The notes under the pieces are model-generated. The model was not told the origin of the DNA. It made no database searches and saw only the letters and a list, made by a program, of their open reading frames with translations. DNA of 64,000 nucleotides, taken from contig CM120645.1 of assembly GCA_051362555.1 (NCBI GenBank), positions 10,292,001-10,356,000 on the forward strand, written 5' to 3'. The translations under genes and the position numbers were made by a program. Below are positions 1 to 64,000 of this stretch, piece by piece. The stretch's first letter is position 1, and each line of letters starts with the position of its first letter. This DNA comes from Lingula anatina (Eukaryota > Animalia > Brachiopoda).

Positions 1-123
1 TAATTCCAGTGCTTTTACTATGTCTATGTCAAACAGCTAATACTAAGTGCAGTAAAAGCATGTTAAAACATGTTGTTCTTTTTTCCATTCTGGTGGCGTC
101 AAACACCGTACTAGTACAAGTAC

Positions 124-264
124 CTTGTTCTTCAGTCGATCCTCGGCGTGCAGACACCGTATTCCGAATGTCAGACAGCAAACTATAAAAAGTATATACA
201 AGACAGTCCCGATCACCCACTCTATGGTGTTTCTGTCCAAGTATGTATGTAATGGTGGATACAT
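124..264 (-). CDS. First coding exon of a 2-TM/poly-Cys/PPxY family paralogue (C0); rest of gene lies left of the window
   Basis: ATG at 264, 47 codons MYPPLHTYLDRNTIEWVIGTVLYILFIVCCLTFGIRCLHAEDRLKNK, then phase-0 donor gtac at 123. The LTFGIxCL...NK end matches exon 1 of gene A1 (7750-7875). Confidence 0.6.
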
Positions 265-2185
265 CTTTAAAACTGAGCTACCTCACCGAACACAGTCGAT
301 TTTATAGAAAGGAAATATGGGCCGAGGACAAAGCGCAACGCATGTGAATCAAAGCGAAAGTGTCGTAAAATACAGGTATATAAATGTGAGTTCAAATAGG
401 TCACAGGTCATAGTACAGAGGTATAGATACTACAGATCTGCTGTAGTAGCGTCATTTTCTGACATAGTTGACCACTGATTATCTTCACCAAAGTATCACT
501 GGACTATGCAAAATAGCTGATACTAATTTAAGCACCATGTTTTATTGGGTATTGAACTTGAAGCGACACGTGACATCGGCACATTCTAAAGCCATGTAGA
601 AATATATTGGTCGTTATCTACATTTATAGGTAGAAAGACAGACTGGCAGAGAGATAGGAACCAGTCATTATAAACATGGAATATCCGTCCAAAAATGCAT
701 TCACATTTAGTTAAGTTAATACTTATTCTCATCATTTCAAACACTGAATTACTGTGATGTGGTGCATTAACATCAGGTTAAAATTTTACCCAATTGAAAC
801 TTAACCTGAACTAGATTTTAAAGCTCGTGATAGCAAGAAATTATGAAATAAATAATCAAAAGCTTGTGATAAGCAAGAGCGGCATTTTTATTCCATATTA
901 ATGAAGTATTAAATTGAAAGTAACAGAAATGTAAATCGGCAGATAACAAATTAACCCCGTTTCTTATTTTTAAAATAATATTAAAATAATGTTTTTAGAG
1001 ATTACAAACAAGCATTTTTATCTGATTTATACATAACGAAAAAATATAATAAAGACAAGGCGCATTTTTGAATAGCCTTGTTGAAGTCAATGTGAAGATT
1101 GCAAATCCATATATAATTTGCTGGTTGAAATATCTGATAAAAGTTTTGTGCCCCATGCAGCCGTAACTGAATTAAATCTAACACGTTGGATCCTTGTTTT
1201 TATGCGTGTGTGAAATGTATAAGCCCCTTACAAGTCGAGAGGTATGATATAGTTTAGAGAGCATGCTTAACAACACACAGGTCAACAAAAAGAAAGTCAA
1301 GAATGCGTATAAAATGCATAAAGAAAAAGCCGGAGTCAATGCCGCATATATATGTCTTGTTTTCAGTCTATGTGTCTCGTTTTCAGACTATATGCTAATA
1401 GTACTGTCAGGGTTAGCCAAACATTATTATTAACTGTCTTAATTACAACTGTACAAACACGGTGATAATTTTTTTGATAATAAATAAATCTACATTGTTC
1501 ACTGAATAAATTATCTTGCATTTACACACATGTTATCTTGCCGACGGCGTCATAATTCCGATTTTGGGGATAAAAAAATGCAAAATCGGTTTCTCAGATT
1601 TCTCCTTTACCTGGGGACCCATGACACCTGTTTTAAAGCCAATTTAATAAGACCACTGAGTACTCCGAATACCTGCCAGCGATTTTTCTGAAAAACCGTA
1701 GTTCCTATGTTATCGTTAATAAGACAAAATAAAACTTGCATTTCAATAATGCATTGCAATTAGGGGCTCAAAACTAAAAAACAAAGCATTTTATCCAAAA
1801 TGACGGCATGGGATTGAAGCCCATACACTTTCCGTCATCTATGCCAATTTTCGTGATAAGGTCTCGTTTAGGTGTAAAGTTATGCTCCAAACCGATGGCC
1901 AACTCGCATCAAAATAAAAGATGTTAAATAGACGATAAAAGCTTTGAGTTGCCTACATGTTGTATGCTTATACACAGAAACGAGAAATATAAACTCTGAT
2001 ATTTTATGTTTTCGAGGGGATTTTATTGTTTTTAATCAGCACAAAGGTAGATACATTAATGAATAATAAGATGCAGAAAAAAGACGCATTTGGATTATCA
2101 TGTACCCTTTCAGTACCATTGAGTTTTTTTTCCTTTGACTGCTATTTATTGAGAAGAAACATTCTGATAATGACCAACACCAAAC

Positions 2186-2311
2186 GTTGTTGCCCGGTAG
2201 ATGTCGGTATTCAAACAAAATTGTTCAAATATCAGACCTCGGACTGCTTGAGTTACGGCTAACAAGAAAATGCAGCAGCCACAACACAAAGCACCTGATT
2301 TTATTACCCAT
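2186..2311 (-). pseudogene. Orphan, frameshifted exon 1 of the 2-TM/PPxY family
   Basis: ATG at 2311, then +1 frameshift relative to the homologous frame GALCCGCCIFLLAVTQAVRGLIFEQFCLNTD. The ATG frame hits TGA. No exon 2 seen before the next unit. Confidence 0.7.
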
Positions 2312-2979
2312 ATTTGAAACTATTCACCGTGAACAAAAGTGATTTTTCTGTTCCAAGAAAATGGGCCAAGGTCAAAACATAATGCACGTCAATGTAAACC
2401 GAAAGCATCTTGAAATAGATTTTAAAAAAATTAGTTCAGATAACCTGTTTTGTTCAAAGTTCTTGATTTAGATTAAAAAGTACCGCTACAGCGCTGTCAT
2501 TTTATGAAATTCAGTTTTCATTTCTTTGATTTATTCCTCTGTATAGATGTTAACTATACAAACATATTAATTTTGCCTAGATGAACATTTTTGATTTAAG
2601 TGAATGACAGACCGCAATTTCTTTGATAAAACACTGTACACATTTTTATCGGCAGAAAAATCGGCAGATGAAAAACATTAACGCTGTTTCTAATTATAAT
2701 TGAAAAATGTTTTCAGAGATTACAAGCAAGCAGTTCTATCTGATTTATACATAATTAAAGAGTATAATTAAGGCATAAGGCGCACTTTTGAATAGCCCTG
2801 TTGAAGTCAATGTGAAGATTGCAAATCCATATATAATACTGCTAGTCGAAATATCTGAAAAGCCTGTGTCCAATGAAGCCGTAACTGGATTAAATCTAAC
2901 AAGTTAGATCCTTATTTTATTCAATTTCATGTTCAAGGGAAGATGTTCATACTTGTAGTGGTATTGGTCCGACTAGTTT

Positions 2980-3840
2980 ATATTCCCGGTCTACCAGTGA
3001 CGCTGGGTTTACCATTGGTATAGGTAACATGTAAAAACGAGAATGTGCTTTACGACGGTGTGAGACAGGGTGAGCCAGTGAGTGGCCGCGTAATCCGGAG
3101 GTGCGCCCTCAACCTACAATTTTAATGGCGTTGTCCTTGAATATTGTGGATGTTATATGTAGATCTAATTCCAGTGGTAGCTGTTGAATTAAGCTATCAG
3201 GGAGTTCCAAGTACTTCCCAGGCATGTTTCCGGGGATTGCTTAGATTTGTGCATGCAACATCCCAATAAAGTGCAGCAGGAGGCCAAGACCACCTGAGCG
3301 AAGATTATTAGGGCGATCCCAGCAGCATCGCTGTAAACCCAGTGACACTCCTGTAAAATAGCACAAAATGTTCAGGTAGATTTTTGCATAAGATTGTGCT
3401 ATACATTTTTACAAGCACAGAATGTGTGTTATTTTTGAACGAAAAACTTCGGAAAATCCAGCATCCCTTACGAACATTTCTTATAGGACTCTAAAGACTA
3501 TGGTACTCTGAGTGGATCTAAAACAGTAAAATTAATACCCCCCCCTCCGTTAAATTTCCTTTCGCTCTGACAATCTGAACCGACTGACCTATTATGTTAA
3601 ATTCCAGTGCATTTATCTCCTCAGACTTATTGACAATATTGTTAACATACGGATCTTCTACTCTTTGATCGTTAGTACAGTATTTGAGAATTCTTAATAT
3701 GGTTGAGACCAACACCATACATGTACCTGTTTTGTCAGCCGTTCAATCGAACAATGTACTCCGTATCCAAAGATAGTGCCCGCTACAACTAATATGACGA
3801 GAGACCAGAAAAAGCACACCTTGAATTCTTTATCGGTCAT
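2980..3840 (-). pseudogene. Diverged 2-TM/PPxY paralogue C1: truncated or pseudogenised (exons 3840-3727 and 3350-3189)
   Basis: Exon 1 MTDKEFKVCFFWSLVILVVAGTIFGYGVHCSIERLTKQ|gtacat. Acceptor ttttacag|ECHWVYSDAAGIALIIFAQVVLASCCTLLGCC..., stop at 3189. The GAPPDY...HTVV tail (~3110-3030) is present downstream behind stops and frameshifts. Confidence 0.7.
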
Positions 3841-5248
3841 GTTTGAAACTTCTCACACCGAGCACAGTCGATTTCATACAAAGGAAATATGGGCCAAGGA
3901 CTTAACACAACGCATGTGAATCAAAGTGAAAGTATCGTAGAAATAAAGTAAAGGAATAGTTTTATTATCTGACTTCAGATTTGTCACAGGGCGTGGTTTA
4001 GATGCTGCAGTGGTGTAATTTTATGACATCGTAGACCACTGGTTATCTCGATAAAATTGTCATTGGACAATTACCAAACAGCAAATACTAAGAAGTACAA
4101 TACGTTTTTGGGCATTGATCATTCTGCGCCACGTTATCTTAATACCTTTTTAAACCACATAGAGGGATAGTAGTCTGTATCAACTTAGATAGATAGATTG
4201 ATAGATAAGCGTGCAAAGAAAGGGGCAACTGGAGCAAGGACTAGATTCGCCAAACCCCCAGGTTAAATAGGTTGCGTAAGGTGCGCAAATGGAAAGTGTG
4301 TGAGATATTTTATAAGTCCCATACAATCGTAAGGTATGCCATAGTTTGGAGTGCATCCTTAACAAACACAGGCAGACAATAAGAAAGGGGTCGAGTATGC
4401 GTATAAAACGCATAAAGAAAAAGCCCGAGTCAATGCCGCGTTAATGCCTCGTTTTCAGCCTATATGCTAAGGGTACTGTCAGGATTAGCCAAACATTATT
4501 ATTTACTGTCTTACAACTGTACAAACACGGTGAAAAAATGTTTGATAATAATAAATAAATCTCTGAATAATCACTGAATAAATTATCTTGCATTTACACA
4601 TATGTTATCTTGCCGATGGCGTCATAATTCCGATTTTGGGGATTAAAAAGATGCAAAATCGGTTTCTAAGTTTTCTCCTTTACCTGAGGACCCAAGGCAA
4701 CTGTTTTAAAGTCAATTTGATAACACCACTGAGTACCCCGAATCACTCCCAGCGATTTTTCTGAAAAGCCGTAGTTCAGATGGTGTCGTTAATAAGACAA
4801 ATTGAAACGTGCATTTCAATAATGCATTGCAATTAGGGGCTCATAACTCGAAGACAAAACATTTTATCTAAAATGACGGCATGGGATTGAAGCCCATACA
4901 CTTGCTGTCATCCAGCTAATTTTCGTGATAAGATCTCGTTTAGGTGTAAAGTTATGCTCCAAACCGATGGCCAAATCACATCAAAATAGAAAGATGTTAA
5001 ACAGACGATAAAAGCTTTGAGTTGCCTACATGTTGTATGCTTATACACAGCAACGGTGTTTTCGTGGGGATTTTATTGTTTTTAAGCAGCACAAAGGTAG
5101 ATACATTAATGAATAATTAGATGCAGAAAAAAAAGACGCATTTTCCGCAGTTGGATTATCATGTACCCTTACAGTACCCTTGAATGTTTTTTATCCTTCG
5201 ATTGCTATTTATTGAGAAGAAACATTTTGATAATGACCAACACCAAAC

Positions 5249-5374
5249 GTTGTTGCCCGGTAGATGTCGGTATTCAAACAAAATTGTTCAAATATCAGAC
5301 CTCGGACTGCTTGAGTTACGGCTAACAAGAAAATGCAGCAGCCACAACACAAAGCACCTGCTTTTATTACCCAT
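5249..5374 (-). pseudogene. Second copy of the orphan frameshifted exon 1
   Basis: Duplicate of 2186-2311 with the same frameshift and in-frame TGA. Confidence 0.7.
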
Positions 5375-5714
5375 ATTTGAGATCAACTATTTAACGTAAA
5401 CACAATTGAACTGATCTTTCTGTTCCAAGATAATGGGCCTAGGTCAAAACGCAACGCACGTCAATGTAAACCGAAAACATCTTAAAAATCAAGCATCTAT
5501 AAAAACTTAGTGTAGATAAACGGTTTTGTTTAAAGCGCATGATTTAGTTTCAAGAGAACCGCTATAGCGATGTCAACTTTTGAAATTCAGTTCGGTTTCC
5601 TATACCATTGATCATGTATCTTGATCTTATATAATTAGTATCATTGGGTTACTTCGTTTGAGCCAAGCGATTAATTAAAATAACTGAAGGTACAACTACT
5701 TCTCTGATATAAAG

Positions 5715-5716
<2 letters not shown>

Positions 5717-5757
<41 letters not shown>
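5717..5757. repeat. (GA)n microsatellite
   Basis: Direct reading. Other (GA)n tracts at ~29882-29920 and ~30074-30109. Confidence 0.95.
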
Positions 5758-5762
<5 letters not shown>

Positions 5763-6058
5763 GGACAAACGGAGGGATACAGGTAACAGGTTCTCAAATT
5801 GAATGGAGGGGATAGAAGAAAGAACGTAGATGAAGGATTATCGTGGAAATAATGGGCAGCGTTTAAAGAAATCAATTTAAAGAATGGGAAACGGTGAAGG
5901 TATCTCTCATATAGAGCCTGGGCTATCGCAGTAAATGATCGCAAAAGACGAAGAGGTGGCGACCCCACTTACCTGCTGCCAGTGGGGTTACAGATATAGG
6001 GCTGTGTTCACTCTTACTTATTACGATTAAAAGAGTGTGTGCAAAGACAGCGTACAAA

Positions 6059-6250
6059 AGGCCCGCAACCGGGGGGGGGGGCGGTTTTGGGAGTTTGGGG
6101 GGGGGGCTTGAAAGAGCCCCCCTCCCTTTTTGCAGGGAAAAGGTCCCATCTGGGTAAAACTTTATTTAGGTACAAGGAGCTTTCATAGTAAAAAGTTCAT
6201 TTTTTTTTCAGAAAAATAACCCCCTATTGAAATTGCTGGGTACGGGCCTG
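6059..6250. mobile_element. MITE with CAGGCCCGTAGCCAG-type TIRs (degenerate copy)
   Basis: AGGCCCGCAACC...GCTGGGTACGGGCCTG ends. Internal GGGAAAAGGTCC..TCTGGGTAAAA is shared with the copy at 41347-41514. Confidence 0.7.
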
Positions 6251-6904
6251 TGCAAAGACGTGCATTTTGGTTTACAAAGACATAGAGTACGTACACTGGG
6301 GAACCTACTTGTACAGACGTGCAAGGCACTCGTACTCTCCCGTGTAAGCCTGTCATTACGGCGGTTTGACGCGTAACTGGTGTGCAATCAATTACAGTAA
6401 AGCTTTTCATCCTTTTTATTATTCCGCTTGGCATAATTGCATAGTCTACAAATGATTTTCAACAAAAATTTAATGATGAACAAAATCTGAAGTTTTTTTA
6501 AATAATATAAAGGTTATCACAATGATGAACAGAAACTGAAGGTTGTTACAAAAACAGCACCGTGACGTGTAGGTGAATTGGCACATAAAACTTAAACCCA
6601 TTTCTCATTGCAAGTGATATTCAAATCCTTCAAACTTAGTGCTACTGCTAAAATTCCTCATTTGAAAATAGATATGAGATAATACGCGCTGTTTCAAAGG
6701 CACGTTGCAATTGCAGTGAAGATTACAAATCCAATAGCAGATCGCTAGCAGATATAGCTGATAATTATTTTGTTCCATCACCTAGTAGTTCATGCATTAT
6801 CAATTAGCAAGAGTTTAGTCGTAATGTTTTTCTCTTTTTAGAGGCGTTTATCCAAATTTGTTCTTCCATAGATTGTGACAGTTTTCGACATCTGATTGGT
6901 CTTT

Positions 6905-7875
6905 CTATTCGTTGTTCAGGCCTAGCTTACCAATGGTAACGTGTCTTATAACGTGGAGTTGGTGAACGACGGTGTGTGTTTGGGCGGTCAAGAACGCTGT
7001 GCTACTCCATCCGCTTTCTTCGTAATCAGGAGGCGAGTCCTCGGAGTCCTCATCATCGCCGCTCAGGCATCCGTAACAGCAGCAACAGCAGCAGCAAAGG
7101 GTGGCCAGACCACCGAAGACAATGAGGGTGAACGCAGCAGCGTCGTTGACAACACCTTGGCACGCCTGCAAAAGAGACATAAATATACAAAGTGTGCATG
7201 TGGGGATAAGGTTTTCAGAATTTAATGTTATAGCTTTACATTGCTAAAAGAGTAATTTTCTGTGAAATTGTAGGAATTTTCCAAGGTACATATGTACACC
7301 TATCCAATAATAATATTAAAATCTATAAACCTTTTGACTTTTAATATCTATAAACTTTAATATTTATTGTCACGGAAATTCGACAATCTTCATATAAGTT
7401 ATAAGATTGGCCTAAAATGGAAAATTGGACGTACAAAGTCGATTTTTAGATCGCAATTTGTGAACGGTTTGGTCACAGAATGCTTACTGCTGCATGTATA
7501 AATGTATCACAGCATACACATCAGCTATTCACAAAAAACTGAAAGCGACTTTTTAAAGAGTGACATCACCAATGAAAAACACTTCAGGTATCGTTCAAGG
7601 TTCATTTGGTTCAGGCAATCTGAACCGGAATCGCCAAATATGTTGAATTTTGATGCGTACTTCAGCTCATACGTGCAATGTTCTAGACATTTAAAATTTT
7701 CTCCCATTTATCTTTTTTAGGAGAAATATGGTGCTGGGCGACACTGTACCTTGTTCTCCAGGCGTTTCTCGGCATCCAGACACAATATTCCAAATGTCAG
7801 ACCGCAGACTGCCAGACCTACGACTGACAGCAACAAACAGCAGCTACAACACAAAGCACCTGTATTTTCACCCAT
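6905..7875 (-). CDS. Gene A1: 128-aa two-TM membrane protein with poly-Cys cluster and PPDY motif (exons 7875-7750, 7165-6905)
   Basis: Exon 1 MGENTGALCCSCCLLLSVVGLAVCGLTFGILCLDAEKRLENK|gtacag. Acceptor ttttgcag|ACQGVVNDAAAFTLIVFGGLATLCCCCCCCYGCLSGDDEDSEDSPPDYEESGW...NNE*. Phase-0 GT-AG intron; structure conserved in paralogues. Confidence 0.85.
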
Positions 7876-7994
7876 GTTTGAAATCAACTATTCACCGTGA
7901 ACACACAAGAACTTATCTATTTGTTCCAGGAAAATGGACCAAGGACAAATCGCAAAGCACGCCAATGTTCATGTAAACCGAAAGTAGCTTGAAA

Positions 7995-8233
7995 TACACA
8001 CAATGGACAAAAGAAGTCAAGTGTCACCCCCTGAATCAGAATAACCAAATAATAATCAAGTAATCAATAATCAAAGTAGGCAGATCTTGAGTAGTTATAA
8101 TATCTGGCATAAATTTCGTGTTTTCTTAATGTTAATAAAATGATACCAGGAGCATATCATTCCACAGTCATTTACATGTATCTCCCCCAAATATTGGTTC
8201 AGTAGGGGTGACACTTCCATTGTCCATTGTGTA
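7995..8233. mobile_element. Tc1/mariner-type MITE (TA-flanked)
   Basis: TIRs TACAC(AC)AATGGACAA..AAGTGTCACCCC / GGGGTGACACTTCCATTGTCCATTGTGTA. Absent from units 2 and 3; second copy at 62516-62746. Confidence 0.8.
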
Positions 8234-8262
8234 TTGAACAAACAATTAGTTCAGATTTACGG

Positions 8263-8405
8263 CAGGGGCGGATCCAGAGATATGGAAGAGATATGGAAGC
8301 TTTCCAAATTATCTTTGTTGATACATCCTCCATTTTTGACCGTCTTCCAAAAAAAAAAAAACTTAAAACTTGAAAATCTGAACGTCTTCCAGAAGACAGC
8401 CTCTG
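8263..8405. mobile_element. MITE with CAGGGGCGGATCCAG-type end (internally shortened copy)
   Basis: Flanked by (T/A)ACGG duplication. Unit 3 shows the empty site GTTCAGATTAACGGTATTGTT at ~21032. Other copies at 14511-14686 and 40237-40406. Confidence 0.75.
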
Positions 8406-8452
8406 AACGGTTGTTCAAAAGGCATGGTGCAGACTCTAGAGAACAACAATAG

Positions 8453-8460
8453 TGACGTCA
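8453..8460. promoter_or_regulatory. Palindromic CRE/ATF site TGACGTCA between the divergent A and B genes
   Basis: Exact motif, retained at 14734-14741, 21090-21097 and 21253-21260. Function is inferred only. Confidence 0.35.
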
Positions 8461-9189
8461 TTTTATAATCTATGTTACTCAAATGCATAAGTATTTGTAA
8501 CTGTTGGCATAATGTGAAAAATTGCCAAATCAAAAATGCGTATACTGTATAAGGCTTAGAAATGGAGTCATTTAAACAAAAAAGCTATTATGCCATTAAA
8601 TGTCTACATGCACATGACGCAGGTAGTTGAAGGGCTCTTTCCCAATGAAAGCAGCGATCTGCGTAGATCGACCCAACTCCGAGTGGACTCACTGAATGCA
8701 ATCAAATTAGCAGACTTACCAGTACAAGCCTCCCGTTGTTTTCAACGTATAAAATGCAGCTTTTCTGTAATCTACTCATCGACAAGAAGTTGCTTCTTAA
8801 TACGATTGAATTTAGCAAGAGTTTAATCGAGAACAGCTGAATTTGATAATACGCCTAGCTTCTTCAGGCCGTTATGAATGCGACATCATTTCAGTGCATA
8901 CACTCCATCTATACATAATTCATTGACCTCATGTCATGCGACACCCCCACCCCCAGGTATGATAATCAAACTTTTTATTGTGCCCTTATGTGTCTCTTAT
9001 ATATCAGTCATGACACCTTTTCGAAGGCATGCTAAACAAACCATTTCAACATATATGCGTAACGCAAAAAAGGGGACTAAGACATCGCCGCGTATTTGTC
9101 TCGTTTTCAGCCTCCCGTCCACACCATCAACAAGCGGAACTTCTCGATAAACGAGATTCCTTTCCGGGAAGTGAAAGCCACTAACAAAG

Positions 9190-9487
9190 ATGTCAGAGGA
9201 GAGATGTCCCGATTGCTGCGGCTGGTGCATGTGTCTGGTCGTCCTAGCCGTGGGGGTGTGTGGGTGGACGTTCGGCATAGGGTGCCTGCAGGACGACCAC
9301 AGGGCCACCCGGGGGGTAATGTTTGTTTATATGTGTGTGTTTGTTGATAACGCAAAAAGTACCGTATCCCAGTTAGGTTCGGCCCTGTTTCGTAGTTTCA
9401 CAGCCAAATCATAACTGCATAAGACCTGCGTCTCACGAAGTACATGTACCATACTGAAAAAGAGGGGCATTCTCTTCGTCTTCTTCT

Positions 9488-9539
<52 letters not shown>

Positions 9540-10537
9540 TTGATAACGCTTAAAAAGTACCGTGTCCCACTTAGGTTATTCCGTAGTCTCACAACAAAAT
9601 GATAACTGCATAAGACCTACTAGTAAGTCTCACGAAGTACAATAACCATACTGCAAAAGAGGATCATTCTTTGCATGTTCTTCTTACGGGTGGTTAAAAT
9701 CCAGGTAACCCTCGTTCAGGAGCGTAGGAGACAAATTTTAAGTGCGTGCCTGTGTTTCCGCCCCCCCCCCCCCCGCACACACGTCAGTTTTAACAAAATA
9801 TCCCAAGAAAGCTCTGCCTGTGTGTTGTATTGCATCAGTCCTGTTATGTGAAGCGTGTGAGTTGTGTCCCTTTGAGAGACCGCTTTACTTTATTCCGTAA
9901 ACACTAAGCAGGATTATAAGTGACCTAAGTATACCGCTCGATCGCTTTATTAAAGCTGTGGACCTAGTTTTAATGGCACCACTTGACAATAGAAATACAA
10001 ATGCGACAAGTCTGTAATAATGCAACGGTTTTACCAGAATAATGATATTCGAGTTTACTTTACTTTTACAGCTGTGTCTCTTCTGCCCTTCAAAAGCTTA
10101 TTTTATTCCCTGTAAAATTCTGCAGGCATTAAAGATGATTCCTATTTTGTGCAACCCACTATTGAAACGGTGCCCAGACAGCCATCAACACACTGTTTTA
10201 ACAGCTCGAAATAAAAATCCCAGTGTGTATATACAAAATGATTCATATGTAAAAGATCTCTTCCTTTTTACAGTACTGTTCAGGAGTTGTCAGCAGAGGC
10301 GCAGCCATAACTCTGATCATTTTCGGAACCATCGCCATGGCCCTCATTTTGTGCTGTTGCTGTATCGGCTGCTGCACGAAAGATGGCGCTCTAGACACCC
10401 GAGACCCCATCCGGGACCCTCCTCCTTACCAAGAAAGCAACCTTGCTTTCTGGACAGAACCATCTCGTATACTTATAAGGGACATTAGAAACGTTCGGCA
10501 AGTAGCTGTTGTGAGGCTTGGATACTCGGGAATTTGA
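9190..10537 (+). CDS. Gene B1: 129-aa two-TM membrane protein with poly-Cys cluster and PPPY motif (exons 9190-9315, 10274-10537)
   Basis: Exon 1 MSEERCPDCCGWCMCLVVLAVGVCGWTFGIGCLQDDHRATRG|gtaatg. Acceptor tttttacag|YCSGVVSRGAAITLIIFGTIAMALILCCCCIGCCTKDGALDTRDPIRDPPPYQES...YSGI*. Same exon-1 length (126 nt) and intron phase as A1. Confidence 0.85.
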
Positions 10538-11162
10538 TTTCCACAGTTAAACATGCTCAAGAACTGGTAATTCTTTAAAAAATTGATGGGAGAGTATGCA
10601 TCTTAATGATGCCAATTTTTGTGTTTTGAGCACATGCAATACGTTGACAAAATATTTTGCTTTGTCAGAAAAATAATGTCTGTGATTTGCAGTTTTTTTT
10701 ACATTATTTTGCAACAATTGACGTCGCTTTGATGAGTGCCAGTGAACTTTTTTATGTTGATACGACGATCAAATTGAACTTCATGTATTCGATTACTGCA
10801 TTTCAATTTTAATTCCAACATAAAGCTTAATTTGGGCTTCGGAACGTAAATGCACTGTACATTTTGATAAAAACTATTGGACACGACTGGAAAAACGGGA
10901 GACTGAAAGAAATGTTTTTGTGAGAAAGAGAACATTTAGAAATCAATGTCGAAATCACTGACAGTTTACAGTTTTGTTATGTTATTTTATCAAAGATTGT
11001 GAGATGAGAAAAGACTGAAAGACTGAGAGTGATTTTTAAAAACTTTACTTCCCACATTCTGAAATGCATTTGTTGATACGGATCTATGAGCTAGCAGTTC
11101 GTTCCGTCTTCTCTACCGCATTCAAAACCTGCCGAGTGTTCGGCGACGCAATGTACTTTACT

Positions 11163-11202
<40 letters not shown>

Positions 11203-11329
11203 ATTCGAGGAACACTTCTAACAGGTTGATTGGTCAAAGTAATTTATAAGATTGCTACACAGCAAATCTATTTTTTATATTGCAGTTGGGTTTCAATCTA
11301 TCGGATAAATAAAGATGCATATTAAAAGA

Positions 11330-12804
11330 TTAAAAGGTGTCATATTGTTGATGGCCAAACAATGTTCAAGTCTGTGACAAGAAAAGCTTGAGGTACAATA
11401 TGTTTGTTATCGCATTATATCAAACATTTTTGACCTCTCGCGTTGAAGGGTTGAAATATAATTGATATCAGCCGTCAGAGAGGGCAGGAATGTGACCTTT
11501 CCGGTGACATCACGAGGCCAAATAAAATATTTATAATGTAAGCAACTTTAATGCCACGCTGACGAAAGTGCTTGCAGTTGACCTGCCAAGTGTCCATAAA
11601 AAAGATTCTGATATCAGAAGTGCTTTTTTATAACAGCCGAAATCTATCTTAGTGTTCAATGTATGGACCATGAGCGTTACGCATTTTGCTTTTGATGTAT
11701 GTTTTGTGACTTTGTACATGTGTTGAATTTTTAAAAATCAAAGCAACTTGATGTTGCCAAAAAGAAATAACATATGTTAGTTTATCGATAAAGTCAAAAC
11801 ACGGAAACTCTGGGCTCAAATTCCTAAAAGCAGGAGATTTTAATTAAAATGACAAATACCATGTGACATAAATTGAAATTCCAATTATACGAACTCATAC
11901 AAAGACGGGAAGGGTTTGAATTAACGGGCGAATTTGTTACTCAAGCAATAAATAGCGCATTATTCTTCAAGGTCTAAAAATTACGCGACCTCGAGCTCAA
12001 TATCATTTTAAGGTACATGTAATTGGCTGAAGATAAAGATATACAACCTTAAGTCGAATGTTCATTTTTGTATTGTGCAATGCTGAATGGTTTTTGTTTG
12101 AAATACCTTTCATCCATTTAACACATGAGTTCATGTTACTGTGTATTATTGGACCGATTTCATCCATCGTCTTCTCTACCTCGTTACCAGCGTATTTCAA
12201 TTCCATTCATCACAGTCCCTTAATATATTAAATAACTCATTCTTATGGGTTCACGAATGAAAAAATCATGAATCGATACTGATAGAGAACAGCTGAATCG
12301 AACCCGAATGTCATGATCTGGAAATCGTGTTTTAAAGAAAAACAAACCACCGACTCCTTAACAAAAATAAACAATATTTATTTTACATTGTTATTAGAAA
12401 AAAAGACTGTTAGACGGTACTATCCTTTGTCATGAAAATTAAAATATTTAGTCAACGCAATCAAAGAAATCTTTATCGAGCCGCCAATTAATGTACAGAA
12501 TGAATGAATGTACAAACATAAATATTAATAATAAATTTTAATTCAAACGATTTGACTCAATTAATTCGATGACGCATTCCATACAATCCGACAAAATCAA
12601 ACTAGCTCGGGTCAGTTTAACGAACATCATCAGGCTCCAGTCCAGCAGCAAACCACCTCAGCACTTTCCATGCGTACGGACTGGGGTGGTCTAATTTTTG
12701 ACACTTGATAACTTCGATAATATGCTACATAATTACTTCAACTTTTATTTTTTAACACTGCCCGCTGTGATGTAGAGAAACAGAACCTTGTATGATCACT
12801 TTAA
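11330..12804. mobile_element. Possible old TTAA-flanked (Kolobok-like) non-autonomous element, present in all three units
   Basis: Left TTAAAAGGTGTCATA and right TATGATCACTTTAA are imperfect inverted repeats. No coding capacity seen. Confidence 0.3.
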
Positions 12805-13382
12805 TTTCAACTTTAATAAAGTTTAAAAGAAAAAATATTCGTACACAAATTTCGTGCCTTTTAAGTATTCCTTACACACATGTAGTATTTCACCGGGATT
12901 TGTAATGAATCCATTTGTTTTGTTTTATTATAAAGGAATGAATTTTCACATGGAACACATTTACATGTAGATGAATTTGTGCACAGACAATCACGTGATG
13001 AGAAAGACCAATATCTGAGTTGTTCTTCGGTACATTTCCTCTCTGGGATAAAGTTAAAGATTTGTTTCACCAACGTAACGACATTTACTACATTCTTGCC
13101 GTACGTAAATTGACAAGTGATATTCAAATCCTTCAAAATTAGTGCTACTGCTAAAATTCCTGATTTGAAAAAGACACGAGACGCTCTGCTTCAAAGGCGC
13201 GTTGCAACAGAAGTAAAGATTACAAGTTCAATAGCAAATCTGGTTATTATTTTGTTCCAACTTCTTGTAGTTCATGCATTATCAATTAGCAAATATCGTA
13301 ATGTTATTATCTTTTTAGACGCGTTTATCCATATTTGGTGTTTCATAGATAGTGACAGATTTCCGTCTTCTGATTGGTCTTG

Positions 13383-14374
13383 CTATTGTACATGTATGTC
13401 TATGCCTAGCTTACCAAGGGTAGCGTCTCTTAAATGACGCATTTGGCGTTGGAAGATTTGTGTTTGAGCGGTCAAGAAGGCTGTGCTACTCCATCCGCTT
13501 TCTTCGTAATCAGGAGGCGAGTCCACGGAGTCCTCATCATCTCTCCTCAGACATGCACAACAGCAGCAAAAGCAGCAGCAAACGGTGGCCAGACCACCGA
13601 AGACATTGAGAGTGATCGCAGCAGCGTAGTTGACAACACCTTGACACACCTGTAAAAGCGACATACCTGTAAATATACAAAGTGTGCTTGTGGGGATAAA
13701 GTTACTAGAGTTTAATGCGTGTTAAACATGTAGCTTCACATAGTTAAAATAGTATTTTTTTGAGAAATTTTAGCAATTTTCCAAGGTACATATGTATACC
13801 TATTTAATAACAATATTACAAAACATAAATCTTTTAAACTTTTAATATCTATAAACTTTATTATTTACTGTCACGAAAATTCGCCAATCTTCATTTAAGT
13901 TACAAGATTGGCCTAAAATGAAAAATTGGACCTATTAAGTCGATTTTTAGATCGTAATTTGTGAACGGTTTGGTCGCAGAATACTTGCTACTGCATATAT
14001 ACATGTATCATAACATATATATTAGCTGTTCACATTACTTGAAGACTGAAAGCGGCTATTTAAAGAGTGAAATCACCAATGAAAAGCACCTCAGGTATCG
14101 TTCAAGGATTGTTTAGTTCCGGCAATCTGAACCGAAATCGCCAAATATGTTGAATTTTGATGCGTACTGCAGCTCATTTGGGCAGTGTTCTCGACATTGA
14201 TCTAATTATTATTATTTTTTAGAAGAAATGTGATGCTGACCAAGACTGTACCTTTTTCTCAGGGCGTATATCGGCATCCAGACACAGTTTTCCGAATGTC
14301 AGACCGCAGACTGCTAGAGCTACGACTGCCAGCCAAATACAGCATCCACAAAATGCAACTGCCTTATCACCCAT
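13383..14374 (-). CDS. Gene A2: 129-aa two-TM poly-Cys PPDY protein (exons 14374-14252, 13649-13383)
   Basis: Exon 1 MGDKAVAFCGCCIWLAVVALAVCGLTFGKLCLDADIRPEKK|gtacag. Acceptor ttttacag|VCQGVVNYAAAITLNVFGGLATVCCCFCCCCACL...PPDYEESGW...HVQ*. Confidence 0.82.
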
Positions 14375-14510
14375 GTTTGAAACCAACTATTCGCCGTGAA
14401 CACACTTGAATTTATCTATCTGTTTCAGGAAAATGGCCCTAGGACAAAACGTAACGCACGGTAATGTACATGTTAACCGGAAGCAATAAACAATCAGTTC
14501 AATTTTACGG

Positions 14511-14686
14511 CAGGGCTTATCCAGAGATATGGCAGAGATATGGAAGTTTTCCAAATTAACTTTGTTGATCCATCCTCCATTTTTGACCGACTTCCGAGAG
14601 AAAAAAAAAATAGATACCCGTCAATGTTAACTTGGAAATCTGACCGTCTTCAGGAAGACCCGGAAGACGGCCTCAACCCGCCCCTG
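14511..14686. mobile_element. MITE, CAGGGGCGG-ended family
   Basis: CAGGGCTTATCCAG...CAACCCGCCCCTG, flanked by TACGG/AACGG. Orthologous position to 8263-8405. Confidence 0.75.
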
Positions 14687-15415
14687 AACGGTTGTTCAAA
14701 AGGCAAGGTACAGACTCTAGAGAACAACTATAGTGACGTCATTTTATAATCTAGGTTACTCACATGCATAAGTATTTGTAACTGTTGGCATAATGTGAAA
14801 AATTGCCAAATCAAAAATGCGTTTCCTGTATTGGCCATTATTGGAGCCATTAAATGTCTACATGCACATGACACAGGTAGTTGAAGGGCTCATTCCCAAT
14901 GAAAACATAGTTCTACATAGATCGACCCAACTCCGAGGGGACTCACTGAATGCAATCAAATTAGCAGACTTACCAGTACAAGCCTCCCGGTGTTTTCAAC
15001 GTATAATCAGCAGCTTTTCTGTAATCTACTCATCTACAAGAAGTTGCTTCTTAATACGCTTGAATTTAGCAAGATTTTCATCGAGAACAGCTGAAATTGA
15101 TGATACGCCTAGCTTCTTCAGGCCGTTAAGAATGTGACATCATTTAAGTCGATAGTGCTTATACTCCGTCTATACATAATTCATTGGCCTGGGGTTATGC
15201 GACAACCCCAGTATGATAATTAAACTTTTTAACGTGTCCTTAACTGTCAGTTATATACCTGTCATGACCCATTTCTGAGGACAAACCCGGATCAACATTT
15301 CAAAGAAAGAGTATACGGAACGCATAAAAAAGGGACTGAGCCATCGCTATGTATTTGTCTCGTTTTCAGCCTCCCGTCCATACTATAAAGAAGGAAGTGA
15401 AAGCCCCTAACAAAG

Positions 15416-16586
15416 ATGTCAGAGGAGAGATGTCCCAATTGCTGCGGCTGCTTCACGTGTCTGGTGGTCCTAGCCGTGGGGGTGTGTGGGTGGACGTTCG
15501 GCATAGGGTGCCTGCAGGACGACCACAGGGCCACCCGGGGGGTAATGTTTGTTTATATGTGTGTGTTTGTTGATAACGTAAAAAGTACCGTATCCCAGTT
15601 AGGTTCGGCCCTGTTTCGTAGTTTCACAGCCAAATCATAACTGCATAAGACCTACGTCTCACGAAGTACATGTACCATACTGAAAAAGAGGAGCATTCTC
15701 TTCGTCTTCTTCTTACAAGTGGTTAAGCCAGGTGATCCTCGTACAGGAGCGTAGGAGGCAAATTCCTAGTGCGTACAGTGCGTGCGTGCGTGTGTTTGCG
15801 CCCCTCCCACACGTTAGTCTTATCAAAATGCCCCAAGAAAGCTCTGCATTTTTACCTGTGTGTTGTATTGCATCAGTCATGATATTTGTAAAGTGTATGA
15901 GTAGTGTCCCTTTGAGAGACCGCTTTACTTTATTCTGTAAACACCAAGCAATATTATAAGTGGCCTAACTACATGTATAGGCCTACAGCTCGATCGCTTT
16001 ATTAAAGGGTTCACCTAGTTTTTGATGGCACCACTTGACAATAGAATTACAGATGCGACAAGTCTGTAATTATGCAATGGTCTTACCAGAATAATGATAT
16101 TCGAATTTACTTTAGTTTTACAGCTGTGCCTCTTCTGTCCTTCAAAAGGTTATTTTATTTCCTGTAAAAACTGCAGAGATTAAAGCTGATTCCCAAACTG
16201 TGCAACACACTATTAAATCGGTGTATGGACAGCCATTAACTCGATATTAACAGCTCAAAATAAAAATCCTGGTGTAAAAATACAAACTGATACATATATA
16301 AATGATCTCTTTCTTTTTACAGTACTGTTCAGGAGTTGTCAGCAGAGGGGCAGCCATCACACTTATCATTATGGGAACCATCGCCATGGCCCTCATTTTG
16401 TGCTGTTGCTGTATCGGCTGCTGCACGAAAGATGGCGCTCTAGACACCCGAGACCCCATCCGAGACCCTCCTCCTTACCAAGAAAGCAACCTTGCTTTCT
16501 GGACAGAACCATCTCGCATACTTATAAGGGACATTAGAAACGTTCGCCAAGTAGCTGTTGTGAGGCTTGGATACTCGGAAATTTGA
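15416..16586 (+). CDS. Gene B2: 129-aa two-TM poly-Cys PPPY protein (exons 15416-15541, 16323-16586)
   Basis: Intact GT-AG phase-0 intron. Protein differs from B1 at 6 positions by my manual comparison. Confidence 0.85.
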
Positions 16587-17202
16587 TTTCCACAGTTAAA
16601 CATGCTCAAGAACTGGTAGATCTTTTAAAAATTGATGGCTGAGTATGCATCTTAATGATGCCAATTTTTGTGCTTTGAGCACATGCAAAACGTTGACAAA
16701 ATATTTTGTTTTGTCAGAAAAATAATGTCTGTGATTTGCAGTTTTTTTACATTATTTTTACAACAATTAACGGCGCTTTGATGAGTGCCAGTGAACTTTT
16801 TTTTATGTTGATACGACGATCAAATTGAACTTCATGTATTCGAATACTGCATTTCAATTTTAATTCCAACATAAAGCTTAATTTGGGCTTCGGAATGTAA
16901 ATGCACTGTACATTTTGATAAAAATATTGGACACGACTGGGGAAAAAAGGGAGACTGAAAGAAATGTTTTTGTGTGAAAAAGTACATTTAGAAATCAATG
17001 TCGAAATCATTGACAGTTTATAGTGTTGTTATGTCATTTTAACAAAGATTGTGAGATGAGAAAAGACTGAAGTTTAAGAAAAGTGATTTTTAAAAACTTT
17101 ACCTCCCACATTCTGAAATGCATAAGTTGAGACGGATCTATGAGCTAGCAGTTCGTTCCGTCTTCTCTACCGCATTCAAAACCTGGTGCAATGCACTATA
17201 CT

Positions 17203-17241
<39 letters not shown>

Positions 17242-19520
17242 CATTCAAGGAACACTTCTAACAGGTTGATTGGTCATAGTAATTTATAAGACTGTTACGC
17301 AGCAAATCAATTATTTATATTGCAGTTGGGTTTCAATCTATCGGATCAATAAAGATGCATATTAAAAGATTTAAAAGTGTCATATTGTTGATGGCCAAAC
17401 AATGTTCAAGTCTATGACAAGAAAAGCTTGAGTTACAATATGTTTGTTATCGCATTATTTCAAACATTTTTGACCTCTCGCGTTGAAGGGTTGAAATATA
17501 ATTGATATCAGCCGTCAGAGAGGGCAGGGATGTGACCTTGCCGGTGACATCAGGAGGCCAAATACTATATTTATAATGTAAACAATTTTAATGCCGCGCT
17601 GTCGAAAGTGCATGCAGTTGACCTGTCAAGTGTCGATAAAAAAGAATCTGATATCAGAATAGCTTTTTTATAGCTGCTCAAATCTATCTTAATGTTAAAT
17701 GTATGGACTATGAGCGTTACGCATTTTGCTTTTGACATATGTTTTGTGACTTTGTACATGTGTAGGATTTTTTTAAAATCAAATTAACTTGATGTTGCCA
17801 AAAAGAATTAACATCTGTTAGTTTATCGATAAAGTCAAAACACGGAAACTAAGGGCTCGTATTCCTAAAAGCAGGAGATTTTAATTAAATGACAAATACC
17901 ATGTGACATAAATTGAAATTCCAATTATACGAACACATGCAAAGAGGGGAAGGGTTTGAATTAACGGGCGAATTTGTTACTCAAGCAATAAATAGTGCAT
18001 TATTCTTCAAGGTTGTAAAATTATGCGACCTCGAGCTCAATATCATTTTAAGGTATATGTAATTCGCTGAAGATATAGATAAACACCCTTAAGTCGAATG
18101 TTCTTTTTTGTATTGTGAAATGCTGAAAGGTTTGTGATTAAAATACCTTTCATCCATTGAACACAGGAGTTCATGACACTTGTATTATTGGGCAGATTGC
18201 ATCCCTCCCCTTCTCTACCACGTTACCAGCGTATTTCTATTCCATTCTTCGCACTCCCTTAATATATTAAATAACCCTTTCTTATGGGTTCACGAATGAA
18301 AAATGAATGAATCGATACTGATAGAGAACAGCTGATTTGAACCCGTATCATGATCTCGAAAACGTGTTTTAAAGAAAAACAAACCACCGATTCCTTAACA
18401 AAAATAAACAATATTTATTTTACATTGTTATTTTGATATGCATTTGTAAATGATAAAAAAGAGACTGTTAGACAGTACTATCCTTTTTCATGAAAATTAA
18501 AGTATTTTTAAAATTAAAATCAACGCAATCAAAGAGATCTTTATCGATCCGCCAGTTAATTGAATGTACAGACATAAATATTAATAATAAATTTTAATTC
18601 ATAAAACGATTTGACTCAATTAATTGGATCACACATTCCATACAGTCCGACAAAATCAAACATCAGGCTCCAGGCCAGCAGCAGACCACCTCAGCACTCT
18701 AACTTTCCATTCGCACGGGAGACCCTGGACTGGGATGGTCTAACTTTTGACACCTAATAACTTCGATAATATGCTACATAATTACTTTAACTTAAGCTAA
18801 TGTGCTTTTAATTTTAACACTGCCCTCTGCCATGTAGAGAAACAGAACCTAGTATGATCACCTTAATTTCAACATTTAATAAAGTTTAAAAGAAAAAAGG
18901 AAACAATATTCATACACGTACATACATGTAGTATTTCACCGGGATTTGTAATGAATCCATTGTCTTTTTCTAAAAGCATGAATTTTCACATGAAACATAT
19001 ATAGATAGATTTGTATTGCTGTAGCACCGGTACTATAGTAGTGTCCGCTTGACATAACCCAACCTTGTGCAGCTTTGTTTGCAATCTGTGCTGAAAAATG
19101 CACAGACAGTCATGTGATGAGAAAGACCAATATATGAGTTGTTCTTCGGTACATTTCCTTCCTGGGATGAATGTTAAGATCACCAACGTAACGACATTTA
19201 CTACATTCTTGCCGTACGTAAATTGACAAGTGATATTCAAATTCATTGCAAGTGATATTCAAATTTTCAAATTTAGTGCAACTGCTAAAATTCCTGATTT
19301 AAAAGTAGATATGAGACCCCGCTGCTTCAAAGGCGCGTTGCAACTGAAGTGAAGATTACAAATTCAATAGCAAATCTGGTTATTATTTTGTTCCATATCC
19401 TTGTAGTACATGCATTATCAATAAGCAAGAGTTTAGTCATAGTTTTTCGCTTTTTATAAGCGTTTATCAATATTTGTTCTTTCATAGATAGTGACAGTTT
19501 TCCGACATCTCATTGGTATT

Positions 19521-20895
19521 TCTATTCGTTGTTCATATTTTTCAGGCGTAGCTTACCCATGGAAAAGTGTCTTATAACGTGGATTTTTCGTACGACGGTG
19601 TGTGTAGGCGCTCAAGAAAGCTGTGCTACTCCATCCGCGTTCTTCGTAAACTGGGGCCGGTTTCACAAAGCAGTAGTTAGTTAGAACAACTAACTACTGA
19701 ACTACCTCGCTAACGAGCAAACTTAGCGATTTTCGAGGGGTGTTTCACGAAGCAGTAGTTAACTTATCGCTAAGTTCAGTCGTAAAGTTCGGTCGTTAGT
19801 TCTCTCGTTACTCACCGTAGTCTCGAAACCGTCTGCCGGAAGTGGAACTCTTGCGTAAAAGTGTCACGAAAGCACTAATTCTCCAATTTTTGGTGGCTGG
19901 AAATGCATAAGAACGTCTGCTTTGAGGTCGTTGTAAAGGATCTCCACCACCTTTTTGCCGCTCTTTTTGTCACAGCTAGGCGCAACCTCTCGTAAATTGC
20001 ATCATCGTGTGTATATTCTAATAGATTCTGCCTTTTATGAAAACGTCGTAGTCTACGTTGCCGTCTGGCGGTACGGATAGCAAGAAAGGTAGCCGCCATA
20101 TTGGATACAAAGACAAACGACAGACAACGGTAACTAAGCAACCTTTTTATTTCACTCATTACGCATGCGTACGATGAAACTCTAGAGTTAGCGACTGGTC
20201 TGACCAGTCGTTAAATATCCAAGGTAACAACGAGACAATAACGAGCGAGAGAACTAGCGACTACTTCGTGAAACGGCACTATAACTAGCGAGAGGCTAAC
20301 TACCGATCGCTAACTAACTACTGCTTTGTGAAACCGGCCCCTGCTTTGTTTGAAAACAGCCGCAACAGCAGAAGAAGAAGGTGGCCAGTCCACCGAAGAC
20401 AATGAGGGTGATCGCAGCACCATCGCTGACAACTCCCTGACACACCTTCAAAAGAAAAACTAATTTTCAAGGTGGCTTGTGGGAATATAGTTGGTAGAGT
20501 TAAATGCACACAATATGCGTTATTTCTTTACATAGCAAAAAGAGTATTATGACTTACATATTAGCTGCTTAAATGAATTGAAATCGCCTTTTAAACGGTG
20601 AAATCACCAGTGAAAAACACTTCATGTATATTTTAAGGTTTGTTTAGTTCGGGCAATCTGAACTTGATAGCAAAAGCTGTTGAATTTCGATGCTCATTAC
20701 ACCTCATATGGGCAATGTTCTATACATCTAAATCTCTCTCCCATTGATCTTTTTTTATGTATGACACTGTACCTTGTTCTCCATGCGTTTATCGGCATTC
20801 AGACACAGTATGCCGAATGTCAGACCACAGACTGCTAGAGCTATGATTCCCAATAAATAACAGCAGGCACAACATCCACCTCTGTTTTCACCCAT
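19521..20895 (-). pseudogene. Gene A3 pseudogene: exon 1 intact (20895-20773), exon 2 (from 20445) interrupted by a Harbinger element
   Basis: Exon 1 MGENRGGCCACCYLLGIIALAVCGLTFGILCLNADKRMENK. Exon 2 is split at 19654-20340, lacks the DDED..PP segment and is out of frame with the YEExGW tail. Confidence 0.85.
19654..20340 (-). mobile_element. Non-autonomous PIF/Harbinger DNA transposon (internally deleted)
   Basis: Perfect TIRs GGGCCGGTTTCACAAAGCAGTAGTTAGTTAG / CTAACTAACTACTGCTTTGTGAAACCGGCCC and 3-bp CTG (CWG) target duplication. Internal MAATFLAIRTARRQRRLRRFHKRQNLLEYTHDDAIYERLRL resembles a Harbinger transposase N-terminus. Confidence 0.88.
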
Positions 20896-20921
20896 GTTTG
20901 AAATCAACTATTCACCGTGGA

Positions 20922-21266
20922 TACAATTGAACTTTTCTATCTGTTCCAGAAAAAGGGACCAAGGACAAAAAGCAACACATATACATGTAGCTATAAACAG
21001 AGAGCATCTTGAGATAAGAGCAAACAATTAGTTCAGATTAACGGTATTGTTCTAAGGGCATGGTACAAATTCTACAAAAACCACTATTGTGACGTCATTT
21101 TTCACCTTGAACACAACTGAATTTATCTATCTGTTCCAGAAAAATGACAAAACGCAACGCACAAAAGCATCTTGAGATAAGAGCAAACAATTAGTTCAGA
21201 TTAACGGTATTGTTTCAACGAGCATGGTACAGATTCTTAAAAACCACTATTGTGACGTCATTTTAT
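20922..21266. repeat. Local tandem duplication (~160-190 bp x2) upstream of A3
   Basis: ACAA(T/C)TGAA..TCTATCTGTTCCAGAAAAA ... CCACTATTGTGACGTCATTTTT occurs twice. Confidence 0.8.
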
Positions 21267-21363
21267 AATCTATGTTATTCACATGCATAGATGTTTCTAA
21301 CCGTAGACAAAATGTGGTAAAATACAAAATCAAAGATGCGTGTATTGCATAAGGCTTAGAAAT

Positions 21364-22021
21364 AATAATAATCTTTATTGAGCAACTAAAATGTGTATAT
21401 GTTACATTTTACAGGCTTTCTACACTAGTCATAACATCTTAATAACAATTATACAAATCTATACAAATACTTATGGAATGATTACTGGGAAGCAGCACAG
21501 AATAAAACGATTATTGCTATTGATGGGTTTGTCGTTTTTTCAAACTTTCAGTTATATATAGATGTAATGTTCTCAAGCACGATTCTCTTTTTGGACTGAG
21601 CAGGTACTGAATTTTTTCATCTGTTTTCTGCTCAGGAGGTATCATTAGTCCACTTCTTCTGTCACTATGTTCTTCACATTTCAGTAGGAAGTGGATTTCC
21701 GTTTCAATTTCATTTCAGTGGGTGCACTTGCGATAGGGGTTTTAGGGGACGTATAGCGGCCACGTTCAATTTTTAATTCGTGGTCACTAATCCGCATTTT
21801 TGCAATAGTCTTCATTTCTGATTGTGAGACTTTCATTAACAGATATTTTTCAGGGGTGTAAGTAAAGTAAGTTAAGTAATCTGTATGTCCTAAGTTTACT
21901 GTAGTTATCACTTTCCAGGTCTTGCCAAAATAGTTCCTCAATTTTATTGTTGATTGCATCTCTTAGGTTTTCAAAGTTACCTAGTGTTTGTATATTAGTT
22001 TTATGACCCAGACCCCAACAC
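21364..22021 (-). mobile_element. 5'-truncated non-LTR retrotransposon (LINE) 3' fragment
   Basis: KMRISDHELKIERGRY plus frameshifted C..NEIETEIHFLLKC zinc-knuckle-like C-terminus. Minus-strand AATAAA followed by an (ATT)n tail. Absent from unit 1 (GGCTTAGAAAT|GGAGTCATT); short AAAT duplication. Confidence 0.82.
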
Positions 22022-22517
22022 AAATAGAGCCATTAAAACAGAAAGCTATTATGTCATCAAATGCCTACATGCACTCTGACGCGTGTAATATAAGACATGC
22101 ATGCACACACTAAGGGAGCGCGAACACGCATCAGCTGAAATTCAATAGGGTCCTCTCATGGCAGTTCTTTTAAGAAAAACGTGATAAAACGCGACATCAT
22201 TTCAGTCATTAGTGCTTATACTCCGTCTATACATAATTCATTGGCCTCGGGTCATGCGACAACCCCAGTGTGATAATCAAACTTTTTATCGTGCCCTTAT
22301 GTGTCTCTTATATGTCAGTCATGACAACTTTTCGAGGGCATGCTAAACAAACCCTTTCAACAAAGGGTATGCGTAACGCAAAAACAAGGGGGGGGGGGGG
22401 GGGGCTGAGACATCGCCGCGTATAGGTCTCGTTTTCAGCCTCCCGTCCATACCATCAACATGCGGAACCTCCCGATAAACGACATTCCTTTCCGGGAAGT
22501 GAAATCCACTAACAAAG

Positions 22518-23442
22518 ATGTCAGAGGAGAGATGTCCCGATTGCTGCGGCTAGTGCACGTGTCTGGTCGTCCTGGCCCTGGGGGTGTGTGGGTGGCCGTT
22601 CGGCATAGGCTGCCTGCAGGACGACGACAGGGCCACCCGGGGGGTAATGTTTATATATATGTGTGTGTGTGTTTGTTGATAACGCTTAAAAAGTACTGTG
22701 CCCCACTTAGGTTATTCCGTAGTTTCACAACAAAATGATAACTGCATAAGACCTACTAGTAAGTCTCACGAAGTACAATAACCATACTGCAAAAGAGTAT
22801 AGTTCTTGCATGTTCTTCTTACGGGTGGTTAAAATCCAGGTAACCCTCGTTCAGGAGCGTAGGAGACAAATTTTAAGTGCGTGTCTGTGTTTCCGCCCCC
22901 CCCCCCCCCCACACACACACACGTCAGTCTTAACAAAATATCCCAAGAAAGCTCTGCCTGTGTGTTGTATTGCATCAGTCCTGTTATGTGAAACGTGTGA
23001 GTTGTGTCCCTTTGAGAGACCGCTTTACTTTATTCCGTAAACACTAAGCAGGATTATAAGTGACCTAAGTAGGCCTATACCGCTCGATCGCTTTATTAAA
23101 GCGGTGGACCTAGTTTTTAATGGCACCACTTGACAATAGAAATACAAATGCGACAAGTCTGTAATAATGCAATGGTTTTACCAGGATAATGATATTCGAG
23201 TTTACTTTACTTTTTCAGCTGTGCCTCTTCTGTCCTTCAAAAGCTTATTTTATTTCCTGTAAAAAACTGCAGGGATTAAAGATGATTCCTATTTTGTGCA
23301 ACCCACTATTAAAACGGTTCCCAGACAGCCATCAACACACTGTTAACAGCTCAAAATAAAAATCCCAGTGTATATATATATATACAAAATGATTCATATG
23401 TAAATGATCTCTTCCTTTTTACAGTACTGTTCAGAAGTTGTC
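22518..23442 (+). pseudogene. Gene B3 pseudogene
   Basis: TGG>TAG nonsense at codon 12 (22551-22553). Exon 2 is deleted after ~18 nt (TACTGTTCAGAAGTTGTC|CGTCTTCTCTACC), removing ~0.8 kb relative to units 1 and 2. Confidence 0.88.
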
Positions 23443-23486
23443 CGTCTTCTCTACCGCATTCAAAACCTGGTGCAATGCACTATACT

Positions 23487-23522
<36 letters not shown>

Positions 23523-26356
23523 CATTCGAGGAACACTTCTAACAGGTTGATTGGTCATAGTAAATTATAAGACTGTTACACAGCAAATCTATTATTTATA
23601 TTGCAGTTGGGTTTCAATCTATCGGATCAATAAAGATGCATATTAAAAGATTAAGAAGGGTCATATTGTTGATGGCCAAACAATGTTCAAGTCTATGACA
23701 AGAAAAGCTTGAGGTACAATATGTTTGTTATCGCATTATTTCAAACATTTTTGACCTCTCGCGTTGAAGGGTTGAAATATAATTGATATCAGCCGTCAGA
23801 GAGAGCAGGAATGTGACCTTTCCGGTGACATCAGGAGGCCAAATACAATATTTATAATGTAAACAATTTTAAGGCCACGCTGACGAAAGTGCACAGTTGA
23901 CCTGTCAAGTGTCGATAAAAAAGATTCAGATATCAGAAGAGCTTTTTTTATAGCTGCTCAAATCTATCTTAATGTTCAATGTATGGACTATGAGCGTTAC
24001 GCATTTTGCTTTTGATGTATGTTTTGTGACTTTGTACATGTGTTGGATTATTTTTAAAATCAAAGCAGCTTAATGTTGCCAAAAAGAAATAACATCTGTT
24101 AGTTTATCGATAAAGTCAAAACACGGAAACTCTGAGTTCGTATTCCTAAAAGCAGGAGATTTTAATTAAATGACAAATATCATGTGACATAAATTGAAAT
24201 TCCAATTATACAAACACATACAAAGACGGGAAGGGCTTGAGTTAACAGGCGACTTTGTTACTCAGGCAATAGCGCATTAATCTTCAAGGTTATAAAAATA
24301 CAACATCTCAATATCTTTTTAAGGTACATGTAATTTGCTTAAGATAAAGATAAACAGCCCTAAGTCAATCGTACTTTTTTCGTAGTGTGACCGACAGAAA
24401 TTGAGCACAGGAGTTCATGCTACTTTGCATTATTGTTATTGAACCGATCCCCCCCCTCTCTACCTCGTTATCATGAAGCACTATATCACAGTCACTTAAT
24501 TTATTAAATAACCCTTAATTATGGGATCACGAATGAAAAATTAATGGACCGATACTGATATAGAGAACAGCTTATTCGAACCCGAACCTCATGATCTGGA
24601 AAACGCGTTTTAAAGAAAGACAAACTACTGACTCCTTAACAAAAATAAACAATATTTATTTCACATTGTTATTTTGATATGCATTTGTAAATGATAAAAA
24701 AGAGACTGTTAGACAGTACTATCTTTTGTCATGAAAATTAAAATATTAACTCAACGCAATCAAAGAGATCTTTATCGAGCCGCCAATTAACTGAAAGTAC
24801 AAACATAACTATTAATAATAAATTTTAATTCTTCGTAAAACGATTTAACTCAATGAATTCGATCACACATTCCATACAATTCGACAAAATCAAACTAGTT
24901 GTGGTCAGTTTAATGAACATCATCAGGCTCCACTCCAGCAGCAGACCACCTCAGTACTCTAACTTTCCATTCGGGAGACCCTGGACTGGGGTGGTCTAAT
25001 TTTTAATACCTAATAACTTCGATTAAACTGCTACATTATTACTTTAACTTAAAGCCATTGTGATTTTATTTTCAACACTGCCCACTGTGATGTAGAGAAA
25101 CAGAACCTTGTATGATCACTTTAATTTCAACATTTAATGAAGTTTAAAAGGAAAAAGAAACAATATTCATACACACATTTCGTGCCTTAAGTATTCCTTA
25201 CATACACGTAGTATTTCACCGGGATTTGTAATGAATCCATTGCCTTTTTTTAAAGGCATGAATTTTCACATGAAACATATAATATTATAGATAAATTTGT
25301 ATTGCTGCAGTACCGGTACCATACTAGCGCCCACGTGACATGACATAAGGTTGTACAGCTTTGTTTGCAATTCTAGGCATCATTGCTGAAAAATGCACAG
25401 ACAATCGTGTGATAAGAAAGACGAATATTTGAGTTGTTCTTCGGTACATTTCCTCCCTGGGATAAAGGAAAAAGATTTGTTTCACCAACGTCTCGACATT
25501 AACTACATTCTTGCCGTACGTAAATTGACAAGATCTGAAATGTCGTAAAGTCCTACCGTTCAAAACCACAGTTCTTTTTTACCTAGTTTCGATGGTCAGA
25601 GGGTTGTTTTCTTTACATTGACATTGGCCGGAGACCGCCAACCTTCTACATGGTCATGTATTATCTGTCGTTTAAGAGGTAGGATTAATATAAACAATCT
25701 ATTGATGAGCTTGGAACAACAATGAGAACAATAAAGACGAGGTACCTGTGTATTACTTTGTACGACTACGACGGCCTTTAACGGAGGTGCATATGTATTA
25801 TCACTGCATTGTATCGTTTCCCACTCAAACGAATTGGCCCCAGAGTCGCAGCCAATCGTTTGATCGTTCAGCTTAGTTACATCATTAACATCCAAATACA
25901 GTGCTTAGTTTTCAAATAAATACTTAATTAACGTGTACCAACTAATAACGATTTTACTCTGTTTTACTTTGTGTGGATTTTTTTTTGTAAGGGGCAGACC
26001 ATGACACTTGCACGTATATCATATTTACATAGATGCACTATTACTCATTGGGACGTTACGGCGATTTCTTAATGAGTGCATATTTAGAAGCACTAAGTAC
26101 CCCCTTTCCCTGTATGCACCTACAGAACATGTGCACAGTTTTGTGGCATTGGTCCATAACATCTTAAAATACCAACTTAACTACTTACATGACAAAATAA
26201 GCCTTACTGGCACGGTAAAATGAAATGGAAATGTCCAATTCTGAGACCACTGTCGGAAGATATATTGCGTCATTTGCCTGTTTTAACTTCCAGTCGCCAA
26301 ATCCACAAGCTGGTTGCTCAGTGGGAACTCATACAATTACATTCCCAACTGCTTGA

Positions 26357-29300
26357 TCAGGGAACGTCCATGTCAGTCTCATTTAACCGCTTTAGAAGCA
26401 TACCCGTGGGTCTTCTACGGCCGTTATTCCCATTTAACCAGTTCAGTGTGATATTACGGTACAAAGCGTCTGTAAAATTGGTCAGTATTAAGCGACCAAC
26501 ATTCTCGACACGGAATCTGTGCATGCTACCATTCACTCCGGCCTGTTTGAGGATGTGCTTCGGTTTGTTAAAACCAATCCCATCTAGCCACTCTCTCGTT
26601 TTGTTTAGCAAGATTTCGCTTTCCTGCGGCCGTCGTGTGGTATTGTCCCCTACTTTGACTCGCACTTTCCCGGGTAACGTCGTCACTTCGAGGCTCACTT
26701 GGACTTCCGTTTGCGCACTGCTTTCCTCGCTGATTTGCCAGATGGCTATAAAGACAACGGCAGCTATGAGTGTAGAGCTGATCACGCCTGCTATAAGAAA
26801 AATCAAAGCTTTGGTGCTGCCTTCGTTAGCCTGCTGGTAGTAGGTCCTGTTGAAGTTACGGATGCTGAGGAGTGAAAACGCCACCGTCGGGACGCCAAGC
26901 AGAGGATTGAACAGCGTCAATACGAGGGCAGGAATGAGGTAATTTGGTGGAGGCCTGCAATAGAAGAAATCATAATTTATTTGCGTTATTGGGCAATGTG
27001 TTGGGGCTTTTTAATGAGCAAGTTAATGTTTGGGCCAAGTTTAACTCAAGGAACAATGTGTATCTTTATTTCGAAGCCGCGTATTTTTTTCTGTATTTTA
27101 TTCGCAGGAGGGTTTAACATGTCCATGGCATGTCCGTAACATAGATTTTGCAACGGGTGTCATTCAGTAATTTTTACGAAATGCAACCCTGTGAGTTATC
27201 ATATAAAGTAATGTAAATGAAGATTTTCAACTGATGTTGTATACATGTATCTCCGTACTCGACACACTGAATCAATGAATACAGGGGGGTACTCGAATCA
27301 CTAAAGTTAATTCCCAAACAACTACAACTACAAGGAATATCAAAGCCTTGAATTGGTAAACAGACTTTGCACCAGACAACCAGAGTACGTGATTGGAGCA
27401 CGTTTCAGAACTCGACTCTTGTGTTTAGTTTGTGACGTTCCTATCTGGTGAAAGACAAGGCGCAGACACAACATGGCCCCGTTACAAAGTATAGGAGGTG
27501 ATATCATAATTTCTCCCATTCGATTCACGTGTTGCTGTGTCTGAGATTATATACATGTATGTCTCCCTTGTTGTTTGTGTGTCACCGAAATCTACGTGAA
27601 AACACACTTACTGTAGTATACACATAGACATTGTTTTGCTTTCCCAGATAAGTTAACTACCCTACTTTAAGGTTATGCAGTTTCGCTTCAACTGATACAC
27701 GATAAAAGAGTGTTGAAATATGAGGGCTTTTTTTAAATGCCAGATTACACGTGCTTGCTGAATGATTATTTTAATTTTGATAACATAACTTATCAGTAGA
27801 CTGGAGACAGCAAGCAATTTAAAGGTTACGGTAAAAAGTTTCAAAACAAATCCCGATATCAACATGAAGCCGAGCTTTTTGTATCTGTTTGTTGCTTTGA
27901 GACCTAAACACACACTCACTCACGTACGCACGCAGATGTTACAGAGACGTCAGGGTAGCTTCCTACAAAAAAGGAGAAACTGCCTATATCTATTTGAAAC
28001 ATGGTTGTGCGCAAAATCCTTGTTAAAATAATTCTAAAAATTGCGGCAGGGTGTGGAAAAAAAATGTTATTCAATCCCTTTGTTCACGACATACGAAATA
28101 TGACATGAATTATGTTGTGGTTCGCCTGCATAATCTAATAAGACTGGCAGCCGAAGAAGTGAGGGAGATTGAGGGGATAAATAATCAAACGACACAAGTG
28201 ATTTCGTAGCCGCATAAGCGTTGTTAAGTACGCCACACTAAGTACAGTGTACATGGTGGAGGAACGCCATCGCCAAATATCATAATTTAAGGGTCTTACA
28301 CAACGTCTTTGGGCGTATTTACGTCTAATAAAAAAGTAAAAATATAATAATAGAGACATTCGTTTACACTGAGATAATCCGGTGACTGAGAAAGCCTTGA
28401 AACCGAAAATGACGCTTTGTCTAAAAAACACTGCTAGTTCGCGTACGTCATTCGGGAGTTCGTGTAACAGGTAAAAGAGCAATCACGAGCACTGTGCAAA
28501 TTTACGTAAATGTGGCTTTATGATTACCTGTAACTTCTAAAATCATTTGTAATCCTCCAGTATTTGTAGTCAATACTACAAGTACAATGTACTGGCAATT
28601 GCCAAAACACTCAATGGAAGGGATGACAAACGATTAAACATCTAAATTATTAGTCGCCAGAAAAACAGAGTCACTCCTGGAGATGGATTTTGAACTGACA
28701 AAACGGAATTAAAAACAAGTTCTATAAAACTTATGCTGAAAGTGTGTTGAAGTAATCAAAAAGATGGGATTTTCTAAAGGCAACAACGAAAAAATGATAC
28801 AAGTGCAAATTTCGTTGTAATAAATGTATGTACTTCGTACTTAATGATAAGAGTCGTAGGTACAAGCGCCTGTAAGATTTTAAAAATTTTAGTTGTAATT
28901 GACAGAGGCCAAAATCAAAGGGCAGACAAACAGACAGACGGACGGACGGGAAGAGAAAGAAAATACACAGAAAGAGAAAGGATAAGAAATTAATGGAACG
29001 TAATGTGGACCACAATGCAATTACTAGACAGCTAAAAAATTCCGTTGATATTTGACATAAGCTGGATGGGTCGAGTTTGGAAGTATGGTAATTACGCGTA
29101 CTGTTGATCCTTGTCATAAAAGCTGACAAGGGCAACTAAACAGACACTTGGATGAATACCAAACATTAGAAAGGTCGACCCGGTGTCATTCTACCCTACA
29201 TCTGTGTGTTTTATCAGCTTTGTGCTTGTGAGAGTGATTTACCTCACACTGGAACACACGCACACACACACACACACACACGTGTACATGCACACACGCA

Positions 29301-29878
29301 CACAAACAAACACACACACACCCAAGTTTTGAGAAAGAGAGAGAGGGAGAGTGCGAGTATACTTTCAGAGAAGGAACACCTGCCGTTTTAATTTCATCAA
29401 AATAGCCGCAAAAAGACCATTATCGTGTTATTTATTATTTCTAAAATGTAATCAGGAACTGAGGAGAAAGCTTTTCTTTACTATACGAGGCTTTTCTTCA
29501 CTGTACGAGGCTACAAACCACCGTCGTATATGTCTTCTTAGACGGGATTTGGAAAATAACTAGGTGCGATTACGCCGAGGACAATGAACCTGATTAGCGG
29601 AGTCTGAAGCTGACTGATTCCTTGATTACTTCGAAAAAACATATAACACCTGCTCACGATACAGAAATGATATGAAATCGCTGACGGTTACTATAATTTC
29701 AGCAATTCCATTTCTAAAAGATATTCGATCGCGTCCACTACGCGTAATAAATTGCTTTCTATATTTAGCTGTAAGTGAATTATTTGACATTTTCCAGTCG
29801 AGTTATCTTAGCGTCATTGGAATTGTTTTACATGCCCCTGATAAATGGGTAAATGGCGGATACAGAATATATCTCCCA

Positions 29879-29923
<45 letters not shown>

Positions 29924-30068
29924 GAAGAGATGAGATTTGGAAAAAGAGATAGACAAGAAACATTTCAAGTGAGGAATTACGAGAGAAAGTGAGGGAGAGA
30001 GATGAAAAGAGAGAGAGGAAAAGAGAAGGGTTAAATTCTAAGAGAAAGAAAGGAGGGTTGGGGTTGAA

Positions 30069-30111
<43 letters not shown>

Positions 30112-30399
30112 CACTCACTTTGGGGGTGGTAGTCGATACCTATATGTACACCTGGTAGTACCCAGAGCAGTGTTTCCGTACGGCATCGCATTGCCCCGGT
30201 CTTTGGTCTCGAAACATGTTCTCTCATCAGCCGGATCTTCATCCTCATCATCATCTTCGGCGATTATGTGGATGCTTCCGTCTGTGAGCTGGTCCAGCGT
30301 CTTGCAGTCTCTCGAAGAGCCAGCGGCGTCAGCCTTGGGTGCAGCGGAGGGCTGCGGTGGCGGCAGAGATAACGCGCTCGCAGGTCCATTACAGTCCAT
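26357..30399 (-). CDS. CD225/dispanin (IFITM/PRRT/SynDIG-like) family membrane protein, 292 aa (exons 30399-30119, 26954-26357)
   Basis: ACCATGG start with upstream in-frame TAG. Donor AA|gtgagt and acceptor ttgcag|G are both phase 2. PPPNYLIPALVLTLFNPLLGVPTVAFSLLSIRNFNRTYYQQANEGSTKALIFLIAGVISS follows the CD225 pattern (P.NYL..A...TL...PLG..A...S......Y..A...S.KA). Pro/acidic N-terminal region. Confidence 0.8.
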
Positions 30400-31493
30400 G
30401 GTCCAGAATAGGCAGAGCAAGCGCTATATGGGGCATTCGCTGTCATGTCTAATGAGAGCTCCCACTGAACCAATAGGCTTATATGATACTTCACAATTCT
30501 CTCTTATGAAAACAATGAACCTTGCAGCTGAAACACAGAAAAAAAAAACTTCCTTAGTGGTGGATTATTTTAAAACATTTCCGACGTGCAAGAGTTGCAG
30601 ATCAACGGGGTTAGATAAAGTGACACATTTTCAAAATAAGCCGTTTGTTTGACATTTGTAATGGTGAAGGAACTTTGTGTACTCTACCACTTCCAAGAGT
30701 CAAATGACTGATGATTCGAAGTTGAAAAGAACAAAAAAGTTGTGGCTTTCAATTGTGTATTTGCAGTTCTTTCATACAAGTGCATTTATTACGAGTAATT
30801 GTTTTATAAACAACGTTCATATTTTGTGCAATTAACAAAATATACAACCCATGTTCATGACGAAGGTCGTCTTGTGACACAATTCAAAGTGCGATACAAA
30901 CCGTGATAACCATATAATATTTCCAAAAGTCTAATAAATATTGTTTGATTTTATCAACAGAATTTTGTTTTCGCACGCACCTTCATTAAAATGTGATTGC
31001 TCTTTGAGTCAGTCAAAATGGCGACAATTCTCGTTCAATGGACACATAAGACTACGAAAAACACAGGCTTCGTGACAACTAATTTACCACAACTTACATA
31101 ACTACTTTTTTGTATCCTAAATCAGCTGACACAGCTGAGCTGTATAAACTTACAGATAACACGAAAAAACATCAAAATAGACCACACACTGGTGACAATT
31201 ATGTCCTTGGTTGCCAGTTTTGTTACCACGCGCTTAGTCAGGAAGCGAATGACGCATTTTCTTTACTAGTTTGTCAAGACTTAGATATCGGTTGTGGATA
31301 TACCATAACCTGTAGAGATGATCTCTAAACTGTATCTTACTCTTAACATTATCACTTAACTCCCAAAATCGCAAAACCCCTCACACTCTTACCCTCCTTT
31401 CCCGTCCAGGCCTCCCTCAAAACCAATACTCAACTGATAAGGCAACTGGTTGCCCTAAATATCACGTCGTTGCACAAACACCCCTTCCCGTTA

Positions 31494-31968
31494 TGCCCCT
31501 ATTTCACACAGACCACGAATCGCCAGGAATTGAAAATTTCAGGATTCGTGGTTGAATCGTAATCAGTTCGTGAAGTTCTTAACAGATTCGTATATAATCG
31601 TAGTCAGTTCTTGCAATTCTTGATCAATCGTTCGAAATTTTGGCCACGAACTCCCGATTCCAAAAAATCGTAGTGAATTTCTGGACAATATTCGTGCGAT
31701 TCCAGCCGAATCCTACGAATATTCGTAACACTATCGAACCTGTATTGTAACTGAATCGTAGAGCGTGTCGAATTAAAGCAGAAAATTGGCAAAATCTCAC
31801 GAATCCAGCCGAATCCCACGAATATTCGTAACACTATCGCACCTGTATCGTAACTGAATCGTAGAGCGTGTCGAATTAGAGCAGAAAATTGGCAAAATCT
31901 CACGAATCCTCACGAATCCTGAAATTTGTCAATTCCTGGCGATTCGTGGTCTGTGTGAAATAGGGGCA
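31494..31968. mobile_element. PIF/Harbinger-type (Tourist-like) MITE
   Basis: ~55-bp TIRs TGCCCCTATTTCACACAGACCACGAATCGCCAGGAATTG.., exact TTA target duplication (31491-93 / 31969-71), internal ~103-bp tandem duplication at ~31700-31907. Confidence 0.92.
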
Positions 31969-33182
31969 TTAGTTAGAAGCAGTCACCATTCCACGTGGCC
32001 TTATACAGGTGCAGTGCCGTGTGTATTATTTAAGGTTAAAGAGGCGAGCGTTTTTGTTAACATAAAGCACGTTTTATATCTTGACACTACAGTAGTAGGT
32101 GTTTTGTGCAGCATAATATATTTAATGTTTGGAACGATTGTAAGACTTAAAACAGGGTTATTCTCCTCCTTAAAAAGAAGTCTACATTAAATACAAAACC
32201 TAGTGAAAAGGAAAATATGGCGATTAATGGAAACAAATTTGATCAAACAGATCGTGTATTCAATACGGATTTGTTAGCTTAAACTTTTAAGTTTAAGCTA
32301 ATTTTAAAAAATTGAAATGTTCTATATAATCTTCGAGGCAGGGAATTAGGAAATATATACAAGTATTGTGTGGAAAACGACAGGAAAACTGGTTTTAGTG
32401 GCGTAATTAAGATCTAGAAAACAGCAATCCTCTTCACTAGAATTGTAATCGAACTCGTCCATATGTAAGGCGATGGCTTTTGATGCTTTATCATTTGTTT
32501 TTTGTTGTGTAAAAATCAAGAAAAAATATTTGGGGCAGTGTACTAATTGTCAAGATATTTAGCGAATATTTATTGACTATTTTTAATCATATAATGTTTC
32601 ACGTAGAACAGGAAACAAATGCTCTTAAATGCCGCATTAAATTATGAAAACTTGTTTACACTATGGCACTCCCTTTTGTAACACTGCGTGTGGCTCCTCT
32701 ATTTTCATAAACATTTCGTTCTTTAAAATAACCCAAGCATTTCTTATTGCCATTAAAAAGTTACGTAACGCCTCAGATGATTCAGACAAATAGAAAATAC
32801 ATAAGGCCTGCTGCCAATGAATTGTTGCATTTAGTTATACAATCTTATTATTATTTTTTTTTGCGCACGTGTTTGACATTTTCCGGTTCTCGAAGAAAAT
32901 AAAAACAACTCCAGCTGATTAAAAATATAATTGGAAACGTTGTATCATTTCTAAAAAATCAAATGAGACGGTTCTGTTTATCAGTCAAAAAAAGTTCCTT
33001 GTCCAAACAGACGCCCCTGGTTACATAAAACGCCTCCCCAACACCCTTTTAAAACGTAATAAGAAACCACGTGTAGAGCCGCATTGTGCAACCGCAACGC
33101 TTTTTGCAACCTTTTTTTTTCTAAGTCACGGAAACGGTTTTAAATACCTGAATGCTATAGTGATACATATGGTTACATGAAT

Positions 33183-33326
33183 GGAAGACCTCTTAATCCT
33201 GTAATGGTCTCTCCACCTCTCACACGCCTCCCCACGCGACGTCCCTGCAGAGGCACATTGATTCAATCTCGGCTCCATTTGACCGGACACCTGGGGTCTT
33301 CCTTTCATGTAGGGTGCGCCATATTT
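33183..33326. mobile_element. Internally deleted relic of the foldback MITE at 59721-60029
   Basis: TAATGGTCTCTCCACCT..CCCCACGCG.CGTCCCT and TTCCTTTC.TGTAGG..CGCCATA are shared with the complete copy. Confidence 0.7.
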
Positions 33327-36300
33327 GATCCTTGGATCAGTTGATTCTCGGATCTTCTATTCTGAATGGCCTCAGAAACGTTGCCATAGACCCTCTTGAA
33401 TTTTAGTGAGAGGGGGAGGGGATTTGTTTCCGGGTTGGATGGTTTCACTTTTAACTTGTAATTTTATTAACCCCAAAAATTAAGATTTAATCTCTTCACT
33501 GGTTTAAGACGAAATAACGGAAATTACTTTTAAAAAAACTCGTCCTTTAATGCCACTACCAGGTAGTTGCATTAAATTTTCCAAAGACCCTTACACTTCC
33601 CTGGTTTATCGATCCCCAATGTTTCGAGCCCTATCCTAATCGGCTAACGGCGTCAATAGCCTTGTAGAGACGCATTTTGTTCTGTTAAATTATGAGTTGG
33701 AGATATTATCCGTTCTGCCAGTGAAAACTTACAGGTGCTGTACGTCTTTCATATTGCAAAAGTGATATGTTGGCTAACTTCGATAACACCAAGCCAAAAA
33801 CACTTACGTAGAGTAGCCGGTGGAACAGTTGCCAACAAATAAGCAAGATAGGGTAACTAAACTCCCGAGTATATTCCTGCTAACAGTAGCTCTTCAAGAG
33901 GATTGATTTCCCAAGACAGAGTAACGTTGAGTAATTTGAAAATCTTGTTTTTTTCGTCTCTTTTACACACAGTACATTAGAAATAATATGTAACTACTTA
34001 CATTTGCGCCCCAACCACACTAAAATGGGGGCATAAGAGAACGAGTTAGGAATTTCATAATACATCCCAATGTAGATCAATGTAGCCAACGTACTTCCGC
34101 CTTGAAAGTTCCACCCCCCTTGTTTTCACTACAGTTTATTAACAGCCAGTCAATATACAATGTACGTGTCAACGCGATAAATTTATCCCCTTTTCATGCG
34201 TTCAGAATATCTGCCTACAGGTACGGATGCTTAAGCATATCATTTATAGAAAGAGTGCATTAATTGTCTGCAGCCGTATGTTAACGTCCAAATACAGAGG
34301 AGACACATCAACATTCATTGTTATTTGGTTAAATTGTTTTTTTAAAAACAGCACAAAAGTCGGCAAAAAAGCCCATCGTTTCTGAAGAGACACTAAAAGT
34401 TGCTGTTTCATGCTTCCAAGACATTGGTGTTTTAACCCATCATCAAAATGATTAATTTCATTGCCATCATGGAATAAGAGACAATAAAAGACAAATTTCA
34501 CCTAACGCAAAATATGCTGTGAAATATTTAATCGATTTTTAAAAATTATCCATTAAAAAAAACTTGTTTGAAGATCAAGGTCAGTGTGTCTTATAAATGC
34601 GCTGATATCCAGAAAAATCTCCGCGTTCTTAAAAAAAAAAAAACGCTGTTTGTATCATTAAAACATCTCCCATCTCTAATTTTTTTATTTAAATTCTGTG
34701 ACATTCGCATTTGCACTCGATGGAACTTATCAATTCGGCCCGCTGGCACAAAGCCAGGTCGGGGTTAAAGACACGTGTTCAAGCATTGTTTTAGTTTTAG
34801 TATTTTTTATTTCACTTCCAGTCCTTCTGTATCTTTAAACAAGGTAATTCAGTTGTAGCAACAATTAAGTAGTTTGAGAAACGACACCATATATTGGCTG
34901 TTTGTAATCGTTCAAACCACTTATTATTTATGTTCTAAGCGGTGTATGTAACCATTATAATAAATATGTGGAGATTAAATTCAGGGATCGAGGACAGGGA
35001 ATGTGGGGGCAGGGAACACGGGGGGGGGGGGGGGGGGGGGGGGGGAGCGCCTGCGTAAGGGCGAGACGAACTTCTGCTTATATTACTAATATTCCTGATA
35101 GAAATTGTGCACTACTACATGTAGTAGTTAAGAGGTTAAATGCATAAATAGAAAATATCGAATATTTGATTTTAAATAAGAATGGAAGAGTTTTTAGCAG
35201 GAGTATAATGATCAGTATTAAAAATAAGGTAATCTCGGCCTACGCTACCTTTGGAACATAAAAACAGGATATCAAAATTAAAAACAAAGAGATTACGGAC
35301 GCAAATCCACGTACAGCTGGTGTGCTACAGACCTTTCCGGATTGGACAACAAATCCACTGAACCACGTGACCTATGATACGCGAAAAAAATAATTTGCGC
35401 TCATATGCCATGGGGGGAGGGAGGGGGCATGACGGGGCTCCAAAAACACCTTTCAGTTTTTTTATAGAAAAAGGTTTTCAAAGTGAAGATAGCCGGATTA
35501 ACATAAATGAAAGCAAAATAATTGCAATTAGCATTGGCGAATGCCTCAGTAAGACAAAACAAAACTTTCGCAGCAATACAACGCAGTGAACAACAATTGA
35601 GACCATGGTAAATCCCGCCGACAGCATCAAATCACCCCGTTTATATTATTCTAGTCTCGTTAAATGCATGCCATTTACATGTCTGTTTCATCAACGTGCA
35701 CAATGTGCAATACTACAGTGCTGTATTTAAGAATAATATCTAAAAATCAAAAGGCAGATGTTCCCTTGATAATCTGGTGCTCGAATAGGAAGTAGGTTGC
35801 AGATCAATTACATCTTTTTTCAGAACAAAAGAGGTCGAAGGCACCTGTGTTTCTGCAGAATAGCAACAGCTGCTGAAACTACAGGGGGTAGTTAAAAAAG
35901 AATAATGAGGAAAACACTCGTAATACACTAGGGCACACAACGAATACGAAAAAAAAAAAAACATTTGTTCTTGCTGTGTAGTTTCAAAAACTCTGCGACG
36001 CGCTAAGACGAGAAGAAGGCAATGTGTCATTAATGAAGGTGGCTTCCGTCTCTGATTTGATCGTAGATGCATTTTTGGTAGTAGTGGTTTTATCGTTTTC
36101 CTATTTCAAATTCCAAGGAAAAAAACAGAATCCCTACCGGCAGTGTCACTGACAATGCCACCAAACTAGGGGATAAATTGCAACTTTTACGTTAGGACTC
36201 CCGTCCTTTCTAGGTCTGTCACGTTGCTATCGGTTTTGATAGAATTTAAGTTCCTGGACGTGAAAACTAAGGCCAGGGTCCGTCGAGAAGATAATTGACT

Positions 36301-37023
36301 CACCAATAGATGTTTTGATTTTCTGTGTCTGTTTTCTATCTGTCAACAGCTTTACGCAAAAATTAATTAACGGATTTTGATTTTAATTTATTAATTAATT
36401 AGTTAATTAATTAGTGGTTAATTATGAGTTAATTATTTGTTTTGGCTGAGGCCTGTGACCTCTGGGTGTTCTTGTTAGATACGGGATTTTTCTGTCAGTG
36501 CTAAAAGCGCGTCAAATAATCCAACCAAGATGGCAATTTATGTGACTACATGTACGAATATTTCTCCCTAATCATAAACCTATACTTCCGATCATCGGTA
36601 CTGTACAAACACGTGCTCCACAACGGTCGCCACACCGTGCTTTGAAGTCTTAAAATATAAGCTAGGGCAATCGTATGTGAGATAGAGCAGATTTACCCTG
36701 TCTTTAATGATGCAGGTATTATAAGCGAATGGATTCAGTTAATCAGTCACGAATGTTTTGGCGCATTTTCAGCATTTTTTTGTGATAAAAATGAAACCAT
36801 GGAAGAAAAAAAAAAAAAAACACGCGAACGTGCTCGTCCACATCATGCCGCAATGAATATGAAAGGTTTCGTTCATGTGAAACAAATATTTTGCCAAAGG
36901 TGATATAAAATTGCATTACGAGAAACGGAAATCTCTCATGGATGCTTTAAAACCATTAAAGAACATCTAAGTGACGTACTTTTGATCGCTTATTTTGTAG
37001 CGCATCATTTTTGCAATTGGATG

Positions 37024-37205
37024 AACAACAGTGTACTTAGTGTTCAAATGGTATATTATTTGAGTTGATGAATTTCCATTGAAACTCTCTTCATTTTTAA
37101 CTGATTTCTTTAATAACAACAGTGTACATAGTGTTCAAATGGTATATTATTTGAGTTGATGAATTTCCATTGAAACTCTCTTCATTTTTAACTGATTTCT
37201 TTAAT
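37024..37205. repeat. ~91-bp tandem duplication
   Basis: AACAACAGTGTAC(T/A)TAGTGTTCAAATGG...CTGATTTCTTTAAT occurs twice. Confidence 0.9.
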
Positions 37206-40200
37206 ATTTGAAATATGCAATTATAGAATCAATACTATCTTGTTTTGGAAGTATAAGAACATCAACATCGTTCTTGAACAGATACAGATGATAAAGACCA
37301 CTTTAAATATTACACTGTTGCTGAAATAATTGACCATGTTTCCTACAGTTACATGTATCATTAAATGAACCAAAAATTATGTAATAATTTATTTGTATGG
37401 CGTCAAATGAATAAAGGAAAAATTTTGCAGGAAACTTGGACTAATAAATCCCACCATTCAAAAGGTAGTCTTTGTAAGATCTTCCACCTTTCCAACTTAC
37501 TCAAGTGTCGGTCTCTATTGAGTGTTCGGAGCCATTTGAGGCACCATTTGACGAAATCAGAGACGACTCACACATACCACGCGCTTGCGCGCGCGAGAGG
37601 AAAAATTAAATAAGTCACAAATAAATAAATAAATGAATACAAATAAAATACTCACAAACAGTGTCTTGCATTTCAAATTTCCAAATTCTTTTCACTTGCA
37701 GTCACATATTTCATACTAATCAATGGAAAGCAAACCATACACGTGTATCGTGTATTACAGGCTTCACGGCACAGCAAGTACATGCATAATTAATTGCCGC
37801 TGCAGGCAGTGTATTTCACAGCATGCATGTCAATTGAAGTACGATTCACAAAAACACATCCTATTGAAAATCTCCTTGGGATTATTGACAGTTGAAATAA
37901 TTGTAGGGCGACACCTGGGAAGCGTACTTAATATACTAAAGCTCTAGGTGCCGACAGGAATTGCCATGGAAACTGGTTTGTAATTTGTCATCATCTGATT
38001 GTAATCTTATTGGCAGCCGGCTCCTTCAAAGATAATGACAACAAAACGAATTTGTCTCGGTGCTTAGTTGACAGTATCGACATAAACAAGAGTCTTTCGG
38101 AGGGGATTTTTTTTCACGAGGACGTTCGAGGAAGTGGTTTTTCCATATCGATGTTTTTAAAATGAAAATGTGGGGAGTGGGACGCCATTAGGCAAAGAAC
38201 CACAAGGGAACCCCTTTAAAACACAATTAGATAGACAACTCTGAGCGCGTTCACAATAAAACTATCGCACTACATTTGTACAGTAGTAGTTCGAATGACA
38301 GGCATAGCTCCGCGGGGAATCTTGCTGAATGCAATCAAACTGACACGCCTCTTCTTGATACCAATGCTCTCGTACCTGTATAACCATCAGGTTTTTTGTA
38401 TTCTACCCAACTTCAGGAAGAGGCCGAGGCTCTATATTTCGGTATTGCCAGCTCGATCTTGATTTCATATACAACCCACATCAGCAATAAATGCATGTGT
38501 AAAGCTGACACATGGAAAGGTATAGTGAGCAAGCTAGCTTTATAGTGCTCTGACACTCAGAGTAGGATAGGCGTGGTAACCTATTAATCTGATTGCAATG
38601 AGAGAGAGTCCTCACAGAGTTAGTCCGAAATACCTAGTACGCGAATGAACCCTCAGGCGAATGTTGGGTCATTTTTATATTGAAAATAATTACTTTATTA
38701 CATTTCAGAGACTATACAAGCAAGTAATTATTTTATTTTTATCCGAACAGTAAGAACCGCAAAATAGCTCCGCTGTAAAATAATAGCAAATATATCGATG
38801 AGGCAGGTTGGAAGCCAAGAAATGATCACATTTTACAAAAGACGCAACGATTTGATGCAAAAAAATGCCACAGAAAGTAATTTCACGCGAAATTCTACTT
38901 TTGAAAGAAAGAATTCGGTCATTAGACCACAGCAACAGTATATGTAGTCGAGGAAACTGTTCATCATAGCAAATTTAACTTCCTACAACACATTGCAAAA
39001 ATTATCTATACCCTTACGGCTTTGTTTTGTCGTCCTTGACTCAATAGCAATGGTTTTTACCTTACTGACAAAGTTCATTATCTTATTTTTTCAACTTGTT
39101 TTTGCATGCTTGATGTAGACGCTTATAGATGGTAATGAGTAGAACAAAAAACCTGTGCGATTTTTCTTCCGTTTTTTCTTTCGTTTCGAGTCCAGATATC
39201 TATTCAGGCATCTTTAAAATGAAAAAGCGACCAGCAGTCTCAATCCACAAAACCAATTATATGAGATAAAAGGCTCTATGCATTTTGCAATTACCCCGAG
39301 TAAAGGTAAGGAGAAATGAACCCCTAGCTTCTTCTGCCCTGGTGTGGCACAGTTGCGGATCTAACTGTAACTGATATTGGTTTCTTAGAGGTATTTAATT
39401 ACAAATCAATACCAGAATATCAAATTCAACCAGACCTTCTTGATAACGCCGGAGTCAAGGTCCTGATAACAAGACATACCCGGGTGTTAAATATAGAAGG
39501 CTATAAACAGTGTATCTATTGTCACCTTACATGCAACAACGTAACAATCTTTAAAAGAGCGAAAACAAGCTCAATGACCTGATAATAAGACCTACAAAAC
39601 ACAGAACTGACTATAAGCAGTGTAAGTATTGACACTGGCATAATCCTTAGGTATACAAAAAAATGAAACCAACCATTAAACTGTCAACAACGCGCACCTA
39701 CCAGTACCGGCAGCTTTGTTACATGTTTATAATAGATGTCTGTATGTTATATACGTTATATGTCACATGTTCATGTTCTTACAGCAGCACTTCCTATGTG
39801 TATCCCATACAGTCTAAAAGATCTCACATCTTCGCGCAAGATCGAGGGACTTGGCATTGGGGTGGGGGTCTAAAATAATAATATGACAGACAAGCAAGTG
39901 CGATGAGGGAACGAATTTTTCAATAAAATCTGACAGAATTTGTCTACGTATGTTTTTCCGGTTGATTTTTTTAAGAACGAGAAATTAAATATGAAAATAA
40001 GGTGTCATATTCATGAAATAAAGCCCAAGCTACCAGCTCGTATACCTATAAATCAAACATACTTATAGAGCTAAATCATCCAGACTGTACATCATTTTGT
40101 GTGTGAAAGTATATACAAGTAGGACATGCGATGCTAAATTTTTGGGAATGCACGTCCAATTTCTGAATCCTAGCAATGTATGCGTTAGGACTTCCATTCC

Positions 40201-40236
40201 CAGCAAAGCATTCTCTAGGACTTTTATTCCCTGGAC

Positions 40237-40406
40237 TAGGGGCGGATTGAGGTTGTCTTCTGGGTCTTCCTGAAGACGGTCAGATTTCAAAGTTTACATT
40301 GCCGACAATACATATCTTTTTCTGTCGGAAGACGGTCAAAAATGGAGGATGGATCGACAAAGATAATTTTGAAGGCTGTCAGAAAATATCTCTGGATCCT
40401 CCCCTG
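40237..40406. mobile_element. MITE, CAGGGGCGG-ended family (inverted relative to 14511-14686)
   Basis: TAGGGGCGGATTGAGG...CTGGATCCTCCCCTG. Its shadow ORF KSDRLQEDPED.LNPPL is shared with ORF 14540-14749. Confidence 0.8.
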
Positions 40407-40639
40407 TCAAAACTAGCATTACTAAGACGTGAGCTCCTGCCACACAGGCAAAGACAGCATACGCCGTCCTCCTCTACCCTTGAAGGAAGTCTCGTAGACT
40501 TTACCTTTAGATACATATAGTTGTTTTGATAACTTCAGACTGTGACCGCATACCGTATCACAGACACAACAAACCTGACCTTTTACCCTCGCGGAACAGG
40601 GAATCTCGATCTAGTGTCTCGCGTAGCCGTGGCTCATTC

Positions 40640-40892
40640 ACAGTGAAATTATCGATCTACGTAGATCGATCCAACACTTCGGTGACTCGCTGAATGCAGT
40701 CAGACTAACATAAACACCCCTCCTCCTGGCGTTAGGCAAGAAGCAGAAAAGCTGGTGATTACACGAGTAGGCTGGAAACAAGAGGAGGCGTGTTTTTAAA
40801 AAAATTAATCTGATTGCATTTAGCAAGAGTAGGAGTTGGAGTTGGATCGACCTACGTTGCACGATAATTTCATTGGGAATGAGCCCTAAAGC
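40640..40892. mobile_element. Degenerate palindromic repeat family (relatives at ~8630-8790, ~14885-15050, ~38320-38420)
   Basis: Arms TGAAATTATCG..TACGTAGATCGATCCAAC / GTTGGATCGACCTACGTTGCACGATAATTTCA. The CTGAATGCAATCAAA motif recurs in the other copies. Confidence 0.6.
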
Positions 40893-41346
40893 ACGCACTG
40901 ATCGGAACAGCTGCATAACAAAAAACATTATACAACATGTTGGTGATTATTGGGGCACAAACATATTCTACGAGTCCAGTTTTCCCTCTGTGCATTCTGT
41001 GTATTAACTGGGTAGAATATACGAAGAATAGTTTGGGTTATTAATGGTGCATTATGATATACAGGTACCGGTAAATCACATAGAGCAAATGATTTATGCC
41101 TTATCATATTCAGAAGAGCACTAACTGACTTTCTGCTTCACAGTTACAACTTGTGTACGTCTCAAAGCAGTCCTAAAAACACGTAAATATCCTGTCACTA
41201 CATACATGTGGCGGCAAGGTTAGCTACATTGTTCATATACTTAATAAGTGCCAGTGACGTGATGCAATGTTTCAGACGTGTCACATATGTGTTGATGTTA
41301 TTAATGGACCCACACAGCATTTTCACACGAAGTACTCAGTAGTAAT

Positions 41347-41514
41347 CCGGCCCGTAGCCAGGGGGATTCGGGGGGTTCGAAAGAACCGCCCCTTTTGCTG
41401 GGAAAAGGTCCACTCTGGGTAAAATTTTATCTAGGTACATGAACTTTTTATGGGAAAAGGTCCACTTTTTTCAGTAAAAGAACCCCCCTTTTGAAATTGC
41501 TGGCTACGGGCCTG
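41347..41514. mobile_element. MITE with C(A)GGCCCGTAGCCAG TIRs
   Basis: CCGGCCCGTAGCCAG / CTGGCTACGGGCCTG ends flanked by an exact AGTAAT duplication. Confidence 0.85.
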
Positions 41515-41999
41515 AGTAATATACTGTAACTAAACCATTAAGTGTATCAACGATGAAGTGGTTTCAGATCCATAATACATGTACGCCGATATAAGTAAGC
41601 TAACAGTAGAACTTATAGATCGAAGCATACTCATGTACAGTACGTAGGCCTACATACGAGTTCCCAGGAGATAGGTACGCTGGGATTTAATGGGAAACAA
41701 ATATATTCGATATAGCCAATGTCTCCAGACATGCACAAAGCAACGTCATTCGAAATTTTGTGGAATTTGGAGGAGAGTGTGGTCAGGAATTATGGCGGAC
41801 TAGAGAGTACAATGAGGCCACGAATAAAAACTGACAGAATTACATCACGGATATTTTTATTCTTATTTTCTCTTCTGCCGAAATAAATCAACTGCGAATG
41901 AGCACTAATTCATCATGCTTTTGAATATCACTTTTATTCCCGCATGCCGCTTATAACAATAACAGTATGTCCCAATTAGTGCTTAAAAGTTGACCAAAA

Positions 42000-42260
42000 G
42001 CCTGGGTTCCCATACCTAGATCAATCTAACAGGATTGACCCATCTCCAAGGGGTTACTCGCTAAATTGCTTTCAGCTTAAGCGGCTTAGATGTCTGGCAC
42101 GCCTACTGAAGCTGCTTAACGATAATACATTGGCCCCCTAGCACCTTTCGTAGGCATACAAGCCATATAAGCCGCTTAAGTTGATAGGAATTTAGCAAGA
42201 ATCCACTTGGAGATAGATCGATCCAAAGTTAGTACGATAGGGTCTAGGAATTCCCAAACT
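42000..42260. mobile_element. Degenerate foldback/palindromic element
   Basis: ATCTCCAAG..CTCGCTAAATT..CAGCTTAAGCGGCTTA pairs with TAAGCCGCTTAAGTTGA..AATTTAGCAAG..CTTGGAGAT. Confidence 0.65.
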
Positions 42261-42753
42261 CTCGTGAATTCTCGTGCAGTTGCCGATTACTCCCATTAAG
42301 GTAGTGCGGACCTACTGCAAGGGGACTGTGTCATATGTAAGGTCTGTGACATACATAATCTTCTCTACACCAGAGAAAAAAGCAATCAAAAACGCTTCCA
42401 CTCAATCAAAATACATGAACCGGCATCAGCCGCCTCGATAGATATCTAGGTCACTTATCTAAATGTCAATAGAGTCTGAAATTCAAACACCTGCTAATAT
42501 TTACCCTCTTGTCGAAAACCATGCTCTTTAACTCAGCAAGACTTTCAATGATAGAAGAGATAGGTAAGTAGACTGCTGCCTATTTTAAGAACCCTGCCAC
42601 AGTACTCTGATTGATTCGCTGGTTGACTTATCAGAAATGTTATTCATGTATTAAATAAAGTAAAAAAAGTGAATTCCTGGCTCCTGCAATCAGTAACCTC
42701 AAACAGGAAACAAAAAGATCCATTATCCTAAAATTGAAGCAGAGATAAACAGA

Positions 42754-42874
<121 letters not shown>

Positions 42875-45800
42875 ACACTGTATTGTTAAGTGCCTCATAA
42901 GTCATCGTTTAACTCGCCGTATAAAGCACGGCAGCAAAAATAAGTAAAAATAAGTCACTTTAGTGGCGTACAGTTACCTGACCTAAACTGAACTGGTCCG
43001 TAATAAGTTAGGTTGGTCCATCTATACAAGAGACATGTCTATATTGAGCTGGGCCGTGCTACATGAAAACTGTCTCGATCCATCTATACTGAAAACAGAA
43101 TTTTTTAGCTGGGCCGTACTAAGTTTGGCCGTCTCATCTTTCCTGGAAACAGGTCTACTACTACTACTGACTTGGGTATACGAGCCTACCCTGTACTTAA
43201 AATAGACATGTGCCCTGCCTCTACACAAGTGTCTGCTGTGACACTACACTTTCATCATGTAAATATATGTGGCTTAATAATTATGGGAAGAAACCAAAAT
43301 GCTTTTTTTTATATTTGGAGAGGCATGAATTATTCAGCATTCAAGTATTGATAATCAGGGTGAGAGGGGCTAATATATATATTTTGCAATTGTGCACACG
43401 AATAGTTATACCATTGTAGGGTCTTGAGCGAGCGTATTTTATCCTTAATGTATATCATATAATATTCATAGAACTCATTTTATCCGTGTCAATGCTTAGC
43501 TGGCAGGCAGCCGCTAAAATACATATTGACGTTGCTTTTTTTCAGCCAAAATAAATCATTTCAGAATTTGTTGTAATAAGCCTAGCATTAGACGTTCATT
43601 GTGGAGGCCCACTGAAGCCTACAGCATTGTGGGCAGGTCACCATGTACTGCTTGTAAACTGACTTTACCCCCGGTAGTAGATTGTAGGCACTGTTGACAT
43701 TTTCTCAGCCCGCAAAATTCTCAAAGAGTAGAACACAACCGCTGTTCATGCACCAACTTGTTATATGATTTTATGTCGTGATATTTCAATTTCGTAATCC
43801 TTGCATGCGGTTACATTTGATATTTACAAGCAACCAGTGAATCATTGTTGCATGCAGTGTACACATCTTGGAGATTGACACGTTCCTTCACTCAGTGCGT
43901 CTGCTGGTGTGTCTCTGTCTGTCTGTCTGTCTGTCTGTCAGCTTGTCTGATTGTTGATCAATGAGAAAGTAAAAAACTGGGGATATCTTCATGTACCGTG
44001 TACAAGGTCATGGAATGTGAATCACCCCCCCCCCCTCCTGAACGCAGTGAATCATTTTCATCATCGAATTACTCCAGCACTAAGGGTTAAATTCAACTTA
44101 TACCTTACCTGATGGACATCTCTTGATAAAAGTTCTATGGCCTAGATAGACTGAGTAAGACCTTCTCCGTGATCAAGTCGATCAAGTGCGAAAAATCGTC
44201 ATTAGTCTAGCAGAATCCTTACTTGTTGAATCGTCTTAACGTTCGAAGAGTGCAGCAGGGATAAAATACCGTAACACCAACACCAGGTGTTGTGCATTGA
44301 ACAACGCTACACTGTGGTTTTAATCCAAATATAAATGACTCAAAACAGCGGCACACTGATAAACGCTTCCTAGGTCCGAGGTTAATGCAGTTTCTTAGTC
44401 TAATAGACCTCCGCGCCGCCGAGTTTGGTAGCGCCAATGCAACCTACAGCGTTCACCCGCCGAGGTGAGGTTTTAACTCTACTCCGCCACAGCGTCGGTA
44501 TATTGTTTTCACTAGTTATTCGTAGATGTGGCTCTGGCTTCTCGCTAGCTGTGCGTGTGTGTTTCTGTACTGTGAGGAATTCAGCACAATACTGTTGTCA
44601 GCCCTCAGCTGGGCCTTGGGGAAAAAGTTAATACGGCTTAAAGGCAGGCGATCCGATTGGGTAGAAATGACTTGCGCATATATACCAACGCAATCTTGCC
44701 GTCAACATGTGTTCAGTTGATTATTTAACGGCATGTCAATCTGGGTTTGGAGAGATATCACACACGAAGACCTTGAAATAGCAAGGCCGACTTCCCAAGC
44801 AGCAGACGACCATGACATTCGCTGAATGTCATCCACGCAAAAATATCACATTATTATCAATGATAATCGGGAAACTTGAGAAAGTGGCAAAATGTCATCC
44901 TGTTTTTCATCAGTGAATGACCCCTATGATACAATGACCATGCATGGTCAGCAACACGTGATGGGTAGTGTTTTGTTATTGATGCTACCTATATAGCTAG
45001 CTATAGTGCACGACTGAAGCCCGCTGACCCATTATCTAAGAGGGCCGCGTCAAAGTAGCCCAAGGCCGAAAAAGAAACCCGAGACATCTTGTACAATGTC
45101 TATTATGACCGATTTACTAAGGAATTTATTTTTAACACGTAGACCAATTGAATGAGATTTACATGTACCTGAGTTCGGTATAAATCCACAACTGTCCATA
45201 TCGATAAATATTTTTTTCACCAATGTACTTCACCATTTAGTTTATTAGTATACGTGGTGTATAAAGATAAGTGTCTTCATTCAAATGCTGTATTATTATT
45301 ATTATTTTTATTATATCGTAGGCCTACTAGGTCATGTTAATATATATACCAGTAAAGGCACACATTGAAATCGAATTGAATTCTATAGAATTAATATATA
45401 TAGTGTATACTGTGTATATACAAAGTGCTGGTACATATAAGAAACAACAGTCACGTTGTTTTGCCACGGACCAGCCAATTCATTTAATTTACTACTCCTG
45501 ACACGTATTTGGTCAAAGTAGCCCCAAGTTTAATTTAATCTTAAAGTTAGACAAGTTGTTAGGCGAAGGATATTTTGTGATATAGTTCTTGGGTTAATTT
45601 TACAGAAAATACTGATATACCTTGGCAAATGGTCCGCCTAACAGAGACGGACCATTCGATTTATGAGACCGAAACTCATAAATCCTAAAAACTAAATAAA
45701 AAATAGTTTTGTCGTAAGCCTCCGGGTCCGACCACAGAAATAACAGCTGTTTGTCAGTCTGATATGTTCAAAAAACATGTCTTTTGAAATCAAATAGTTG

Positions 45801-48800
45801 GAATGCTGAACAAGCGAAAATGTGCAAACATACATGTATGATTATGAACAGAAGGCGATAAAAAATTGAAACCAATAGGGTTCGGCACGCAAACAGCAAG
45901 TTATAATATGACGTGTAGACACATACTGGAAGGGATCGAAGCATTTTGTACCTACAGGTATATGGTGGACAGATAGATAGACTACACTGTTGGCAACTTG
46001 CTATATAATCCTCACGAAGGCAAAAACTTAAAGTACAGGTAGATTCACTTTCTGATGGGATTTCACATACTAGAAAGTGTCCCCGGGTTTAAATTTGTAC
46101 TGTGAATGAAGATTGACAGAACAATAAAATGGGGTCAAACGCTGGGGGCGTAGAACTTGATTTTGACCGCTCCTTCATTGGCGACACACGGTTAGCATGC
46201 CTGTAAACCCATAGGTGATACACACTCTCACTGTACGCACTAAAAAAAATTGCTTAAAAAAGCATCGAGACCTTTGTTCTAGTGTTCTCCGTTTTTTTTT
46301 TAAATACGCGACGGGAATGGTAGTCAGCAAGGATCTGTAGTTTTTTCCATTACTTGATACAGATAACATTCGTCCCATACTAACTTACTGGCCTCGATAC
46401 TTCTGGGAAAACCCCAGTTAACCTGCACTTATCACATTGGACCCCTGAGTCCCCTCCCTTGATCCGCCATTCTGCTGCGAAAGTCAATTCTATGCGTCAT
46501 AGTTTGCTATAGTTATATAGGAATAGTCTACAGAATTATTGGAGCACGAAAAAATATTGTTTGAAAACCGATAAATCTGCCTCTCAAACATTTTACAGTC
46601 CCGTCACTTTGGCGGGGCTGAAATAGACACATCGAATATTCACTTAAGTAAGGACTCGTGGGAAATCAAGTATTTGAATGAAAATAAATAGTACACCGGG
46701 TATTCGTATCTTTCACCAGGTTGAAATGCAGTTTTTTTTTTAATTTCCAATCCATAGCCTCCTTCTTTGCGACAGGATGTTGCAGTTCAACTGTATCTGT
46801 CTGTTAAATTGACGTGCCAATCAATGCACCAAATGGTGGTCACATCAATTGCCAAAACGGCCGTCAAAAGTTACACAGCAGACAAAGTTTGTCAAGTTGT
46901 CGTAACCCCACTCTGTAATTACTTTCTTTCTCAAAAGAAATTAAAATTGTCAATGTTTTATCAAGGTTAATTTATAAGAAAATGGCATTGAAAATTACTT
47001 GCAGATGTACCTTTATTGATTAAAAAATAAACTTTTTTCATTCATTTGAATACATTTTGGTGCTACTCAATTCCTCAGTTTTTTTATTGACTTGTCAATC
47101 ACTATAACGTTAAGGGGATCTGTGAAGGGTGTAAACGTCATTAACGCCGTGAATCCATAATGCCCCGGTTATATTGGCACAGGTTTAACACGACGGTATA
47201 ATGACTCCAGTAAGTGATAGCAATATACAGACACGCACTTGAACACATGGATTTAAAAATTGCTAAGAATAAACTGCAGTATGAAACCTTATTAATACTG
47301 CAGAGTTGTGTCGCGAGGATTGCATGTGGTAAATTACGTAAGAGCACACCAGTATATCTTGTTATGTTTCATGCCTTATCGGTTTTATCGCTGGATTATT
47401 CACTATTCAGTGAAATCGACACTGATGGGTCAGGTAGCGTTAAAAACACGTTTCCTTCACATAAGTTCAAATTACATTATTACTTACTACTTTGGACCTC
47501 ATCCATCAAGGCGGTAACCAATATCGTCGCTGATGAAGTTCTGAGATAGCAACTGAGACAATTTTTTACGTCCATAAACAGGCATCAAAACACAGGATGT
47601 TCTTGAGCAAAAAGAGATGGAAGTAGGAGCTAGATACCCACGTGACATATTCCTTTTTAATACAAATATCTCCGCTAATACCGGTGGTTTATTACGTCAC
47701 TCTGGATCTAACCAATGAGAGGGGTCGGTGCCGTTCTGTTGCCGAGCTTGGTGGACGAACATTTGTACATGTAAGTTCTATGGTTTGTAAAGAAACAACC
47801 AGCAAGTCTTTAAGATGGTCGTTCGGTTTGGGATAGAATAAAAGGCTATTTGGCCACATTCCAAGATGTCAGAATTACGGTAACATTGTGACCTTTAACG
47901 CTTTCATACGTAAACAAATACACTGATTGCATAATGATAATAAGTAAAGTTTTACATTTTTCATCTTCTTGTTGGTACATGTATGGGCAACTAAAACCAT
48001 CACCAACGACAACTCCATCTCCATGTATGCCTTACATTTGTGCAATACAAAAAGTGGCTACATGCATGCATGGGTACACTTGGATTAAAGCCAACATATT
48101 AAATAATGAGAAAAAAGATTTAAGCGTTCTTATATCATACCAGTCGCAAACAAAATTTGGCAGGTTGCCAGTCTTTCTGACCGCAAATACAGTTAAATGA
48201 TCATAAATAAAATCTTGAATACATTTGGTTATTCAGTATGCTTTACATAGGAAGAAAAAATGCTTCAAAATATGGATATAAAATAAAGATATATGGAATC
48301 TGAAACAGCAAAAATGATTGTGGATCTAGATGAAAGATTAAAAAACAAATATATCCATATATAAATAAACAACAAGGAAGATCCCCAATCATAACATTTT
48401 TAAGGGATCAATTGACTCGGTAGCGCGAATTTCTGACTTGCAAGATAATACCTAGCATTGCATAATATATATGCCAAACATTTCCTCGTAAAGGTCTCTC
48501 AGATTATATCATCCGGCAGGGAATCTTGCCTTAACATTTTACCTTTACTTTTTTGCAGCCATTCGATCAATATGTGATACAAGTCTCAGCACGGTGTCAT
48601 GCAATGCTCTCATCATAAATATTAGAACTGACAGATGAGTCTATACTCCAATATCGAAGCAACATGAATCCAAAGAAACTCAATTCATTATGGACTGTGA
48701 ACTTGAGGAAATGATTTCTTTTCAATGTGCCATCTGGCAGCAGGAAATATACACATGTATACATAGTATTTATGAACACCTTCATAATTCCTTTTTGACG

Positions 48801-50338
48801 AAGGACAAAAATCTTTACCTCAACGTACATGTATATGTTATATACGGCACGGCTAAATAATTGCGGATTTCTTTCCAGATTGTAAAGTAACACAGTAAAA
48901 TGAGAAAATAATTGGGCAAGTCAGTGTTATACAAATCGTACTCAAAATACATGTATATGCATGTGCATCTGTATATATGTGACTTACGATTAATTAAAAT
49001 ATTCATTACAAAGTTATAGTACCGGTATGGTAGAGCTTAAGCAAGTTTGTGCATCTTAGCTACAGATTTATTAGCATATTATATTTGATACATGCATTTG
49101 CCGTGGTTATACGTGTATAATTAACAAATAAAGTAACTGAAATCGTATGTTGATTTGATTCTTTTATGTTTAGGAGCTGATATGCTTTGTTAAATGCATA
49201 TGGATTTATATTGCTTTGAATAGGCAAAAATAGATCTTTAATGCGTATGTTTGTTGTTCGGGTTCATTTGCTTTGTCTATGAAGCGGCTTCACGCACTAG
49301 TTAATGAGGGTCTCGCCCGAAGAAATTGCTCAATGAACTCAATACAAGTCCAACAATTGACTATCAGATGATCTTCGTTCAGACACAGAACCCAGCACAG
49401 GGAAATTTGCCGTCTTCCTGCTGCAAAGAATACCACGTATGCGTTGTCATTTTTACAATGAAATATCATTATTTTGCTGATTTTGCACCTCGTGTGGCTT
49501 TATAATCCAAAAGTACAGTAATTTAATAAAAGGAAAAGATGAGATGAATTTATCGGGAACTAAAACCGCTATAAGAATAATTTAAAGACAAGCAAAAAGT
49601 GCCGACAATATTGAGATGAACTGCTGCGTTCACGTAAAAAAATTACATCCTGAGGACTCTGTCATAATAAGGAAATCAAAGATTTTTTTAACTGAAACAG
49701 CTTCTTTTTCTGAGAACTGGATATACGTGTGGAAGGAAATGTCAAATTCGTTAAAAATAATAAGCATCTGAGGTGCAGTGAGAAGGCAAATTACTGACGT
49801 TTCATGATTTTTCCACTTCATGTAGTGCCATTGTACATAATTACTTTTCGTGAGACGGAATTAATATTGCTTAAGGACAATGGAATCTAGTGCTTTTAGT
49901 GAAAAAGAAAAAAATGTCTATTCACTAGTCTTTCTCTCTATTTATACGTAGGCTATAAATCCCCACTCATTAAACATATTATGTACTTATTGTTTGCATC
50001 AATGCACTAATAAGCACCTCTAAATAAACCATAATTGGGGGACGCAGGTGGTAATAAAGCTGCATTAATTCAGTTACGTCAGAGGGTGTCCGCTCTGTGA
50101 CCTTGTTGCATGGGTTCTTGTCGTTACAAACACGAATCCCTCAGAAAGTTGAAGGCCAGCAAGGTCATTGTGTTAGATAATACACTCACGTTGTTCTTTA
50201 TTTTCCAAAGATTTAACTCCATGTGCAGATTAAGAGATTATATGCGTATGATTTTCTGCAGCGAGTGTCAATTGACGAACAATTCAGTTTCCGAAAAGGT
50301 CTAGGAACAGTTCGAACAATTCAGTAATAAAAAGTTAA

Positions 50339-50672
50339 AGGGATAACTCTTCGTTTTGGCCAAAAAATGAATTTTCCTGGAGTAAACAATAATTTTCCCA
50401 TACTTACCAATGGTTAATGAATCCATTTTTACATTCAAAGTTAGTCCCTGTTTTTTTTCTAAAAAGTTTGGTTTTTTGTTTAAATCTCTTAAAAGATTTT
50501 AACAGAGTATAGCCATCAATGGAGGTCACGTGGTCTGAAGACAAGCTCAGATATCAGAATAATAGCTATAACTGCCGTTTTTATGGTAAAACAGAACATA
50601 TTATATTTCTATGAGTTATTCACATTGTTTTTATTGTGAAATATAGATCTCATACGAAGAGTTATTATCCCT
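50339..50672. mobile_element. TTAA-flanked MITE (Kolobok-like)
   Basis: TTAA|AGGGATAACTCTTCGT ... ACGAAGAGTTAT(TAT)CCCT|TTAC. Confidence 0.65.
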
Positions 50673-52029
50673 TTACGTAAATCCGACCAAATGCCACCAC
50701 AACGTTTCAAACAGCAGAACTTTAAGAAATACCAAATGGTAATGTTTAATATTTCCCGAAAATTGATACTGGGGCAGACATTATATGCTTAGTGCATTAT
50801 TTTTAACGAATTTACTTTTATTTGAATAATTATGCTATAGTGCTTGTAGCAAAAAAAGCGTCATACATTACTATGTAATTTTTTTAATCGACGGACAGAT
50901 AATTAGGTCTAATTTACGGCCAGAAATGTGAACAAAGTGCAGTCCTTTGGAGGTTACCGGGTGATTGATTCGGTTCCTCCTTTGGCATGTCGACTAAGAG
51001 GTACAGGGGTATAAGAAACTAATAGCAGTGGTTTATATGCGTTACAGAGAATCTACGCTCGATTCATATGTAATAACACGAAAGGTATTCTCCACGCATT
51101 TGAAAATCCCCAATGGCCATATTTATATCCTACAAAGCTTTTTATATTTCTCAAAAAGATAAAGGCGATAAGTCCCTGTCAAGAAAACTTTTCTGAATTA
51201 AGCGTACCTAGTGTCGTTATAATCTTCTCTGCCTTCTCTACGGCCGTTGCATGTAGCCCGCAACGATTGATAGCAGACTTTATTTCACTGGGCAGTCATT
51301 TTAAACTAAAGTATTAAATTAGAAATGGAATTAGACATCGAATCCACGTGCAAGGACGGGTCAAACAATAATTCATGAGTACATGTAGAAAAAAATGTCT
51401 CTTTACTACACGAAAATTCATTTTGCGGGTAATATTCCGTGGAGAGCACATTTAAGTAGTTACATGATTCATAACAAAGGTTCTATTCCATCATTTTCCT
51501 TTATTTGAGAATTGCGTGATAGTGACTTCCCTCCCGGCTTTTGATTTATTTTCAAATAATCTTGAGACTGGAGGACATATTACTATCAAAATGCTGCGTG
51601 CAGACATGCGATTAAAGCTAGACTTTTTTTACTCATTGTTGAAATTGTTGACGCAAAACACACACTCTCATTTTCTTTCTCTCTCTCTCTCGCACACACA
51701 CACACGCACACATACACACACACACACTATTATTAGTTGGCCAGCAAATGCTACAGGTGACTCTCTCTCTAGCTTCTCGCACGTCGTCATTCGCGTGGCT
51801 GGGCGCGGCACACTACTAAAATAGGGACTACATGTATGTATGTATTTAGCTAAGATCCTGGGGTAAGTGTAGGGCCTCCCGTTAAAATGTAAAATTGTTG
51901 CATCTTTTGAATGTCTGAAGACACATCTTAGCCTTACATTGTCCTGTCTCCAGTAATTTTACTTGGACTCAACAGATGTTCTCCGAATTCAGATAAGTGA
52001 TTGTTCCGGTTATAAAAACAGAACAATCA

Positions 52030-52064
<35 letters not shown>

Positions 52065-52515
52065 AATAAAAACAAACAAACAAACAAACAAATAAATAAA
52101 TAAATAAATAAATAATGGGAAATATAAAATGAGGCAAAATAGTGCTTTTCCCAAGGCACACTTTCAAATATGCTTTCCGTCTGTAATTTCAATTTTCAAT
52201 TAAATTAAAATATTCAAGTAAACTATGGAAAAGAGCATATGCGCAGTTATCAGTTCTTAACCCCTACCTCCCCCCACCAAAACTGCGATAACTATTAAAA
52301 AGTAAACACTGGTAACAGCCATTTGATTACTTCATTATTAAAGAACTTCCATCGCCAAGGGGAAAAACACTGAGTGATTCAAATTTTGATAACGCTTTTA
52401 GTGGATAGTTTAAACACTTGGCAGTGTTTTGAACATTCATTGGTCTGGTAGCGTCCGCCTGCTATTTGCGTTGTCAGGCCGCGAGTGAAAGGAAAAGGTG
52501 ATTAGTGCGCGTTAA

Positions 52516-53880
52516 ATGGCATTAACACATAAAAGGTTTACAATCTTTATACACGGACTAAAAACACTGCCAAATATTGTCGATTGCCTCTGTATTTACG
52601 ACGCAAATATGGACTCGATCAACCACAATGCGGACAAAAGAAATTTATACATCGATCGATTTTATGAGAGAAACGACAACGTAAGCTGGGGATCCAACAC
52701 ACACAGTCTCAATAACAAATCGAAGAGGCAGCTGACAGTAGGCCGTGTGTTTGACGACACATATCAGTCACTATCCCCCCGGAGACATGGACGGGAGAGT
52801 TACCAAGACTACTCCCAAAGGTACAAACACGTGAATTATAACCTGCCGACGAAAGTCAGAAATCTTTACGAACTCCGCCAACTCCGTGGACGCCCGATAA
52901 GATGCCCATACGGCAAGGATTCCCTCACCACTGATTTTGCCGTAACGCCGGACACACAGTTCACTGGTGGTAGTGACGGCGGTGGTGGTGGGCGTGACAC
53001 GTACGAGACGCCTTGGCGCCTTAAGGCCCATAAGGCAGGTGAGAGTAGTAAAGCCTTGATGGCCCGGGGTGCCCACACACACAGCTATGCTGAGACAGAG
53101 AAAACGCCAGCCGAGTCTTCTTCGTCCAGTCGACCGAGAAACGTGGATAAATCTCAACTGAACCAACTCTCGTACAGCACGGCTGGCGTAGGTCAACACG
53201 GCGGCCCACCCATGTGGCTATATCGCAGCCGAACGGACGTGGATTTGACCGAATGGACGCAGCCGCCTACCCTCCCTCCTCTTCCCAGCTCCGACTTCAG
53301 TTTCCACGGTGACCACACTAATGTAAACGGTGGACATGGTTTTTATTCTCACGTGGGAAGAAGCGCTCAATCCACGGCTAACTCATGGCCGAAAATGAAC
53401 ATGACGCGACGGCAAAGCTCAATCCTCGGTGAAAACACCTATAGCCATTCCACCCCCATCTCCCAGAGGATATACCTAGAACAGCCTTTTTTCGATACGC
53501 ATCGGAAATCCATAGTAACTGAGATTTCCGATTCTTCCGCTAGAGGGAGCGGTGGCTCGGATCCCTTACGCCTCCCGCCAGTCGGCAGGTCGATAATCAT
53601 GGAAAACGAACTGGATCAGTATCTGAAGTTTTTACACAAACAGAAAGGGAGAGACTGTACCTTCAGTAGCCTCCAGCACAGGAGCTTCGAGGGGCCTAAC
53701 AGAGGGGGGCCCATTAACAGGCCCCACAGCCCAAACCTGAGAAACGACCTGGCGAGGAAAAGACACATTATGGACAGCAAGTTGCCGAAGTTACCCACCT
53801 CTGTTTCGGCTTTCGACTTCCAGCGGGGAAAGACGTATGAAATGCAAAAGCAAATGAGGCTGCGTTTAAATAAAAAGTAA
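52516..53880 (+). CDS. Single-exon uncharacterised protein (454 aa, or 423 aa from ATG 52609); Ser/Arg/Gly/Pro-rich, probably largely disordered
   Basis: 1365-nt open frame with clearly higher GC than its AT-rich flanks, and AATAAA at ~53910. No domain recognised. Confidence 0.75.
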   Translation: MALTHKRFTIFIHGLKTLPNIVDCLCIYDANMDSINHNADKRNLYIDRFYERNDNVSWGSNTHSLNNKSKRQLTVGRVFDDTYQSLSPRRHGRESYQDYSQRYKHVNYNLPTKVRNLYELRQLRGRPIRCPYGKDSLTTDFAVTPDTQFTGGSDGGGGGRDTYETPWRLKAHKAGESSKALMARGAHTHSYAETEKTPAESSSSSRPRNVDKSQLNQLSYSTAGVGQHGGPPMWLYRSRTDVDLTEWTQPPTLPPLPSSDFSFHGDHTNVNGGHGFYSHVGRSAQSTANSWPKMNMTRRQSSILGENTYSHSTPISQRIYLEQPFFDTHRKSIVTEISDSSARGSGGSDPLRLPPVGRSIIMENELDQYLKFLHKQKGRDCTFSSLQHRSFEGPNRGGPINRPHSPNLRNDLARKRHIMDSKLPKLPTSVSAFDFQRGKTYEMQKQMRLRLNKK

Positions 53881-54815
53881 GATTAGGTGTAAGCTGATGC
53901 CAGTTATTGAATAAAGTTGTGTTCAAAGTAAGTCCGTTAGCATGTAACCAGCCAGATTCAATATTTTAGAAGCGTTGGGATAATCACCATTTGTGTTAAG
54001 CTTTACTCCACTCCGCCTTGGTTTCATAATTTAATGTAGACTCCATAAAGTATATACATTGAATAAGCAGACTAAAAGGGAATCAAGCCTCAGGTGGATG
54101 CGTTAAGTAATGTACAGAACGTAAATGATGGAGGAGTGGTTAACTGGAGGTTGAACCATCATTACATTATAATTTTATTTATTTATTTATTGTTTTGCGT
54201 CACAGGGCATTTATAGCTGGTCATACTCCATGATTTATATTGTGCTCAATTACCCCGTTATCGATTCTGTTATTTTCCCGAATCAAATATTGTGCCATTT
54301 ATTTTCCCAAATCAAATATTGTGCCATTTATTATTTATGTATCACACTGAAAATCTTAAGGCACCTCGCGCATAATTTAGGCTAACTACTACACAGCTAT
54401 TACTATAGCTGCAATTAGATGGCTTAGCACATTCTGTGTTATGAACTCTTTGTATAAGTGTATCAGTAGTTTGTTCATGTTTTAAGCATCATAAGCTTAC
54501 AGGTGAGAAGTGTATAGCGTAACGATATCGTTTATCGTGTTACATTGTAAGAGCTGTGATATATATGTTACACGTAGTAAACACTCTAGCGGCCAACAAG
54601 AGAACTACATTAAAAGAACTACATTATTACTACATTAAAAGCAAGCGAGTGAGTGTCAAAGGGTGCAGAAACCGCAAAGTGATACGCACTCTACAGCAGA
54701 GATCGAAAAGTCAATAAAAGCGTCAAATTGATTACGGGAAATCGATTACACAATAGCCAAGTCGCATCCCTAATCCCTAATCAGGAATGTGTAAAATGCC
54801 TATCGTACACGTTAT

Positions 54816-54816
<1 letters not shown>

Positions 54817-54860
<44 letters not shown>
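54817..54860. repeat. Poly-A tract
   Basis: Direct reading. Confidence 0.9.
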
Positions 54861-54861
<1 letters not shown>

Positions 54862-56855
54862 CGGGATGGGAGGTGCTACTGATTTAAAGTTTTAAGTATG
54901 GCTGCACCTTACCAGGCGCTGTTGTGACGCTTACTCTTTTTCTAGTCAGTGCGTTAAGTATACTTCCTTACTGTTGTATCAGTTAACAAAATAGGTTAAT
55001 ATTGACTTTGTACGTGTTTATGTAAGACAACTTTTCTTCCAATTCAACACGCTCAGTCAGTACCAAATGGAAAGCATAATACATGAGGGCATAATATGAT
55101 TTGTAAGACGTTTCAACGCGACGGGAAGGACGCTCAATATGGTAGTTATGGTAGTTATTGTTATGTCTATAATTTAAAGAAATTATCTTTTATAAATATG
55201 TTACATTTAATATATGTATATTTGAAATAAGTGTTGGAAATAAAGCTTTTATGCGCCCCAGTTGACTGTATTTGTCCTTTTCTCTATTGAAATAAATCCG
55301 AACATGAAGCGTAGATGCAACAGTTTCGTATTAAAAAAATTACTCATATTCCTTAATTAAAAAAAATTAAAAGTAATAATTGTATATTTGATTTTTGTTT
55401 ATTTCCCTATCATTCTCACTACCGGTGTTTTGATTAATGTGATTAATCACAGTCACTATTTAAAATCTGAAATAAGTCAGACGAGTGTGCGAATTTAAAC
55501 ATGGTGATTAAATATGTGCACTGGGTCCTAGTTGTATGTAACAATAGCGAATTGCAAAGATTGCCTACTCGCTCCAAAATATTAGCAGGCATCAATACCG
55601 GCAGAGACTGTGGGTTCATGTATATTGTATCAATTTTTCAATCCACTTAAGATCTAAATTCTCAACAGCAGTTGATCGAACCGCCTTGAACATTATCGTC
55701 TTGACAGCGAGTGGCTCTGTTGTGTATGTGTATAAGCGTCCCACTACTATTCAGATGCATCGTCCCTGCTAGATGAATAATCAATCACGGGAGAGGGGAG
55801 TAGGGCCTACACTGGGTTACCCCTCCCCTTCACACCCGCCTTTGCTTCAAAAGCACCCCTATCCCCTTTCTCCCTCCCGAAATAACAGTAAGACAAGTGA
55901 AATGAGACAAAACCAAGATTTGCCATATTGTGTCCTAAGTGTCTACTGCTTTATTTTTATTATTTCACTCATAAATAAATAAACAGATAAATTGGTTTAT
56001 TAATGAACAAATAAATAGTATTATTGTGGACAGAAAAGGAAAGACACTGGGAAAACAGCTATATTATTATGAATTAAATTTAATTTATTTTCAACATGCA
56101 TGGTACGCGTGTACTAAAAGGGAGCTTTCATATGAACTAAAAAAGGCTGCATTTTTGCCTGTCTTTTTAGCAGAGCGGGAAAGTTTATCAGTCTGTGTCG
56201 TTTTTCTCCATCGTTTTTTTAACGACAAACTAAGACAGCATTATGCGGTTTTTCATCTTCCTCGTGCACGACAGCGTGATGTCGCTGAACGGATCTAAAA
56301 AGAGATTACAGGCAGGATTCAAGCTACTGTTGAAACCCGGACGTCCATTATCTAGGCCCCGCACCGTGGCGTGTACGCTCCCGTTGACCGCTGTTTGCCA
56401 GCCTACTAGCTCTCTTAATAATTTCAGATCCGTCTGTTTACGGAAGTAAAATGTTGGACTCAATTCGGAACTGCGTATTTTTTCCGGGTTCACGCTAAAC
56501 TCCGGCCTTAATAAACACCTGCAGGGATATAAACGTTATAACGCGGATGTGGTCCAGCTACTAATAGGCCCAGAAACTGTCGTTTGTCGCACTGGTGAAA
56601 TAATTTAAACTAAAGGTAGGATTTCGTTAAACTAATTGCAACTTTAAGGATTTTCCAACACACTTTTTTTAACGAAAATTTGTAACCGTTCAGCATAGCT
56701 GTATGGACGGATTTGTTCACATTTGAATTGACACAATGCATGAAGTTATGTGTTAGAATCTAGAGATGAATTCGAAATACCTCACGCTATATCTAGTTAA
56801 ATATATGCACTAGCATTTTCAAGCTTTAAGCATAGACTATGACATGACTTGCAAA

Positions 56856-56895
<40 letters not shown>

Positions 56896-58150
56896 AATAA
56901 ATTAAGAAGCACATACCTCTGCACTATTCAGGATAGGATACATTGCTCATAGAAACTTGAAATTCAAAAACAAAATCAATAAAATAAATGGATAAAGAAA
57001 TACGTACAGCTCTCCATTATTCAAACATTCAAGTGTCCCACTTACAACTTATCAGTCCGTCTATTTTCACAGCCCGGTATCCTTCAACTCTTATCAGACA
57101 CCTGTAGTGGTCTCCTTGCTGGACACCCGAGGTCAGTTTCATACCCCTTTGACACGCGCACTGTGACCTTTTTTTTTTTCAAAAAATACCAAATCAACAT
57201 AACTACTGCTGAGGCCTAGTATCGGATAAACGGAGTCCTGATAACTTGTGTCAACGATCATTGGGTTTTAGATTTAATATTTTAAGCATTATTTAATAGC
57301 CGCTTGGTTGTAAAAAAAAAAACTACTGCAGTCAGAGTCCTGATAATGCACAGGATGTTTTGTACTCGGGTGCAGAAAACAGTAAACAAACTACTGGTGC
57401 ATGGCGGATGCTATGTATAATGTGGACAGGTAACGATGTCACTGTATTATACACACGTCTTCTAGTGTTAACCGCTGAAGGCGCACAGCTTGCGTAGACC
57501 CTGTCTCATACGACTGCAGCTACAGCCTATACCCTCTGATGTCAGGGGAATCTAAAATAGCATACAATATTAAAGTATGTATTCATTTTGTGACAAAATA
57601 CAAGTGGACCCTGTCAGAGAGTAGTTACTGTATATCTGACTTAAAGTGGACTGAAGCCCTTCCTCGAAAATAGACTCGACCCACGTATTTAGCCTTATAT
57701 GAGGATCCCTTTGGGTATTTTATTTACCAGCTGTGAAAGCCAATGATTATTGCCCGAGGTGCGTGAAACCCTCATAATATTCAGCTTGATCCGTGAAGAA
57801 CCCCATTCCCTTGACTCGAGAATGCGGCTTTTCAACTCGTATTTCTTGTCTTTTGTATAGGTATGTAAGTCTTAATCGCTGTGCTTTGTAAATTGATGGT
57901 TTTATTTCCCGTGAGCTGTGATCCCCTCCCCCCCCCCCCCCCCCCACACACACAATGGGACCCTCTAACATTTGGCAGGCCGACCCTTACACCTACAAGT
58001 TGCCGAGCAACGTGTGGCTTCTCTGTCAATTAATCTACGGCGGCGCAGGGCTCGGCGGAGATCCTGTTTACTCATTGAGACAAAATTAGGTAATTATCCA
58101 CAGCGGCGACCGTGGCCCAGCCTTTATTTCCTGGTTCCGCAAGGGAGGAA

Positions 58151-58158
58151 TATATAAA
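58151..58158 (+). promoter_or_regulatory. TATA box of the lysozyme gene
   Basis: TATATAAA about 90 nt upstream of the signal-peptide ATG at 58246. Confidence 0.6.
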
Positions 58159-58245
58159 CCTTGACGATACTCAGGAGAATGGAGTGAGATATTGAGTGAC
58201 GCTAGAGAAGAGACCTGTTGAGAAGCCAAAGTACAGTAGGACACG

Positions 58246-61200
58246 ATGTTGCTGAAAAGATGTTCGTTCATTCTTCTAGCACTGTCGCTATACACAGCAG
58301 GTAAAGATACTTATGCTTTTAGCTGTATGGAGTTGGGGTTGGGGTTATTTTCAAAAGTGAACTCAAGATAATTATCTGAAGTTTCAAAAACACGGCTGAT
58401 AGGTTCAATGATTTAGAAAGGTAGAAATGTGAGAAAAACGCCATTTTGGAAAGCGTAGCATTAAAATCATTATCATGCCACCTCTTCGTTTTTTTCTAAA
58501 TTTATGAATATTACATAAATATGTTTTGACACAAAACTTCGCATAACAAACTGAACATTTGCTGCTTTTTATTCTTGCGGGTCACCAAACGTATCCTTTC
58601 TTTACCCTCTGATACACTGTGTCACATGGGCCTCTAGGATAGCCTGTTATAAAATTCAAGAATTTAACAATCTTGTAGCAGACTAGTGGCAAACCCTGTG
58701 GTCACAGAGTGCCCATTTTGGCAGACATAACTATTTTGCCATGGCACACGACTTTACACTGTAAAAGGAATTAAAAAATCAACGGTTTTCAAATTATTAT
58801 ATTGGAACAATCTAAGAAAGGAGCGGTCATTTGGCATCTACTGGAAACTTTTATACGTCAAAAGAACGAAAAATGATCAACGACATAGATCTCGGCCTCC
58901 GTATATCTCTAGGCACACGCTAACATCAGACTACGCAGGTACACATTACTTAACGCGCGTGAAAGTGTCTCGAAAGAAGAACAATGCCGGGCGAGGGCCA
59001 CGGGATGGAGTAAAGATTTAATTTGACAAAAACATTAAATTGTAAGCACCCCTTTGATTTATTTCTCAGCCTTGATTGCAGTAATGCTAGGAGCTAGTTG
59101 GAGGTCATAAATAAAATGACAATAGAGTATGTACATACACGACCAAGCACACTCATTCTACGTCGAGAAGCCAACAATGTACTTGTGAGCTGGCTTCACA
59201 GCCCCCCCCCCCCCCCCACACACACACACACACCCCGGGTTGCAGAGATGATCGGAAATTAACTCCCACTAACAGCTTACTTCTCTGACGTTTCCAGTAA
59301 CGTTCATTGCTTGTGTCTTGTTACTCCCCACCCGGATTATATCTAAATTCTCTTAATGACTCTTTATACTTGATTACATCATAAATCTCTGCTCAGTAAG
59401 CACACCTGATATTTCTGGGACCTGCGTTTAATCAAAAGATGTCCAGTTATCTATGTAAGCCCATGGGTGGAGAACTGGTATTTGCGATAGACTGGATTCA
59501 AATTTTGGGACTTGCAGAATAGAGTTAGATAGGAAGAGGGAAAGAAATGTCTGAGAAAACTAAAGACTCTTGCTGTTTTATTCCCTCTTTCATGTGCCTC
59601 AGTGACAAGTTTTTTTAATTCTGAACCCGGGTAGAGTCTAACGCCAACCCCTCATTGCAGAGCAATGCTGGTAGTCAGCAGCAATTTTCCCTACTGTAGA
59701 ACTGTATTGTAGAACTCTAAGAGAGCATTCACATCGAGAAGAGCCGAGGACTAGCCAGGCTGAGACCTAAATATGGCGGACCTACATGAAAGGTAGACCG
59801 CATAATCCTTTAATGGTCTCTCCACCTTTCTCACGGCTCCCCACGCGTCGTCCCTCGACCGGTTGAATTGAACCGAGATTTAATTAGTGTGCCCCGGCAG
59901 GGACGACGCGCGGGGAGGCGTGTGAGAGGAGGAGAAACAATTAAAGTATTACGCGGTTTTCCTTTCTTGTAGGTCCGCCATAGGTCTCGGCCTTGCTAGA
60001 CCTCGGCTCTTCTCTATGTGAATGCTCTCTAAAACTAGGGCCGGATTGATTTCCTCGGACTATGCCATGGCCTTATCATCATTTTGATCTAATGTGACCA
60101 TATTAAATATTCACTGTACAAAAACAGGAGTAGAAAGGTAAGAGTTGTATATTTGGTCGTTTGTCTTGTCATTTGCATCCAAATTTGGATACCGTGGACG
60201 GCGGATGACATTGTTATTATATTATCATACTCGAAGATTAAATACATGCAAAACTTAATTTGATTTGTTTGCTTGTTCGGAGTATTTAATGGTGGTGGAC
60301 TTTTTTCATGCTACGTACGGCTTGTGCTGGAAAAGTAAATGTTATAGTGTCAATATTTCCAATTATATGATTCATGTGTCGAAATATTAATCTATAAATT
60401 TATTTGTTTTTTTTTTCGGCAGACGTTTTAGGAAGAACGAGTAATCACGCTCGTATTTTGTGCACACGCAAGCGTCGAGACCTACAGGGCCTTAGCTTTC
60501 ATGAACGTCTGAAGCGCTGCTCAGGAGGCGGCGGCGGCGGCATTGAAACCATCACAGTGGTCGGTCAGCGAATCAGCGATCCGTTTGTGACTGTCATTAG
60601 GGGGGACGCCATCAGAGGATTTCTGGACAGTTTTGCTGGACAGGGGGTGATCACCCACGAAGGTGGATTTGGGGGTGGACCTAGCAACCAGCAGCAACAG
60701 GATAAAGACTGTCATGGGGACGTGGGTAAAGTCGACACCAAAGGAGCGTCTTCCAAAACAGCGGGTCAGGACGCCAATGCAAAAGGACTGACTGGCGTGG
60801 CGGCCTCGAACAAACTGGCGCAGAACGACCTCAACAGACTGAAGCAGTAAGTAAAAGTTTTTTAAAACAAACTGTGCAATTTAATCTTTTTATACATTAT
60901 TAAAAGTCAGACATAACCAACCTTCCAAATGTACTGGTAGTTACAGCATAAATTCAAACAAGATACATGTACAGTCAGTACTGCCCAAGGTAAATAGAAT
61001 ATTAATTTTTACATATTAACATTTCTGTCTCGGAATTTCCTGATCAAGCGAGATTTGGAGGAGAATTGGGTCAGAAATGATAAAAAAAGCTAGCGAGTGC
61101 AGCGCAAAGGAAAGAAAAAAAAAAACAAAAACAAACAAACAAACAAAAAAACAGCGTATATTCTTGTACGTTATGTAGTCTCGTATGACGTCACACAGTG

Positions 61201-61982
61201 CCGTCAGCCTCGTTGTAGGCTATCTAGTATGATAAAAAAGGAAGGATGAAATTTCTAAAAACAGGTATTTGAATAACAGAATTTTTCTTTTTCTTGGTGT
61301 TAAATTTAGAAACAATTTTCTTTTTAGATTTAAAGATCAGATCAACCAAGTGTCTAAAGAGACGGGAATGGATGCTGCCATCATTGCTGCCATCATCTCG
61401 CGAGAATCTCGTGGCGGTGCTGCTCTGGACTCCAATCACCATGGTGATAACGGGAACGGCTTTGGGTTGATGCAAATTGATAAAAGATTCCACACTACTC
61501 AGGGTGCTTGGAACAGTGCGGAACATATCAAACAAGGAGTGGGGATTTTAAAAGGAATGATCAGTGGCGTCCGAGATTGCCACCCCTCATGGAGTGACGA
61601 ACAAGTTCTGAAGGGGGGCATATCCGCCTACAACGCGGGTGTGCGTAATGTCCGAAATTACGACCGAATGGATGTGGGAACAACGGGAGATGACTACGCT
61701 AATGACGTCATCGCACGTGCTCAATACTTGAAGCAGAAAGGGTTCGATGACCCCAAGGATCAGAAGTGCCAAGGCGGCTCCAGGAGAAGGCGGGGCACCT
61801 GTCCTTACAGCTGGTTCAATCCCAATGAAACCAGACCGGTAACTTCAGGTTCGTCAGGGGGCGCTAGTAGCCGAGGCGGGTCCGGCTCAACAGGTGGCAG
61901 CAGCAGTCGAGGAAGCTCAAGTCGACACGAGCCAATCTTTACGCCAAGATGTGTGAGAGGGAGATGTACGCAGATCCCATAA
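58246..61982 (+). CDS. LYG: Secreted goose-type (g-type, GH23) lysozyme with long N- and C-terminal extensions, 377 aa (exons 58246-58300, 60423-60846, 61328-61982)
   Basis: Signal peptide MLLKRCSFILLALSLYTA(D)VLG across a phase-1 intron; phase-2 intron CA|gtaagt...ttttag|A. g-type motifs CHGDVGKVDTKGAS, GVAASNKLA, AIIAAIISRESRGG (catalytic Glu), GDNGNGFGLMQIDKR (two Asp), LKGGISAYNAG, MDVGTTGDDYANDVIARAQY. Confidence 0.93.
59721..60029. mobile_element. Foldback PIF/Harbinger-type MITE in lysozyme intron 1
   Basis: ~140-bp imperfect inverted arms (GAGAGCATTCACAT.GAGAAGAGCCGAGG / CCTCGGCTCTTCTCTATGTGAATGCTCTC) with TAA target duplication. Confidence 0.88.
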
Positions 61983-62264
61983 AAAATTCAAAACAAAATC
62001 TTAAGAATATCTGGTTGACAATATTAAGACACATACTTCCATTAAGTTTCCCTGTACATACATGTAGTATTAGAAGTTAGTGGATGTGTGCACTCCAAAC
62101 GTTTATTATGTCGAGGTCAGCACATCATATTTTGTATAATGTGAATAGAATATATTTGTTATATAAATAATCTTACTTAAAAGTCTTTTTAATTTTAAAA
62201 TTATACATATTTCCTCTGACATTGAACAAATACGGAATGAAGTTACAACTATGGGAATAATTAA

Positions 62265-62270
62265 AATAAA
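62265..62270 (+). terminator. Candidate polyadenylation signal for the lysozyme gene
   Basis: AATAAA ~280 nt after the stop codon, followed by T-rich sequence. Confidence 0.4.
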
Positions 62271-62515
62271 AAAGATTTATTAATTTCATTTCATATCTAC
62301 ATATTGTACTAGTTATTGAAGATCTCTGTAGTGGTAACATTGAAATATAAAACCCATTCTGACGACAAAGATGTATAGAAATAAAATATCATTACGGAAT
62401 GAACTGCCTACTAAATTATAATGCTAACACATCGACTGCTTAAAGTATATCGTCCGAGATAAGTTGATTTCTTAAGGGTGCCATATATATTGAAGGCGGT
62501 TATGCATTATGTGCG

Positions 62516-62746
62516 TACTGGACAATAGAATTGTCACCCCCTAAATCAGAGTAATCAAAGTTATTAACCTGAAGAGGCGGAATATAAGCAATGTCAGAAT
62601 ATCAATATTGTTGAATTGTTCAGTCAGAACCGTTTCTATTGTGAAATTTGATGTTAATAAAATGATACCAGGAGCACATCATTCCACAGTCATTTATCTC
62701 CCCCATAGTATTGGTTCAGTGGGGATGACACTTCTATTGTCGAGTA
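62516..62746. mobile_element. Tc1/mariner-type MITE, same family as 7995-8233
   Basis: TACTGGACAATAGAATTGTCACCCC / GGGGATGACACTTCTATTGTCGAGTA ends; shared internal TGATACCAGGAGCA.ATCATTCCACAGTCATTTA. Confidence 0.8.
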
Positions 62747-63447
62747 TGTGCATATCAAAATACAACATTAAACCAAATTGTGATGCCAAAGATATATAAA
62801 AAAAAACTCATTACGTGATCAATTACCTAACATTACTTAGAATACTATACAACATATGCTATTATACATGGTTGATAAAAGTTAAATCTTGAAACTATCT
62901 GTAGGTTGCTACATATTAACTGGGGTATATACATGTATATCGATATCGATATACAAAATCCAGCTACACGCATAATATATTTCTAAGGGTTCCAGTATTT
63001 CTGTTGTCTATTAAGAACTTCAATTGTGCATGTTCCATATATGGCACTGTGCTGGAGATACTAACAGATTGGGATGAAAGTCTAAAAACATTTCTATTGT
63101 AATTTTCCTTAAGTATACAGTGAAAAAAAAAACATTTAAACCTTTCAGCGTTTTATGCGTTTTCAATGTTTCAAAATATGTTCCGGTTTTACTAAATTAA
63201 AAGACAATATTTTGTGAAATACCGAAAAATATTACAAGACATGTTGAAAAGAAAACATTTCGCTATTGCTGAGAAGATTAAATAAATGTAAAATAAAATG
63301 TTCTCAGTGACATTGAACTGAAGGAACAAGTCAATTGGGTCTTTAAGGAGAGCACCATACAATTTAAAAATTTCATTCAAAGAAAAAATCCATTTAACCG
63401 TTCTGCGTTTAATTTGTGAACTTGAAAATATGCCTGGCTCTGCCAAA

Positions 63448-64000
63448 TTAAAGACCAAAATCTCGTGGAATACCGTAAAAAAAAGCAAGAAGGGTAGAAA
63501 AGAACACATATGTCAAAATTGCTGGCAAGAAGAAGAGGGTATTGCCAAAAGAGATGGTCTGGCAGCACCCACAGTTTGGTAAATCACCAGGCTTACATCC
63601 CAGGGGATCGACATTTGTTCCATTAATGGCTTGATTGGTCACTACTAAGGCAGTCTGGTCAATAGTATCAGGGCAATCATAGACGTCAACTTGCATCGTA
63701 GCCCTCTCGTGGTCAGTCATGACGACAGACACTTTGTAACCACATTCTTTGCGTATGTCATACTGAATGGTGTCGTCTGCTACTAAAGGGTAATAATCAG
63801 CTAAGGTCTTCATACCGTTGTGTAGGTTTACCTTGACGTCCGAGTATTTGGCTTCAAATGAAAATATTCTGGCGTTGTAGGCGTTTGGGGGTACCACGTG
63901 GAACAATATGATTACATAGAGGTCCGTCCCCTCGATATTGTATACAAATGATCCTTCAGGCTCCCCACTACTTCCGACTTGATCAAACTCGAGGACAGTG
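63448..64000 (-). CDS. 3' part of an actinoporin-like (cytolysin-fold) protein with a hydrophobic C-terminal tail; 5' end outside the window
   Basis: Frame is open to the window edge: TVLEFDQVGSSGEPEGSFVYNIEGTDLYVIILFHVVPP...PLVADD...GYKVSVVMTDHERATMQVDV. By eye this aligns with the actinoporin pattern G..G.L.Y....LAVLFSVP...PF.GDN...G.K....M.....A.LEI.V. It is followed by a Cys-containing linker and LFFLPAILTYVFFSTLLAFFYG. Confidence 0.68.
   Translation of the reverse strand, partial: TVLEFDQVGSSGEPEGSFVYNIEGTDLYVIILFHVVPPNAYNARIFSFEAKYSDVKVNLHNGMKTLADYYPLVADDTIQYDIRKECGYKVSVVMTDHERATMQVDVYDCPDTIDQTALVVTNQAINGTNVDPLGCKPGDLPNCGCCQTISFGNTLFFLPAILTYVFFSTLLAFFYGIPRDFGL

Follow-up and report, generated by a model that had tools for sequence, protein, structure and literature searches.

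A g-type lysozyme of the brachiopod Lingula anatina bearing a TonB-box-like motif behind a predicted convertase loop, a candidate for pesticin-like import

Pesticin combines an N-terminal TonB box (residues 3-7), a Gly-rich flexible front and a C-terminal muramidase; its import region carries a foreign enzyme, T4 lysozyme, into cells, and engineered disulfides block the uptake of both pesticin and pesticin-T4L until they are reduced (PMC3390615). In the colicin M family, the box lies in the first mature residues (residues 2-6 in colicin M; PMC8469651) and the target is the periplasmic wall. These proteins are bacterial lipid II phosphatases with a folded receptor domain of ~100 residues, and some members, including the signal-peptide-bearing burkhocins, are Sec-secreted (PMC8469651, PMC5821083). 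Engineered lysocins join a bacteriocin import region to a muramidase and kill Gram-negatives via a TonB-dependent transporter (PMC12691632). Among animal wall hydrolases, PLys and rusticalin bear a portable N-terminal domain, a cysteine-rich repeat with six disulfides that is removed from PLys by cleavage, and their enzymes are likely of microbial origin (PMC12855814, PMC6339383). A plain placozoan g-type lysozyme gave no lysis of E. coli in one study (PMC12855814).

The Lingula anatina protein described here is, by sequence, a g-type (GH23) lysozyme. It shares the catalytic domain of this family and adds to it a front module and a Cys-bracketed tail. The candidate box, the Gly-rich front and the C-terminal muramidase recall pesticin, and in another bearer of the module, the metagenome contig L001, the likeness extends even to the enzyme family (PF16754). 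Unlike pesticin, the Lingula protein is encoded by an animal gene with introns and has a predicted signal peptide, a predicted convertase loop, a GH23 enzyme and conserved Cys; no sequence likeness of its module to the T or R domain of pesticin was found, and no immunity gene would be needed. The distance from box to enzyme is 46 residues, whereas it is ~160 in pesticin (about 40 for T and 126 for R; PMC3390615). The predicted box position and wall target, as well as the secretion signal, have counterparts in the colicin M family, and an animal wall hydrolase with a portable front has one in PLys and rusticalin, whose domain differs in kind. Engineered lysocins are man-made, and the Lingula enzyme would be their natural animal counterpart. 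The protein is not a group-B bacteriocin, being of animal origin and having no colicin-sized receptor domain, but it may act alike.

The stretch of DNA analysed, called the window below, comprises 64,000 nucleotides of Lingula anatina. The gene lies on the + strand and consists of three exons, with the motif within exon 2, downstream of the acceptor at 60423 (Table 1). The exon 2 protein is 100% identical to XP_013418288, the Lingula anatina lysozyme g of 377 aa, and exon 3 shows four residue differences from it; the signal peptide was called by eye, not by a predictor. A sequence-only reading of this DNA had allowed that exon 2 might start at a downstream acceptor and skip the motif. This fails because RNA reads join exon 1 to 60423 (58300 to 60423, GT..AG; 3 and 5 reads in two runs, plus a contig) and none skips the motif: in two further runs, 50 and 108 reads leave exon 2 at 60423 into exon-1 sequence, with no joint inside 60400-60730; a third run yielded no reads here. 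Reads of other individuals covering the same interval show 15 variable codons, of which 14 change no amino acid (0.25 expected per change; P about 4e-8), both variants that fall in the motif included; in such reads the Gly linker is longer by +1 and +2 residues. This bias indicates that the exon is under selection as protein-coding sequence and does not single out the motif. The locus is a spliced, expressed animal g-type lysozyme gene.

Intron 1 harbours an interspersed repeat at 59650-59950, covered by RNA reads from both strands that are 90-95% alike and have many different loose ends. Elsewhere in the window, an exon with a CD225 (interferon-induced transmembrane/dispanin) domain lies at 26357-27010 on the - strand (E 1e-6). 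Two similar frames at 6905-7243 and 13383-13721 (-), each with a hydrophobic stretch, a Cys run and an acidic motif, are likely tandem paralogous exons. Open frames at 52516-53880 (+, 454 codons) and 63448-63999 (-, at least 183 codons) gave no significant Pfam match.

Table 1 Features of the Lingula lysozyme g locus, in positions of the window.
Feature	Position	Strand	Remarks
Exon 1, coding part	58246..58300	+	residues 1-18, most of predicted signal peptide; matches the start of P0003
Intron 1	58301..60422	+	GT..AG, phase 1
Exon 2	60423..60846	+	end of signal peptide, entire module, first 46 residues of lysozyme domain
Pro-loop: C32, RKRR, spacer, RLKR, C51	60461..60520	+	predicted disulfide-bridged convertase loop
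RKRR, residues 34-37	60467-60478	+	
RLKR, residues 47-50	60506-60517	+	
Ser52 + Gly6 linker	60521..60541	+	length-variable in Lingula; in L001 only LGA
TonB-box-like motif IETITVVGQR, residues 59-68	60542..60571	+	
Post-box segment, residues 69-91	60572..60640	+	conserved; predicted strand + amphipathic helix; candidate receptor-binding or box-masking element
Gly/Gln-rich linker	60641..60709	+	Asp last before first Cys of the enzyme
g-type (GH23) lysozyme domain, residues 115-299	60710..61745	+	interrupted by intron 2
Intron 2	60847-61327	+	GT..AG; splits lysozyme domain; RNA joint 60846 -> 61328
Catalytic Glu186	61404-61406	+	SRES motif; aligned to goose, ostrich and salmon enzymes
C-terminal tail	61746..61982	+	C307-RRRR(312-315)-C318, Gly/Ser linker, C368/C373 end, stop

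The layout of RKRR, RLKR, Cys, Gly linker and IETITVVGQR, on which the sequence-only reading was built, is exact as claimed (residues 34-68). The module spans ~85 residues, in the order Cys, basic cut sites, Cys, Gly linker, box and a short conserved segment, with about 12 residues between the first basic run and R-x-K-R. Both front cut sites sit between the conserved C32 and C51. The second, R-x-K-R, directly precedes the second Cys in all five proteins examined, and the first is a strict R-x-K/R-R site only in Lingula and in the 137-residue protein P0007, a basic run taking its place in amphioxus. The box follows the conserved R-x-K-R by 9 residues in Lingula and by 5-6 in L001. A TonB-box sequence is present near the mature N-terminus if the chain is cut after R50, as predicted. 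About half of the 46 residues between box and enzyme are low-complexity linker; no folded receptor-binding domain is recognisable in them, the PDB giving no match by profile or by fold. They contain no basic cut site, so that the box would stay attached to the enzyme after convertase processing.

The lysozyme domain matches solved g-type lysozymes with E 1.7e-59 (residues 116-299) and the Pfam SLT family with 21.6 bits against a cut-off of 21.3. The six solved g-type chains matched are 181-187 residues long and cover only residues 114-299. Glu186 corresponds to the catalytic residue of the g-type family. The enzyme domain has exactly two Cys, 115 and 244, and the Cys pairs 32/51, 115/244, 307/318 and 368/373 are conserved, the pairings being read from their pattern. 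The tail (61746-61982) mirrors the design of the front, with two Cys around RRRR, a Gly/Ser linker and a basic two-Cys end. Its four Cys and its Arg run are all kept in amphioxus, and in isoform X2 of B. lanceolatum (P0016) a short two-Cys end replaces the part after the Arg run. The tail may be a tethered peptide with an antimicrobial or binding role.

To compare the motif with real TonB boxes, we took 56 transporters from five bacterial genomes and derived a nine-column profile from the 40 residues that precede each Plug domain. The input was 60 loci, from which four were dropped (three picked by motif search, one duplicate); the five genomes had themselves been reached through that motif search. 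Real boxes held out of the profile have a median score of 20.5 bits (quartiles 14.9-23.5). The Lingula motif, at 22.0 bits, ranks first among all 76,601 nine-mers that the window yields in six frames, the next scoring 9.9. The score was reached by 0 of 3000 shuffles of the Lingula protein and by none of 2,000,000 random nine-mers. The boxes of the relatives described below score 14.4-21.9 bits, the substitutions among the animal copies remain in box space (14.4-22.0 bits), and of the 272 remaining open frames in the retrieved loci, none reaches 14.4 bits.

The exact string ETITV[VIM]G[QE][RS] occurs at 71 places in GTDB genomes, and 70 of these could be scanned with Pfam, one being too short. 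It stands 12-26 residues before a Pfam Plug domain in 17 cases and between a CarboxypepD_reg domain and an outer-membrane barrel in 12, barrels that are presumably TonB-dependent. The string is at the box position at 29 of the 71 places, many of these 29 being kin; 14 other matches fall in other known families (8 of them LysR regulators) and 28 are family-less or unscanned. Since the string is also found in unrelated bacterial proteins, the string alone does not make a box. In its sequence, the motif conforms to bacterial TonB boxes.

Searching exhaustively with residues 36-114 returned four matches at E <= 0.001. These include lysozyme g of Branchiostoma belcheri (E 2e-10) and P0007 (E 5e-4); P0005 and P0006 (E 2e-4) were rejected as repeat proteins of Bacteroidota type. 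A profile search added lysozyme g of B. floridae and B. lanceolatum. Word-based searches that started from the Lingula sequence alone recovered nothing else, not even the amphioxus proteins, and so under-sample the family. The motif is conserved in orthologues, the lysozyme g proteins of three amphioxus species (P0004, P0013 and P0014), which have the entire layout, tail included, and are 62-64% identical to the Lingula protein. Identity between Lingula and amphioxus is 136-139 of 185 residues (74-75%) in the enzyme, 7-9 of 10 in the box (70-90%, not above that of the enzyme) and 12-14 of 22 in the post-box segment. The alignment A2 has 26 invariant columns in four rows, and C7, R11, R12, L14, R22, K24, R25 and C26 (A2 columns) are invariant in all four. 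The module is known from three independent lineages (brachiopod, amphioxus and L001) and fronts a muramidase in 5/5 loci seen.

This degree of identity, with the same layout, is found although Lingula is a protostome and amphioxus a deuterostome. In a published tree, the single brachiopod g-type gene is nested within chordates (PMC11576321). The brachiopod-amphioxus likeness may stem from vertical descent accompanied by many losses or from a transfer from one animal to another.

The 1.5-kb metagenome contig L001 encodes a near-identical twin of P0007. Its gene (732-1491, +), cut by the contig end, has a signal-like start, then the module, 41-43% identical to that of Lingula, which continues straight into a muramidase with a GT..AG intron at 1128-1329, read from the sequence. 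The second exon alone matches Pfam Pesticin PF16754 with E 1.7e-10 (41.5 bits against a cut-off of 25.8), and pesticin is its sole PDB match. By its intron and signal-like start, the host of L001 is a likely eukaryote and probably an animal; a eukaryotic pesticin-type lysozyme is of interest in its own right. One module heads two unrelated muramidase families, GH23 and PF16754, with a common substrate. Fusion to another toxic domain had been raised as a possibility, and the pesticin-type muramidase behind the L001 module bears it out. This pair of partners, the chief new finding here, adds evidence for a portable module that muramidases can carry at their front.

In a model of the module alone, residues 71-78 form a strand and 81-91 a helix (pLDDT 50-63, low confidence), and the box strand pairs with residues 71-78 as a hairpin, also at low confidence. 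AlphaFold2 run on the full protein with 5 sequences gave a mean pLDDT of 37 and was set aside; it models no structure in the box region (pLDDT about 25). A fold search with the module model gave no match at E 0.001, a profile search of the PDB with the module nothing below E 0.8, and the ESM Atlas no usable match for residues 51-112 or P0007. Given the hairpin of the module-only model, the box may be a plain structural strand.

No relatives of the module were found among 163 candidates in GTDB genomes or among 108 candidates in viral contigs, in which a pattern scan also gave none. None of the 21 post-box pattern matches in viral contigs has an upstream box (best 0.6 bits), and the best match in named phages or plasmids has E 2. 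In 301 genomes of the phylum of G002, two matches with E 0.004-0.01 are at chance level and on inspection are not relatives. A bacterial bacteriocin with the module was not found in GTDB, in plasmids or in those 301 genomes. A g-type lysozyme was found neither in 401 genomes of that phylum nor in viral contigs. The same 401 genomes hold six PF16754 proteins, and an N-terminal box-like motif is present only in L146 (G402:C1:1154929-1155378 and upstream). This is a 330-residue pesticin-like bacteriocin candidate with an N-terminal box, its own middle domain and PF16754; about 135 residues separate box and enzyme, and the box scores only 7.9 bits under our profile.

Proteins on nine viral contigs resemble the L001 enzyme, with 53-65% identity over 45-54 residues, and none of the six frames scored among these relatives has a box (best 4.8 bits). 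The phage-like protein P0015 (398 residues) has in its residues 1-50 a Gly linker, a 20.4-bit box and a post-box-like segment, with eleven residues identical to the L001 post-box segment. Its E value is 4.4 against the whole module profile and 0.4 for the post-box part alone. The C-terminal third is 84% identical to a frame of the viral contig L002 (3-395) that lies before tail-like genes. We regard the link between P0015 and the animal module as a lead.

TonB-powered import in the manner of pesticin is our best reading of these data, held at a little under an even chance. Speaking for it, the motif scores like real boxes under a profile to which it did not contribute, the bacterial copies of its string lie at the box position in 29 of 71 cases, substitutions among the animal copies respect box space, GH23 and PF16754, different enzymes with the same periplasmic substrate, both bear the module, and the box lies behind R-x-K-R at a position like that in colicin M and pesticin. 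The carriage of a foreign lysozyme by the pesticin import region and the failure of a plain placozoan g-type lysozyme to lyse E. coli in one study also favour it. Speaking against it are the short distance from box to enzyme with no recognisable receptor-binding domain, the hairpin of the low-confidence model, the unrelated bacterial proteins that share the string, the lack of a bacteriocin with the module among the bacterial sequences searched, the restriction to three known independent lineages, and a conservation of the box between Lingula and amphioxus no higher than that of the enzyme. With both cut sites between two conserved Cys, cleavage may leave a branched and not a free N-terminus, as a 32-51 bond would hang a peptide on the new N-terminus, and the conserved Cys pairs would hinder threading during import. 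Pyocin S2, for its part, tolerates some disulfides (PMC10994204). The import interpretation of the sequence-only reading is partly supported: conservation, the exon and the second partner bear it out, and its mechanism, from cleavage to killing, is a prediction. It overlooked the conserved Cys around the cut sites, the further Cys pairs and the Cys-bracketed RRRR site in the tail.

The conserved Cys pairs suit an oxidised, folded extracellular protein, and with the hairpin and helix of the low-confidence model they would fit a small strand-strand-helix pro- or targeting domain of secreted muramidases, serving as a stabiliser, inhibitor, sorting or surface-binding element. The box likeness would then be incidental, boxes being acidic-led beta-strand peptides, and the module would be cut off or never meet TonB. 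The same nine-mer in LysR and other proteins agrees with this, and there is precedent in the removable stabilising N-terminal domain of a placozoan g-type lysozyme (PMC12855814) and in portable Cys-rich front domains on animal wall hydrolases (PMC6339383). We consider such a domain the main rival, less likely than import. Against it, three lineages retain a 22-bit match immediately after a convertase site, and the predicted cleavage pattern would leave the box on the enzyme. An improbable alternative sidesteps the disulfide and receptor problems by doing without import of the enzyme. The box would jam TonB and starve the cell of iron after a breach of the outer membrane or uptake of a small fragment, the lysozyme acting separately. 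TonB box peptides delivered to the periplasm do inhibit P. aeruginosa (PMC9841981), and peptide 23-37, which is strongly basic (net about +6) and would be tethered, could act on the membrane. Jamming nevertheless leaves the constant fusion ahead of a muramidase (5/5 loci) unexplained. Still more doubtful is a relic, in which the module arrived with a phage or bacterial muramidase gene, bound TonB there and was kept in animals for other reasons. The front of P0015 and the viral relatives of the L001 enzyme point that way, as do published trees suggesting bacterial transfer of g-type lysozymes (PMC11576321). With vertical inheritance, however, the lineages have been apart for more than 500 million years, in which a relic should have lost its box-like sequence. 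P0015 has no significant match to the whole profile, and no second phage example was found in the viral contigs and named phages searched.

Under TonB-powered import, the lysozyme precursor would be secreted and convertases would excise residues 38-50, so that the Gly linker and the box would then lead the mature chain. The short post-box segment may bind an outer-membrane transporter, and TonB would bind the box and pull the muramidase into the Gram-negative periplasm, the Cys pairs being reduced, or tolerated, during import. From the periplasm, the muramidase would cut peptidoglycan and kill the cell. More broadly, and as a tentative proposal whose chances we put somewhat below one half, marine invertebrates may own colicin-like antibiotics: a convertase-armed TonB import module of ~65 residues, perhaps derived from a phage virion protein, on at least two unrelated muramidases, tricking Gram-negatives into importing an animal lysozyme by way of their nutrient transporters.

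No description of a TonB box on an animal protein, or of such a module, was found in searches of the open full-text literature; the extension may have been noted in subscription journals, in which biochemical work on amphioxus lysozymes has appeared. The words 'TonB', 'furin' and 'N-terminal' are absent from the main text of PMC11576321, and 'TonB' and 'furin' from PMC12855814; the passages searched on PLys and rusticalin make no mention of a TonB box (PMC12855814, PMC6339383).

If true, a host-encoded hijack of TonB would give animals a novel means of innate immunity or of digesting bacteria, and the module would be a very short natural import tag of the kind now borrowed from pyocins for engineered lysocins. 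Should import fail, the module would still be a previously undescribed portable element of animal wall hydrolases, scattered over a brachiopod, amphioxus and a third lineage.
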